Source: Kiritimatiellia bacterium (GTDB lineage Bacteria; Verrucomicrobiota; Kiritimatiellia; CAIVKH01). Taken from it: a stretch of DNA of 64,000 bases. The stretch lies in NCBI GenBank assembly GCA_035327585.1, contig DAOLDD010000004.1, positions 93,327 through 157,326 on the forward strand, given 5' to 3'. Positions within the stretch are counted from its first letter, which is position 1. The number at the start of each line of letters is the position of its first letter. This document shows, in pieces, positions 1 to 64,000 of the stretch. The translations under genes were made by a program, and so were the position numbers. Below the pieces are notes generated by a model. It had not been told where the DNA came from, did not search any database, and worked only from the letters and a program-made list of their open reading frames with translations.

Positions 1-730
1 CGTGGTCCGCGAGGCGGCAGCCGTTCGCGTGGAAGAAATCGCGGCGACGGCGCAGCGCATCGAGCAGGGTGGCCCAGCCGGTGACCGGAATCCCGGCCGC
101 CGCGGCGAGTTTGTCGATCCACGCGTTCCACGCCTCCGGCTGGTCGATCCACAGCGCGGCGTCGGGGCGGAAGGCGGGAAACATCCGGAAGGTCGATTTC
201 TCCTTCGCGAATGCGCGGTGCCAGCGGAGGTCGTCCGTCGGGTCGTCGGTGGTGCAGACGACCTCGACGCGGGCGCGCTTGAGCAGGCCGCGCACGGAGA
301 AGGCGGGCGATGCGAGTTTCGCGTTCGCGGTTTTCCAGGCGCGCGCGGCGGTGTCGGCGTTGAGCAGGTCGCGGATGCCGAAAGGCTCCAGCAGCTCCAT
401 GTGCGTCCAATGATAGAGCGGGTTGCGCGCGGTTTGAGGGACGCACGCGGCCCAGCGCTCGAATTTCTCCCGGTCGGACGCGTCGCCGGTGATGAAGCGT
501 TCGGGCACGCCGAGCGTCCGCATCGCGCGCCACTTGTAGTGGTCGCCTGCGAGCCAGATCTGCGCGAGGTTCTCGAAACGGCGGTCCTCCGCGATTTCGC
601 GGGGGGGCAGGTGGTTGTGGTAATCGATGATCGGCAGGTCGGCGGCGACGTCGTGGTAGAGTTTCCGCGCGAGCGGCGATTCGAGCAGGAAGTCGCGGGT
701 GATGAAGTGGGGCACGGTTTTCTTCTTCAT
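1..730 (-). CDS. uxaC: Glucuronate isomerase (uronate isomerase), 3' end (C-terminus) runs off the window edge
   Basis: Minus-strand translation from ATG at 730-728 gives MKKKTVPHFITRDFLLESPLARKLYHDVAADLPIIDYHNHLPPREIAEDRRFENLAQIWLAGDHYKWRAMRTLGV. This is the canonical UxaC N-terminus (the FLL..A..LYH..A...PI.DYH.HL motif and DHYKWR). The ORF runs off the left edge with no stop, so it is absent from the ORF track. It is coupled to the upstream LacI gene, whose stop at 732-734 lies one base from the uxaC start. Confidence 0.85.
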   Translation of the reverse strand, partial: MKKKTVPHFITRDFLLESPLARKLYHDVAADLPIIDYHNHLPPREIAEDRRFENLAQIWLAGDHYKWRAMRTLGVPERFITGDASDREKFERWAACVPQTARNPLYHWTHMELLEPFGIRDLLNADTAARAWKTANAKLASPAFSVRGLLKRARVEVVCTTDDPTDDLRWHRAFAKEKSTFRMFPAFRPDAALWIDQPEAWNAWIDKLAAAAGIPVTGWATLLDALRRRRDFFHANGCRLADH

Positions 731-731
731 G

Positions 732-1739
732 TCAGGCCTTCCAGGGATGGTCGGTGGATGCCCGGGCGATGAGCGCGGGCGCGTGCGGCGCGGATGGGGT
801 TGACGGCGCGCCCTCGCGCACGATGCGCAGCGCCTCGCCGACCATGGCCGGGAGCGGCTGGCGTACGGTGGTCAGCGGCGGGTTGGCGAGGCGGGCGATC
901 GGGAGGTCGTCGAAACCGGTCACGGATACGTGGTGCGGCACGCGCCAGCCGCCGGTGGCGACGCCGCGCAGCGCGCCGAGCGCGACCGCGTCGCTGGAAC
1001 AGATGACCGCCGTCGGCCACGCGGTGGTTTCCGCGCGAGCCAGCGCCTCGCCGCCCAGCAGGCCGGCCTCGTAGACGTCGGGGTGCGGGAGGAGCGCGTG
1101 CGCCGGGGTCAGCTTGATGCCGCGCCGCGCGAGCAGGCGTCGTACGAGTTGGCGGCGGCGCGCGTGCACCTCCTGGTTCGCGCCGATAAAGGCGAAGGAG
1201 CGGTGGCCGAGGCTGAGCAGATGTTTGACGACGAGGTTGAAGCCACGCGTTTCGTCCACACGGATTTCGGCGATGCCCGGTTCGGGGTCGCCCACGCCGA
1301 TCCGGATGATCGGCAGCCGGCGTTTCTGGAACGGTTTCACCCAATCCAGCGAGCCGCCGCCCAACACCAGCAACGCACGCAGGTCGAGCTCAAGCAGCGC
1401 ACGCAGATCGGCTTCGCTCGGCGTGCGGCGCGAAAAGCCCGCGAGCGTGAGCGCGAACCCGGCCGCGTGGCATTGGCGCGCGACCTCCGCTGCCGCGGGA
1501 CCGAAATAGGGGTCCTCCAGGTCGGCCGCGACGAGGCCGAGCACCGGGGTTCCGGCGCCGCGCAACTGGCGGGCGACCGCATTGGGCACGTAGCCCATCG
1601 CCTCGGCCTGGCGCTGGATGCGCCGCACCGTGGCCGCGTTCGCGCCGATGGCGCCGGCGTTTCCCGCGAGGACGCGCGAAACCAGCGACGTCGAAACGCC
1701 GAGTTTCCGCGCGATGTCCTTTTGCGTGATGCGCATCAA
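732..1739 (-). CDS. LacI-family transcriptional regulator (likely sugar-acid/hexuronate regulator)
   Basis: 335-aa ORF. N-terminal HTH MMRITQKDIARKLGVSTSLVSRVLAG is typical of LacI/GalR. A periplasmic-binding-protein-like core follows. It sits immediately upstream of and co-oriented with uxaC. Confidence 0.85.
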   Translation of the reverse strand: MMRITQKDIARKLGVSTSLVSRVLAGNAGAIGANAATVRRIQRQAEAMGYVPNAVARQLRGAGTPVLGLVAADLEDPYFGPAAAEVARQCHAAGFALTLAGFSRRTPSEADLRALLELDLRALLVLGGGSLDWVKPFQKRRLPIIRIGVGDPEPGIAEIRVDETRGFNLVVKHLLSLGHRSFAFIGANQEVHARRRQLVRRLLARRGIKLTPAHALLPHPDVYEAGLLGGEALARAETTAWPTAVICSSDAVALGALRGVATGGWRVPHHVSVTGFDDLPIARLANPPLTTVRQPLPAMVGEALRIVREGAPSTPSAPHAPALIARASTDHPWKA

Positions 1740-1822
1740 CGGCTATGCCCCCACGAATACCCCGCGCGGCGAAGCCGCAAACAAGACGCATCTCAGCGCG
1801 AGGCGTTTCGTAAAAGAGCGGA

Positions 1823-1856
1823 TTTCACCACGGAGCGCACGGAGGCACGGAGGGGG
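1823..1856. repeat. Tandem octamer repeats CCACGGAG-CGCACGGAG-GCACGGAGG in the LacI-gene upstream region
   Basis: Read directly. The same ATTT(C/A)ACCACGGAG..GCACGGAGGG block recurs at 25469-25493. Confidence 0.45.
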
Positions 1857-2008
1857 TGTGGCCTTCCCCCGAAAACACGTCTTCTCCGTGAGCTTCGTGT
1901 GCTCCCCTGTCCTCCGGAGCCTTGGCGAAGGTGGAAGCGAAGCGAGTGGTGAAGGATTTTCTTCCACGTCATTAACTCCTGAATTGCCTGCGTCTCAGCG
2001 GTGGTCCT

Positions 2009-2830
2009 TTACACCCCGCTATACGCGGAGAAGCCGCCGTCCACCGCGACCACCGTCCCGGTCACGAACGCCGACGCAGGCGACACGAGCCAGAGCATCG
2101 CGCCGATGAGGTCCTCCGGCGCGCCAAACCGGCCCATCGGCGTATGCGCCATGATCTTGCCGCCGCGCTCGGTCAGCGATCCATCGGCGGGGTTGGTGAG
2201 CAGGAATCGGTTTTGCTCCGTGAGGAAGAAACCGGGCGCGAGCGCGTTGACGCGGAGGCGCGGCGAATATTCCTGGGCGAGATGCACGGCGAGCCACTTT
2301 GTAAAATTGTCGAGCGCCGCCTTCGCCATGCCGTAGCCGACGACGCGGGTCAGCGGACGCAGCGCGCTCATGGAGGAGATGTTCAGGATGACCCCGTCGC
2401 CCGCCTCCGCCATCCGGCGGCCCACGAGCTGGCAGGGCAGCACCGAGCCCATCAGGTTGAGATCAACCACGCCCCGCAGCGCCTCCGCGGGCAGGTTGAA
2501 AAACGTCCGATCCGGCGCCGTGGTCGCGCCCGGCTGGTTGCCGCCGGCGCCGTTGACCAGGATGTCGATGCGCCCCCAGCGCTGTTCCACGGTTTCCACC
2601 GCGCGCTGCATCGATGTGGCGTCAAGCACGTCCGCCTCCACAACGATTGCCTCGCCGCCCGCCGCTGTGATCGCGTCCACCACGGGTTCGAGTTTGGCGC
2701 GCGTACGCCCCAGCGCCGCGACGTTCGCGCCGCGCGCGCCCAGCGCCCGTGCCATCCCGCTCATCAACACCCCGCCCGCCCCGGTCACCAGCGCCGTCTT
2801 TCCGCGCACGTCAAACAAGGAGTCGTTCAT
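2009..2830 (-). CDS. SDR-family oxidoreductase (mannonate/fructuronate-type short-chain dehydrogenase candidate)
   Basis: The ORF runs 2009..2872. The likely start is the internal Met at 2830 (MNDSLFDVRGKTALVTGAGGVLMSGMA...). It has the Rossmann TGAGGxL motif, NGAG, and the catalytic Y..K motif (YGMAKAAL). It lies next to uxaC and the LacI gene. Confidence 0.8.
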   Translation of the reverse strand: MNDSLFDVRGKTALVTGAGGVLMSGMARALGARGANVAALGRTRAKLEPVVDAITAAGGEAIVVEADVLDATSMQRAVETVEQRWGRIDILVNGAGGNQPGATTAPDRTFFNLPAEALRGVVDLNLMGSVLPCQLVGRRMAEAGDGVILNISSMSALRPLTRVVGYGMAKAALDNFTKWLAVHLAQEYSPRLRVNALAPGFFLTEQNRFLLTNPADGSLTERGGKIMAHTPMGRFGAPEDLIGAMLWLVSPASAFVTGTVVAVDGGFSAYSGV

Positions 2831-2990
2831 GGCCGGAACCATGCCGCACTTCATTCCGCTTGTCAATCTCACACGATTGAGATATGAATATCCAAGTAAT
2901 TTCCCGCCAAAGAAGCCAAATGAATGGAACCGGGAATTGCGCGCATGTACGCGAACATATTAAACGTCTGATCGCCTCTAAACATCCACC

Positions 2991-3023
2991 AGGATAACGC
3001 CGCGCTCCGTCGCGGCGTTATCC
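2991..3023. promoter_or_regulatory. Perfect 13-bp inverted repeat GGATAACGCCGCG-N6-CGCGGCGTTATCC in the divergent region between the hexuronate operon and the larA-like gene
   Basis: Read directly at 2991-3023. The AATTCGCGAAAATT-like palindromic TTCGCGAA elements also lie at about 3090-3115. Confidence 0.45.
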
Positions 3024-3149
3024 GTGCGCGGCGCGCCCGGACCACCAAAAAATGTCGTTACAAAAACGAGACGGTTAATAATTCGCGAAAATTAGCGAAA
3101 TTCGCGGTACATAATCCGAACGAAGCGACCGCGCGGGGAGGGAACGAAC

Positions 3150-4370
3150 ATGATTGATGCATCGGAATTGACGGCGCGGTTGGACGCGGCGGTGGAGGGG
3201 ATGCGGCCGGACGGGCGGCGGGTGTTGGTGCTCGTGCCGGACGCGACGCGGTCGTGTCCGCTGGATGTGGTATTCCGCGCGCTGCATGCGCGGCTGACGG
3301 GGCGGGCGAAGCAGATCACGGTCTTGATCGCGCTGGGCACGCATCCGCCGATGTCGCGCGAGGCGATGTTGCACCGGCTCGGCCTGACGGAGGCCGACAT
3401 GGCGGGCGCGTTTCGCGACATCGAATTGCGCAACCATGCGTGGGACGACCCGGCGCAGCTGACCACGATCGGGCGTCTCGACGAGACGGCGATTTCCGCG
3501 GCGACGGACGGTCGCTTCAACCTGGCGCTCGACGTGCAGGTCAACCGCGCGGTTGGGGAGCACGACCTGCTGCTGATCCTCGGCCCGGTGTTCCCGCACG
3601 AGGTCGTGGGGTTCTCCGGCGGCAACAAATACATCTTCCCCGGCATCAGCGGGCCGGACCTCCTGAACTTTTTCCACTGGCTTGGCGCGGTCATCACGAA
3701 TCGCGCGATCATCGGCGTGATGGACACGCCGGTGCGCGCGGTGCTCGACCGTGCGGCGGCGCTGGTCCCGATCCAACGCTACGCCCTGTGCATGGTGGTG
3801 GAGAAGGGCGGGCTGGCCGGCTTGTTCCACGGCGCGCCGGAGTCGGCGTGGTGCGAGGCGGCGACGCTGTCATCGCGGCTCCACGTGCGGCGCGAGCCGC
3901 GACTCTATCACACCGTGCTTTCGTGCGCGCCGGCGATGTACGACGAGCTGTGGGTCGGCGGGAAATGCATGTACAAGCTGGAGCCGGTCGTCGCGCCGGG
4001 CGGCACGCTCATCATATACGCGCCGCACATCCGCGAGGTGTCCGTCGTGCACGGTCGGGTCATGCGCGAGATCGGCTATCACGTCCGCGACTATTTCCTC
4101 GCGCAGTGGGACCGCTTCAAGCACCACCCCTGGGGCGTGCTCGCGCATTCGACGCACGTGAAGGGCGACGGCACGTACAGCGACGGCGTTGAGCGCCCAA
4201 ACGTGAACGTTGTGCTCGCGACCGGGATTCCGGAGGACGCGTGCCGCGCCATCAACCTTGGCTACCGCAACCCCGCCACGATCCGCGTCGAGGACTTCGC
4301 CGGCCGGGAAGCGGAGGGCGTCCTCCACGTTCCCAAAGCGGGCGAAATCCTCTATCGTCCGCAGGAGTAA
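3150..4370 (+). CDS. LarA-family (nickel-pincer nucleotide-dependent) racemase/epimerase-like protein, DUF2088
   Basis: 406 aa. The conserved LarA core motif HEVVGFSGGNKYIFPG (H..GFSGG.K, the lysine that tethers the NPN cofactor in LarA) and the overall length match. It is divergent from the hexuronate operon. Confidence 0.6.
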   Translation: MIDASELTARLDAAVEGMRPDGRRVLVLVPDATRSCPLDVVFRALHARLTGRAKQITVLIALGTHPPMSREAMLHRLGLTEADMAGAFRDIELRNHAWDDPAQLTTIGRLDETAISAATDGRFNLALDVQVNRAVGEHDLLLILGPVFPHEVVGFSGGNKYIFPGISGPDLLNFFHWLGAVITNRAIIGVMDTPVRAVLDRAAALVPIQRYALCMVVEKGGLAGLFHGAPESAWCEAATLSSRLHVRREPRLYHTVLSCAPAMYDELWVGGKCMYKLEPVVAPGGTLIIYAPHIREVSVVHGRVMREIGYHVRDYFLAQWDRFKHHPWGVLAHSTHVKGDGTYSDGVERPNVNVVLATGIPEDACRAINLGYRNPATIRVEDFAGREAEGVLHVPKAGEILYRPQE

Positions 4371-4405
4371 TCCCCACGTCTCGGCTGGGGAGGAAAGTCC
4401 GGTAG

Positions 4406-4762
4406 ATGCCGCAATACATGAAGACGGTGGCGACGATCGGCGCGGAATATATCCAGCACCGGCTTCGGCTGGATGAGCCGGAAACGAAGGTGCGAAGGGG
4501 GATTGCGGGACGCCTGATTCTCAGTCCGCGTTGGGATATCCGGGTTCACATCATCCCCCGGAAAACATCGGTGAAACTGTTTGCAACCGGGTCGCTGCTC
4601 GGCGCCCTGCTGACCGGCAATAATTCATTTGCGTACGACGAGCGGCTTCACTTCGAGAAGCGATATGCGGAATGGCTCAAGGATCGGTTCGGCCCGCTGA
4701 TTCTCGATTCCGGCGCGAAGCCGGCGGCGGCGGCTCGGAAACCGGGGAACGACCCGGTTTGA
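4406..4762 (+). CDS. Hypothetical small protein (low-GC leader region upstream of the histidine kinase)
   Basis: 118-aa ORF in a locally lower-GC stretch. It has coding-like codon periodicity and no recognisable motifs. Confidence 0.3.
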   Translation: MPQYMKTVATIGAEYIQHRLRLDEPETKVRRGIAGRLILSPRWDIRVHIIPRKTSVKLFATGSLLGALLTGNNSFAYDERLHFEKRYAEWLKDRFGPLILDSGAKPAAAARKPGNDPV

Positions 4763-4806
4763 GTCGCTTTCAGGGGCGGAGTCGTGTATCATGCTCAACC
4801 GTTTGT

Positions 4807-7638
4807 ATGGATACTCATCCCCATATCCTTATAGTTGACGACGATCCGGACGCGATCACCTTGATCCGGCACCAGCTTGAGGTGCATTTCCCGTCCGCCC
4901 GGTTTTCAGCCGCGCCCGATGGCGGCGCGGGGCTGGAGGCCGTCCGGTCGTTGCATCCGGACGTCGTGTTGCTGGATGCGTGCATGCCGGTGCGCGATGG
5001 CTGGTCGGTGTGCCGCGAGTTAAAGGCTGATCCGGCGACGGCGTTTATTCCCGTCATGATGATGTCCGGGTTGCATCGGGACTCGCCCGCCCGCGCGCGC
5101 GGGCTCGAAAGCGGGGCGGAAGCCTTCCTCTGCAAACCATTTGAACTGGATGAGCTGGTGGCCCAGGTCCGCGTCCTGCTGCGCATCCGGGACTACGAGC
5201 TGCGTTTCCAGCGGCACCAGGAGGAGTTGAGCCGGGAACTTTCGGCGCGCACGGTCGAGCTGCGGGCGAGCGAAACGCGATTCCGCGTGCTGTTCGAGCA
5301 TTCGCCTGATGCGATGTTCGTGGAAAGCGCCGAGGGCATGGTCCTGGACGCGAACGAAGCGGCCGGCCGCCTGCACGGCGTCCCGCGCGCCACGCTGATC
5401 GGCCGCCACGTCGCCGACCTGGTCCCGCCGGGCCAGCGCGAAGTGGTCGCCCGCGATTTCCCCAAATGGTTCTCCGGCCAGCTCAACAAGTACGAGGGCT
5501 ACAGCTACACGTCCGAGGGCCGCATCATCCCGGTGGAAATCCGGGCGAGCCGCCTGGACTATGACGGCCGGCCCGCGCTCGTGCTCACCGTACGCGACAT
5601 CACCGACCGCCCGCGCCTGGAGGAGCGCCAGAGCGCCACCACGCAGGGCCTCCGCGCCATCGTCGAAATCGCGGACGAACTCATCGCGTGCGCGGATGTG
5701 GACGAGGTCTACCGGTCCGCCGTGCAGTTGGGCCGCGAACGGCTGGGCCTCGAACGGGCCGCCATTTTCCTGAATGAAGGAATGCGGGTCCGCGGCACGT
5801 TCGGCACGGACATGAACGGGCAGCTGACGGACGAACGATCGCACGTCATCCCGATGGATGACCAGTGGCGCGAACGCTTCCGCCTGCGCTCGCAGAACGA
5901 ACCGCGCTGGAGTTTGTCGCTGGAACCGCTGCAGGACTGGCGCGACGGCAGGATGAGCCCCCGCGGCCAGGGTTGGGTGGCGGTCACGCCGATCCAGACG
6001 GCGCGCAAGGCCGTCGGCGTGTTCTGCAACGACTCCGCGATCTCCAAGGCGCCGTTCGACACGGTGAAGCAGGAGATCGTCGCGGTATACGGGTCGCTGC
6101 TCGCCAACATCATCGAACGCAAAACCGCCGAGTCGGAGCGGTCCCTGCTCGCCACCGCGCTTGAGCAGTCGGCCGAGGCTGTGGTGATCACGGACATCCA
6201 CGGCACCATCACCTATGTGAACCCCGCCTTCGAGCGGATCACCGGCTATACGCGGGTCGAGGCGCTTGGCCGCAACCCGCGCATACTCAAAAGCGGCCGC
6301 ATGGAAGCGCGGCATTACGAGACGATGTGGAAGACGTTGCATCGCGGCGACGTGTGGACCGGTCATGTCACGAACCGGCGGAAGGACGGGCGCCTGTATG
6401 AGGCGGAACAGATTATTTCGCCGATCAAATCCCCCTCGGGCGACACGACCGGCTATCTCGCCGTTTCGCAGGACGTCACGCGCGCCCTCGAGATGGAACA
6501 GGCCCTCCGGCAGTCGCAGAAGATGGAGAGCATCGGGCGCCTCGCGGGCGGCGTCGCGCACGATTTCAACAACCTGCTCACGAGCATTCTCGGGTTCGCG
6601 CGCCTCATCAAGGAGACGCTGGAACCCGATCACGCGTGTCGCGCCGACGTCGAGGAAATCATCCGATCCGGCGAACGGGCCGCGCGCCTTACGCGCCAGT
6701 TGCTCTCCTTCGGGCACAAGCAGGTCATCCAAATCCAGCCGCTGAATCTCAATGACGTGCTGGGCCAGGTCGACCCGTTGTTGCGTCGGACGCTGGGCGC
6801 GGACATCGAACTCGTGACGCAGACCGACCCGGGTCTGCCCAGCGTCGAGGCCGACCCCGGCATGATCGAGCAGGTCATCATGAACCTCGCCGTCAACGCG
6901 CGCGACGCCATGCCCGCCGGCGGCAAGCTGACGATGTCCACCGGGAGCCTGGAGATTTCCGAAGCCCGCGCCGACGCGCTCCATCTCGCCCCCGGTCGTT
7001 ACGCCTGCCTGACCGTGCGCGACACCGGCGTCGGCATGACCGAGGAGGTCCGGCTGCAGGTGTTCGAACCGTTCTTCACCACCAAGGCGAAGGGCAAGGG
7101 GCAGGGGTTGGGCCTGTCCACCGTGTACGGCATCGTGAAGCGCTGCCGCGGTTTTATCGAGGTCGACAGCACGCCGGGTGAGGGCGCCGAGTTCCGCGTA
7201 TTCCTGCCGGCCGTGAACGAAAAGCCCTCCGATGTCGCCCCGCAGCCGGTCACGCCGCCGCGGGGCGGGACCGAAACCATCCTCGTGGTCGAGGACGAGA
7301 GCGGTGTGCGCCGCCTCGCCATCCGCGGGCTCCGGGACCTCGGCTACCGCGTCCTTGAGGCAAGCCAGGGCGACGAGGCGTTGCGCGTATTCCAACAGGA
7401 GCAGGGCCGCGTCGATTTGGTGCTGACCGATGTCGTCATGCCGATCATGGGGGGACCTGAACTGGTGCTCCAGTTGCGCGCGCAGAAACCCGGCATCCAT
7501 GTGCTTTACATGTCCGGGTTCACGGAGGACATGCAGCTCGAGGGCGCGCACGTCAACAACGCCGCGTCCCTGATTCTCAAGCCGTTCACGATTGAGGCGC
7601 TCGCCTCTGAAATCCGCCGCCTGCTCGACGGCGCGTAA
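4807..7638 (+). CDS. Hybrid sensor histidine kinase/response regulator (REC-PAS-PAS-HisKA-HATPase_c-REC)
   Basis: The ORF runs 4672..7638. The probable start is Met at 4807 (MDTHPHILIVDDDPD...). N-terminal receiver (ILIVDDDPDAITLIRHQL...VLLDACMP). PAS segments (NPAFERITGYTRVEALGRNPRILKSG). HisKA H-box (GGVAHDFNNLLTSILGF). HATPase N/G boxes (NLAVNARDAM, DTGVGM, GQGLGLS). C-terminal receiver (ILVVEDESGVRRL...LVLTDVVMP). Confidence 0.9.
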   Translation: MDTHPHILIVDDDPDAITLIRHQLEVHFPSARFSAAPDGGAGLEAVRSLHPDVVLLDACMPVRDGWSVCRELKADPATAFIPVMMMSGLHRDSPARARGLESGAEAFLCKPFELDELVAQVRVLLRIRDYELRFQRHQEELSRELSARTVELRASETRFRVLFEHSPDAMFVESAEGMVLDANEAAGRLHGVPRATLIGRHVADLVPPGQREVVARDFPKWFSGQLNKYEGYSYTSEGRIIPVEIRASRLDYDGRPALVLTVRDITDRPRLEERQSATTQGLRAIVEIADELIACADVDEVYRSAVQLGRERLGLERAAIFLNEGMRVRGTFGTDMNGQLTDERSHVIPMDDQWRERFRLRSQNEPRWSLSLEPLQDWRDGRMSPRGQGWVAVTPIQTARKAVGVFCNDSAISKAPFDTVKQEIVAVYGSLLANIIERKTAESERSLLATALEQSAEAVVITDIHGTITYVNPAFERITGYTRVEALGRNPRILKSGRMEARHYETMWKTLHRGDVWTGHVTNRRKDGRLYEAEQIISPIKSPSGDTTGYLAVSQDVTRALEMEQALRQSQKMESIGRLAGGVAHDFNNLLTSILGFARLIKETLEPDHACRADVEEIIRSGERAARLTRQLLSFGHKQVIQIQPLNLNDVLGQVDPLLRRTLGADIELVTQTDPGLPSVEADPGMIEQVIMNLAVNARDAMPAGGKLTMSTGSLEISEARADALHLAPGRYACLTVRDTGVGMTEEVRLQVFEPFFTTKAKGKGQGLGLSTVYGIVKRCRGFIEVDSTPGEGAEFRVFLPAVNEKPSDVAPQPVTPPRGGTETILVVEDESGVRRLAIRGLRDLGYRVLEASQGDEALRVFQQEQGRVDLVLTDVVMPIMGGPELVLQLRAQKPGIHVLYMSGFTEDMQLEGAHVNNAASLILKPFTIEALASEIRRLLDGA

Positions 7639-7645
7639 CGCGGCG

Positions 7646-8539
7646 TCAGCGCCAGAGCAGCAGGCCGAGCACGGTCCCGCCGTAGAGCGCGATGTTCAGC
7701 AGGAGCGGAATATCCGTCAGCAGCAACTGCTCCGGACGCCCGCCCTGTTCGTGGCGATAGACGAGGTCGAGGTAGCGGAACAGGCCGAACACCACGAACG
7801 GAATGGTGAAGCCGAGCTTGTGCGAGCCGAACTTCGCGACCGTGTCGGGCCAGAGCGTGTAGAGGCAGTAGGCGATCAGCGTCGCCGCGGCGATCATCGG
7901 GATCAGGATGTCCAGGAGACGCTGGTCGTACGCCCGCAGGCTGGGGCGCGTCTGCCCTTCACCGCCCTGCAACGTCACCAGTTCGTGCCGCCGTTTGCAC
8001 AACGCGAGGAACAGCGCGAGCAGCAGCGTGCACAGCAGCAGCCACGGCGAAATCGCGACGTGGATCGCCACCGCGCCCGCGAGCGCGCGCAGGACGAAGC
8101 CGGTCGCGATGATGAGGATGTCCACCAGCGCCACGCGTTTGAGGCCGAACGTGTAGAACAGTTGCAGGACCACGTAACCGAGGCAGACCAGCGCGAAGCC
8201 GCGATCGAACACCGCCGCCCAGCCCAGCCCGCCGGTCAGCAGGACCGCCATCAGCGCCCGCCCCGTGCCGGCCGACAACTCGCCCGCGGCGAAGGGACGC
8301 AGGCGCTTCACCGGGTGCGCGCGGTCCAGCTCCACGTCGCGCAGGTCGTTCAACACATAGATGCCGCTCGACAGCAGGCAGAAAATCACCGCCGCGGTCA
8401 GCGCCTGCAGCACGGCGCCGGAGGCGACGTGTTGCGCGGGGTCGCCGAGGGCGAAGAGCAGCGGCGCGAGCACGATCGCGTTCTTCGTCCATTGCTTGGG
8501 CCGGATCGCGCGGAGCAGGCTGACGGTGGTTTTGCTCAT
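7646..8539 (-). CDS. UbiA-family prenyltransferase, decaprenyl-phosphate phosphoribosyltransferase-like (DPPR synthase-like)
   Basis: The probable start is Met at 8539 (MSKTTVSLLRAIRPKQWTKNAIVLAPLLFA). UbiA aspartate-rich motif NDLRDVELDRAHPVKRLRPFAAG. Multiple TM helices. ATGA start/stop overlap with the upstream GT2 gene. Confidence 0.75.
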   Translation of the reverse strand: MSKTTVSLLRAIRPKQWTKNAIVLAPLLFALGDPAQHVASGAVLQALTAAVIFCLLSSGIYVLNDLRDVELDRAHPVKRLRPFAAGELSAGTGRALMAVLLTGGLGWAAVFDRGFALVCLGYVVLQLFYTFGLKRVALVDILIIATGFVLRALAGAVAIHVAISPWLLLCTLLLALFLALCKRRHELVTLQGGEGQTRPSLRAYDQRLLDILIPMIAAATLIAYCLYTLWPDTVAKFGSHKLGFTIPFVVFGLFRYLDLVYRHEQGGRPEQLLLTDIPLLLNIALYGGTVLGLLLWR

Positions 8540-9303
8540 GCGGTGCCGCGCCGCGCCGCGATGCTGCGTTCGTGCGGGGTGGCGGGCGGCGAGCGGCGCA
8601 GGCCGCCCTGGAAGAACAGCTTCCACACCATCCACAGCGCCTCCTTGACGATCGCGCCGCTCATCTTCGACGCCCCCGAGCGGCGCTCCTCAAACGTGAT
8701 CGGCACTTCCTCCACGCGGAAACCGCTCATCCACGCGTGGTGCGTCATCTCGATCTGGAACGAGTAGCCGTTGGATTTGATCTCATCCAGCGGGATGGTC
8801 TCCAGCACCGCGCGCCGGAAACATTTAAACCCGCCCGTCGGGTCGGTGAACGGCATCCCGGAAATCAGCTTCACGTAGACCGCCGCGCCCTTGCTCAAAA
8901 TCAGGCGGCCCAGCGGCCAGTTGATCACGCGGATGCCGCCCTTATAGCGCGTGCCCAGCACGAGGTCCGCGTCCCGCGCCGCATCGCGGAATTTCACGAG
9001 GTCCGCCGGGTTGTGCGAAAAATCGCAGTCCATCTCGCCGATGAACTCGTACCGCCGCGCCAGCGCCCACTTGAAGCCCGCGATGTAGGCGCGGCCGAGG
9101 CCCTGCTTCTTCTCGCGGTGCAGGACATGCACGCGCGGCTCCGCCTCCGCCATCCGGTCGAGCAGCCGTCCGGTGCCGTCGGGCGAATTGTCGTCGACGA
9201 AAAGGACGTCGGCCCACGGCGCGTGCTGGTGCACCGCGAGCGCCATTTCCCGCACGTTGTCGATCTCGTTGTACGTCGGGATGATGACCAGGTAGTCGTT
9301 CAT
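8536..9303 (-). CDS. GT2 polyprenyl-phosphate glycosyltransferase (dolichyl/polyprenol-phosphate mannose synthase-like)
   Basis: 255 aa. N-terminal VIIPTYNE, the DDNSPDGT motif, and a DxD-like (E/D)xD in GEMDCDFSHNP are typical of the DPM1-like GT2 family. Translationally coupled to the UbiA gene. Confidence 0.8.
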   Translation of the reverse strand: MNDYLVIIPTYNEIDNVREMALAVHQHAPWADVLFVDDNSPDGTGRLLDRMAEAEPRVHVLHREKKQGLGRAYIAGFKWALARRYEFIGEMDCDFSHNPADLVKFRDAARDADLVLGTRYKGGIRVINWPLGRLILSKGAAVYVKLISGMPFTDPTGGFKCFRRAVLETIPLDEIKSNGYSFQIEMTHHAWMSGFRVEEVPITFEERRSGASKMSGAIVKEALWMVWKLFFQGGLRRSPPATPHERSIAARRGTA

Positions 9304-9392
9304 TCAGCCGCAGTCTATGAAGTGACGCCCCCGCGGGCAAGCGCCGCCGATGTTGAACCGCGCCCGCCCGCCCCCTATACTTACCCGTTCGC

Positions 9393-9953
9393 ATGAAACT
9401 GGATATGCATTATTACGGCGACCCGGTGCTCCGCGCGCCGGCCGCCCGCGTCGAGGCCGTCACGGACGAATTGCGCCAACTCGCCGCGGCGATGATTGAG
9501 GCGATGCACACGGAAAATGGCGTCGGCCTCGCCGCCCCGCAAATCGGCCGCTCCGTCGCGCTGTGCGTCGTCGAGCTGCCGGTCGACTACGACACCACCG
9601 AGGACGGACGCCGCCTTAACCCGGACGTTGAAATGCCGCTGGTCCTCATCAATCCGGAGATCGTCTCCATCGGGCGCAAGACCGACGTGCATGAGGAGGG
9701 CTGCCTCAGTTTCCCCGGCCTGCGCGGCAACATCGAGCGCCCCATCGACATCACCGTCCGTTATCTCGGGCTCGACGGGCAGCCGCGCGCGCGGGCGTTT
9801 ACGGATTTTCTCGCGCGCGTCATCCAGCACGAAGTCGACCACCTCAACGGCGTACTCTTCATCGACCGCATGTCCGCCGCGAAGCGGTTCGCGCTCAAAG
9901 GCAGGTTGCGGAAGCTGGAAAACGAGACCAGGGAGCGCCTCGGCCTCGCGTGA
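9393..9953 (+). CDS. def: Peptide deformylase
   Basis: 186 aa. Motifs GVGLAAPQIG, EGCLSFPG and HEVDHLNG are the three conserved PDF motifs. Confidence 0.95.
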   Translation: MKLDMHYYGDPVLRAPAARVEAVTDELRQLAAAMIEAMHTENGVGLAAPQIGRSVALCVVELPVDYDTTEDGRRLNPDVEMPLVLINPEIVSIGRKTDVHEEGCLSFPGLRGNIERPIDITVRYLGLDGQPRARAFTDFLARVIQHEVDHLNGVLFIDRMSAAKRFALKGRLRKLENETRERLGLA

Positions 9954-9958
9954 AAATT

Positions 9959-10019
9959 TACAACGTCTGTAAAACCTTTTTTCGCGGCTTACAACGTCTG
10001 TAAAATCTTTTTTCCGCGT
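9959..10019. repeat. Tandem about 30-bp AT-rich direct repeat (2 copies, 1-2 mismatches) between convergent def and hydrolase genes
   Basis: ttacaacgtctgtaaaaccttttttcgcggc / ttacaacgtctgtaaaatcttttttccgcgt. Each copy has a small TTACA..TGTAA palindrome and a T6 run. Confidence 0.5.
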
Positions 10020-10029
10020 TGCGGCGGGA

Positions 10030-11241
10030 TTATTCCGCGGGCAGGGAGGGCGGCGTGCTCGCGAGGCGGGGGTGGAAACCGGCGGTGTAGGTTTCGCGCA
10101 AGTCGAGCAACTGTTGGACCAGCTCGTTGAGGCGCGGGTTGGCGATGTCGCCGTGGTTGGCGCAGATGTCGGGGGTGACCCGGATGACCCAGTAGGGCGT
10201 GTCGTTGTAGCGGCCTTCCACCTCGCGCAACAGGACGCGGCCGTCCTCGATCGCCGCGCGGTGGCTCAGCAGGAAATCCGTATGGCCGTCGGTGTGCGAG
10301 GCGAGCCAGCCTTGCGACGGCTCGCCGGGTGGCGCGTCCTTGCGGTAGCTGCGAAAGATCCGCACGAACCACTGGCCGAAGGGGAAGGCCCGCTTGGTGG
10401 CGGTGTCGCCTTCCGAGGTGATGGAGGCGATGAGCGGGCCGGCGACGGGTTGCTCGCGCCCGTCCGCGCCGTCCACCACGAGCCGGACCTGGTAGCGTTT
10501 CAACACGTCGATGAAGCGCGCGACATCGACCGCGCGGTTCGCCGGGTTCGCGAGCACGACGAGGTCCACCGGGAGCGCCGCCCGGGCGATCCCGGCCCCG
10601 GTGCTGCCCTTGATCAATTCCTCGGCCATGGCGTTGAAGAGAATGCGGCCGCCCATGGAGTGCCCGTACATGATGACCTTCGAGTCGGGCTCCATCTTCG
10701 TCGTGTGCATCACGGCGTAGAGCGCTTCCTTGAGGTTGAGGGAGGCGACGCGATCCGCGGCGAGCAGGCGGTTCCAGAAGGAGACCTCGCGGCTGAACGG
10801 TTCCTTGGAAATATCCCCGCGCCAGCCGATGTAGACGCCGACGACGCGACCGGGATGGCCGGGGTCGGTGCTGGCGTGGAAGCGTCCGGCGGACCCGGCG
10901 ATTTCGCGGGCGATGCGCTGGAGGTCGCCGCGCTCGCGCGACCAGTCGGCGTTGTTCTTCCAGCCGTGGATGAACACGGGCACGACGATGCCGTCGGGGT
11001 GTTCGCGGTTGCGCTGCTGGATGAGCGCGACGGTGTCGCGCAGTTGACGCACGTCCCAGAATTCGCCTTCGTCGTCGAATTCGATGATGCAGAGATCCGC
11101 GGTCGCCCCGGTCTCCGGGTCGCGCACGACGCGGATGTAGTCCTCCGGGGTCCGGTTGTATTGACGCAAGCCGACGCAGCCTGCGCCGGGGAGGACGCAG
11201 GCGAACAGGGCGAGGAGAAGAAGGAAGGGGCGTGGGTTCAT
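10030..11241 (-). CDS. Lipoprotein alpha/beta-fold serine hydrolase (esterase/lipase-like)
   Basis: The ORF runs 10030..11529. The likely start is Met at 11241 (MNPRPFLLLLALFACVLPGAGC, signal peptide plus lipobox). Nucleophile elbow YGHSMGG. ATGA overlap with the upstream regulator gene. Confidence 0.7.
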   Translation of the reverse strand: MNPRPFLLLLALFACVLPGAGCVGLRQYNRTPEDYIRVVRDPETGATADLCIIEFDDEGEFWDVRQLRDTVALIQQRNREHPDGIVVPVFIHGWKNNADWSRERGDLQRIAREIAGSAGRFHASTDPGHPGRVVGVYIGWRGDISKEPFSREVSFWNRLLAADRVASLNLKEALYAVMHTTKMEPDSKVIMYGHSMGGRILFNAMAEELIKGSTGAGIARAALPVDLVVLANPANRAVDVARFIDVLKRYQVRLVVDGADGREQPVAGPLIASITSEGDTATKRAFPFGQWFVRIFRSYRKDAPPGEPSQGWLASHTDGHTDFLLSHRAAIEDGRVLLREVEGRYNDTPYWVIRVTPDICANHGDIANPRLNELVQQLLDLRETYTAGFHPRLASTPPSLPAE

Positions 11242-11813
11242 GATTTGCGGCGGGCGCCGGGCCGGGCTGGCGGGGTGGCGGACGCGATGTGGTCCAGTTC
11301 GCGGATCAGTTCGAGCAGGTCGGAGAGCGTTTTCCGGTTCGTATCGTCGAACCCTTTGCCGATGCCAGTGGGGATGACGTAGCCGCCCTCGGGATGCCGG
11401 CAGACCAACCCTCGCTTTTCCAGTGCGCGGACCTTCCGGCGGCAGGTCTCGCGGGGGATGCCGGTGGCTGCGCTGAGCGAAAACGGATTGCAGGGCTGCA
11501 GTTTCGCCCGCGTTTGTTCGGAGGCCCAATCGACGGACTGGATGGCCTGCTTCGCCCGGCCGGAGGAGAAGTAGTGGCAGATGTTGTGATGCGCGATCTC
11601 GCCGAGCACGAGCGCGGAGAGGATGTCGCCCTGGAACTTGTGATAGAGGTTGTTGAGGTGCCGGAGGAAGAACCAGCCCATGAGGATGGAGAGTTCGTGC
11701 GGGCTCCGATCGTACAGGTCATCCGCCGAGCGGGCGGCGAGCGGCGTGCCGGCGGCGGGCGCGGCCTTGCGGGCACGGGGGTGGCGGACCTTTTTCATGT
11801 TTATATGCTCCAT
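11238..11813 (-). CDS. HTH-type transcriptional regulator (MarR/Crp-like winged helix), translationally coupled to the hydrolase
   Basis: 191 aa. The C-terminal segment LSAATGIPRETCRRKVRALEKRGLV resembles a winged HTH. Its stop TGA overlaps the start ATG of the downstream hydrolase. Confidence 0.5.
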   Translation of the reverse strand: MEHINMKKVRHPRARKAAPAAGTPLAARSADDLYDRSPHELSILMGWFFLRHLNNLYHKFQGDILSALVLGEIAHHNICHYFSSGRAKQAIQSVDWASEQTRAKLQPCNPFSLSAATGIPRETCRRKVRALEKRGLVCRHPEGGYVIPTGIGKGFDDTNRKTLSDLLELIRELDHIASATPPARPGARRKS

Positions 11814-11927
11814 CGCCGCGGATGGGGCGGCAACCGGCAGACTACCCAGAATGGGTACTCCGCCTCAAGTTCGCCATTTGATCCGCTCCGCGACCCGCGT
11901 GTATTGTTGCGCCCAGGAGGACTTATC

Positions 11928-12935
11928 ATGAAGCTGGTGTATGCCGGTTTGAGCGCGGGGTTGTTGATGGCGGTGGCGGCGGGGGCGATTGAGCCGTTGC
12001 CGGTGGAGCAGGGGTGGCACGGGTATGTGAGCCCGAGCGTCGTGGGCATGGAGTTCCGCGACAACACGGTGGTGGGCCTGGGCTCGCTGGAGCTCGGGAA
12101 CGAGCGGATTGAGTCGCTGGACGCGCGTCCGGAAAAGGAGTCGGCCGGTTCCTTCTCCCTCTCCGGCGAGGTGGGCTACATGTTCACCGATCCCGGGGTG
12201 TATGTGTTTGTCGGCAACCGGCTGGAGGATTTCCTGCGCCTCGACAACAGCAGTGCGCTCGGTGCGCGGCTCGATGCGGGGCGGGTGGGGATCCTCGAGG
12301 CAAGCGCACTGTTTTCGCTGGCCCCAACCGAGGTCTGGGCGGATCCCTTCCTCACGGGCGCGGATCGCGAGGCAACGGACCGGACGTCGACGGGCGCGCG
12401 GTTCGGGGTTGCCGGGATCGGCGGCAGCCGGTTCGACGCGTCGCTCACGGTCCGCAAGGTGGAGATCGACGAGGAGCGCAGCGGCGCCTCGCTGCCGCTG
12501 ACGGACGCCGAACGCGCGCTGTTGCGCCGGGATGGCGACGCGGCGCGAATCGAGTTGCTCTACACCTGGGTCATCAATCCGCGCCATATCCTGATTCCCG
12601 CGGTGGACTTTGGCGTGTATGACGCCGATGGCGACGCGGTGGCCCGCGAGGGGGCGACGGTGCAGTTGACGCATGTCTACCAGCAGGGTCGCTTGCGCCT
12701 GATTTCGAACGCGGCCTTTCGCCAGGCCGAATTCGACGAGGTGAACCCGGTGTTCGGGTTGAAGCAGGACGAGGAGGAGTGGGTCCTGTCCGTGACGGGG
12801 ATTTACGGCAACCTGTTCGACCAGCCCAACCTCTCCGGCATGGCCAGCCTGCTCGTGGCGGAACGCGATTCCGACATCGGGTTTTATGATGCGGAGGCGA
12901 CGGTCGCCAGTGTAGGTTTGCTCTACAAGTTTTGA
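11928..12935 (+). CDS. Putative outer-membrane beta-barrel protein (MipA/OmpV-like) with signal peptide
   Basis: The probable start is ATG at 11928 (MKLVYAGLSAGLLMAVAAGA, signal peptide) within the longer 11289..12935 ORF. It has alternating amphipathic strands and a C-terminal aromatic residue (..LLYKF). It is divergent from the regulator gene. Confidence 0.55.
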   Translation: MKLVYAGLSAGLLMAVAAGAIEPLPVEQGWHGYVSPSVVGMEFRDNTVVGLGSLELGNERIESLDARPEKESAGSFSLSGEVGYMFTDPGVYVFVGNRLEDFLRLDNSSALGARLDAGRVGILEASALFSLAPTEVWADPFLTGADREATDRTSTGARFGVAGIGGSRFDASLTVRKVEIDEERSGASLPLTDAERALLRRDGDAARIELLYTWVINPRHILIPAVDFGVYDADGDAVAREGATVQLTHVYQQGRLRLISNAAFRQAEFDEVNPVFGLKQDEEEWVLSVTGIYGNLFDQPNLSGMASLLVAERDSDIGFYDAEATVASVGLLYKF

Positions 12936-12984
12936 TCCTGCGCGCCCGGCGGCATGGGGCGTCGCTTTATCCCGGAGTCGATGT

Positions 12985-14055
12985 ATGAACGTTCGTGGCT
13001 GGTGTTGCGCCGCGTGGGTTTGCGCGGCGGGGTTGTTGTGGGGGTGTGGACGCGGGGCGGTGGAACCGCCGCCGCCGTCGGCGCGTCCGGTGAAGCTGGC
13101 GGTCGCGGAGACGCGCGCGCCGGGTCGGACCTTCACCGCCTCCGGACGGATCAAGGCCGCGCAGCGCGCGGAACTTTCGTTCGACCGCGCGGACGTGCTC
13201 GCCGAGTTGCCGGTGATCCAGGGGCAGCCGGTGCAGGCGGGCGACGTGCTTGCGCGCCTCGACACGCGCAACCTCGAGCTTGCGGAAAAGGCACGGCTCG
13301 CTGCGTTCGATGAGGCGCGCACGAATCGCGACCGGCTGCAGCGCCTCTTCGAACGGCAGGCGGTGGCGCGCGCGGACCTCGACCGGGCGCAGGCTTCCTT
13401 CGAGAACGCCGAGGCGAGCCTGCTCCAGGTGCGCAAAGACCTGGAAACCTCCGTGTTGCGCGCGCCGTTCACGGGCCGCGTCGCCGCGACGATGGCGGAC
13501 CGGTTCCAACTCGTCCAGGCGCGCCAGCCGATCGTGGTGGTGCAGGACCTCTCGCGCTATGAGGTGGAAATCCAGGTGCCGGAGACGTTCATCCTCCAGG
13601 TCGGCCAGTCGACCGGCTCGCAGGTGACGGCGCGTTTCGACCAGTTGCCGGGCCTCGTGCTGCCGGTAAAGCTCAAGGATTTTACGACCGAGGCGAGCCC
13701 GGAGACGCTGACCTACAACGCGGTGTTCACGATGCAGGCGCCGGAGGGTTCCGTGTTGCTGCCCGGCATGTCCGTTTCCATCGGCATCGAATTGCAGCAG
13801 GCCGGGCCGGCGGGCGCGTGCTGGGTTCCGGAGCGCGCGCTGTTTTCCGATGATGCGCAACGCACGCTGGTGTGGCGGGTGGATCCCGCGACGAGCCGGG
13901 TCGCGGCGCAGCCCGTGGCGATCGGCCAGCGGCGCGGCGGTTACGCGCAGGTGACGGACGGGCTCGCGGCGGGCGACCGGGTCGCCGTGTCGGGCTTGCA
14001 TACGTTGCGTGATGGCGATGAAGTGCGGGCGTATGAAGCGCCCGATCGTTCGTGA
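12985..14055 (+). CDS. RND efflux membrane fusion protein (periplasmic adaptor, HlyD family)
   Basis: 356 aa. Lipoprotein signal (LLWGC). Coiled-coil hairpin and beta-barrel segments typical of AcrA/MexA-like adaptors. Directly upstream of the RND pump. Confidence 0.85.
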   Translation: MNVRGWCCAAWVCAAGLLWGCGRGAVEPPPPSARPVKLAVAETRAPGRTFTASGRIKAAQRAELSFDRADVLAELPVIQGQPVQAGDVLARLDTRNLELAEKARLAAFDEARTNRDRLQRLFERQAVARADLDRAQASFENAEASLLQVRKDLETSVLRAPFTGRVAATMADRFQLVQARQPIVVVQDLSRYEVEIQVPETFILQVGQSTGSQVTARFDQLPGLVLPVKLKDFTTEASPETLTYNAVFTMQAPEGSVLLPGMSVSIGIELQQAGPAGACWVPERALFSDDAQRTLVWRVDPATSRVAAQPVAIGQRRGGYAQVTDGLAAGDRVAVSGLHTLRDGDEVRAYEAPDRS

Positions 14056-14062
14056 GCGGACC

Positions 14063-17000
14063 ATGACGATCGCCGAATACTGCATCCGGAAACGCACGAT
14101 TTCCTACCTGCTCTCCGTCCTCATCCTGCTGGGCGGGCTGTCGGTCTATCCGAAGCTGGGCCGCTTCGAGGATCCCGCGATCGCGATCAAGATCTGTCCG
14201 GTCATCACGGCCTATCCCGGCGCTTCGCCGCGCGAGGTGGAGGACGAGGTCACGGAGGTGATCGAATCCGCGCTGCAAAGCATGTGGCAGGTGAAGCAGG
14301 TCACCTCGGTTTCGCAGGCGGGGCTGTCGATCGTGAAGGCGGAGTTCACGGAGACGTTCCGCAAGAGCGACCTGCCCCAGATTTTCGACGAGGTGCGGCG
14401 CAAGGTGGCGGATGCGCAGAAGGACCTGCCGCCGGGCGCGCAACCGTCCATCGTCAACGACGACTTTGGCGATGAATACGGCATGCTGCTCGCGCTCACG
14501 GGCGACGGCTATACGCTGAAGGAGATCGAGGATTTCGCCGACTTCCTCCGCACCGAGCTGCTCCAGGTGTCCGGCGTCGCGCGCATCGTGTTTTGGGGCG
14601 TGCAGCAGGAGATGATCTACATCGAGATCTCGCGCGCGCGGCTCGGCCAGTTTGGAGTCTCGCTCGATGCGGTACTGCAAGCGCTCCAGCAGCACAACCA
14701 GGTCGTGCCCGCAGGCGTGGTCACGGAGGGTGACCGCCGCATGCGCATCCAGCTTACCGGCGCGGCGGAATCGTGGGAGACCCTCGGCGACCTTGCCCTG
14801 GTCGGGCGCGATGCCGGCACGGTGCGCTTGCGCGATGTGGCGACGCTGGTGCGCGATGTACAGGACCCCCCCACCGCGATTCTCAAGGTGAACGGCCAGC
14901 GCGCCCTCGCGATCGGCATTTCCACCGTGGAGGGCGGCAACGTGGTGGCCGTGGGCGACGCGGTCGGCGCGCGACTTCGCGAGCTGGAGTCGCGGCGGCC
15001 CGCCGGGCTTGACCTGCACATCCTTTCCTACCAGGGCGAGACGGTCGACCAGGCGGTGCGCGGGTTTGTGGTCAGCGTGTTCCAGGCGCTCGGCATCGTG
15101 GTCGGCATTTTGATGCTGTTCATGGGCCTGCGCAGTGGTGTGATCATCGGCGTGACGCTGCTGCTGATCGTCGCGGGCACGTTCCTTGTGATGCAGTTCA
15201 TGGCGATCGAGCTCCAGCGCATTTCGCTGGGCGCGCTGATCGTGGCGCTCGGCATGCTGGTGGACAACGCGATCGTGGTGACCGACGGCATCCTCGTGCG
15301 CATCGGGAAGGGGGAGGACCGGATCAAGGCCGCGGGCGCGGTGGTTGGCCAGACATTCTGGCCGCTGCTCGGCGCGACCTTCGTCGCGATCATGGCGTTC
15401 GCGGCGATCGGCTTTTCGCCGGACTCGACGGGAGAATACTGCAAGTCGCTGTTCCAGGTCATCGCGATTTCGCTGCTGTTGAGCTGGCTTTTCGCGATCA
15501 CGGCCACGCCGTTGATGTGCGTGGATTTCCTGAAGGCGCCGAAGAACCCCGGCGCGGCGGCGCCGGGCCGTTTCTCCGCGCGCTACCGGGCCGTGCTCGC
15601 CGCCGTGCTCGCGCGCCGCGGTTGGGTGCTGATCGTGATGACCGTGCTGCTCGCGCTGGGCATGTTCGGCTTCGGCAAGGTGAAGCCGGGCTTCTTCCCG
15701 CAGTCCGCGCGCCCCGAGTTCGTGCTGGATTACTGGCTGCCGCAGGGCACGCACATCCAGCGCACGCTGGCCGATACGGACCGGCTCGAGCGTTTCGTGA
15801 TGGAGCTGGAGGGCGTTGAGAAGGTCTCCACCTGGGTGGGCCGAGGCGCGGTCCGCTTCATGCTCGTCTATTCGCCGGAGGACGCGAATTCCGCCTATGC
15901 GCAGTTGCTGATCACCGTGCGCGATCACCGGCAGATCGACGCGGTGATGGCGCGGATTCGCGCCGAGCTCGACGCGCATTACCTCGACGCGCAGTACAAG
16001 CTGTGGAAGTTCGTGCTCGGCCCCGGCGGCGGCAGCGCGATCGAGGCCCGCTTCGCCGGCCCCGAAACCGCGGTCCTGCGCGAGCTCGTCCGGCGGGCGT
16101 CGGAAATCATGTACGCGCATCCCAACGCGGTGAATATCAAGAACGACTGGCGCCAACCCGTGCCCGTGGTGCAGGCGGTGTTGCGGTCCGAGGTCACCGC
16201 GCAAGTCGGCGTGACCCGCCCCGAAGTGGCCGCCGCGCTGGAGGTCGCATCCGAGGGCCGCCGCGTGGGCGTATATCGCGAGGGCGACGACGTGCTTGGC
16301 ATCGTCGCCCGCCTGCCCGCCGGGGAACGCAACGACATTGAACAGCTCGACCAGATCACGGTCACGAGCCGCGTGACGGGTCGCAACGTGCCCGTCGGCC
16401 AACTCATCGGCGGTTGGGAGACCCGCTGGGAGAACGCGCTCATCCTGCGACGCGACCGTGAACGCACGATGACCGCCCAGTGCGATCCGTCCGAAGGCCC
16501 GAGCGCCAACCTGCACGCGGCCCTGCGTCCCGCCATCGAAGCGATTCCGCTGCCCGAAGGCTATCGATTGGCGTGGGGCGGCGACTACGAGAAGTCCACG
16601 AATGCCAACGCGGGCATTGCGAGCACGATGCCGGTCACGTTCGTCGTGATGGTGGTGCTGATCGTGATGATGTTTAATGCGATCCGCCAGCCGGTCATCA
16701 TCTTCCTTACTGTTCCGCTGGCCGTCATTGGCGTGGCCGCCGGCCTGCTCGCGACCGGCGTCGCGTTCGACTTCATGGCGACGCTCGGCTTCCTGAGCCT
16801 GGCGGGCATGTTGATCAAGAACTCCATCGTGTTGATCGACCAGATGGACCTGGAGATGAAGAGCGGGAAGCGCCCGCTCGATGCGATCCTCGATTCCACG
16901 CTCGACCGCACGCGCCCCGTGCTGCTGGGCGCGGTGACGACGGTGCTCGGCCTCCTCCCGCTGCTCGGCGATGTCTTCTTCAAGGGGCTGGCCGTGGTGA

Positions 17001-17089
17001 TCATGTTCGGCCTGTCCTTCGCGGCGATCCTCACCCTGGTGGTGGTGCCGGTGTTGTATGCCGCCTTCTTCAAGGTGCCCAAGCGATGA
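14063..17089 (+). CDS. RND efflux transporter permease (AcrB/HAE1 family)
   Basis: The ORF runs 14009..17089. The start is Met at 14063 (MTIAEYCIRKRTISYLLSVLILLGGL). It is about 1000 aa with 12 TM segments and two large periplasmic loops. The characteristic C-terminal region reads LPLLGDVFFKGLAVVIMFGL. Confidence 0.9.
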   Translation: MTIAEYCIRKRTISYLLSVLILLGGLSVYPKLGRFEDPAIAIKICPVITAYPGASPREVEDEVTEVIESALQSMWQVKQVTSVSQAGLSIVKAEFTETFRKSDLPQIFDEVRRKVADAQKDLPPGAQPSIVNDDFGDEYGMLLALTGDGYTLKEIEDFADFLRTELLQVSGVARIVFWGVQQEMIYIEISRARLGQFGVSLDAVLQALQQHNQVVPAGVVTEGDRRMRIQLTGAAESWETLGDLALVGRDAGTVRLRDVATLVRDVQDPPTAILKVNGQRALAIGISTVEGGNVVAVGDAVGARLRELESRRPAGLDLHILSYQGETVDQAVRGFVVSVFQALGIVVGILMLFMGLRSGVIIGVTLLLIVAGTFLVMQFMAIELQRISLGALIVALGMLVDNAIVVTDGILVRIGKGEDRIKAAGAVVGQTFWPLLGATFVAIMAFAAIGFSPDSTGEYCKSLFQVIAISLLLSWLFAITATPLMCVDFLKAPKNPGAAAPGRFSARYRAVLAAVLARRGWVLIVMTVLLALGMFGFGKVKPGFFPQSARPEFVLDYWLPQGTHIQRTLADTDRLERFVMELEGVEKVSTWVGRGAVRFMLVYSPEDANSAYAQLLITVRDHRQIDAVMARIRAELDAHYLDAQYKLWKFVLGPGGGSAIEARFAGPETAVLRELVRRASEIMYAHPNAVNIKNDWRQPVPVVQAVLRSEVTAQVGVTRPEVAAALEVASEGRRVGVYREGDDVLGIVARLPAGERNDIEQLDQITVTSRVTGRNVPVGQLIGGWETRWENALILRRDRERTMTAQCDPSEGPSANLHAALRPAIEAIPLPEGYRLAWGGDYEKSTNANAGIASTMPVTFVVMVVLIVMMFNAIRQPVIIFLTVPLAVIGVAAGLLATGVAFDFMATLGFLSLAGMLIKNSIVLIDQMDLEMKSGKRPLDAILDSTLDRTRPVLLGAVTTVLGLLPLLGDVFFKGLAVVIMFGLSFAAILTLVVVPVLYAAFFKVPKR

Positions 17090-18483
17090 ACTCCATCCCT
17101 CTTCTTGCGGCGTTCGCGCTGCTGGTTGCGTCCGCCGGTTGCGCCCGCCTCGCGGGACCCGCGTATGAGCGGCCCGCCGCGCCCGTGCCCCAGGCGTGGA
17201 CCGCGCCGGCGGCGGACGAGGTGGCCACGCTGCGCACGGATTGGTGGACTGCGTTTGGCGACGCGGAGTTGACGCGGCTGATCGAACAGGCGCTGGCGGG
17301 CAACTTCGACCTGCGCGTGGCCGCGGGCCGCGTGACGCGCGCCGAGGCGCTGGCGGGCGTCGCCGCGAGCCGCCGCCTGCCGACCTTTGGCCTGAACGCG
17401 GGCGCGACGTTCGGGCGGCAGGACGTGGGGCCGGGGCCCAGCGTGAGCACGGAGAGTTACGAGCTGGGCGCGGGGCTGAATTGGGAAATCGATCTCTGGG
17501 GCAAGCTCAAGAAAGGCGAGGCCGCGGCCGACGCCGAGGTCCGCGCCTCCGGGGCCGACTGGCGCGCAGCGTATCTCGTGGTGGCGAGCCAGGTGGCGGG
17601 CCAGTATTTCCGCCTGCGCCAGATCGACGAACTGGCCGCGCTCTACGCCCGCTTCATCGCGGCGGGTGAGCGCATCCTCGGGCTGTACGAGGCGCGTGCC
17701 GCGGAGCAACTGGTGTCCGCCGATGTTGTGCTGCGGCAGCGCGCGGAGCAGCGGCGACTGGAGCGCGAGGCGCAGGAATTGCAGCGCGAGCGGGGTACGA
17801 TTGAAAACGGGCTCGCGGCGTTGCTCGGCCTGCCCGCGGGCGAATTGCGCATCGCGCCCCTCGCGACGCGCGACGCGCTGCGCGCCGTGGCCGTTCCCGC
17901 CGGGCTGCCCGCCGACCTGCTGTCGCGCCGCCCGGATGTGCTCGCCGCGGAATATCGCGTGCTCTCCGCCTACAACCTTACCGGCCAGGCGCGGCTGGAA
18001 CGGCTCCCGTCCATCGCGCTCACCGGGTCCGGGGGCAGCACCAGCGACTCCCTCGGCGGCCTGCTCTCGCAATGGTTGCTGGGCGGCGGGCCGGCGATCC
18101 GCATCCCGCTGCTCGACCCCGCGAAAAAGCGCCAGGTGGCGGTGCGCGAGGCCGAGGCGGAAATCGCCGCCGACCAATACCGCGCCGCCGTGGTGCGCGC
18201 GTTGCAGGAGGTCGAAAACGCGCTGCTGACGCTGGCCAGCCGCCGGGCGCAGGCGGAGAACGCGGATGAGGCGCTGGCCGACCTGCGCGCGGCGCAGGGC
18301 ATCAACCAGATCCAGTTTGAGGAGGGCCTGCTTTCGCAGTTGCAGGTCCTTGAATCCGAACGCAGCCTGTTGCAGGGCGAACAGATCGCGCTCGACCTGC
18401 ATTTCCGGCTGCTCAACGAGACGGTCACGCTCTACAAGGCGCTCGGCGGCGGCTGGCCCGCCGAAACGCCGGGCGCGGAATGA
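17086..18483 (+). CDS. RND efflux outer membrane factor lipoprotein (NodT/OprM family)
   Basis: 465 aa. Lipobox LLVASAGC. Has the TDWWTAFGD and ALGGGW motifs typical of the OMF family. ATGA-type overlap with the pump gene. Confidence 0.85.
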   Translation: MNSIPLLAAFALLVASAGCARLAGPAYERPAAPVPQAWTAPAADEVATLRTDWWTAFGDAELTRLIEQALAGNFDLRVAAGRVTRAEALAGVAASRRLPTFGLNAGATFGRQDVGPGPSVSTESYELGAGLNWEIDLWGKLKKGEAAADAEVRASGADWRAAYLVVASQVAGQYFRLRQIDELAALYARFIAAGERILGLYEARAAEQLVSADVVLRQRAEQRRLEREAQELQRERGTIENGLAALLGLPAGELRIAPLATRDALRAVAVPAGLPADLLSRRPDVLAAEYRVLSAYNLTGQARLERLPSIALTGSGGSTSDSLGGLLSQWLLGGGPAIRIPLLDPAKKRQVAVREAEAEIAADQYRAAVVRALQEVENALLTLASRRAQAENADEALADLRAAQGINQIQFEEGLLSQLQVLESERSLLQGEQIALDLHFRLLNETVTLYKALGGGWPAETPGAE

Positions 18484-18499
18484 CGTCCCCGCTGCGCGC

Positions 18500-19156
18500 A
18501 TGAGACTTGCCCGCCACCTCGACACGGCCGATGCGCTGGCCGAAATACTTTTCGGCCTGATCATGGTCCTCACGTTCACCCTCGCCGCAGGCTTCGTGGC
18601 GTCGGAGGGCGCGCAGGGCGTGCGGGAGATAATGATCGCGGCGATAGGCTGCAACCTGGCGTGGGGCATCATCGATGCCGCGATGTACGTGATGAGTTCC
18701 GCGATGCACCGGGGTCGGCGCAGGCGGTTTGCCGCGGCGATCCGGGCCGCGCCCGATGAGGCCGCGCGCCTGCGCGTGGTCGCGGCGGAACTCGGCGATG
18801 ACTTGGGCGAAGCGGCCACCCCGGCGGATCGCGAGGCCTTTTTCCGTTCCATCCTCCGGATCGCGAGTCATGCCCGTGCAGCGCCGCTGCGCCTCACGCG
18901 GTCCGACTGGCTGGGCGCGTGGAACTGCTTCTATCTGGTGGCCGGCACCACAATCCCGGCGATCCTGCCCTTCCTCGTCCTTCGCGACGATCCGTTCCTT
19001 GCGCTGCGCGTCTCGAACCATTTGCTCGCGCTCCTGCTTTTTGCCGTCGGCTTCACGTGGGCCCGCGAAACCGGCCTGCGCCCGTGGCGAGCGGCCTTCG
19101 TTTTCCTTCTCGCCAGCCTCGCGCTTGTGTATCTTGCGATCGCGCTCGGCGGTTGA
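18500..19156 (+). CDS. Hypothetical integral membrane protein
   Basis: The start is Met at 18500 within the 18266..19156 ORF. It has about five predicted TM helices and no recognisable family motif. Confidence 0.4.
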   Translation: MRLARHLDTADALAEILFGLIMVLTFTLAAGFVASEGAQGVREIMIAAIGCNLAWGIIDAAMYVMSSAMHRGRRRRFAAAIRAAPDEAARLRVVAAELGDDLGEAATPADREAFFRSILRIASHARAAPLRLTRSDWLGAWNCFYLVAGTTIPAILPFLVLRDDPFLALRVSNHLLALLLFAVGFTWARETGLRPWRAAFVFLLASLALVYLAIALGG

Positions 19157-19182
19157 ACTCCAAAAATCGGACAGGTGCTTCC

Positions 19183-19989
19183 ATGAACGTATCCAGGCGT
19201 TTCGCGTTTCCACTGCTCGCCTTCGGTCTCGCCCTGGCCGCGGCCTTCACCGTTTCGTGTGCGCTGCCCTCCTCGCTGCGCGGGACGCCGCCGCTGCGCG
19301 TGGGCCTTGCGCCCGACCTGCCGCCGCTGGCGTTTATGCAGGACGGGCGCATGGCGGGCCTTGAGCTGGAGCTGGCGCGGGATTTGGCGCGGGCGCTGGG
19401 TCGGCCGGTCGAAGTGTCCAGCATGCCGTGGAAGGGTCTGCTTCGTGCGCTGGAGGAGCGGCGGATCGATGTGATCATGGGCGGCATCACCATCACCGAG
19501 GAACGCCGCACGCTGGTGGCCTTTACGCACCCGGTCCTGGAGAGCGGGTTGCTGGCGATGATCCGGGCGGGCGATCTGGATACCCTGAACAACGTCGCCG
19601 CATTGCATGAGCGGGGCGGGCAGCTCGGCGTCATGCCGGGCACGACGAGCGACGCATTCGTGCAGCGCGAGTTTCGGAAGGGACGTCGCGTGCCGGTGGC
19701 CCGCGCGGAGGACGCGCCCATCCTCTTGCAGCGCCGGTCCATTGATGCGTTCGTGCACGACCTGCCGGCCCTTGTCTGGCTGCACAGCCGCAACGCGGCG
19801 AATACCGCGCTCGTCCCGCAACTCCTGCATCGTGAACAAATCGCCTGGGCCCTGCGCCGGGACGACGAGGCGTTGCGGTCGGAGATCGATGCCGTGTTGA
19901 GCCGTTGGAAGCAGGATGGCTCGCTGGACACGGCCATTCACCGGTGGCTTCCGTATTACGGCAAACTCGTCGCCCATCAATCGCCCTGA
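19183..19989 (+). CDS. Periplasmic substrate-binding lipoprotein (ABC transporter SBP family 3-like)
   Basis: The start is Met at 19183 (MNVSRRFAFPLLAFGLALAAAFTVSC, lipobox). The rest has SBP_bac_3-like features (GGITITEER, LGVMPGTTSD). Confidence 0.6.
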   Translation: MNVSRRFAFPLLAFGLALAAAFTVSCALPSSLRGTPPLRVGLAPDLPPLAFMQDGRMAGLELELARDLARALGRPVEVSSMPWKGLLRALEERRIDVIMGGITITEERRTLVAFTHPVLESGLLAMIRAGDLDTLNNVAALHERGGQLGVMPGTTSDAFVQREFRKGRRVPVARAEDAPILLQRRSIDAFVHDLPALVWLHSRNAANTALVPQLLHREQIAWALRRDDEALRSEIDAVLSRWKQDGSLDTAIHRWLPYYGKLVAHQSP

Positions 19990-20002
19990 GGGAGGCTCTA
20001 TC

Positions 20003-20905
20003 ATGAACGACGCCAAGGCCCGCAAACTGGCCTATCACTTCGCGAAGCCGTATCGGGTGGAGGAGGGCGACCGATTCCGCCTGAAGGATTTCGACCCGGC
20101 AGACACCGGGGAGTTCAGCAAGGAGGACAAGCCGCGCGCGAAGGAGGCGCTGGAGCGCGGGGTCGAATATCTCGCCGACCTGCAGGACCGGCTGTACGCG
20201 AATGACCAGTGGTCGCTGCTGCTGATTTTCCAGGCGATGGACGCGGCGGGCAAGGATGGTGCGATCAAGCACGTCATGTCGGGCATCAACCCGCAGGGCT
20301 GCCAGGTCTTTTCCTTCAAGACGCCGTCCGCGGAGGAGCTCGACCATGATTTCCTGTGGCGCTGCCAGAAGCGGCTGCCGGAACGCGGGCGCATCGGGAT
20401 ATTCAACCGGTCGTACTACGAGGAGACGCTCGTCGTCCGCGTGCATCCGGAATTGCTCGCGCACCAGAAGTTGCCGCCGGAACTGGTGGGGAAGATCATC
20501 TGGAAGGAGCGCTTCCAGGACATCCGTTCGTTCGAACGCCATCTCGCCCGCAACGGGACCATCGTCCGGAAGTTTTTCCTGAACGTCTCGAAGGGTGAGC
20601 AGAAGAAACGCTTCCTGGAACGCATCGACACGCCGGAGAAGAACTGGAAATTCTCGGCCGCCGACGTCCGGGAGCGCGGGCATTGGAAGGCGTACATGGC
20701 GGCCTACGAGGACATGATCCGGCACACCGCCACGCCGGAGTCTCCGTGGTACGTCGTGCCCGCCGACAACAAGTGGTACACGCGCATCGTCGTGGCCGCC
20801 GCCGTGATCGAGGCGCTTTCCTCGCTGAAGCTGGCGTATCCCGAAGTCAGCGCCGCCCAGCGCCGCAATCTCGCAGCCGCCAAACGCGCGTTGCTGGCGG
20901 AGTAG
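20003..20905 (+). CDS. ppk2: Polyphosphate kinase 2 family protein
   Basis: The start is Met at 20003 with SD GGGAGG upstream. PPK2 Walker-A-like motif FQAMDAAGKDG. Lid region FNRSYYEETLVVRVH. Length about 300 aa. Confidence 0.85.
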   Translation: MNDAKARKLAYHFAKPYRVEEGDRFRLKDFDPADTGEFSKEDKPRAKEALERGVEYLADLQDRLYANDQWSLLLIFQAMDAAGKDGAIKHVMSGINPQGCQVFSFKTPSAEELDHDFLWRCQKRLPERGRIGIFNRSYYEETLVVRVHPELLAHQKLPPELVGKIIWKERFQDIRSFERHLARNGTIVRKFFLNVSKGEQKKRFLERIDTPEKNWKFSAADVRERGHWKAYMAAYEDMIRHTATPESPWYVVPADNKWYTRIVVAAAVIEALSSLKLAYPEVSAAQRRNLAAAKRALLAE

Positions 20906-20968
20906 GGTTTCGCATGTGTGCCGCGCTTTGCCTGCCGGGGCGAGTCGTCTGCTTGACTGACGGAACTT

Positions 20969-21005
20969 TCCTTACTAGCGTGTAAGGATATGAAATATGT
21001 AAGGA
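20969..21005. promoter_or_regulatory. Putative vapBC operator: perfect 7-bp inverted repeat TCCTTAC-N6-GTAAGGA plus a third GTAAGGA half-site overlapping the SD
   Basis: The inverted repeat is read directly at 20969-20988 (tccttactagcgtgtaagga). A repeat of tgtaagga lies at 20998-21005, just 5' of the vapB ATG at 21013. Confidence 0.45.
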
Positions 21006-21012
21006 GTCGGCC

Positions 21013-21261
21013 ATGGTCACCGCGGCATTAACGAGCAAAGGGCAACTTACCATTCCCAAATCCGTGAGGGATTCGCTCCGACTGCGCACGGGCGACCGGG
21101 TCGCGTTTGTGCTGCGGGGGGATTCCGAGGCGGTGATGAAGCCGGTGACGAAATCCGTGGATGAGGTGTTTGGACGCCTGCACCGCCCGGGGCGGGCGCC
21201 GCTCACCCCCGACGCGATGAAATCGGCCGTCGCCAGAAAGCTGCGGAGCCGTCTTTCATGA
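21013..21261 (+). CDS. vapB: Type II antitoxin, AbrB/MazE/SpoVT-fold (VapB-like)
   Basis: 82 aa. The N-terminal segment KGQLTIPKSVRDSLRLRTGDRVAFVL is a swapped-hairpin AbrB-type DNA-binding motif. It overlaps the downstream PIN gene (ATGA). Confidence 0.8.
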   Translation: MVTAALTSKGQLTIPKSVRDSLRLRTGDRVAFVLRGDSEAVMKPVTKSVDEVFGRLHRPGRAPLTPDAMKSAVARKLRSRLS

Positions 21262-21656
21262 TTGCGGTTGATACGAACGTGCTCGTGCGGTTCCTTGTCC
21301 GCGATGATGAGAAGCAGGCCCAGGCGGTTCGCCGCCGTCTTCAGCACGCCGAACAAAATCGAGAGCGGCTGTTCATCCCGTTGCCTGTGTTGCTGGAGAC
21401 GGTTTGGGTGCTTGAAAGCGCGTACGACATGGCGAGGAGCGCCATCCTTGATGCCCTGCGGGATATGCGGCACATGACCGTGTTCGAGTTCGAGGCCGTT
21501 GATGTGGTGGAGCGATTTCTTGCGGATGGAGACGCTGGCAAGGCCGACATGGCTGATCTGCTCATCGCACATTCCGCGCGCGCCGCCGGTTGTGACAAGG
21601 TCATCACCTTTGATCGCGGTGCCGCCCGACACCCGTTCGTCGAGCTGCTGAAGTAG
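21258..21656 (+). CDS. vapC: PIN-domain toxin VapC
   Basis: 132 aa. Starts MIAVDTNVLVRFLVRDD (the first PIN acidic residue). Further conserved acidic residues at E..D positions. 4-nt overlap with vapB. Confidence 0.8.
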   Translation: MIAVDTNVLVRFLVRDDEKQAQAVRRRLQHAEQNRERLFIPLPVLLETVWVLESAYDMARSAILDALRDMRHMTVFEFEAVDVVERFLADGDAGKADMADLLIAHSARAAGCDKVITFDRGAARHPFVELLK

Positions 21657-21818
21657 GTCTGCACGACCCATGGGGCGATGCTTGTCGGCGGGGCGCTCAA
21701 GCGCGACATCGATTCCAGCTCGCGGTCCTTTGTCTCCCGCACGAAGCGCCAGACGAAGACGAAGGAGAGCGCGGCGCAGGCGGCGCTGAGGTGTCGCAAG
21801 TGCAAAGCCCCGGCGTGT

Positions 21819-23549
21819 TCAGGGCAGGACTTCGCGGCGGCCGTCGAGCTGGCGGTCGATCTCCGCCTGTTTCTGGTCGAGCAGGCCTTCGAGGGCGGCG
21901 CGCACGGCTTCGGAGAGGTCGCGCGCCTCCTCCAGGCGCGGCAGGTAGACGTAGGTCGCTCCGGCCGCGCGGAGGCGTTTCACCTCGGACAGCAGTTCGG
22001 TCGTGATGATGATCCGCGCGCTCGGGTTGATTTCCCTGAGCTGGCGCACGAGTTTTTCGTTCGTGATGCCCTTGAGCAGGCTTTCCGGCACGGTGCAGAT
22101 GAAGAGCGCCGCATCGGCGGCGCCAGCCTTGAGCAGGGTGTCGCGCTGGCTCACGTCGCCATACACGATGTGCACCCCGCGCTTCCTCAATTCCTCGAAG
22201 ACCACGGGATTAAAGTCCACCACGGACACGCGGGGCAGCAGGTGCGGCGCGTGTTGCGTCAGCTCCTCCAGGAGGGAGCTGGCCTCGCGGAAGAAGCCGA
22301 CGATCAGGATCCGGCCGGCCGACCCCGCGCCGGCGGTGGCCTCGGGCGCGGCGGTCGCCCCGGCGTCGAGATCCTTCAGGCCCGCGCGCTTCAGCACGGG
22401 AATCAGCCGGCGCACCAGCGGGTCGCTGTTGGAGATCGCGAGCGAGGAGAGGACGGCGAGCACGACGAAGGCCAGCGAGACGGCGGCGCTGGTGTCCGCC
22501 CCGATGTGGCCCGCCTGCACGCCGAGGGCGAGGATCACGAGGGAGAATTCGCTGATTTGCGCAAGGTTGATGCCGGGCAGCAGGCTGATGCGCAGGCCGG
22601 TGCGCATCAGGTACAGTGGCGTAAAGGTCGTCACGAGGCGGCTTGCGACGGTGAACACCGCCACGCCCGCGGCGAGGCCGATGACGCTCCAGGTGGGCAG
22701 CGGGATCGCGAGGCCGAGGCCGAGGAAGAACAGCGTGACGAAAAAATCGCGCAGGCTCGTCACCTTCGCGCCGACGTCGAGCGCGTAAGGGAAGGTGGAG
22801 AGCGCGACGCCAGCGATCAGCGCGCCCATCGCGCGCGAGAGCTGGAGCTGCGCCGCCAGTTCGCCGATCATGAAGCACCACGCCAGCGCGCCGACCAGCA
22901 TGAGTTCCGGCAGGCGGGCCACGCGGCGGAAAATGGCGGGGAGGATGTAGCGCGCCACCGCGAGCGCGGTGGCCACCAGCACGACCACGCGCAGGAGCGA
23001 GAGCAGCAGCACGCTGACCTTCAGGTCGTTCAGGTTCGGCTGCACCGCGAGGAACAGGATCGAGAACAGGTCCTGCAGGACGACGATGCCCAGCGTGATG
23101 CGGCCCGCGAGCGTGTCGAGCTCGCGCCGGTCATAGAGCAGTTTGACGATCACGACGGTGCAACTGCACGCCGTGGCGACCGCCAGGTAGAGGGCGGCCC
23201 AGCGGCCGTCCCGGCCCAGCGGGAAGCCGACGGCCCAGAACACCGCGATGCCGAGCAGCAGCCCGCCAAGAATCTGCACGCTGGAGGTGACGGTGATGGA
23301 TTTCCCGGCGGAGGCGATTTTCTTCAGGTCGATTTCGAGCCCGATCATGAACAGCAGGAAGAGCAGACCGAGTTCGGAAATCAAACCGATGGCGCGCGGG
23401 TCGCTCACCAAATTGAGGCAGGCGGGGCCGACGACGAAGCCACCGAGCAGGTAGGCAAGCAGCGGCGGCTGACGAACGGCGTGCGCGAGCAGGCCCAGCA
23501 ACCATGCCGTGATGACGCAGATGCCGATGTCCTGGATGAGTTGCGGCAT
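21819..23549 (-). CDS. Monovalent cation:proton antiporter-2 (CPA2) family K+ efflux protein with C-terminal RCK/TrkA-N domain (KefB/KefC-like)
   Basis: 576 aa. The N-terminal segment has about 12 TM helices with Na_H_Exchanger motifs. The C-terminal Rossmann motif ILIVGFFREASSLLEEL is TrkA-N type. Confidence 0.85.
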   Translation of the reverse strand: MPQLIQDIGICVITAWLLGLLAHAVRQPPLLAYLLGGFVVGPACLNLVSDPRAIGLISELGLLFLLFMIGLEIDLKKIASAGKSITVTSSVQILGGLLLGIAVFWAVGFPLGRDGRWAALYLAVATACSCTVVIVKLLYDRRELDTLAGRITLGIVVLQDLFSILFLAVQPNLNDLKVSVLLLSLLRVVVLVATALAVARYILPAIFRRVARLPELMLVGALAWCFMIGELAAQLQLSRAMGALIAGVALSTFPYALDVGAKVTSLRDFFVTLFFLGLGLAIPLPTWSVIGLAAGVAVFTVASRLVTTFTPLYLMRTGLRISLLPGINLAQISEFSLVILALGVQAGHIGADTSAAVSLAFVVLAVLSSLAISNSDPLVRRLIPVLKRAGLKDLDAGATAAPEATAGAGSAGRILIVGFFREASSLLEELTQHAPHLLPRVSVVDFNPVVFEELRKRGVHIVYGDVSQRDTLLKAGAADAALFICTVPESLLKGITNEKLVRQLREINPSARIIITTELLSEVKRLRAAGATYVYLPRLEEARDLSEAVRAALEGLLDQKQAEIDRQLDGRREVLP

Positions 23550-23659
23550 ATCAGAATCGTGCTTCTATTGCAGGAGGCGGCGAAATGGCTCAATGCCCAA
23601 TGACCCCTGAAATGAAATCCGTATTGGTCATTTTGTCATTCGGACTTGGGCATTCCGGT

Positions 23660-25426
23660 TTATTCCCAGCGCGGGCCGGATGGGCGTTTGGCGGGCCGGT
23701 GGTGGGGTGGGGCGCCGTGGGGGCGCTTGTGGAAGCCGCCGGGCCGCTTGCCCGCGGCGTGGCCGCGGCCCATGCCGTGCGTGGGGTCGGTTTCGACGAC
23801 GGCGCGGACTGGGCGTCCATGGAACTCCGCGCGGTTCAGCCCGGGCAGAATCAGGTCGGCGGCCTCGGATGACACCTCGAATACGCTGTCCTGCTCCATG
23901 ATCCGGATCCGGCCGAGGCGCAGTTTCGGGCCGGGCGTGGCGCGGTTGATGATGGAAATCAGCAGCGGCGGCGTAAGTCCGTTGCGCCCGCCAATGTTGA
24001 CGCGCAGGCGTACGACGTTGCCGGATAGCGGTTCGCCGACCGGCGCGGTGCGTTCGAGGCGCGGCCCGCGTTCCGGCCTGTCGCGGTGCTCGTGCGGCGG
24101 CGCGGCATTCAGGTCCGGCGCGCTCTTGTAGTAGTCGAGGAACCGCGCCAGGTCGCGCAGGGCGAAGCGCTGGATGAGTTCCTCGCGCGACAGGCCGTCC
24201 AGCGCCTCGTTGATCCGCGGCATGAAGGCGTCCAGTTCGCCGGACGGGGGCGGCATGGCCTTGATCCGCTCCAACTGGGCCAGCAACTGCGCCTCGCAAA
24301 TTTCACGCCCGCCAGGGACCTGCTTGTTCTCAAAGCGCTTGTTCATGATGCGCTCAATGGCGCGGATCTTGTAGTGCTCGCGCATGTGAATGAGCACGAT
24401 GGAGATGCCGGCCTTGCCCGCGCGCCCGGTGCGGCCGCTGCGGTGCGTGTAGACGTCGGGGTCGCCGGGCAGGTCGTAGTTGATGACGTGCGTGAGGTCG
24501 TCCACGTCGAGGCCGCGCGCGGCTACGTCGGTGGCGACGAGGATTTGCACCGTGCGCTGGCGGAACGCGCGCATGACGCGGTCGCGCTGGTCCTGCGAGA
24601 GGTCGCCGTGCAGCGTGTCCGCGTTGTAGCCGTCGGTGGTGAGCCGCGCCGCCACGTCCTGCGTCTCCTGCCGGGTGCGGCAGAACACGATGCCGTAGAG
24701 GCCGGGGCGCGCGTCGATGATGCGTTTGAGCGCCTCATAGCGGTCGCGGGCGTGAACCGTGTAGCACTCGTGCGTGACGTTCGCGGCGCCGGCGTTGCGC
24801 GTGCCGAGGATGATTTCCTCGGGGTCGTTCATGTACTTGGCGGCCATCGCGGCGACCTGTTTGGGCATCGTCGCGGAGAAGAGCAGGGTGCGCGCCTGGT
24901 CGGGCACGTCCTTGAGGATCGACTCCAGCTCCTCTTGGAAGCCCATGTTGAGCATCTCGTCCGCCTCGTCGAGCACGACGCGCTGGACGTGGTCGAGTTT
25001 GACGCAGCCGCGCCGCATCAGGTCATTCAGGCGGCCGGGCGTGGCGGCGAGGATGTGCACGCCGCGCTGCAACTGGCGGATCTGGGTCTGGATCGGCGCG
25101 CCGCCGTACACCGCGAGCACGCGCAGGTGCGGGGCGAAGCGTCCGAAGTCGGCGAGGTCCTTCGCGATCTGCACGCACAACTCGCGGGTCGGCGCGAGTA
25201 CGAGCGCCTGGATGCGCGCCTGCGCCGGGTCGGTCAGCTGCAGCAACGGCAGGCCGAACGCCGCGGTCTTGCCGGTCCCGGTCTGCGCGAGGGCGACCAG
25301 GTCGCGCTGGCCCTGGATCAGCAGCGGGATCACCTTCTCCTGCACCGGGGTGGGTGTTTCAAAGCCGAGTTCCGCCACGCCTTTTTGCAGGTCCGGGGAG
25401 AGTCCGAGGGTTGTGAAGCTGCTCAT
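23660..25426 (-). CDS. deaD: DEAD-box ATP-dependent RNA helicase (DeaD/CsdA-like with C-terminal RNA-binding extension)
   Basis: The start is Met at 25426 (MSSFTTLGL). Q motif; motif I AQTGTGKT; PTRELC; DEAD (VVLDEADEM); SAT; HRSGRTGRAG. C-terminal DbpA-like region and an Arg/Pro-rich basic tail. Confidence 0.9.
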   Translation of the reverse strand: MSSFTTLGLSPDLQKGVAELGFETPTPVQEKVIPLLIQGQRDLVALAQTGTGKTAAFGLPLLQLTDPAQARIQALVLAPTRELCVQIAKDLADFGRFAPHLRVLAVYGGAPIQTQIRQLQRGVHILAATPGRLNDLMRRGCVKLDHVQRVVLDEADEMLNMGFQEELESILKDVPDQARTLLFSATMPKQVAAMAAKYMNDPEEIILGTRNAGAANVTHECYTVHARDRYEALKRIIDARPGLYGIVFCRTRQETQDVAARLTTDGYNADTLHGDLSQDQRDRVMRAFRQRTVQILVATDVAARGLDVDDLTHVINYDLPGDPDVYTHRSGRTGRAGKAGISIVLIHMREHYKIRAIERIMNKRFENKQVPGGREICEAQLLAQLERIKAMPPPSGELDAFMPRINEALDGLSREELIQRFALRDLARFLDYYKSAPDLNAAPPHEHRDRPERGPRLERTAPVGEPLSGNVVRLRVNIGGRNGLTPPLLISIINRATPGPKLRLGRIRIMEQDSVFEVSSEAADLILPGLNRAEFHGRPVRAVVETDPTHGMGRGHAAGKRPGGFHKRPHGAPPHHRPAKRPSGPRWE

Positions 25427-25468
25427 GGGGAGACGGTGTAGCGGGTTCGGGCGCGAACGGCGAAGCAA

Positions 25469-25493
25469 ATTTTAACCACGGAGGCACGGAGGG
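25469..25493. repeat. Second copy of the ATTTNACCACGGAGGCACGGAGGG element, in the divergent deaD/guaA promoter region
   Basis: Read directly: attttaaccacggaggcacggaggg. A related GGCACARAG tandem lies at 36757-36799. Confidence 0.45.
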
Positions 25494-25670
25494 CGCGGGG
25501 AACACGGGGACGATTGACCCGCCGCGATCGGTTTGTGCCCGTCCTCGTCGTCGTCCTCACCTTTCGATTTCGAGAACGAGGAGTGAGGACGAGAACGAGG
25601 ATGAATAGGGGCGGCGCAATCCACGCTTGTCCACCCGCGCGGGGGTGTGTACATACGACGGCTTCCTCCC

Positions 25671-27266
25671 ATGACGCACGACTGGATCGCCATTCTCGAT
25701 TTCGGCTCGCAATACACGCAGCTCATTGCGCGGCGCATCCGCGAGCTGCACGTGTACTGCGAGATCCTGCCGTGCGACACGGCGGCGGCGGAGCTCGCCG
25801 CGCGCAAGGCCGCTGGCGTGATCCTGTCCGGCGGCCCGGCCAGCGTTTACGAGGACGGCGCGCCGTCGTGCGATCCGGCGATTTTCGAGCTTGGCGTCCC
25901 GGTGCTCGGCGTCTGCTACGGCATGCAGCTCATGGCCCGTCAACTGGGCGGCCGCGTGGAGCCGGGGTCCACGCGCGAATTCGGCCACGCGGAGGTCCGC
26001 GCGCGCGGGCATACGAAGCTGCTCGCCGGCATCCAGGACCGCGCGAACGTGGAGGGCCACGGGCTGCTTCACGTGTGGATGAGCCACGGCGACAAGGTGG
26101 CCGCGTTGCCGGAAGGCTTCAAACTGATGGCCTCCACCGATGCCTGCCCCATCGCGGGCATGGCGGACGAAGCGCGGCGTTTTTATGGCGTGCAGTTCCA
26201 CCCCGAGGTGACGCATACGCACCAGGGCGCGGCGATCCTGCGCCGCTTCGTGCGCGACCTGTGCGGCACGAAGGGCGACTGGCGGATGGGCGACTACGTG
26301 GAAGAGGCGACGGCCCGCATCCGCGCGCAGGTCGGCGCGGACCATGTGCTGCTCGGGTTGTCCGGCGGCGTGGACAGCTCCGTTGCGGCGGCGCTGATTC
26401 ACAAGGCGATTGGCGATCAACTCACCTGCGTGTTCGTCGACCACGGCCTGTTGCGCCTGAACGAGGCGGAGCAGGTGATGGAGACGTTCGCGAAGAACCT
26501 CGGCGTGCGTGTCATCCATGTGAACGCGGAGGAACGTTTCATGACGAAGCTCGCGGGCGTCGAGGACCCGGAGCAGAAGCGCAAAATCATCGGCCGCGAA
26601 TTTGTCGAAGTCTTCCAGGCGGAATCCGAAACCCTCAAGCAAACCGACCGCGCCGTAAAGTGGCTCGCGCAGGGCACGATTTATCCCGACGTCATCGAAT
26701 CCGCCGGAGTGAAAGGCAAGAAGGCGACGACCATCAAGTCGCACCACAACGTCGGCGGCCTGCCGGAGACGCTGCACCTGAAGCTGCTCGAACCGCTGCG
26801 CGAGTTGTTCAAGGACGAGGTGCGCCAGCTCGGCCTCGAACTCGGCCTGCCGCGCGACATGGTGTACCGCCATCCGTTTCCCGGCCCCGGCCTCGGCGTG
26901 CGCATCCTTGGCGAAGTGAAAAAAGAATACGCCGACCTGCTGCGCCGGGCGGACGCGATTTTTATCGAGGAGCTGCGCAACACGCCGTCCGCCGACGGGC
27001 GCAGTTGGTATGACGACACCGCGCAGGCGTTCGCCGTCTTCCTGCCCGTGCGGAGCGTGGGCGTGATGGGCGACGGGCGCACCTACGAATATGTCGTCGC
27101 ATTGCGCGCCGTGCAGACCACGGATTTTATGACCGCCCACTGGGCGCACCTGCCGCACGAACTCCTGAGCCGCGTCGCGAACCGGATCATCAACGAAGTC
27201 CGCGGCCTCAACCGCGTCGTCTATGATATCAGCAGCAAGCCCCCCGCGACGATCGAGTGGGAATAG
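25671..27266 (+). CDS. guaA: GMP synthase (glutamine-hydrolysing)
   Basis: The start is Met at 25671. GATase-1 N-terminus ([22 protein letters not shown]). ATP-PPase SGGVDSS loop. C-terminus ...TIEWE. Confidence 0.95.
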
Positions 27267-27306
27267 ATCGTCGCCGCGCGCAACATATTCAAATGAGGTA
27301 ATTCAA

Positions 27307-29139
27307 ATGCCACGTCTACGCAGTCACACCACCACGCAGGGCCGGCTCATGGCGGGGGCGCGCAGCCTCTGGCGGGCCAACGGGATGAAGGAAAACCAGA
27401 TCGGCAAGCCGATCGTGGCCGTGGTCAATTCCTTCACCCAGTTCGTGCCCGGCCACGCGCACCTGCACGGGGTGGGCCAATTCGTCAAGGGCCTCATCGA
27501 GGCGCAGGGCTGCTTCGCCGCCGAGTTCAACACCATCGCGGTGGATGACGGCATCGCGATGGGCCACGACGGCATGCTCTATTCGCTGCCTTCGCGCGAG
27601 GTGATCGCCGACAGCGTGGAATACATGGTCAACGCGCACATGGCCGACGCGATGGTCTGCATCAGCAACTGCGACAAGATCACGCCCGGCATGCTGATGG
27701 CCGCGATGCGCCTGAACATTCCCACGATCTTTGTGTCGGGCGGCCCGATGGAGGCGGGGCGGGTCGGCGACAAGAAGTACGACCTGGTGGACGCCATGGT
27801 CATGGGCGGCGACAAGAACGTGTCCGAAGAAACGCTGGCGCAGGTCGAACAGTCCGCCTGCCCCACCTGCGGGTCCTGCTCCGGCATGTTCACGGCCAAT
27901 TCGATGAACTGCCTGAACGAGGCGCTGGGCCTGGCCCTGCCCGGCAACGGCACGATCGTGGCGACGCACGCGAACCGGCGCGAACTCTTCGCCCGCGCCG
28001 CGCGCCGCATCGTGGAGATGACCCATGCGTGGTACCGCGACGGCGACGCGTCCGTACTGCCCCGAAATGTCGGAAGCAAGAGCGCCTTCTGCAATGCGAT
28101 GGCGCTGGACGTGGCGATGGGCGGTTCGACGAACACCGTGCTGCACATCCTCGCGATCGCCCACGAGGCGGGGGTGGACTTTACGATGAAGGATATCGAC
28201 GCGATTTCGCGCCGCGTGCCCTGCATCTGCAAGGTGGCGCCCAGTTCGCACTATCACATTGAGGACGTGAACCGCGCCGGCGGCATCCTGCGTATTCTCG
28301 GCGAACTCGACACGGCGGGCCTGCTGGATTCCAGCGTACGCCGCGCGGACGGGTTGACGCTCAAGGAGGCCATCGCGCGCTACGACATCACGCGGCCCGA
28401 TCCGACGGCGGAGGCGCTCGCGATCTACCGCAGCGCGCCCGGCGGCGGCCGCAACCTCACGTTCGCCTCGCAGTCCACGATGTTCGAGCAGCTCGACACG
28501 GACCGGGTGGCGGGGTGCGTGCGCGATGTGGCCCATGCGTACTACCCGGACGGCGGACTCGCCGTGCTCTACGGCAACATCGCCCGCAAGGGGTGCATCG
28601 TGAAAACCGCCGGGGTGGACAAATCGTTGTTCCTCTTCACCGGCAAGGCCCGGATCTTCGAATCCCAGGAGGCGGCCTGCTCCGGCATTCTCAATGGCGA
28701 CATCCAGGCCGGCGACGCGGTGGTGATTCGCTACGAGGGGCCGCGCGGCGGGCCGGGCATGCAGGAAATGCTTTACCCCACCTCCTACCTCAAGTCGCTT
28801 GGCCTCGGCAAAGCCTGCGCGCTGATCACGGACGGTCGTTTCTCCGGCGGCACCTCCGGCCTGTCCATCGGCCACGTGTCGCCCGAAGCGGCGGCGGGCG
28901 GCGCCATTGCGCTGGTGCGGGACGGCGACGCGATTGAAATCAGCATTCCCGACCGTTCGATCCGGCTGGCCGTTTCCGACGAGGAACTGGCGCGGCGCGA
29001 GGCGGCGGAACAGGCCCGCGGCAAGCAGGCCTACCGCCCCGCGACGGAGCGCCCCCGCAAGGTCTCCAACGCCCTGCGCCTCTACGCCCACCACGTCACC
29101 TCCGCCGACCAGGGCGCCGTGCGTGCGCCGATTGAGTAG
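27307..29139 (+). CDS. ilvD: Dihydroxy-acid dehydratase
   Basis: The start is Met at 27307 ([27 protein letters not shown]). Conserved [11 protein letters not shown] and SGGPMEAG. C-terminal [22 protein letters not shown]. Confidence 0.95.
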
Positions 29140-29216
29140 GTCGGCGGCAATCCTTGCTTGTTCCCTGTCGCCCCGGCGTGTACATAGGACCGGATTTTAC
29201 ACGCCGGTGAACACCT

Positions 29217-32200
29217 ATGCCCAAACGCACTGATCTCCACAAAATCATGATCATCGGGTCGGGGCCGATTGTGATCGGCCAGGCCTGTGAATTCGACTAT
29301 TCCGGCACGCAGGCGTGCAAGGCGTTGCGCGAGGAGGGCTACTCGGTCGTCCTCATCAACAGCAACCCCGCGACGATCATGACGGACCCGGAGACGGCGG
29401 ATCGGACCTACATTGAGCCGATCACGCCCGAGGCGGTCATCAAGATCATCGAGAAGGAGCGGCCCGACGCGCTGCTGCCGACGCTCGGCGGCCAGACCGC
29501 CCTGAATACCGCGCTCGCGGTGGCGGAGTCCGGCGCGCTGGAAAAATACGGCGTCGAACTCATCGGCGCGCGCGCCGATGTGATTCGCCGCGCGGAGGAC
29601 CGCATCGAATTCAAGGACTGCATGGCGACGGCCGGCGTCGAATGCCTCAAGAGCCGTCTCGTGCACACGATCGAGGAGGCGGTCGAGGCCGCGGACTGGA
29701 TCGGCTACCCGGTCATCATCCGCCCCAGCTTCACGCTCGGCGGCACCGGCGGCGGCACCGCGCACGACCGCGAAGAGCTGGAGCGCATCGCGTACGGCGG
29801 GCTCAAGGCCAGCCTGAACCACACGGTCCTGATCGAGGAGTCGATCATCGGCTGGAAGGAATACGAGCTGGAAGTGATGCGCGACCGGAAGGATAACTGC
29901 GTCATCGTCTGCTCGATTGAAAACGTGGACCCGATGGGCATCCACACCGGCGACAGCGTCACCGTCGCGCCGGTGCAGACGCTGACCGACCGCGAGTACC
30001 AGTTGATGCGCGACGCGGCGATTCGCGTGATGCGCGCGATCGGCGTGGAGACCGGCGGCTCGAACGTGCAGTTCGCGCTCAACCCGAAAAACGGCCGCAT
30101 GGTCGTCATCGAAATGAACCCGCGCGTCTCGCGCAGCTCCGCGCTCGCGTCGAAGGCGACCGGTTTCCCCATTGCGAAAATCGCCGCGAAACTCGCGTGC
30201 GGCTATACGCTCGACGAGATTCCCAACGACATCACGCGCGAGACGCCGGCCTGTTTTGAGCCGACGCTGGACTATACGGTGGTGAAGTTCCCCCGCTTTG
30301 CGTTCGAGAAGTTCCCCGGCGCGGAGGCGCACCTCGGCGTCAGCATGAAGTCGGTTGGCGAGACGATGGCCATCGGCACGAACTTCAAGGAAGCCTACCA
30401 GAAGGCGCTGCGCGGGTTGGAAATCGGCGTGGACGGCTACGACCTGAAGCTTGAGGCGAAAGTCGCTGGCGTGCAGGACGTCGAATCGGAACTTAAGAAG
30501 CCGCGCGCCGACCGGCACTTCCTCATCAAGCGCGCGCTCAAGATGGGCATCCCGCCCGCGCGCATCTGCGAACTCACCGGCTTCGACCCGTGGTTCATGG
30601 ACAATTTCGCCGAGATCGTCGAGATGGAGCGCAAACTCGTCGCGATGCCGTCGGACAAGCCGCTGCCGAACGAATTGCTCAAGGCCGCAAAACGGATCGG
30701 CTTCTCCGACAAGCAAATTGCCGCGCTGCGCGGGCAGGACGTGAAGGAGTCCGACATCCGCGACCAGCGGCTCGCCGCCGGGATCAAGCCGGTCTACCGC
30801 CTCGTTGACACCTGCGCCGGCGAGTTCGAGGCCTACACGCCGTATTTCTATTCCAGCTACCAGACGCTCGACCAGTCGCGCGTGACGGACAAGAAGAAGG
30901 TCATCATCCTGAGCAGCGGGCCGAACCGGATCGGGCAGGGGATCGAATTCGACTACTGCTGCGTGCACACCGTGAAGGCCGCGCGCGAACTCGGCTTCGA
31001 AGCCATCATGGTCAACAGCAACCCCGAGACCGTGTCCACCGACTACGACACGTCGGACAAGCTGTACTTCGAGCCGCTCACGTTTGAAGACGTGATGAAC
31101 ATCTACGAGAACGAGAAGCCGTATGGCGTCATCGTGCAGATGGGCGGCCAGACGCCGCTGAACCTCGCCGTGCCGCTGCTGAAGGCGGGCTGCAACGTGC
31201 TCGGCACGTCGGCGGACAGCATCGACATCGCGGAGGACCGCAAGCGCTGCCGCGAGCTGTTGGATAGGCTCGGCCTGCGTCAGCCGGCGAGCGACACGGT
31301 CACCTCCGTGCAGGAGGCCGCCGCGGTTGCGCGCAAAATCGGCTATCCCGTGATGATCCGCCCGTCCTACGTGCTCGGCGGACGCGCGATGATGGTGGCG
31401 TATGGCGACCATGAACTTGGCCCTTTCGTGGAAGCGGCGTTCCTCGCGAGCCCCGGGTTCCCCGTCTTGATCGATCGCTACTTGGAGCGCGCGACGGAGG
31501 TCGATGTGGACGTGCTGTGCGACGCCAAGGACGTGTACATCGGCGGCGTGATGCAGCACGTCGAGGTGGCCGGCATCCATTCCGGCGACAGCGCCTGCGC
31601 GACCCCTCCGCACACACTGCCGAAGGCCATTGTCGACGAAATCAAGGCGGCCTGTGCGCGCATCGCCCTCGCGCTAGAGGTCAAGGGCCTGCTCAACGTC
31701 CAGATGGCGGTGAAGGACGGCGAGATTTACGTGATCGAGATCAACCCGCGCGCCTCGCGCACGGTGCCGTATGTCAGCAAGGCGAGCGGCGTTCCGCTGG
31801 CGCGCCTCGCGGCGAAGGTCGCGCTCGGCATGACGCTGAGGGAACTCGGCCTCACGAAACCGGCGGCGGACATGCCGTGGTGCGCGGTGAAGGAGGCGGT
31901 GCTGCCGTTCAACCGGTTCCCTGGCGTCGACCCGATCCTCGGGCCGGAAATGAAGTCGACCGGCGAGGTGATGGGCATCGACAAGAATTTCGAGCTCGCC
32001 TACTGGAAGAGCCAGATCGCGGCGGGCCAGAAGCTGCCCAACGAGGGCCAGGTGTTCCTGAGCGCGCGCGACAGCGACAAGCCGTGGATGGTGAAGATCG
32101 GCCAGGACCTTGTGTCAATGGGCTTCTCGCTCGTGGCCACCGCGGGTACCGCGCAGGCGCTGCATCAGGCCGGTTTGGATTCCGAACTCGTGCGCAAGCT

Positions 32201-32441
32201 GGTGGATGGAGAGCATCCCAACGTGTTGGATTTGATGAAAAAGAGCGAGATTCAGATGGTGATCAACACGCCCAGCAGCCTCGTGGCGCGCGCGGACGAG
32301 ATCAAGATTCGCGCCGAGGCGATCAGCCGAGGCATCCCGATTGTCACGACGGAAGACGGCGCGCACGCCACCGTCAACGCCATCGCCTACGTGCGGAAGC
32401 ACGGCTGGGAAGTCAACGCGCTACAGGATTATCTGGCGTGA
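29217..32441 (+). CDS. carB: Carbamoyl-phosphate synthase large subunit
   Basis: 1074 aa. Starts [42 protein letters not shown]. Duplicated ATP-grasp halves. C-terminal MGS-like domain. Confidence 0.95.
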
Positions 32442-32495
32442 ACATTCCCACCCTCATCGAGGGCGGCTACAGAAACAAAAAAGGGGAGTACGACC

Positions 32496-32915
32496 ATGGG
32501 TATGCTGAAAGAGTTCCGCGATTTCGCGATGAAGGGCAACGTGATGGATCTCGCCATTGGCGTGATCATCGGCGGCGCGTTTGGAAAAATCACGACCTCG
32601 CTGGTGAACGACGTGTTCATGCCGGTGCTCGGGCTGGTGCTGGGCAAGATCAACTTTGCCAATTTGTTCGTGGCGCTTGATGGCGAGACCTACGTCTCGG
32701 TTGAAGCCGCGAAAGCCGCCGGCGCGCCGATCATTACCTACGGCTTGTTCATCAACGTCGTCGTGGACTTCGTGATCGTCGCGTTCGCGCTCTTCCTCGT
32801 GGTCAAGGCGTTGAACAACCTGAAGCGGAAGCAGGAAGCCGCCCCGGCCGCGCCCGCCGCGCCGCCCGCGGATGTCGTGCTCCTGACCGAAATTCGCGAC
32901 CTGCTGAAGAAGTAA
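32496..32915 (+). CDS. mscL: Large-conductance mechanosensitive channel
   Basis: 139 aa. The segment [28 protein letters not shown] is the hallmark MscL TM1 region. Confidence 0.9.
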
Positions 32916-32980
32916 TCACCCGCTCTCTTCCCGGCAGGGGTGAGGGGCTGATAACATAACGTTGGAACGAAATGCAGGGC

Positions 32981-33051
32981 TGTAGTTCCGGCGCTCCGTC
33001 GCCGGAAAAGCCAGGGCAAGAACCTCCGGCGGCAGAGCGCCGGAGCTACAA
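32981..33051. repeat. Long imperfect inverted repeat (about 15-bp arms, about 40-nt spacer with a nested CGCCGG/CCGGCG stem) downstream of mscL
   Basis: The arm tgtagttccggcgctc at 32981-32996 is near-complementary to gagcgccggagctaca at 33036-33051. The inner sequence cgccggaaaag...cctccggcg forms a second stem. Confidence 0.4.
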
Positions 33052-33121
33052 GGGCCAACGCGTGTCCAGAGCGTGTTGATCGTATGATGTGACGGTTGAT
33101 GTCAAATTGGAGAATGGAATC

Positions 33122-33829
33122 ATGAAAAAACTGATCGCAGCTGTGTTGGTGGCCGGCGTGTTGTCCGCGCATGCGGAGGAGAAGGCGCCGTCCGAAAACT
33201 CGATCGCGCTCGGCGTGACCATGACCGACGGCAACAGCGACACGTTGCTGGCGACCGTGGGTCTTGAGCACAACCGGAAGCGCGACGGGTACTCGCTCCG
33301 CCTCGCGTTGGACGGCGCGTATGGCGAGGACAAGGACGAGACCACGACGGAAAACGTCAAGGGCGTTGGCGAGTATCGGAAGTTGTTGTCCGAACGCGCG
33401 TACATCCTCGGCAGCCTTTCCGCGCTGTATGACAGCATCGCGGACGTCGATTACCGCGTAATTGTCGGCGTGGGGCCCGGCTACTTCCTGATGAAGGACG
33501 AAGCGGCCTCGTTGGGCGTCGAAGTCGGTCCCGCGTTCATCGCGGAGGAAGTGGGCGGCGTGGAAAGCGAGGAGTGGGCACTCCGCGTCGGCCAACGCTA
33601 CGAACGCCAGTTGAGCCCGACCGCGAAGACCTGGCAGTCGCTCGAATACCTTCCGCTGGTGGATGACTTCGACGACTACCTGCTCAACGCCGAAATCGGG
33701 ATTGAAGCGGCCATCAACAGCCGCGCCTCCATCCGCCTCGTCGTGAAGAACGCCTACGACAGCACCCCCGCCGCGGATGCGGAAAAGAGCGACACCACGC
33801 TCATTGGCGCGCTGGCCTTCCAGTTGTAA
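33122..33829 (+). CDS. DUF481-family outer membrane protein (YdiY-like)
   Basis: The start is Met at 33122 (MKKLIAAVLVAGVLSAHA, signal peptide). Beta-strand-rich. C-terminal ...LIGALAFQL. Typical of the DUF481 family. Confidence 0.6.
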   Translation: MKKLIAAVLVAGVLSAHAEEKAPSENSIALGVTMTDGNSDTLLATVGLEHNRKRDGYSLRLALDGAYGEDKDETTTENVKGVGEYRKLLSERAYILGSLSALYDSIADVDYRVIVGVGPGYFLMKDEAASLGVEVGPAFIAEEVGGVESEEWALRVGQRYERQLSPTAKTWQSLEYLPLVDDFDDYLLNAEIGIEAAINSRASIRLVVKNAYDSTPAADAEKSDTTLIGALAFQL

Positions 33830-33852
33830 AGAATCCGCCATCGTGTAGTCTT

Positions 33853-33889
33853 ACGGGCGGCCCGCGGGGGCCGCCCGTTCGCTTTTATC
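33853..33889 (+). terminator. Rho-independent terminator after the DUF481 gene
   Basis: GC-rich stem gggcggcccgc / gcgggccgccc with a gcgg loop, followed by gttcgcttttat. Confidence 0.6.
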
Positions 33890-33905
33890 GTCCGAAGGAG
33901 GCGTC

Positions 33906-36323
33906 ATGCAGGACTTCGAGAAACTTGGGGCGTTCTATCTGGGCAAGGAATTCGAGCTCGGTGCGGGACGGCGCACGGACAACCTGCTGTTGTACGACGC
34001 CAAGGACCTGACAACGCATGGCGTCATCGTGGGTATGACCGGCAGCGGGAAAACCGGGTTGGCTTTGTCGCTGCTGGAGGAGGCCGCGATCGACGGCATA
34101 CCGACCATCGCCATCGACCCTAAGGGTGACCTCGGCAACCTGCTGCTGGCGTTTCCCGACCTTCAGCCCTCGGATTTCCGCCCCTGGATCGACCCCGCGG
34201 AAGCGACGCGCAAAGGAATGGACGCGGACGCGTTCGCCGCGAAGACGGCGGAAACCTGGCGGAACGGGCTGGCCGAATGGGGCCAGGATGGCGCGCGCAT
34301 CCGGCGCTTCAAAGACGCCGTGGACCTCGCGATCTATACGCCGGGCAATGCGGCGGGACGTCCCCTGCAAATCCTCCGTTCCTTCGCGGCGCCGTCCGCC
34401 GAGACGTTGCAGGACGCATCCGCACTGCGCGAGCGCATCATGTCCGCGGTTTCGGGCCTGCTGGGCTTGATGGGCATCAACGCCGACCCGATCCAGAGCC
34501 GGGAACACATCCTGCTCTCCAATATTTTTGACCGCGCATGGCGCGACGGCCGCGGCCTCGACATCGCCGCGATTATCGGGGAAATCCAGAAGCCGCCGTT
34601 CGAAAAAATAGGCGTCTTCGACCTTGAATCCTTCTATCCCGCGAAAGATCGCTTCGGCCTCGCCATGGCGCTCAACAACCTCATTGCGTCGCCCGGTTTT
34701 TCCGCGTGGATGGAGGGGGAGCCGCTCGACATCCAGCGCCTGCTCTACACGCCCGAGGGCAAGCCGCGCATCGCGATTCTCTCCATCGCGCACCTGTCCG
34801 ACGCGGAGCGCATGTTCTTTGTGACGATCCTGCTGAACGAGGTGCTCTCGTGGGTCCGCGCGCAATCGGGCACCAGCAGCCTGCGCGCGCTGCTCTACAT
34901 GGATGAAATCTTCGGCTACTTCCCGCCCACCGCGAACCCACCGTCGAAGATCCCGATGCTGACGCTGCTCAAACAGGCGCGCGCGTTTGGTGTCGGCGTC
35001 GTGCTGTCTACGCAGAACCCGGTGGACCTCGACTACAAAGGCCTCGCGAACGCGGGTACCTGGTGGATTGGCCGCCTGCAAACCGAGCGCGACAAGATGC
35101 GCGTTGTGGAAGGGCTCGAAGGCGCTGCAGCCACCGCGGGCGCGGGTTTTGATCGTGGACAGATCGAGCAGATCCTCGCCGGTTTGGGCAATCGTGTCTT
35201 CCTGATGCGCAATGTGCACGACGACGAACCGGTCGTATTCCAAAGTCGCTGGGCGCTGAGCTATCTGCGCGGTCCCATGACCCTGCCCCAAATCAAGCAG
35301 GCGATGTCGCGTTCCCCGTCAGCCTCCGCCTCGGTCTCGGAGTCGGTATCGGAATCGCCTGTGGTCCCTTCATCAACACCCTCCGTCTCCGCCCGCCCCG
35401 TCCTCCCCCCCGAAATCGCCGAATACTTTTTGCGCCCCGCCAACCCAACGGGCGACCTCGTGTACCGCGCGAGCGTGATCGGCGTGAGCAAGCTGCACTT
35501 CGTGGATGCGAAGGCCGGCGTGGATACGTGGGTAACACGCTCGCTGATCGCCCCGGTGGGCGAGGATGGATTTGCAGATTGGGAGGCCGCACGTGTGGAA
35601 GGCGACCTCAAGGGCGTCCTGGATCGCCAGCCCATGAGCGGTGCTTCGTTTGGCGCCGTGCCGGCTGCCGCGACGCGCAAGCAAAGCGCGAACCATTGGC
35701 AAAAGACGCTGGAGGCGCATTTGTACCAGCATGTCACGCTCGACCTCTTTGTCTGTCCGGCGCTCAAGATGACCTCGCGTCCGGATGAGCCCGCGGGGGA
35801 TTTCACCGCGCGCGTAGGGCAGGCCCTGCGCGAGAAGCGCGATGAAGAGGTCGGGAAACTGAAGGCCAAATACGCGACGCGGCTGCAGACGCTGACGGAT
35901 CGGATTCGTCGCGCGGAGGAAAAAGTTGCCCGCGAGAAGGCGCAGGCCGGTCAGCAGAAACTTTCGACAGCGCTCGGATTGGGCGCGACGATCTTGGGCG
36001 CGCTGATGGGGCGGCGTGTCATGACCGCCGGCAATGTGTCGCGCGCCGCATCGACGATGAAATCCGCCGGCCGCATCAGCAAGGAGGCCGCCGATGTCGA
36101 GCGAGCGGGCGAATCGCTGGAGGTGACGAAACAGCGAATGGCCGAACTGGAGCAGCAGTTCGAGTCCGAGATCGAAGCCTTGCAGGGCCAGTGGGACCCG
36201 GATAGCGCGACAATCGACACCACGCAGGTGCGTCCGCGCAAATCGGATATCACCATTGGCGCCGTCGGCCTGTGCTGGACGCCGTGGCGCAAGGCGGCGG
36301 ACGGGTTGGTGGAGCCGGCATGA
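33906..36323 (+). CDS. HerA/FtsK-superfamily P-loop ATPase (DUF853/AAA-like domain) with long C-terminal coiled-coil region
   Basis: 805 aa. Walker A GMTGSGKTGLALSLLEE. Walker B in LLYMDEIFGYFP (hhhhDE). An arginine-finger-like conserved block. The C-terminal third is Ala/Glu/Lys/Arg-rich coiled coil. Translationally coupled (ATGA) to the cvpA-like gene. Confidence 0.6.
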   Translation: MQDFEKLGAFYLGKEFELGAGRRTDNLLLYDAKDLTTHGVIVGMTGSGKTGLALSLLEEAAIDGIPTIAIDPKGDLGNLLLAFPDLQPSDFRPWIDPAEATRKGMDADAFAAKTAETWRNGLAEWGQDGARIRRFKDAVDLAIYTPGNAAGRPLQILRSFAAPSAETLQDASALRERIMSAVSGLLGLMGINADPIQSREHILLSNIFDRAWRDGRGLDIAAIIGEIQKPPFEKIGVFDLESFYPAKDRFGLAMALNNLIASPGFSAWMEGEPLDIQRLLYTPEGKPRIAILSIAHLSDAERMFFVTILLNEVLSWVRAQSGTSSLRALLYMDEIFGYFPPTANPPSKIPMLTLLKQARAFGVGVVLSTQNPVDLDYKGLANAGTWWIGRLQTERDKMRVVEGLEGAAATAGAGFDRGQIEQILAGLGNRVFLMRNVHDDEPVVFQSRWALSYLRGPMTLPQIKQAMSRSPSASASVSESVSESPVVPSSTPSVSARPVLPPEIAEYFLRPANPTGDLVYRASVIGVSKLHFVDAKAGVDTWVTRSLIAPVGEDGFADWEAARVEGDLKGVLDRQPMSGASFGAVPAAATRKQSANHWQKTLEAHLYQHVTLDLFVCPALKMTSRPDEPAGDFTARVGQALREKRDEEVGKLKAKYATRLQTLTDRIRRAEEKVAREKAQAGQQKLSTALGLGATILGALMGRRVMTAGNVSRAASTMKSAGRISKEAADVERAGESLEVTKQRMAELEQQFESEIEALQGQWDPDSATIDTTQVRPRKSDITIGAVGLCWTPWRKAADGLVEPA

Positions 36324-36754
36324 ATACCATCGATTTGATCTCCGCCCTGTACGTGGCTTTCGGCGCCTGGCGCGGGCGCGCGCGAGGGTTGGCCGATGAA
36401 GGATTTCGTCTCCTGCGCATGGCGGTCGCCTTTGCCGCGGGGTGTGGGCTCTACGGGTTGGTCAGCGGCCTGCTCAAGAAGCTGCTGTCGCTGGGCGGAG
36501 ACATTTCGGGACCGATGGGTTTTGCGCTCACGCTGGGCGGCGCCTGGTACCTGCTCGGCTTGGCAAAGAAGTCGTTTGCCGCTTTCCTCACCGCGCGATT
36601 TGCCCCGCACGCGGCGTTGGGCGGCGCCATCGCCGGGGCGCTCCGCACGCTCCTGATCGTGTTGAGCGTGGTGGGCGTTCTCAATCTGTCGAATCAGGAC
36701 GGTGTTTCCGGCGGGTCAGTGGTCAGCCGGATCGCGGAATGGGTGATGCCTTGA
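36320..36754 (+). CDS. CvpA-family membrane protein (colicin V production protein-like)
   Basis: The start is Met at 36320 (MNTIDLISALYVAFGAWRGRARGL). N-terminal pattern and four TM helices typical of CvpA. Confidence 0.55.
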   Translation: MNTIDLISALYVAFGAWRGRARGLADEGFRLLRMAVAFAAGCGLYGLVSGLLKKLLSLGGDISGPMGFALTLGGAWYLLGLAKKSFAAFLTARFAPHAALGGAIAGALRTLLIVLSVVGVLNLSNQDGVSGGSVVSRIAEWVMP

Positions 36755-36806
36755 GGAAGGCACAAAGGGACCAAGGCACAGAGGCACAAAGGGAAGGGGC
36801 GAAACA

Positions 36807-36914
36807 ATGAACGAGCTTGTCAGTCAGTTGGTGTCTCAGTTGGGTGTGCAGGAGTGGCAGGCCACCGGTGGACCAGAAATCGTTAATTTGCTCTCGTTGG
36901 TGTTAAGGAAATAG
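36807..36914 (+). CDS. Small ORF (35 aa, MNELVSQLVSQLGVQEWQATGGPEIVNLLSLVLRK) followed by a hairpin; possible leader peptide/small protein upstream of the RyR-ATPase gene
   Basis: ATG at 36807 preceded by a purine-rich SD-like sequence. The ORF sits in a low-GC intergenic patch. An inverted repeat cgggcacgaa...ttcgtgccg lies at about 36918-36960. Confidence 0.25.
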   Translation: MNELVSQLVSQLGVQEWQATGGPEIVNLLSLVLRK

Positions 36915-37010
36915 TACGGTCGGGCACGAAGCCACGTCTGGACGCACGTAGTTTCGTGCCGCAGGGAGGTATGCGGCGGACGAAGCCCGTGCAGCCAACC
37001 CGGGAGGCAC

Positions 37011-39596
37011 ATGAAGACGAATCGCACGGCAGCCGTGGGCGGTGATGTTTGCATTGATTGGCTTTCCGTTCCCGTCAGTCCGGCCGTGGACCGGGGGCAG
37101 GAGCCGAACTGGCGCCTATGCGGCGGAGAGCATATGTTCGCCGTGCGCGGCGGCGCCTGGCTGACCGCCGATCTGCTGGAAGCCGCGGCACCGGAAGGCG
37201 TCCGCGTTGTCAAGCCGACGCCCCGCGACCGGCTCGACAGCGTTCCGCCCGATGAAATCGTCCACTCGCTGATCCGGCTGCGCCCCGTGTCGCGAAGCCC
37301 CAAAAGCGGCGAGAAGGTTTGGCGCGTTGCGTCGTACCAAGGGTATGCGGGGCCCTGGCGGGACAACGTTTCGCCCGTGCAACCCGGCTTGGAAGCCCCC
37401 TGTTCACAACCCGACCTCATCCTGCTGGACGACGCGGGGAACGGCTATCGCGATGCGACGGCATCGTGGAAGGACTTCTTGACCGCTGCCGGCGCGACGC
37501 CGCTCGTCGTGTACAAAGGACGGCGTCCGTTGATGCGGGGCGCGCTGTGGGACACCGTGCGTGCGCGTCACGCGGAACGGACGGTCGTGGTGTTGACGGC
37601 GGGCGAAATGCGGGCCGCCGGGGCGTTGATCGGCAAGGGGCTGTCCTGGGAAAAAACCGCGTACGAGGCGTGGGTGTCGCTGGCGTTCCGGCCTTCGTTT
37701 GCCGAATTTCGCGCGTGCGCCGGCATCGTCATCACCTTTGGATTGGAGGGCGCCCTGGCGGTCGACACGCGCGGCGGCCGCCTGCACACGGCTCGGCTGT
37801 GGTACGCACCGCGCCTGATCGAAGGCGATCTCGAAAAAGTTTGCGAAGGAACGATGACCGGGTTTGGGTCGGCCTTCGCCGCCGGTCTGGCGGCCCACAT
37901 GCTGACGGCGCCGGTTGCCGGTCGGGTGGAGTCGGATGCCCTTTCGGCGGCGGCCCGGCACGGCCTTTGCTGCGCTCGCCGATTGTTGGAAGAGGCCTTC
38001 GGTCCGGTGGAGATCAAAAACGCATCCGGGCCCGCCATTCGGCGACTGCCGGCCTATCCGGAAGGCGAGACCGCCCAGGCGATCATGAAGTCGCCGCTGC
38101 GTCCCGGCGACCTCGATCTGGTGGAGTGCCCGGTGGCCCTTCTCTCCGCCGATCTGGCGCCGAACAAGGTCGAGGAGGCTCGCGCATGGCAGATCCTAAA
38201 TGTACGGCGAACCCGGTCGATGCAGGAACTGGCGGAGGAAACGCTGCTCAACGGAATTGAAAAAGCGTTTTCCGATGTGCCGACCGGAACGTTCGCGAAA
38301 CTGATCACGATCGACCGCGCGGAAATCGAGGGCCTGCGATCAATTCAGAATCTTATGGTGGAGTACATCCGGCTGCCGAACCCGGAACGTCCGCTCTGCC
38401 TGTCCGTTTTCGGACAGCCGGGATCGGGGAAGTCGTTCTGCGTAAAGCAGGTGGCTAAATCGGTTGCGGAATCCCTTCGGGATGTCGTGATCGAACCGAT
38501 CGAATTCAATCTGACCCAGTGGGCCGCGGCGGATCAACTGATCGAGGCGCTGCACCGGGTGCGGGACATCGTGTTGCGCCGGAAGGTGCCGCTGGTCTTC
38601 TTCGACGAATTCGACTCCCCGCGCGAAGGCTCAAATCTCGGCTGGCTCAAGTCCTTCCTCGCACCGATGCAGGACGGCGTGTTTTCGGATGGTCATTTCG
38701 ACTACCAGATCGGACGCGCGATATTTGTCTTTGCCGGCGGCACCTCGCATTCATTCCATGCCTTCTCGGAGTTGGGCCGCACCCTTCCCGCGGATGTGAA
38801 GGCGACGGATTTCCTGAGCCGGTTGCGTGGGCATGTGAATGTGCTGGGGTTTGACCAGCCCATCGGTACCAACATGGTTCGGCGTGCCGTCGTCCTCCGC
38901 GTCGCCCTGATGAAGCAGTTTCCGGGGTTGTTTGATGTCGGCGGCACGTTGCGTATCGACCGCGACGTGGCGCGTGCCTTTCTTACCGTTTCGGGCTACC
39001 GGCACGGCGCGCGCTCGATCGAGGCTCTTGTGGACATGAGCCGGCTGGTCGGGTGCGACCAATTCCATCCGGCCTGCCTGCCACCCCGTCCGCAGCTTGA
39101 ACAGCACGTGGATGCCGCAGCGTTCGAGCGCATCCTGCTGCGCGACCATTCGATCGGGGAACAGCTCGAGATCATCGCGCGGCGTCTGCATGAAGCCTAC
39201 CTCGCGTTTTCCTATGGCCGTGGAAAGGCGCGCAACAGCCGCCCGGCGTTGCGGGCCTGGGAGGAACTTTCGGAGTTGTACCGGAATTCCAATCGCGAAC
39301 AGGCCGCCCACATTCCGGAAAAAATGGCGGTGATCGGGCTCGAAATCCGTTTGGGTGAACCGGCGGCTTCCGACGGCGCGCCGGTCGAGGCCTTCTCGGC
39401 GGAGCAGGTGGAGCGCCTCGCGCAACTTGAGCATGTGCGCTGGATGGGGGAGCGCATGCTGGGTCAACCGGAGCATCCCGATCTGCAACCGTGGGAGGCA
39501 TTGGACGAGGATGCCAGGGAAATTGACCGCGTTGCCATCCGCGCGATCCCTGCGATCCTGCGATCGTGCAATTTATGGATCATGCCGATGCGCTGA
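37011..39596 (+). CDS. Multidomain protein: N-terminal PfkB/ribokinase-like domain (degenerate), central AAA+/P-loop ATPase, C-terminal RyR (ryanodine-receptor-type) domain
   Basis: 861 aa. The N-terminal region ends with GTMTGFGSAFAAGLAAHML, which aligns with the PfkB anion-hole motif DTTGAGDAF.G but lacks the catalytic Asp. Walker A SVFGQPGSGKSFCVKQV. Walker B VPLVFFDEFDS. Sensor-1-like FVFAGGTS. The C-terminal segment VERLAQLEHVRWMGERMLGQPEHPDLQPWEALDEDAREIDRVAIRAIPAIL matches the bacterial RyR-domain repeat (EH.RW...R...GW, DxD...D). Confidence 0.6.
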   Translation: MKTNRTAAVGGDVCIDWLSVPVSPAVDRGQEPNWRLCGGEHMFAVRGGAWLTADLLEAAAPEGVRVVKPTPRDRLDSVPPDEIVHSLIRLRPVSRSPKSGEKVWRVASYQGYAGPWRDNVSPVQPGLEAPCSQPDLILLDDAGNGYRDATASWKDFLTAAGATPLVVYKGRRPLMRGALWDTVRARHAERTVVVLTAGEMRAAGALIGKGLSWEKTAYEAWVSLAFRPSFAEFRACAGIVITFGLEGALAVDTRGGRLHTARLWYAPRLIEGDLEKVCEGTMTGFGSAFAAGLAAHMLTAPVAGRVESDALSAAARHGLCCARRLLEEAFGPVEIKNASGPAIRRLPAYPEGETAQAIMKSPLRPGDLDLVECPVALLSADLAPNKVEEARAWQILNVRRTRSMQELAEETLLNGIEKAFSDVPTGTFAKLITIDRAEIEGLRSIQNLMVEYIRLPNPERPLCLSVFGQPGSGKSFCVKQVAKSVAESLRDVVIEPIEFNLTQWAAADQLIEALHRVRDIVLRRKVPLVFFDEFDSPREGSNLGWLKSFLAPMQDGVFSDGHFDYQIGRAIFVFAGGTSHSFHAFSELGRTLPADVKATDFLSRLRGHVNVLGFDQPIGTNMVRRAVVLRVALMKQFPGLFDVGGTLRIDRDVARAFLTVSGYRHGARSIEALVDMSRLVGCDQFHPACLPPRPQLEQHVDAAAFERILLRDHSIGEQLEIIARRLHEAYLAFSYGRGKARNSRPALRAWEELSELYRNSNREQAAHIPEKMAVIGLEIRLGEPAASDGAPVEAFSAEQVERLAQLEHVRWMGERMLGQPEHPDLQPWEALDEDAREIDRVAIRAIPAILRSCNLWIMPMR

Positions 39597-39702
39597 AGGG
39601 AATTCCGTGTCGCCCCCCTCCTGCACTGTTGCGCGGCCAGCGATCCCCCTCGTGGTACAGGTGGGTTTTATCCGGGCGGGTGTCGACGTTGATGCCTCCG
39701 CG

Positions 39703-41115
39703 ATGCCTTCGCTGGCCCGCGAGATTCAGGACCGGTTGCGCCGGTTGCCGGATGCACTGGGCTTGGCGCCGTCGCACATCCCGGGAGGGATTTCCTCCCT
39801 TGGGTGCGCCGCCGACGAAGTATTTACCAGCGCCTGCGCTGAACTGCGGTGGCCCCAGCGGTTTTTCCTTCCGACGGATGCGGGTCTGGACTCGGCCTGG
39901 ATGGCGGCGCCGCACGTCATCCAGGCGCGTGTGCTGAACGAGTGCGCCGAGGTGGACGATCGCCTCGAGGATGTGGATCTGGAAATCCTGCGCGTCTGTG
40001 ACGTGCTGCTCGTGCTGGTCGATGCGGAGCGGGCTGACGCGTCGCCGTCCCCCGTGATCGCCCGCGCGCGTGTCCGGCGCAAGCCGCGGCTGGAAATCCG
40101 TCTCGAGCACTCCCCGGGCGGTGAACCCCGATGGAGGGCGGACTGGTGTGATCGGGATGAATTTAGTGTTCCAACCCTACCGGGCGAACTCGACGGCCTG
40201 CCCGGGCTGCCTCCGGGTTGTCCGTCCGCCGGAGATCTTGCTCAGCACCTACTGGGGACGGCCAACCGGCAGGCGATGGCGACACAGCGCTTCTTTCGAT
40301 GTTCCGCCCTCGTGGTGATTGGTGCGCATGTCGCCGCGACCCTGTGTGCAGTGCTTGCCCTCAAGCTCCACGGCGAAATTCAGGGCGCCATTCTGGGGCT
40401 GGAAATTGCACTGCTTGCCGCGGGCTTGGCTGCTCATCATTGGGTGCATCACGCGCAGGCCACGCGGCGCTGGAGTATGGCGCGGCTGGTGGCGGAAATC
40501 GGCCGTTCCGTGGGGGCGTTGCATGGCGTCGCCGCGTACCTGTCGCACCTCTTCACGCTGCCGTTTCCAGAATCCGTACGGCCGGTGACCCGCACGCTGC
40601 GTGTGCTGCATCTGCGCGATACGTACCGTATGCGGTGCGACGACTGGCGTGCGCGCCGGGACGCCTATCTGGAGGACCGGATCACCAACTCAAACAGCGG
40701 GCAGCTCGCGTATTATGGCCTCCACGCGGATCGCGCGGCCCGGCGCTTGAAACTGGCGCGCCGGGTGTTCCTGTCGGGATCACTCCTCGCGCTGTGTGCC
40801 GCCGCGGGGAAGTGGGTCCTGTACGCGGGCACGCACACGCAGGGCTCCGCATGGTTGCCGGGCGTGCTCGGCGCCCTGGCCATCCTGATGCCGGTGTTGT
40901 CCGTGGCCGCCCTCTCGCTCGCCGCGTCGTTTGACCTGGAGGCGCGGATGCACACCTATCGGGAGATGATGGCCTTCCTGCGCCGACAGGAGCGCTATTT
41001 GCGGGATGCGGCATCGGAGCGCGAGTTCACGGCATTGGCGCTGGAGACGGAATTCCGGCTGCTCGGCGAAACCGCCAGCTGGTATACGCGCCGATTTTTT
41101 ACCGGCGTGAACTGA
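39703..41115 (+). CDS. Membrane protein: N-terminal Rossmannoid (SLOG/flavodoxin-like?) domain plus two tandem 2TM modules (SLATT-like effector candidate)
   Basis: The start is ATG at 39703, in frame with the 39355..41115 ORF; upstream GTG alternatives exist. The N-terminal 170 aa have an alternating beta-alpha pattern (ISSLGCAADEVFTSA...VDLEILRVCDVLLVLVD). Two pairs of TM helices follow, each succeeded by a conserved charged helix (RRWSMARLVAEIGR..., LEARMHTYREMMAFLRRQERYLRDA). Confidence 0.45.
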   Translation: MPSLAREIQDRLRRLPDALGLAPSHIPGGISSLGCAADEVFTSACAELRWPQRFFLPTDAGLDSAWMAAPHVIQARVLNECAEVDDRLEDVDLEILRVCDVLLVLVDAERADASPSPVIARARVRRKPRLEIRLEHSPGGEPRWRADWCDRDEFSVPTLPGELDGLPGLPPGCPSAGDLAQHLLGTANRQAMATQRFFRCSALVVIGAHVAATLCAVLALKLHGEIQGAILGLEIALLAAGLAAHHWVHHAQATRRWSMARLVAEIGRSVGALHGVAAYLSHLFTLPFPESVRPVTRTLRVLHLRDTYRMRCDDWRARRDAYLEDRITNSNSGQLAYYGLHADRAARRLKLARRVFLSGSLLALCAAAGKWVLYAGTHTQGSAWLPGVLGALAILMPVLSVAALSLAASFDLEARMHTYREMMAFLRRQERYLRDAASEREFTALALETEFRLLGETASWYTRRFFTGVN

Positions 41116-41123
41116 TCCTCCCG

Positions 41124-42728
41124 TCAGATCCGCATCCTGCGCCGGATTTCCTCGAACAGGGCGGCCTGCGCATCGCGCACCGCCGGTAACGCGCGTGCGC
41201 GAAGAAATCGATGGGTACGCGGCGTGCGATCGGACAGTAGGGCGACCAAATCACGCAGGGACGCCAGCGCATGCGTCGTCAGCACGAACACGCTGTGGCT
41301 GCCAAGAGACAGGGGGTGCGCGCACACCGCATCCAGTTCCGCGCCCAGCCGGGACAGCCGTTCCCGGATGTCTCGCGGATCGCGTTCCGCCCGGTGCGCG
41401 GTCAGGGATTGGAGCGTCTCCGCTGCGGCGCGCAGCAATTCGGATGCGCGCCGCAGGGATTGCAGGGTCTCGGCCCGCAGCGCATCCTCCTGCGTCCGGC
41501 CAGGCAATTCCCCCACGCGTCCGTGGTCGGCCAGCACCACCGCAAGATGGGCAGGCGAGAGGCGGCGCGCGCCCCAGGTCGCGTGCAGTCGCGCGAGGAC
41601 GGATTTGAGCTCGCGTAGATTCCCCGCCCAGCGCTGGCTGCGCAGCGCGTCCACCAGTCGCGCGGGCAGGGGTGGGGCGGCGTCTCCGGCGACGCGCCGC
41701 CACAGGGCCTGCGCCAGTTCCGGAACATCCTCCGTCCTCGTGCGCAAGGTGGGCAGGTGGATGACGAATTCAATCAGCCGGTAGTACAAATCCCAATCGA
41801 AACGCCCATCCGCGGCGAGCGCACAGAGATCGCGGCTCGTGGAGGCAACGAGCCGGCCTCGTCGCGGTTTCGGCTCAACGCCGCCATCTCCGTCGCGCAG
41901 GGCCTGGCGGAGTACGACCTGATCGGCCGGTCCGAGATCGCTCACCTCGTCCAGATAGAGCGTGTAGCGGTCGGGCTCCTTCACCACCGGCAGTTTGCGC
42001 GAATGGTCGCGCTCGAACCAACCGGCGCGTTGCAGCGCGTGCCGCAAATCGTGGCCCCGCGCCGTTGCACAGGAAAGATGGACGAACGATGCGCCTGCGT
42101 TCAGGTCGTGAATCAACCGAGCGACGAAATCCTTTCCCGTTCCGTGTTCACCGGCCAGCAACACCGTCCGCCTCCGCCCGGCCGTTCGCAGCAGTGCCGT
42201 CCGCACCGTCGCCGCCGCCGCCGAACGGCCGAGAAATGTGCCCACGCCCACCGCGATTCTGGGATCAAGGGGCTCGGGCCGGGCCGCCAGCGTTCGCGTC
42301 GTCGTTTCTTTGGCTGTCGAGGCGCGAAGCCGGAGCGCGCGGAAGATTGGTTCCGGCACACCGATCACGAAGCAATTGCGGTCGCCCTGTGCGCCCGCCT
42401 GATCGAGCAGGGTGCGGATGCTGCGCAGGCATTGCGATGCATCCGAATAACTCGCCCCCCGCAACAGCGCTGCGGAAGGCTGGCGCCGCAAACGGGGATA
42501 CGGCGCCAGCGCGTGGTGCTTGGCGCCGCGGTCGAGCAGGCGCGCGCCGTGCCGCTTAAGCAGCGCGGAACAGTCGTTGAGCGGCACGACCAGCACATGC
42601 GGTTGCGGGAAGGGGCCGGTGAGCCAGGTCTCTCCGACGACGGCGATCTGCGTGAGGCCTCCGCCGGGTTCATAGCGCAACGCCTGGATGGGAGATGGGG
42701 GCATCGGGTGTTTGAGTTTCAGCAGCAT
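41124..42728 (-). CDS. Sigma-54-interaction-domain AAA+ protein lacking the GAFTGA loop and lacking a C-terminal Fis-type HTH (EBP-like regulator)
   Basis: The ORF runs 41124..42812 with a TTG start. An internal ATG at 42728 (MLLKLKHPMPP) is the alternative start. Walker A LLAGEHGTGKDFVARLIH. Walker B TLYLDEVSDL. R-finger region RLVASTSRDL. No GAFTGA between Walker A and B. The C-terminus is coiled-coil-like. Confidence 0.6.
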   Translation of the reverse strand: MLLKLKHPMPPSPIQALRYEPGGGLTQIAVVGETWLTGPFPQPHVLVVPLNDCSALLKRHGARLLDRGAKHHALAPYPRLRRQPSAALLRGASYSDASQCLRSIRTLLDQAGAQGDRNCFVIGVPEPIFRALRLRASTAKETTTRTLAARPEPLDPRIAVGVGTFLGRSAAAATVRTALLRTAGRRRTVLLAGEHGTGKDFVARLIHDLNAGASFVHLSCATARGHDLRHALQRAGWFERDHSRKLPVVKEPDRYTLYLDEVSDLGPADQVVLRQALRDGDGGVEPKPRRGRLVASTSRDLCALAADGRFDWDLYYRLIEFVIHLPTLRTRTEDVPELAQALWRRVAGDAAPPLPARLVDALRSQRWAGNLRELKSVLARLHATWGARRLSPAHLAVVLADHGRVGELPGRTQEDALRAETLQSLRRASELLRAAAETLQSLTAHRAERDPRDIRERLSRLGAELDAVCAHPLSLGSHSVFVLTTHALASLRDLVALLSDRTPRTHRFLRARALPAVRDAQAALFEEIRRRMRI

Positions 42729-42734
42729 GGGTAA

Positions 42735-42800
42735 ACTCAATCCAATACTCAAGTCCGTAATGAGCCAAAAACTCAAACTCAAGCCGGCCGACTCAATTGT
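42735..42800. repeat. Cluster of TTGAGT/ACTCAA hexamer repeats (at least 5 copies) in the divergent intergenic region between the EBP-like gene and the secreted-protein gene
   Basis: Read directly on the minus strand: ..caattgagtcggccggcttgagtttgagtttttgg..gacttgagtattggattgagttta. Confidence 0.4.
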
Positions 42801-42918
42801 CCATTCGCGCAACCCGCTGGCAGCGTGGTGGTTGCGCTTGTTGCGAAATCGCGTCCGTACGCGCGTGTGCGTGGCGGGCCGCCCGGTAGGCTGGTTCCAT
42901 CAACCAGGAGGATTGGCG

Positions 42919-43776
42919 ATGAGAAGGCGAAATTTGCGAATCGGCATGTTGACGGCCGCGCTGGGCGGTGTCGCGCTCATGGCGGAGGCGCTGGATTATA
43001 TCGTGCCCACCAACGGGGCTTCGGCATATGGCAACGTGGCCACCACGATCCCGTGCCTCTCCACCAGCGGGCGGCGATACCAGCAGGTCTTTCATGCGGG
43101 GCAGTTCGCCGGCGCGCAGCGTCCCCAGCTTGTACGCGGCGTGCGTTTCCGGCTGGCCACCGTGTCCGGCACTTCGTACCTGGCGGGATCGCCCATGGAT
43201 GTCCGGCTGTCCACTACGAGTCGAAATCCTGATGGTTTGAGCGCGACCTTCGCGGACAACCCAGGCGCCGACGAGACGCTGGTCTATTCCGGCACCAACT
43301 GGCAGTTCATGACCGCGAGTGGATTGGGCCGCTTCTACTTCAGCATCTTCTTCCAGCAGCCCTTCCACTACGACCGGTCGCAGGGCAATCTGCTGCTGGA
43401 TATCCGCATGCCCGGTTCCTACAGTTTTTCCGGTTATTCGTTCGACGCGACGAACGCGACCGGGGACTCCGTTTCCCGGCTCTATGCCAATGTCACCAAC
43501 GCCACGTCCGGCACTGCGGACAGCACGGGCGTGTTCGCGGAATTCGTGTTCCTGGACACGCAACTCACCAACGTGACCCATGCGACGGAGGCGCAGGAAT
43601 TGCACCTCCGCTGGTTGAGCGTCAGCAACGCCGAATACCGGGTGCAGGGCGCCGAAACCATCACGGGATCCTACGCCAATCTCTCGTCGCCCATCACGGG
43701 GCGGGCGCCCGTCAATGTCGCAACGCAAGCGTTGGGAAGCGCTTACCGATTCTTCCGAATTATGCGGGAAAAATGA
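42919..43776 (+). CDS. Secreted hypothetical protein (signal peptide; Ser/Thr/Gly/Asn-rich beta-rich domain)
   Basis: The start is Met at 42919 with SD AGGAGG at 42907-42912. Signal peptide MRRRNLRIGMLTAALGGVALMAEA. No family motif recognised. Confidence 0.5.
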   Translation: MRRRNLRIGMLTAALGGVALMAEALDYIVPTNGASAYGNVATTIPCLSTSGRRYQQVFHAGQFAGAQRPQLVRGVRFRLATVSGTSYLAGSPMDVRLSTTSRNPDGLSATFADNPGADETLVYSGTNWQFMTASGLGRFYFSIFFQQPFHYDRSQGNLLLDIRMPGSYSFSGYSFDATNATGDSVSRLYANVTNATSGTADSTGVFAEFVFLDTQLTNVTHATEAQELHLRWLSVSNAEYRVQGAETITGSYANLSSPITGRAPVNVATQALGSAYRFFRIMREK

Positions 43777-43840
43777 CTTGAGACCGGGACGACTTCCGGC
43801 GTCCACTGGACTGGCGTACGTCGGATCGGAGGGGGCTGGC

Positions 43841-44269
43841 ATGAAGGATATCGACCAAGTCGGGGCGATCGCCGTCGGGATGCATGAACGCCGTCTGGAC
43901 GGCGTTGGCAAGATTCGCCTGCCCCGCGACTGGCTTCCGCTGTATGCAGACCCACGATGCCGAATGATCGTGCTTGCGCGGTGCGAGAACACGCACCTGA
44001 TTATCCTTCGGGCGGATGCGCGGGCGGCATTGGAGCGGGTACCGGGGGACCCCTCGGCGATGGCGCGGCACATCATCGATAACACCTGCGACGCCGCGCT
44101 GGACGCGCGGGGTTGGTTCCGCGTTCCACCTGCATTTTGCGATGTGTTTGAGGGCCAAACGAACCTCGTGTTCGTGGGGTGCATGACCCACGGGGAGCTG
44201 TGGTCGTGCGCGCAGTGGCGACGCTATCAGGAGCAACATCCCTTTCCGTTCGATAAGCCGGGTCTATAG
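43841..44269 (+). CDS. mraZ: MraZ-family protein (tandem SpoVT/AbrB-like domains)
   Basis: The start is Met at 43841 with SD GGAGGGGG. The first repeat DGVGKIRLPRDWLPLY matches the MraZ DxxGR(I/L)x(L/V)P motif. The second repeat is DARGWFRVPPAF...LVFVGCMTHGELWS. It is not followed by rsmH/ftsL as in a canonical dcw cluster. Confidence 0.65.
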   Translation: MKDIDQVGAIAVGMHERRLDGVGKIRLPRDWLPLYADPRCRMIVLARCENTHLIILRADARAALERVPGDPSAMARHIIDNTCDAALDARGWFRVPPAFCDVFEGQTNLVFVGCMTHGELWSCAQWRRYQEQHPFPFDKPGL

Positions 44270-44280
44270 GAGGAATCGGC

Positions 44281-44556
44281 ATGCGCCTGACGAGATGCAT
44301 CAAGGTCCGAAACATTTGGGGCATCTGCGCGCGCCCGGCCGCCTTGATCGTGAAGATGATCATGGTGCGGGCAGCCGACCATGAGGTCACCATGCAGAAA
44401 GAGAACCAGCAGGTCAGCGCGCGCAGCATCATGGGGTTGTTGACGCTGGAGGGATATTGCGGGTCCGAAATCATCGTCACGGTGGAGGGTCCGGAGGCGG
44501 ACCGGGTGTTGAATGAAATCGAAAAGTTATTTGATGAAAAATTTGGATGGGAGTGA
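44281..44556 (+). CDS. HPr-like phosphocarrier-fold protein with Cys at the His15 position (Crh-like regulatory HPr)
   Basis: 91 aa. NIWGICARPAALIVK aligns with the HPr active-site motif G(L/I)HARPA, with His replaced by Cys. The Ser46-region-like segment SARSIMGLLTLEG is retained. Confidence 0.6.
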   Translation: MRLTRCIKVRNIWGICARPAALIVKMIMVRAADHEVTMQKENQQVSARSIMGLLTLEGYCGSEIIVTVEGPEADRVLNEIEKLFDEKFGWE

Positions 44557-45574
44557 GCGGATCGGGTTGGATGTGCTCGCATCACCCGAACGGCTCGCGC
44601 TGGGGATCGGCGTGGTCGGTCTCATTGCGCTCGGGCTCTTTCTGGTGGCCGGCTCGACCCCGGAACGCCTGCCCGTGCATGTGGGCTGGCTGCTTGCGGG
44701 CGGAGTGGGCGCCGCGCTGGCGGCCCGGGGCGGTTTTGACGCGCGTCCGGGCATGCTGACGCTCCTGGCGGCGCCGCTGGCGGCTGGCTTGGTCTATGGC
44801 TTTATTCATCCGTCATTAATCCGTCCATGGAATGCCGCGGTGCTGCCGGCTTTGTCCGCGCTGATCGGTGTCCTCTGGCTCTCCGCGCGCGCCGTCCCGC
44901 TCGGGCGCGCGGCATACGGCGCGCTGCTTGTTGCCGCTGTTGGCGCGCTGGGAATCCAGCGCAATATTGCGGCGCTGGTCGCGACCGGGTTGACGGGTCT
45001 GATTTTGCTTCGTTGCGCGGGCGTGCGCCGGAGCGCGCTGTTGCTGGGCCTGTGCTTCATGAGCTCGGCCTTGCTCGTCGTTTGGATGCAGGATCCGGTC
45101 TTCCTTCGTCGCATGGCCCCTGCGGTGCATACCGATGTCGGCGGGACGCACGCACGGCCGTTGACCGTCCAGGCCATGCGCGCCGGCGGGTGGACCGGAA
45201 GCGATCCGTCGGAAAGCCTGCTTCTCCGTTACGCACGCCAGGACAGCACCCGCGCGTTTGCGGGTGCGCGAATGGTCGAAAAATGGGGGGGCGGCGCCCT
45301 GCTGATCGCGGGACTGGCGTATGGCGTTATCGCCGGCGCGGCATGGCGGATTCATCGCTCAACGCAACATCCGGCGGATCGCCTGACCGCCGTCGCCGCG
45401 CCCTCGTTGCTGGTGATTCCCGCGGTCTGGCATCTGGTCGGCATCACGCAGGCGCTTCCATTTCGCGGGATCGCGTTGCCGCTGGTCAGTCACGATGGCC
45501 CAATGCTGGTGATCTCGCTGGTGGCGGTGGGCTGGCTTTTCGTCGTCCGGCGTGGAGCGCACACGCCATGCTGA
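44534..45574 (+). CDS. SEDS-family (FtsW/RodA/SpoVE-like) membrane protein with degenerate conserved motifs
   Basis: The ORF runs 44513..45574 and overlaps the HPr-like gene; the exact start is uncertain. About 9-10 TM helices. The C-terminal GIALPLVSHDGPMLVISLVAVGWLF aligns with the SEDS GxPLPFxSYGGSS...G..L motif but has SHDGPM. The periplasmic-loop motif PEAHTDFIF appears as PAVHTDVGG. Confidence 0.55.
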   Translation: MKNLDGSERIGLDVLASPERLALGIGVVGLIALGLFLVAGSTPERLPVHVGWLLAGGVGAALAARGGFDARPGMLTLLAAPLAAGLVYGFIHPSLIRPWNAAVLPALSALIGVLWLSARAVPLGRAAYGALLVAAVGALGIQRNIAALVATGLTGLILLRCAGVRRSALLLGLCFMSSALLVVWMQDPVFLRRMAPAVHTDVGGTHARPLTVQAMRAGGWTGSDPSESLLLRYARQDSTRAFAGARMVEKWGGGALLIAGLAYGVIAGAAWRIHRSTQHPADRLTAVAAPSLLVIPAVWHLVGITQALPFRGIALPLVSHDGPMLVISLVAVGWLFVVRRGAHTPC

Positions 45575-55095: not shown

Positions 55096-57568
55096 TGAGT
55101 ACACGGTCGAATATGCGATCTATAAACGCTACGCGGCGGTGTTAAAGGCGTGTCTGGAGACTGCGTGTTCCGTGGCGCTGCCGGAGGCGCTGGTGCAGGC
55201 GCGGCCGAAGTCGATCGCCAGCTTCGCGGAGAAGTGCGTCCGCAAGCAGGACAAGTACAAGGACCCGGTGCGGGACATGACGGACCTGTGCGGCGCGCGC
55301 GTGATCGTGCAGACGCTGAAGCAGGTGAATGCGGTGCGCCAGTTCATCGAGGCGAATTTCAAGATCGAGGAGCGCGACGACAAGACGGAGTCGCTGGGCG
55401 CGACGGAATTCGGCTACCGCGACATGCACTACATCGTGCGCATTCGGACGGGCGAGCCGCCGCCGGGTTTCTCCGACGAGGACGTAGCCGCGATCGGCTG
55501 CCGCCGCGCGGAGGTGCAGGTGCGCACGTGGGTGCAGCACGCGTGGGCCGACACGCTGCATGACCGGATGTATAAGACGAAGCTGAAATATCCGGCCGAA
55601 TTCAAGCGCATCGGTGCGTTGCTGGCGGCCATCATGGAGGACGGAGATCGTTCGTTCGACCGGCTGGCCGAAGACATCGACGGCATGCTCGCCAACTATT
55701 CCGCGTTCGCCGCCCCGGACGATGTCCGGAAGGAAATTGAGGTGCAGCGACTGATCCTCGCGAATGCGCCGGCCCACAAGCGGCCCGGTATCGCGCTTTC
55801 CCTCGCGCGCCTGCTCGTCGCGACCGGCGACTACGCCGGCGCGGTGGCGGAATTGGAACCGCATGCCGCCACTGCGGGTTCGTTGCAGGATGAAATCGAG
55901 CTGGAACTGGGCCACGCGCGCTGTAGGAACCATGCCGCAGCCCCGCGTTCCGACGATTTTCGGAGGGGCCAGGCGGACCTGCAGGGCGTGGTGGACCGTC
56001 TGGCAAAACCGACGCGTTCTCATGTGCCGAACCTGCGCAAACAACGAAGCCTGCATGCTCGCGCGCTGGCCCGGCTGGCCTGGTCGCACAGCCTCCAGCC
56101 CGGCGGCGCGCCCACGGCGCGCAAGCTCTATCAGGCCGCCCTTGCGCTGGAACCGGCGAATCCATATTTCCTGGCCGAGGTCGTGGGGCACGAAATCCAT
56201 TGGCAGGGCGGGCCCGAGCAGGCCGCGTTGCTGGCGCCGCAGATACGCTCGGCGATCGGGACCTGTCGCGAACACCTGGAGAACGGCACTGAGATGCCCT
56301 ATGCCTGCTTCACCGCCGGGCGTTTGTGCCTGTTGCTGGGCGAACCGTACGACGCGCTGTGCCTGTATGCGCGCGGAATCCGCCACTTCCTCTCCGGCGC
56401 ATCCGCGATGCTGGCTGATGTGCTGGCCGCCGAGGAGCAATGGCTGCTGCTCGTTTGCGGCGCCCATGAACCGGCGGAAGGCTATCGTTGGTGCTTGGAT
56501 CTGTTGTTGCTGGCTCGGCGCGTCGGTTCAGCGGAGAACCCCGCGGGGGCATCGCCGGTGATTATCGTCGCGGGCGGAGCCGGTACGTTGGGCGGCGCCG
56601 AATCCGCGCTCGTCCAGAACCTGCTGTCCGGGGCCTTGCCCGGCTTGAATGGCCTTGTGATTTCCGGCGGCACCCGGGCGGGCACGCCCGGCGCGGTCGG
56701 CGCGGCGGCGGAAGCATCGGACCAACGGGGAGGGCGGACGTTCCGAACGCGAGGGTATCTGCCCGCGCTGCTGTCCGAACATGAGCCGCGCGACGAACGC
56801 TATGACGAATTGATCACGTGTGGCGAACACGGGTTCACTCCAGAACAGCCGTTGCGGTACTGGCGCGATCTGTTCGATGCGGGGACATCGCCCGCTTCGG
56901 TGCGGCTCTTCGGTTTCGGCGGCGGTCGGATCAGCGGGTGCGAGTACGCCGTCGCACTGGCGCTGGGTTCCACCGTGGGCCTCGTCGCTGGCTCGCGGGG
57001 TCGTGCCGACAGAATGCTTGCGGACCCGGCCTGGCGCGGCGAGGCGAACCTCATTCCCTTGCCCTGCGACCCTGCGACGGTACGCGCGTTTTTGCAGCCG
57101 CACCGTTCGGACATCCCGGAGGAAGCGATCGAGGGCATGGCCCGCAACTTCCACGAGACGTATGTTGCAGGAAGCGCGAACCGGTTGCCGGACAATATGA
57201 AGCCGTGGCCCAGGCTGCCCGAAACCTACAAAACCGCGAATCGCGAACAGGCGCGATGTGTCATCCGCATCCTGGAAGCCTGTGGATTCGTCGTGCGCCC
57301 GGCCGGTGCGAATCCGTCCGCCATCAACTTCACGGAGGAGGAGGTCGAGCGCATGGCCGAACTCGAGCATGGCCGCTGGAATGTCGAGCGATTGCGCGAC
57401 GGCTGGCGGCCCGGTCCGCGGGACGACGCGAACAAGCGGCATCCCTGCATCGTTCCGTGGTCAGATCGCAAAACGCTCACCGAAGCGATCAAAGACTACG
57501 ATCGCAACGCGGTCCGCCAGTTCCCCGCCCAACTAGCCCGCGTGGGGCTTGATGTGGTACGGCCCTGA
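55055..57568 (+). CDS. Multidomain protein: N-terminal RelA/SpoT-type (RSH) nucleotide pyrophosphokinase domain, TPR-like helical region, LOG/SLOG-like Rossmann domain, C-terminal RyR domain
   Basis: 837 aa. It overlaps the abiEii 3' end by 41 nt. The synthetase motifs DMTDLCGARVIV, GYRDMHYIV and EVQVRTWVQHAWADTLHDRMYK match the RelA/SpoT synthetase G/RxKxxxSxxxK...D..G.R, GY...H and E.Q.RT..QH.W.E motifs. The LOG-like block VIIVAGGAGTLGGAESAL...GLVISGGTRAGTPGAVGAAA matches the GGGxxGLMG-type pattern. The C-terminal RyR segment MAELEHGRWNVERLRDGWRPGPRDDANKRHPCIVPWSDRKTLTEAIKDYDRNAVRQ is a near-textbook match. Confidence 0.7.
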   Translation: MSKLDQTTHKRFIDEYTVEYAIYKRYAAVLKACLETACSVALPEALVQARPKSIASFAEKCVRKQDKYKDPVRDMTDLCGARVIVQTLKQVNAVRQFIEANFKIEERDDKTESLGATEFGYRDMHYIVRIRTGEPPPGFSDEDVAAIGCRRAEVQVRTWVQHAWADTLHDRMYKTKLKYPAEFKRIGALLAAIMEDGDRSFDRLAEDIDGMLANYSAFAAPDDVRKEIEVQRLILANAPAHKRPGIALSLARLLVATGDYAGAVAELEPHAATAGSLQDEIELELGHARCRNHAAAPRSDDFRRGQADLQGVVDRLAKPTRSHVPNLRKQRSLHARALARLAWSHSLQPGGAPTARKLYQAALALEPANPYFLAEVVGHEIHWQGGPEQAALLAPQIRSAIGTCREHLENGTEMPYACFTAGRLCLLLGEPYDALCLYARGIRHFLSGASAMLADVLAAEEQWLLLVCGAHEPAEGYRWCLDLLLLARRVGSAENPAGASPVIIVAGGAGTLGGAESALVQNLLSGALPGLNGLVISGGTRAGTPGAVGAAAEASDQRGGRTFRTRGYLPALLSEHEPRDERYDELITCGEHGFTPEQPLRYWRDLFDAGTSPASVRLFGFGGGRISGCEYAVALALGSTVGLVAGSRGRADRMLADPAWRGEANLIPLPCDPATVRAFLQPHRSDIPEEAIEGMARNFHETYVAGSANRLPDNMKPWPRLPETYKTANREQARCVIRILEACGFVVRPAGANPSAINFTEEEVERMAELEHGRWNVERLRDGWRPGPRDDANKRHPCIVPWSDRKTLTEAIKDYDRNAVRQFPAQLARVGLDVVRP

Positions 57569-57588
57569 CGGGGGGCTGAATCACCGCT

Positions 57589-60345
57589 ATGAAGCGCATC
57601 TTTATTTCCTATGCCCGCGGCGATGACGAGCCCTTCGTGCGCCGACTCCAGGCGGACCTGGTGAAGGCCGGTTTTAGGGTGTGGTTCGACCGCGAATCGC
57701 TGCTGTCGCGGGGCCTCACCTTTCACCAGGAAATCCGGGATGCCATACGAACGGAGGTGGATCGTGTCGTCTATATTGGTGGTCCGCAGGCGGCGGTTTC
57801 GACCTACGTCCGCGAGGAGTGGCAGACGGCACTGGCCTTCGATCACGTGACGGTGACGCCCATCCTGCGGTTGGGGGACTATGACGGCATACCGGGCGAA
57901 CTACGACTGCTTCACTGCGAGGATTTTCGATCGGACGCCTCATATCCGTCCGCCGTGGCGCGGCTGGTCGAAAGTCTGCGGGCGCCCAATCCTCGGATGG
58001 GAGCCCTGCATGCGGTGCCGGAGCTGCCGATCCACTTCCTTGACCGACCCGAGTTGATGGCACGGATGCGCGCTGCGCTGCTGGTGGATCTGCAAACCCC
58101 GAACGTACGGAAACGCGGTGAAACATATGTGGGCGTCCAAGGCATGGGTGGGATCGGTAAGTCGGTGCTGGCCGGCGCGCTGGCGCGCGATCGACTGGTC
58201 CGTCAGGCCTATCCCGATGGCGTGTTCTGGGTTTGCTGCGGGCCCCATATGACGCAGGACGATGCCCTGCATCGCCAGCGTGAACTGGTTCGAATGCTCG
58301 GTGGACGTGACGACTTCGTGACGGTGCGGGAGGGACTGGTTCGTCTGGGCGCGCGCCTGGCTGAACGCGCCGCGCTTCTTGTCCTGGACGATGTGTGGAC
58401 GGTCGGCGATGTTGCGGCTTTCGATGCGCTCGGCCCCCGCTGTCGGACGTTGATCACGACGCGCGATGCGGGGGTGCTTCATACCTTGCGCGGCGAAACC
58501 GTTCCGGTGTCGCTCTTTCGCGAAGAGGATGCGTTGCGACTTCTGGCGGACGCGGTGGGCCGGTCGCCGTCCGAACTCCCGCCCGGAAGCATCGAGGTGG
58601 CGCGCGCGTGCGGTTGTCTGCCCCTGGCGCTGGCCCTGTGCGGAGGCATGGCGCGAAAGCAGGGCGGCGACTTCCGCTGGGTTTTGGAACGCCTTCGGCG
58701 GGCGGAACTGGACAAAATTGCCGACCGCCAATCCCTACAGGAACAACACCGGAATCTATGGCGGGCCATGCAGGCAAGTGTGGATGTCCTGCCGGAATTG
58801 GAGCTGGCGCGCTTTCGTGAGCTGTCGGTGTTCGATCCGCAGCGTCCGGTGCCGGCCGCGGCGGCGTCAACACTGTGGGCGCACACCGGTTCCATGTCCG
58901 ACATGGACGCGGAAGATCTGCTGACCAGCCTGGCGGAGCGTTCACTTGTGCAGCGTGACGTGCCGGATCCGTCCGCGGGGCCGCGGCCGTTCAGCCTGCA
59001 CCCGCTGGTGTACGAGTATGCCCGGCGAGTGGCCGGAGACGAGCGGGTGCTGCACCAGAAACTGCTGGAGGCCTATCGACGGAAAGCTGGCGGGACATGG
59101 GATGCCATCGTGGATGACGGCTATGTGCGCGCCTTTCTACCGTCGCATCTGGTGGGTGCGGAGGCCTGGGACGAGTTGCTTCGCATCATCGATGCGCCGT
59201 TTTTCGGATGCCTACACCGATGGGTCGAGCAGGGCGAAACAGCGATGGGCGTGGATTGCCTTGCGCCCCTCGTCGATCACCTGCTGACGTCCGGGCGGGC
59301 GCGTGGCCGGGCTGCCGCGCTGGCCTGTCAACTAGCCCGTGTGCATACGCAGCGCGGTGAACCAGCGGAGTCGGAGCGGCGCCTTCGCCAGGCGCTTGCC
59401 CATGCCCGCTGGTGGCGGGACGGACGCACCCGCGCCATCGCGCATCACGAATTGGGTTCGCTGGCCCTGTATGTCGGCGACCGCGCAAAGGCAGGGCGAT
59501 GCTATCGCCGGGCGCTTTGGTGGGCACGCTGTCTGGGGCCGGCTCATCTGGATGAAGTCGCGGCCAACCGTCTCGCGCTCGCCACGCTGAATCTAGAGGA
59601 ATACGACTACGAATCCGCGATCGCGCAGGCGCGCGCAGCGTTACCCCTCGCGTCCCGCATGGGCGACGCGGCGCATGTGGTCGCCGCGCATCGCCTTCTC
59701 GCCTCCGCATTCAAGGATCTGATGCGCGCGGACGAGGCCATGCGTCATCTGGACGAGGCTGCCGCCGTGGCCCGGACGGCGGATCGGCCGGTTGAACTCT
59801 TGCACGTCCATCTCGCGCTGGGCTGGCTGCGCTACACGGAGGCCGTGCTGGCGGGCCACTCGTTCGATTCCGCCGCTGGAATCTTCCGGAAATTGATGAA
59901 AGAAGCTGGAGCCATGGAACAACTCTATGTGGAGTTGGAGGCCGCCCTGGGGCTGGTCTGGACACTCCTGGCGGATGGGGACCGCGATGCCGCTGCGCGT
60001 GCGCTGGAAGGCATTCAGGAGTCGCGTGCCTCCGCACACAAGGAGCTGGCCAGCATGTTGACATTGGGCCGGGCCAAGCTGCATCAGGAATGCGGCGTCG
60101 GGGATGCCGGGCGATTCTATCTGGAGGTGCTGGAGTGGGCGCGGGCCGCCGGCAAGCGCGGCATGGAATCGGATGCGTTGGTCGCGCTGGGCGCCGCCCG
60201 CTGGCATGGGGGCGACAGGGGTGGCGCCGAATCGTTGTGGGCCGAGGCGCGCGCGGCGGCCGCGCGGTGTGCGCCGGTCCGGCGCAGCCTGGTCGACCTG
60301 AGCATTGAGGCCGCCCGGAGGGACGCCCACTTCTCGCCGCGCTGA
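57589..60345 (+). CDS. TIR-NB-ARC-TPR STAND protein (bacterial TIR-domain NLR-like defence protein)
   Basis: 918 aa. N-terminal RIFISYARGDDEPFVRRLQADLVKAGFRVWFDRESLLSRG is a classic TIR start. Walker A GVQGMGGIGKSVLAGAL. Walker B ALLVLDDVW. NB-ARC GLPL-like CGCLPLAL. C-terminal TPR/helical repeats. Confidence 0.8.
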   Translation: MKRIFISYARGDDEPFVRRLQADLVKAGFRVWFDRESLLSRGLTFHQEIRDAIRTEVDRVVYIGGPQAAVSTYVREEWQTALAFDHVTVTPILRLGDYDGIPGELRLLHCEDFRSDASYPSAVARLVESLRAPNPRMGALHAVPELPIHFLDRPELMARMRAALLVDLQTPNVRKRGETYVGVQGMGGIGKSVLAGALARDRLVRQAYPDGVFWVCCGPHMTQDDALHRQRELVRMLGGRDDFVTVREGLVRLGARLAERAALLVLDDVWTVGDVAAFDALGPRCRTLITTRDAGVLHTLRGETVPVSLFREEDALRLLADAVGRSPSELPPGSIEVARACGCLPLALALCGGMARKQGGDFRWVLERLRRAELDKIADRQSLQEQHRNLWRAMQASVDVLPELELARFRELSVFDPQRPVPAAAASTLWAHTGSMSDMDAEDLLTSLAERSLVQRDVPDPSAGPRPFSLHPLVYEYARRVAGDERVLHQKLLEAYRRKAGGTWDAIVDDGYVRAFLPSHLVGAEAWDELLRIIDAPFFGCLHRWVEQGETAMGVDCLAPLVDHLLTSGRARGRAAALACQLARVHTQRGEPAESERRLRQALAHARWWRDGRTRAIAHHELGSLALYVGDRAKAGRCYRRALWWARCLGPAHLDEVAANRLALATLNLEEYDYESAIAQARAALPLASRMGDAAHVVAAHRLLASAFKDLMRADEAMRHLDEAAAVARTADRPVELLHVHLALGWLRYTEAVLAGHSFDSAAGIFRKLMKEAGAMEQLYVELEAALGLVWTLLADGDRDAAARALEGIQESRASAHKELASMLTLGRAKLHQECGVGDAGRFYLEVLEWARAAGKRGMESDALVALGAARWHGGDRGGAESLWAEARAAAARCAPVRRSLVDLSIEAARRDAHFSPR

Positions 60346-60351
60346 ACAGTT

Positions 60352-60933
60352 TCAACGCCGGCACTCGGAACGGGAAACGCGATACGGCGCGGAGCTGTGG
60401 TACGAGGATGGCGGGTCGATGCGCCTGAGATATCGCATGGGGTTTTCCAGAATCCGGTGGATCACGATTCCGCCCGCGACCTGTGGGTGCCAGCCCTGCT
60501 CAAGACACGCCGCCACCTCAACCCCAACATCTTCGCGCCTCATGTCGAACGCGGGGGGGATCTTGGCGGCCAGTGTGGCTATAATTTCGGCGGCGAGCTG
60601 CGTGGCCAGCTTCGTGAATGACCCATCGGCCCTTGCCGTGGCGAGTGCCTTTGCGTGCAGGTCCAGCAATTCCGCGCACACGCTTTTTACTTTGTTACCG
60701 GGCGTCTGTTTCAGGAGTCGCGCAAGGGTTATATCGCGGCTCAGAAGGGGAACAACCCTGACTCGCGTCTCCGGTTCCGTGTGAGCGTGGGAACGCCGAA
60801 CGGCCAGGGTGAAGGCTCGCAAATGGTCAATGCCGAGGATGGACAGAGCCTTTTTCTGGCACTCGTCCAACATCGCGCGTTTCCGCAGGCCGCGCAGCAG
60901 AAACTGCTTTCGCCATTTAGCCAGGACGCCCAA
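60352..60933 (-). pseudogene. Hypothetical ORF in a low-GC junction; possible degraded HDOD-like gene (frame-overlapping ORFs suggest frameshifts)
   Basis: 193-aa ORF with a TTG start. The segment KKALSILGIDHLRAFTLAV resembles the HDOD motif A(V/I)..LG...LR.L.L..V. A second ORF (60741..61061, minus) overlaps it in another frame. Local GC is well below the window average. Confidence 0.2.
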
Positions 60934-61215
60934 GGGAATAGCCTTTCAGCCTTGGAGCACTCTATCCGGTCCCCAGGGCGAAGTCCACAGCTGCTGAGAA
61001 GATCTTCGTTTACCGGCGCATTTCCACCACCCACTTCGATCATCGCGTAATCAGTGGTCATCGGCTGAAACGTTGTATTTGTGCGATGTGATCCATGTCG
61101 CGGACAAACTGGTCGATCTCGCCGTGGATTGACGCTACCTCTTTGGTGAGCCCGCCGATGGCCCTGCGCTCAACGCAGCATTGCGAATGGCCTCCGTCTG
61201 CCCTACAAAGCAGGC

Positions 61216-62355
61216 ATGTTTGACTTCGACACAGCGCCGGATCGGACCGGGACCGGCAGCCTCAAGTGGGATCGCTACAAGGGACGCGACGTGCTTCCGT
61301 TCTGGGTAGCGGACATGGACTTCCTGTCGCCGCCTGCGGTCGTCGAGGCGCTGCACGCACGCGCGGCACACGGCAACTTCGGCTACACGATTCCGTACGA
61401 TGGCGTGGTGGGTGAGGTGCTGGCCTATCTCAAGCGCCGACACGGCGTCGCGGCGCGGCCGGAATGGATCGTCTGGCTGCCGGGCCTTGTGCCGGGCCTA
61501 AATCTCGCCTGCCGCGCGTTTGGCGAGCCGGGCGATTCCGTGATGACCTGCACGCCGGTCTATCCGCCGTTTCTCAGCGCGCCAATTTTCCAGGATCGCA
61601 AACGCGTCGCGGTGCCGCTGCGCGCCGAGGCGGGACGCTGGTCGTTCGACTGGGAGGCCATGGAGCGCGCGGTCACGCCGGACACGCGGCTGTTTATCCT
61701 CTGCCATCCGCACAATCCCGTCGGCCGTGTCTGGCTGCGTGAGGAACTGGAGCAAGTCGTCGATTTCTGCGAGCGCCACAACCTGGTCCTCGTGTCGGAC
61801 GAGATCCACTGCGACCTGATCCTCGACGACGTGCCGTGGACGCCGACCCTCGCGCTGGGCGACCGCGCCGCCGCGCGCGCCATCACGTTCCACGCGCCGA
61901 GCAAGACCTACAACCTGCCCGGCCTCGCCTGCGCCTACGCGGTGATCCCGGACGACGGCCTGCGCACGACGTTCCTGCGCGCGTGCCGCGGCATCATCAC
62001 CGAGATCAACGCCTTCGGCTATGCCGGTTGCGCCGCCGCCTACCGGCACGGCGAACCGTGGCGGCAGGCGCTGCTGGCCTACCTGCGCGGCAACCGTGAC
62101 CTCGTCTACTCCTTCATCCGTGAACGCCTCCCGCAGATCACGCTGCACCCGATGGAAGCGACCTATCTCGCGTGGCTCGATGTGCGCGCGCTGAAGCTGG
62201 AGCACCCGCAGCGGTTCTTTGAAGACGCAGGCGTCGGCCTTTCCAACGGTGTCGATTTCGGTACGCCCGGCTTCCTGCGCCTCAACTTCGGCTGCCCGCG
62301 CACGCGGCTTGAGGAAGGCCTTGAGCGCATGGCGCGCGCACTGCCCCCGCCATGA
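61216..62355 (+). CDS. PLP-dependent C-S lyase / aminotransferase class I-II (MalY/PatB-like cystathionine beta-lyase)
   Basis: 379 aa. MFDFDTAPDRTGTGSLKWD is a typical MalY/PatB start. The PLP lysine lies in the segment FHAPSKTYNLPGL. Confidence 0.8.
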   Translation: MFDFDTAPDRTGTGSLKWDRYKGRDVLPFWVADMDFLSPPAVVEALHARAAHGNFGYTIPYDGVVGEVLAYLKRRHGVAARPEWIVWLPGLVPGLNLACRAFGEPGDSVMTCTPVYPPFLSAPIFQDRKRVAVPLRAEAGRWSFDWEAMERAVTPDTRLFILCHPHNPVGRVWLREELEQVVDFCERHNLVLVSDEIHCDLILDDVPWTPTLALGDRAAARAITFHAPSKTYNLPGLACAYAVIPDDGLRTTFLRACRGIITEINAFGYAGCAAAYRHGEPWRQALLAYLRGNRDLVYSFIRERLPQITLHPMEATYLAWLDVRALKLEHPQRFFEDAGVGLSNGVDFGTPGFLRLNFGCPRTRLEEGLERMARALPPP

Positions 62356-64000
62356 CCAGTTCCACGCCGCACCCACGCTTCGTGCCCAGCGGAATCCCCG
62401 CGCTGGATGAAGTCGTGCGCGGCATCCGCCTCGGCGACAACGTGGTCTGGCAGGTCGACCAGCTCGACGCCTACCACGCGGTGGTGGGACCGTTCGTCGC
62501 GCAATCGCTCAAGGACGGACGCCGCCTCGTGTACGTCCGCTTCGCGCCGCACGAGGAGGTCGTCGCGCCGGACCCGCGCATCGTCCGCTACGAACTCGAC
62601 CCGACCCCCGGCTTCGACCAGTTCAGCCGCGCCGTGCACGAATTGATCGAGCGCGAGGGGCGCGACGTCATGTACGTCTTCGACAGCATCTCCACGCTCG
62701 CGGAGGAGTGGGCGACCGACGAGATGCTTGCGAATTTTTTCCAGGTCACGTGCCCCTTCCTGTTCCAGCTCGACACCGTCGCGTACTTCGCGCTGGACCG
62801 CAGCCGCCACGAAGCCGCCGCCGTCGCGCGCATCCGCCAGACCACGCAGCTCCTGCTCGACACGTTCAGCGTCGGCCGCGACCGCTACGTGCACCCGCTC
62901 AAGGTGGCGGAACGCTACGGACCCCAGATGTTCCTGCCGCACCTCGCGCGCGGCGACCACTGGGCGCCCGTGCTGCAAAGCGGACTCGCCGCCGCGGCCG
63001 CGGCGCAGGCCGGCCGCCACGCGCTGCGGCGCGCGGGCGCGAGCCTGGCCCCGTGGGATAGCGTCCAGCAACGCCTCCTCCCGCACCGCGACCTCGACAT
63101 CGCCGCGGTGGACGCCGATCCCGAGTTGCGCGTGCTCAAGCGCGAGTTCATCCGCATGATGCTCGGCGACCAGGGCGCCCTAAACGATTTGGCCGATCGC
63201 CATATGTCGCTCGGCGCGCTGTTCGACATCCGCGACCGCCTCATCGGCTCGGGCCAGATCGGCGGCAAGGCCGCAGGCATGCTCGTCGCGCGCGCGATCC
63301 TGACGCACGGCGACGGCGCCGCGACCGTCGCGCCGTTCCTCGAAAGCCACGATTCGTTCTTCATCGGCTCCGACGTGTTCTTCACCTTCCTCGTGATGAA
63401 CGACCTGTTCCGCCTGCGCCTCCAGGTCTCGCGCCAGGCCTCGCTCTCTCGCGAGGAATTCGCGGACGTCGAGCGCCGGTTCCTCGACGGCGTCTTCCCG
63501 GACGAGGTCATGGAACAGTTCCAAAACCTGCTCGATTACTTCGGCCAGGCCCCGATCATCGTCCGCTCCAGCAGCCTCCTGGAAGACAGCGTCGGCAACG
63601 CCTTCGCCGGAAAATACCACAGCGAATTCTGCCCCAACCAAGGCACGCCCGAGGAGCGCACGCTCGCCTTCCTCCACGCGGTGAAGCGCGTGTACGCCAG
63701 CGCGCTCAACCCGGACGCGCTGTCGTATCGCCGTCGCCGCGGGCTGATTGAACGCGACGAACAGATGGCCATCCTCGTGCAGCGCGTCTCCGGCATGCAC
63801 TACAACCGCTACTTTTTCCCCGCCTTGGCAGGCGTCGCCTTCTCGCGGAACCTCTACGCGTGGACCGATCGCATCGACCCGGCGCAGGGCATCATCCGCC
63901 TCGTCTTCGGCCTCGGCACGCGCGCGGTGGATCGCGTCGGCGGCGACTACCCGCGCATGATCGCCATCAGCCACCCCGGCCTGCGCCCGGAAATCGGCGT
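62352..64000 (+). CDS. PEP-utilising (PEP synthase/PPDK-type) ATP-grasp domain protein with degenerate KaiC/RecA-like N-terminal domain; 3' end runs off window
   Basis: Open frame from ATG at 62352 (an ATGA overlap with the upstream gene) to the window end, with no stop; it is absent from the ORF track for that reason. IIVRSSSLLEDSVGNAFAGKYHSEF matches the PPDK_N/PEP-synthase motif VRSSA..ED...SFAG. The N-terminal SGIPALDEVVRGIRLGDNVVWQVD resembles the KaiC/RadA (T/S)GIPGLDE..GG start but has no Walker A. Confidence 0.6.
   Translation, partial: MTSSTPHPRFVPSGIPALDEVVRGIRLGDNVVWQVDQLDAYHAVVGPFVAQSLKDGRRLVYVRFAPHEEVVAPDPRIVRYELDPTPGFDQFSRAVHELIEREGRDVMYVFDSISTLAEEWATDEMLANFFQVTCPFLFQLDTVAYFALDRSRHEAAAVARIRQTTQLLLDTFSVGRDRYVHPLKVAERYGPQMFLPHLARGDHWAPVLQSGLAAAAAAQAGRHALRRAGASLAPWDSVQQRLLPHRDLDIAAVDADPELRVLKREFIRMMLGDQGALNDLADRHMSLGALFDIRDRLIGSGQIGGKAAGMLVARAILTHGDGAATVAPFLESHDSFFIGSDVFFTFLVMNDLFRLRLQVSRQASLSREEFADVERRFLDGVFPDEVMEQFQNLLDYFGQAPIIVRSSSLLEDSVGNAFAGKYHSEFCPNQGTPEERTLAFLHAVKRVYASALNPDALSYRRRRGLIERDEQMAILVQRVSGMHYNRYFFPALAGVAFSRNLYAWTDRIDPAQGIIRLVFGLGTRAVDRVGGDYPRMIAISHPGLRPEIG

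Follow-up and report, generated by a model that had tools for sequence, protein, structure and literature searches.

A RyR-domain ATPase gene paired with a SLOG-SLATT gene in a Kiritimatiellia bacterium: a candidate Thoeris-like module

Nucleotide-centric conflict systems built around SLOG and SMODS-SLATT proteins were reportedly described by Burroughs et al. in Nucleic Acids Research in 2015, and the second gene of the pair reported here fits that description. Later papers from that group, as far as searched, do not mention the RyR domain. In type VII Thoeris, a TIR protein (ThsB) is combined with a SLATT protein (ThsH) and the signal is canonical cADPR, while in type I Thoeris a SLOG domain reads 3'cADPR (10.64898/2025.12.03.692087). 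The SLOG domain is the receptor of a TIR-made cADPR isomer both in the type I effector ThsA (SIR2-SLOG) and in type III, where several TIRs accompany a SLOG effector. RyR-domain proteins are known from phages, where they bind or cleave 2'/3'cADPR through residues H75, W78, H100, and D117 (PMC13232231, a 2026 preprint). These proteins counter Thoeris as glycosidases or sponges; of eight RyDEP homologs tested, six bound signals and none cleaved them (PMC13232231).

The window analyzed here, a 64,000-nucleotide stretch of the genome of a Kiritimatiellia bacterium (GCA_035327585.1, contig DAOLDD010000004.1), contains a pair of adjacent genes that encode a PfkB-like-AAA+-RyR protein (gene 1) and a SLOG-SLATT protein (gene 2; Table 1). 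The domain identities, the conserved linkage of the genes, and the state of their motifs are direct observations. Judged from sequence, the wider gene set is widespread and undescribed and travels with TIR-type immune sensors, and we lean toward regarding the pair as the local, reduced form of a conflict system that recurs elsewhere and is built on NAD-derived (ADP-ribose-type) signals.

Table 1. Coordinates of the gene pair, its domains, and related genes in the window.
Feature	Position	Strand	Remarks
Gene 1	37011..39596	+	861 aa ORF: PfkB-like domain, AAA+ ATPase, tandem RyR repeats
Gene 1 residues 1-332, ribokinase/PfkB-fold domain	37011..38006	+	Ser287 replaces catalytic Asp
Gene 1 residues about 424-700, AAA+ ATPase module	38280..39110	+	Walker A GQPGSGKS, Walker B VFFDEFD
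Gene 1 residues 716-786, RyR repeat A, degenerate	39156..39368	+	H727, Y730; SNR-motif Asn where repeat B has Asp
Gene 1 residues 797-859, RyR repeat B	39399..39587	+	H808, W811, H822, D839
Gene 2	39607..41115	+	502 aa from GTG 39607: SLOG-like domain, two SLATT-type 2TM modules
Gene 2 residues about 13-185, YpsA-like SLOG domain	39643..40161	+	Decayed pocket
Gene 2 residues 208-304, first 2TM module and next helix, SLATT_3-like	40228..40518	+	TM 229-253, 257-280
Gene 2 residues 354-497, second 2TM module and next helices, SLATT_1-like	40666..41097	+	TM 387-405, 413-440
DUF4062-NACHT-TPR protein, 1658 aa	48413..53389	+	Pfam; candidate trans partner (sensor or signal generator)
RelA_SpoT, LSDAT-type SLOG, and tandem RyR protein, 837 aa	55055..57568	+	Second RyR protein, same gene network
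TIR_2-NB-ARC-TPR protein, 918 aa	57589..60345	+	20 nt past RelA-RyR gene; candidate TIR signal source

Gene 1 belongs to a large family (147 close matches and 1,926 clusters at 50% identity, E ≤ 1e-30) that is patchily distributed across phyla. Searches with it matched no NCBIfam or PADLOC model, and PADLOC holds no model for either gene of the pair. The original prediction of a ribokinase-fold N-domain with a degenerate GAGD motif was borne out. Residues 1–345 are modeled by AF2 with a pLDDT of 92.7, and every one of the 50 best Foldseek PDB matches listed is a kinase of the ribokinase/PfkB family (E down to 8.8e-11, probability 1.00), with 10–18% sequence identity to PfkB kinases among these listed structures. 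Within the degenerate motif (GTMTGFGSAF, residues 280–289), the column of the catalytic Asp holds Ser in 45 of 60 family members, Ala in 7, Asp in 7, and Pro in 1, while G11, D12, D16, G47, and G48 are invariant in the 60 homologs. The domain is probably inactive yet retains its sugar-side residues, and probably serves as a ligand-binding module. The assignment of a bona fide P-loop ATPase likewise stood, as the Walker motifs (residues 468–475 and 529–535) are intact and their residues invariant in all 60 homologs; the module scores 22.6 bits with Pfam AAA against a cut-off of 21.2, and its weak PDB matches are Torsin, Rpt1, Vps4, and Rubisco activase.

The C-terminal RyR region is a tandem pair, whose repeats A and B align with each other at a probability of 98% (hhalign, E 2.7e-13). 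The gene 1 protein alone falls under the Pfam RyR threshold (19.1 bits against 27.4); the family profile matches RyR2 (E 4.9e-24) and the RyR-like protein 3NRT of B. thetaiotaomicron (5e-12), confirming the predicted domain. Among 60 family members, repeat B has His at 808 in all 60 and Asp at 839 in 59; position 811 is Trp in 53 and Phe in 5, and position 822 is His in 38 and Ser in 17. These four positions match H75, W78, H100, and D117 of RyDEP by motif spacing, not by structural alignment. The α1-α2 loop has 10 residues in gene 1 against 21 in half of the family; this loop, which the window clade has shortened by about 11 residues, forms part of the RyDEP ligand cavity, and its shortening counts against our main reading. 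A tblastn search of 50,697 phage records found no phage relatives of gene 1.

The most likely start of gene 2 is the GTG codon 10 nt past the gene 1 stop, behind AAGGGA, on the basis of an alignment of 52 homologs and the AF2 model. The start had been placed about 100 nt downstream of gene 1, and this gap has to be corrected to 10 nt; the corresponding ATG at 39703 was rejected, as the 32 additional residues line up with the N-termini of 51 homologs and hold the first β-strand. In the AF2 model (pLDDT 92.4), a β/α N-domain at residues 15–181 is followed by long helices, and the model and hydropathy agree on the two hydrophobic pairs, so the predicted layout of N-domain and two TM-helix pairs is seen. 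The N-domain finds its best fold match in the YpsA clade, not in ThsA; in its pocket GxD has become AxD, and the GGT loop and a 20-aa insert are lost. The SLATT matches of the window protein are sub-threshold, both for the first module (SLATT_3; Pfam E 1.4e-3, NCBIfam 8.8e-3) and for the second (SLATT_1; NCBIfam E 2.2e-4, Pfam 8.2e-3); 28 of the 52 family members match SLATT_1, the best at 3.5e-7, and together these matches support the suggested SLATT-like character. The ORF is intact and its C-terminal modules are highly conserved. Where orthologs retain intact SLOG motifs, TIR-STAND or DUF4062-STAND genes flank them, and decay of the pocket tracks adjacency to gene 1 (in the window, P0002, and P0005). 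The SLOG partners of other gene 1 homologs mostly keep their motifs.

By tblastn, the pair is found only in the close relative L001, an apparent lack of co-occurrence that profile searches overturned: of 83 loci with a gene 1 homolog, 33 have a SLOG or SLOG-SLATT relative beside it. In 26 of these the distance is at most 500 nt (same strand in 18), where uniform placement predicts 8.1. The pair is kept with gaps of 10–20 nt in L001, L118, and L117, and in L117 it is exact though gene 2 is only 48% identical. The SLOG partner comes from different families and lies upstream or downstream of gene 1, which argues for repeated selection for the pairing. As far as gene neighborhoods can tell, the pairing is not due to chance. 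Of the 52 loci flanked by 4 kb or more, 25 have TIR or DUF4062(-STAND) genes beside the gene 1 homolog, many of them no more than 60 nt away and in the same orientation; neither kind of partner occurs in 19 of the 52, and a copy on a Clostridium plasmid is solitary. The operon of the closest gene 1 homologs consists of TPR, TIR-caspase-CsgG, SLOG-TM, and gene 1. At related loci, four gene types make up the set: one joins a STAND NTPase carrying TPR or WD40 repeats to a TIR or DUF4062 domain, one codes for a SLOG or SLOG-2xSLATT protein, one is the gene 1 family itself (PfkB-like-AAA+-tandem-RyR), and the last, often present, covers more RyR proteins (TrkA_N-RyR, RelA/SpoT-SLOG-RyR) and NUDIX. 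TrkA_N-RyR proteins adjoin gene 1 homologs in 14 loci, and a search begun from the RelA-SLOG-RyR family yields the same gene set.

Other members of this set occur in the window. Relatives of the DUF4062-NACHT-TPR protein (28–34% identity over about 750 aa) are found in the flanks of gene 1 homologs in L096, L075, L065, L034, L080, L110, and L108, at distances from about 50 nt or less (L065, L108) up to 4.6 kb (L034). The second RyR protein that had been noted in the window was verified by Pfam (RelA_SpoT 6.9e-17, RyR 2e-14) and shares the C-terminal cassette of gene 1 (profile positions 706–860, E 1.7e-36). In L119 and L121, members of its family adjoin gene 1 homologs, and in L074 this place is taken by a more distant RelA-RyR relative (28% identity); the view of RyR as a recurring module thus extends beyond this genome. 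The protein encoded next to it matches TIR_2 (2e-18) and NB-ARC (7.3e-26). The nearest DUF4062 gene lies 7.3 kb and the nearest TIR gene 16.5 kb from the pair, whose own operon has no TIR gene.

The immediate surroundings add little to the module. The leader, noted for its ORF and hairpin, is nothing special: its fold energy has z = +0.70 relative to shuffles, and its 35-aa ORF (36807–36914) is, by sequence comparison, the remnant of an internally deleted DUF2780 gene that is intact in relatives. No promoter-like or terminator-like sites were found in the leader or after gene 2. The sigma-54-type AAA+ (EBP-like) gene downstream is convergent and shows no GAFTGA, as had been described; as a part of the module it did not hold up, being conserved only in L001 and one distant case, L047. 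The chromosomal setting of the pair is one of housekeeping genes, with HerA-like/CvpA on one side and MraZ on the other; synteny is conserved, and the scanned flanking genes gave no match to phage-type domains. A CvpA gene lies near the pair, and an MscL gene lies near it in L118.

The best reading, which we hold with modest confidence, is a Thoeris-like module that answers to an NAD-derived signal and acts through a SLATT membrane effector, with a RyR-ATPase as its new component. A STAND-TIR protein would detect an invader and convert NAD+ to an ADPR-type signal, as the neighboring genes and published Thoeris work suggest. SLOG and/or RyR domains would read this signal, in the manner of the ThsA SLOG domain, which binds 3'cADPR, and of the phage RyR domains. 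The SLATT helices of gene 2 would then open or assemble in the membrane and halt the infected cell, as the family suggests, making gene 2 a putative pore former with a putative role in defense. Gene 1 would act as an ATP-driven partner and ligand-reading regulator of gene 2, a role suggested by the His/Trp/His/Asp kept in repeat B and by the inactive ribokinase fold with its sugar-side residues. In this lineage, gene 2 lacks the SLOG pocket motifs and always lies behind gene 1, which suggests that ligand sensing may have shifted to gene 1; since most other SLOG partners keep their motifs, such a shift would be limited to this clade. Avs-type TIR-STAND proteins were excluded from the Thoeris survey (10.64898/2025.12.03.692087), and their TIR is usually an NADase effector, not a signal maker. 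This counts against the main reading, as adjacency could then reflect defense-island clustering or use of an NADase by-product. So do the absence of a TIR gene from the operon, the gene 1 loci with neither kind of partner, the sub-threshold SLATT matches, the lack of PADLOC models, and a residue match to RyDEP drawn from motif spacing. If the reading holds, the RyR domain would seem to serve bacteria themselves in NAD-derived immune signaling.

Gene 1 could instead be a negative regulator or reset device, with repeat B (His808/Asp839) hydrolyzing or soaking up a cADPR-type signal and the AAA+ module dismantling SLATT assemblies, activities that would impose a threshold and shield the cell against its own effector. 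In favor, the nearly invariant H808 and D839 correspond to the RyDEP dyad H75/D117, phage RyR proteins cleave or sequester signals, and gene 1 lies mostly beside intact SLOG sensors, where no second sensor is needed. The RyDEP homologs that bound signals without cleaving them, however, make a kept dyad no predictor of catalysis, and the loss of the gene 2 pocket only behind gene 1 would be left unexplained; we regard this account as unlikely. That the genes are independent, gene 2 being a decaying orphan effector of a TIR-STAND system and gene 1 a self-contained signaling ATPase sharing defense islands, is distinctly unlikely. The single tblastn recovery of the pair, the degenerate pocket, and the solitary state of gene 1 on a plasmid and in about one third of the loci with enough flank would fit, but the short spacing persists at 48% gene 2 identity, SLOG relatives within 500 nt of gene 1 homologs are three times as frequent as expected, and partners come from different SLOG families on either side. 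Nor does gene 2 look like a decaying gene, with its intact ORF, conserved C-terminal modules, and model pLDDT of 92.

A role in physiological ion or osmotic signaling is highly unlikely. Here RyR, TrkA_N (RCK-type NAD-binding), and the membrane protein would steer ion flux on NAD(H)/ADPR metabolism, which the housekeeping setting, the nearby CvpA, the MscL of L118, and the 14 loci with TrkA_N-RyR proteins would fit, as would YpsA, the closest fold match, which acts in cell division and stress. The neighbors are mainly TIR-STAND/DUF4062-STAND genes, caspase fusions, NUDIX, and toxSAS-like RelA, however, all hallmarks of conflict systems, and the distribution across phyla is patchy. Two further roles for gene 1, as a housekeeping kinase of sugars or nucleosides or as an anti-Thoeris factor carried by a prophage, are scarcely credible and largely refuted. 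The ribokinase fold recalls the one, and the phage RyR proteins that counter Thoeris the other; yet 53 of 60 family members lack the catalytic Asp, a fusion to AAA+ and RyR is atypical of metabolic kinases, and neither the phage records nor the conserved chromosomal synteny and the flanking genes point to a prophage.

The components of the pair can each be set beside a described protein. Gene 1 resembles the PfkB/ribokinase kinases (HldA, ribokinase, ketohexokinase, adenosine kinase) in fold and keeps their N-terminal GD..D motif and GG dipeptide, but has Ser for the catalytic Asp and is fused to AAA+ and RyR modules. Its tandem RyR matches all four repeats of RyR2, as in Repeat12 (R12) of the animal ryanodine receptor, and the second RyR protein of the window joins RyR with an LSDAT-type SLOG like the SLOG-like domain of TRPM2; the bacterial RyR and SLOG domains, known here from sequence, are soluble regulatory modules and not parts of a Ca2+ channel. 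The repeats belong to the same domain family as phage RyDEP and viral RyR (PF02026) proteins (PMC13232231). Unlike the homodimeric RyDEP, gene 1 is host-encoded and chromosomal, carries tandem repeats on one chain together with AAA+ and PfkB-like domains, and has a shortened α1-α2 loop. It presumably acts as a sensor or regulator inside a defense system, not in anti-defense. Gene 2 shares the SLOG fold of its N-domain with the type I and III Thoeris effectors but differs from ThsA in its output through SLATT helices in place of SIR2, its YpsA-like fold, and its lost GxD and GGT motifs. Compared with type VII Thoeris, the operon has no TIR gene, gene 2 has a SLOG domain and two SLATT modules where ThsH is annotated as SLATT only (a distinction by description), and the PfkB-like-AAA+-RyR protein is an extra component, absent from the main text of 10.64898/2025.12.03.692087. 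What the two have in common is a SLATT-type membrane effector genomically coupled to TIR-domain genes, with a presumed common logic in which an NAD-derived signal opens or assembles a membrane effector.

The two-gene module of gene 1 and gene 2 is confirmed, and its interpretation as a conflict module is supported. The protein encoded by gene 1 belongs to a large, well conserved family with 147 close matches and, among 1.84 billion representatives, 1,926 clusters (50% identity, E <= 1e-30). Beyond a weak AAA match and an RyR match under threshold, Pfam gave nothing for this protein; NCBIfam holds no family for it, and PADLOC-DB 2.0 returned only noise (E 0.013-0.017), with no system model matched. 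The N-terminal domain (residues 1-345; AF2 model pLDDT 92.7) has a ribokinase fold, with a central alpha/beta domain and a beta-sheet lid, and the best 50 Foldseek matches listed from the PDB are all PfkB-family kinases, including HldA, ribokinase, ketohexokinase and adenosine kinase (E to 8.8e-11, probability 1.00, TM 0.42-0.51, identity 10-18%). Pfam PfkB (PF00294) gave no match to gene 1 at E <= 0.1. The N-terminal GD..D motif and a GG dipeptide are invariant in the family. Where the GAGD motif has its catalytic Asp, the window protein carries GFGS (S287), an equivalence drawn from sequence pattern, with no printed structural alignment; among 60 homologs this column holds 45 Ser, 7 Ala, 7 Asp and 1 Pro. 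Since the catalytic Asp is replaced in most homologs, the original prediction of a degenerate PfkB motif, probably serving in ligand binding, stands for most of the family. The seven homologs with Asp at this position (alignment A2) include P0177 (GVGDAF), P0154 and P0118, and because they keep it some family members may remain kinases.

The AAA+ module of gene 1 has the motifs of a bona fide P-loop ATPase, as had been proposed: Walker A (GQPGSGKS) and Walker B (VFFDEFD) are invariant across the 60 sequences, and the Pfam AAA profile is matched above its cut-off (22.6 versus 21.2 bits). The nearest solved AAA+ proteins, by weak scores, are those of the classical clade (Torsin, Rpt1, Vps4). A conserved SRLRG motif (R604, R606) is a candidate arginine finger or sensor. 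A phage origin of gene 1 was rejected after tblastn against 50,697 phage records gave no match. On the Clostridium estertheticum plasmid pCF009-b (locus L122, 6989-9553) a full-length homolog of 32% identity carries the label 'Ryanodine receptor Ryr'; it is solitary, among chemotaxis and two-component genes, with no SLOG, SLATT or TIR annotated nearby.

Features of the gene 1/gene 2 region and of the wider RyR/TIR gene set, in window positions
Feature	Position	Strand	Remark
HerA/FtsK-like ATPase, 805 aa	33906-36323	+	PADLOC mad8 match 9.4e-13
Leader ORF, 35 aa	36807-36914	+	DUF2780 remnant
Gene 1, PfkB-like + AAA+ + tandem RyR, 861 aa	37011-39596	+	
Gene 2, SLOG + 2x SLATT-type	39607-41115	+	Start by alignment
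Sigma-54-activator-type AAA+ (EBP-like)	41124-42812	-	Stop 8 nt from gene 2 stop
TPR protein, 326 aa	47423-48403		Ahead of DUF4062-NACHT-TPR gene
DUF4062-NACHT-TPR, 1658 aa	48413-53389	+	Pfam
AbiEi/AbiEii pair	53576-55095	+	AbiEii PF08843 at 54094-55095
RelA_SpoT + LSDAT-type SLOG + tandem RyR	55055-57568	+	Pfam
TIR_2-NB-ARC-TPR	57589-60345	+	Pfam; 20 nt past RelA-RyR gene

The C-terminal RyR domain predicted for gene 1 is real by family profile, and it is a tandem pair, with two repeats in about 155 residues that would form a pseudo-symmetric unit. Taken alone, the window protein scores 19.1 bits against Pfam RyR (PF02026), under the 27.4 cut-off. Each of the four RyR2 repeats was matched by the gene 1 family profile (E 4.9e-24), as was 3NRT, a bacterial protein with a single repeat (E 5e-12), and repeats A and B align with each other in hhalign at 98% probability (E 2.7e-13). 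Repeat A is degenerate. In repeat B, H808 is present in all 60 sequences and D839 in 59 of the 60, position 811 is Trp in 53 and Phe in 5, and position 822 is His in 38 and Ser in 17. The C-terminal RyR cassette of gene 1 is common to the RelA-SLOG-RyR family and to TrkA_N-RyR proteins (E 1e-36 to 1e-46). The latter, of about 600 residues, join an NAD-binding RCK-type TrkA_N domain to tandem RyR, and in 14 of 83 loci they are immediate neighbours of a gene 1 homolog (L038 1197-3020, L102 6127-7956, L034 4372-6168 and 11 more). The second RyR-domain protein reported for the window is likewise confirmed, as a RelA_SpoT-SLOG-RyR fusion. The sharing of the cassette, together with the RelA-SLOG-RyR and TrkA_N-RyR neighbours, therefore bears out the view that RyR is a recurrent module of this gene network.

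The open reading frame of gene 2 has a mechanical start at 39355, which overlaps gene 1. A protein identical to the gene 2 product has already been deposited for a Kiritimatiellia MAG. The 52 aligned homologs begin about 12 residues ahead of a conserved strand, LPLVVQLGF, and the start placed by this alignment is a GTG at 39607, 10 nt past the gene 1 stop and preceded by AAGGGA. The start proposed earlier, ATG 39703, is also that of the public annotation; it removes the conserved N-terminal strand and was given up in favor of the GTG, which fits the 52 homologs. The predicted layout of a beta/alpha domain followed by two TM-helix pairs agrees with the AF2 model (pLDDT 92.4), in which a beta/alpha domain at residues 15-181 is followed by long helices, and with hydropathy, which places hydrophobic helix pairs at 229-253/257-280 and 387-405/413-440, also helical in the model. 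The N-domain has the SLOG Rossmannoid fold of the YpsA clade; the gene 2 profile found no sequence match in the PDB, and PADLOC-DB 2.0 gave no match to any system model. In the YpsA clade, GxD/E is the predicted substrate-binding signature (PMC6459960). The gene 2 family has G68-A-D70 here, the window protein A68-A-D70 and the relative P0005 P68, while a Gly-rich phosphate loop, GG[TS], is kept in 47 of 52 family members. Three proteins have lost this loop together with a 20-residue insert and have changed the Gly of GxD: the window protein, P0002, which is a close relative of it, and P0005.

The SLATT likeness of gene 2 is seen at the level of the family, where SLATT_1 is matched by 28 of 52 members (best 3.5e-7) and SLATT_3 by 7, but the window protein's own scores are all below cut-offs (Pfam SLATT_3 1.4e-3 and SLATT_1 8.2e-3; NCBIfam SLATT_1 2.2e-4). 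A distant relative at locus L033 matches SLATT above the cut-off (34.7 bits). Gene 2 fits the SLATT layout of two TM helices and then a cytoplasmic helical region in its two hydrophobic pairs and modelled helices, and also in its fusion to SLOG and in the TIR/DUF4062 neighbours of its relatives.

Co-occurrence of the pair in other genomes appeared by tblastn to be confined to L001, a relative that is 72-75% identical and has the same synteny: gene 1 was adjacent there and at none of the other 30 of 31 gene 2 loci, and gene 2 was found at none of 80 metagenomic gene 1 loci. Profile searches reversed that result, which by itself would have counted against the module. A clean iterative profile search, run with the gene 1 ORFs removed from the target set, found a SLOG or SLOG-SLATT neighbour of the gene 1 homolog in 33 of 83 loci. 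Of these neighbours, 26 are no more than 500 nt away, 18 of them on the same strand, where uniform placement over the available flanks would give 8.1. Some are full-length SLOG+SLATT_3+SLATT_1 proteins (e.g., at L033 and L065, about 10-20 nt downstream), and others are stand-alone SLOG domains of about 190 residues. Where the flank is at least 4 kb (n = 52 gene 1 loci), a SLOG/SLATT relative is present in 23, a TIR/DUF4062 gene in 25 and either in 33, and partners are absent from about a third. The gene 1/gene 2 pair is also present in L118. For P0005, a gene 2 relative of 48% identity that also has a decayed pocket, a gene 1 homolog precedes it by 19 nt and mraZ comes after it. Where gene 2 orthologs keep their motifs intact, they adjoin DUF4062-STAND-TPR or TIR-STAND-TPR genes, not gene 1. 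The closest gene 1 homologs beyond the window clade (53-55% identity) are found in an operon of TPR, TIR-caspase-CsgG, SLOG-TM and gene 1 homolog. At two loci, L112 (1939-4242) and L113 (1978-4269), a single protein of 763-767 residues combines TIR_2, a caspase-like Peptidase_C14 and CsgG, and its gene is followed by those for a SLOG-TM protein and a gene 1 homolog.

The site of the pair has a HerA-like ATPase gene and cvpA on one side and, on the other, a sigma-54-type AAA+ gene, which is convergent, with mraZ behind it. In L001 and L118 the HerA/FtsK-like gene keeps its synteny with cvpA, DUF2780 and gene 1. Of the low-GC leader described ahead of gene 1, the lower GC was upheld, though only as a modest drop (0.61-0.63 versus 0.66-0.68 in flanking windows), while its hairpin was dropped, being no more stable than shuffled sequence (fold energy z +0.70). 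Pattern scans of the leader and of the region after gene 2 found no promoter-like and no terminator-like site. The 35-residue ORF of the leader (MNELVSQLVSQLGVQEWQATGGPEIVNLLSLVLRK) exists but is not a special leader; it consists of the N- and C-terminal remains of an internally deleted DUF2780 gene (PF11075) of about 126 residues, which L001 and L118 (7493-7873) carry intact at that position. The convergent AAA+ gene downstream was confirmed in sequence as EBP-type without the GAFTGA loop; its product has no HTH match, and its 190-residue N-domain matches nothing. It was left out of the module because it is kept only in L001 and in one distant case, L047 (5692-6777), 1-2 kb upstream of a gene 1 homolog. 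A CARF reading of this protein was rejected, since the PADLOC RtcR models match its AAA+ part only (residues 193-428); nor does the gene travel with the module.

Further TIR- and RyR-related genes lie in the same window. In seven metagenomic loci a relative of the DUF4062-NACHT protein lies near the gene 1 homolog, at distances of about 50 nt to 4.6 kb. The RelA-SLOG-RyR gene and the TIR_2-NB-ARC-TPR gene look like a two-gene TIR system of their own, whose output would resemble an alarmone synthetase. More than 533 matches share the RelA-SLOG-RyR architecture, some of them fused to NUDIX, and each of three contexts looked up contains NUDIX together with TIR or DUF4062-STAND genes. Two of these contexts also have a full-length gene 1 homolog alongside, and one has a SLOG-SLATT gene nearby as well. 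At a further locus, L074, a distant RelA-RyR relative (28% identity) precedes a gene 1 homolog. The AbiEii toxin ORF of the window overlaps the RelA-RyR start by 41 nt and is preceded by a 213-residue ORF with no Pfam match. These two ORFs occupy the site of a NUDIX gene just upstream of RelA-RyR in the related loci L119-L121, and the AbiEii pair may be an insertion that displaced NUDIX.

The gene pair is most likely a Thoeris-like conflict module. From the domain identities, motif states and genomic linkage observed, we infer a working in four steps. A STAND-TIR or STAND-DUF4062 protein would sense the invader and make an ADPR-type signal, this signal would be read by the SLOG and/or RyR domains, the SLATT helices of gene 2 would damage the membrane, and gene 1 would serve as an ATP-driven partner that reads the ligand. 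Because the SLOG pocket of gene 2 is decayed in the window clade, where gene 2 always follows gene 1, we think that ligand sensing has there passed from gene 2 to gene 1. A general replacement of the SLOG sensor by gene 1 was rejected, since most partner SLOGs retain the AEGAD and GGT motifs. The main rival to gene 1 as a ligand-reading partner is that it damps the system, with RyR as a glycosidase or sponge and the AAA+ part as a disassembly machine. Phage RyR-domain (PF02026) proteins bind 2'cADPR/3'cADPR and one cleaves (residues H75, W78, H100 and D117; PMC13232231). By their spacing, H808, W811, H822 and D839 of gene 1 would correspond to these residues of the phage protein RyDEP, and the loop between the first two RyR helices (alpha1-alpha2) of repeat B has 10 residues in the window clade rather than 21. 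The gene neighbourhoods suggest that the host uses the RyR domain inside its own systems, as phage does in anti-defence.

A broader reading, which we consider possible while giving it rather less than even weight, joins these observations to the conflict module. Cyclic ADP-ribose signals made by TIR would have a fourth class of receptor, the tandem RyR repeats encoded by the host, in addition to SLOG, Macro and others. The PfkB-like-AAA+-RyR, TrkA_N-RyR and RelA/SpoT-SLOG-RyR proteins would then act as outputs or relays, gated by the signal, in a large and as yet undescribed family of bacterial TIR systems. The animal pairings of cADPR with the ryanodine receptor and of ADPR with the TRPM2 SLOG domain would descend from such prokaryotic immune modules, and in the window lineage it would now be the RyR-ATPase that senses the ligand for a SLATT pore with a decayed SLOG pocket.

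A family of about 1,900 clusters, at best labelled "Ryanodine receptor Ryr", is now placed among the TIR, SLOG and SLATT proteins that form a network of immune signalling by NAD-derived molecules. The neighbourhoods supply a concrete set of proteins for testing RyR-cADPR binding, and they bear on the long-debated direct action of cADPR on ryanodine receptors. The window lineage is a natural experiment, in which a SLATT effector without its own sensor pocket is always paired with an RyR-ATPase.

In 2015 Burroughs et al. reportedly predicted that SLATT is an effector that forms pores, responds to nucleotides and is associated with SLOG and TIR. Type VII Thoeris, defined in a 2025 preprint, combines TIR with a SLATT effector and uses the canonical cADPR signal, and SLOG reads 3'cADPR in type I Thoeris (10.64898/2025.12.03.692087). 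In Avs-type TIR-STAND proteins, TIR is usually the NADase effector. A literature search brought up nothing on multi-domain RyR proteins encoded by the host in such conflict systems, and the sole functional work it found on prokaryote-associated RyR was a phage anti-defence preprint of 2026 (PMC13232231). Thoeris-type systems have the TIR gene beside the effector gene, whereas the operon of the pair is without TIR, the nearest candidates in the window being the DUF4062-NACHT gene at 48413 and the TIR-NB-ARC gene at 57589, both outside the operon of the pair. Such TIR adjacency is present in the related loci L112/L113, L115, L018 and L009. Nucleotide-signalling conflict systems built on TIR, SLOG and SLATT are already known, and what is new here is a large family of RyR-ATPases without a functional name.
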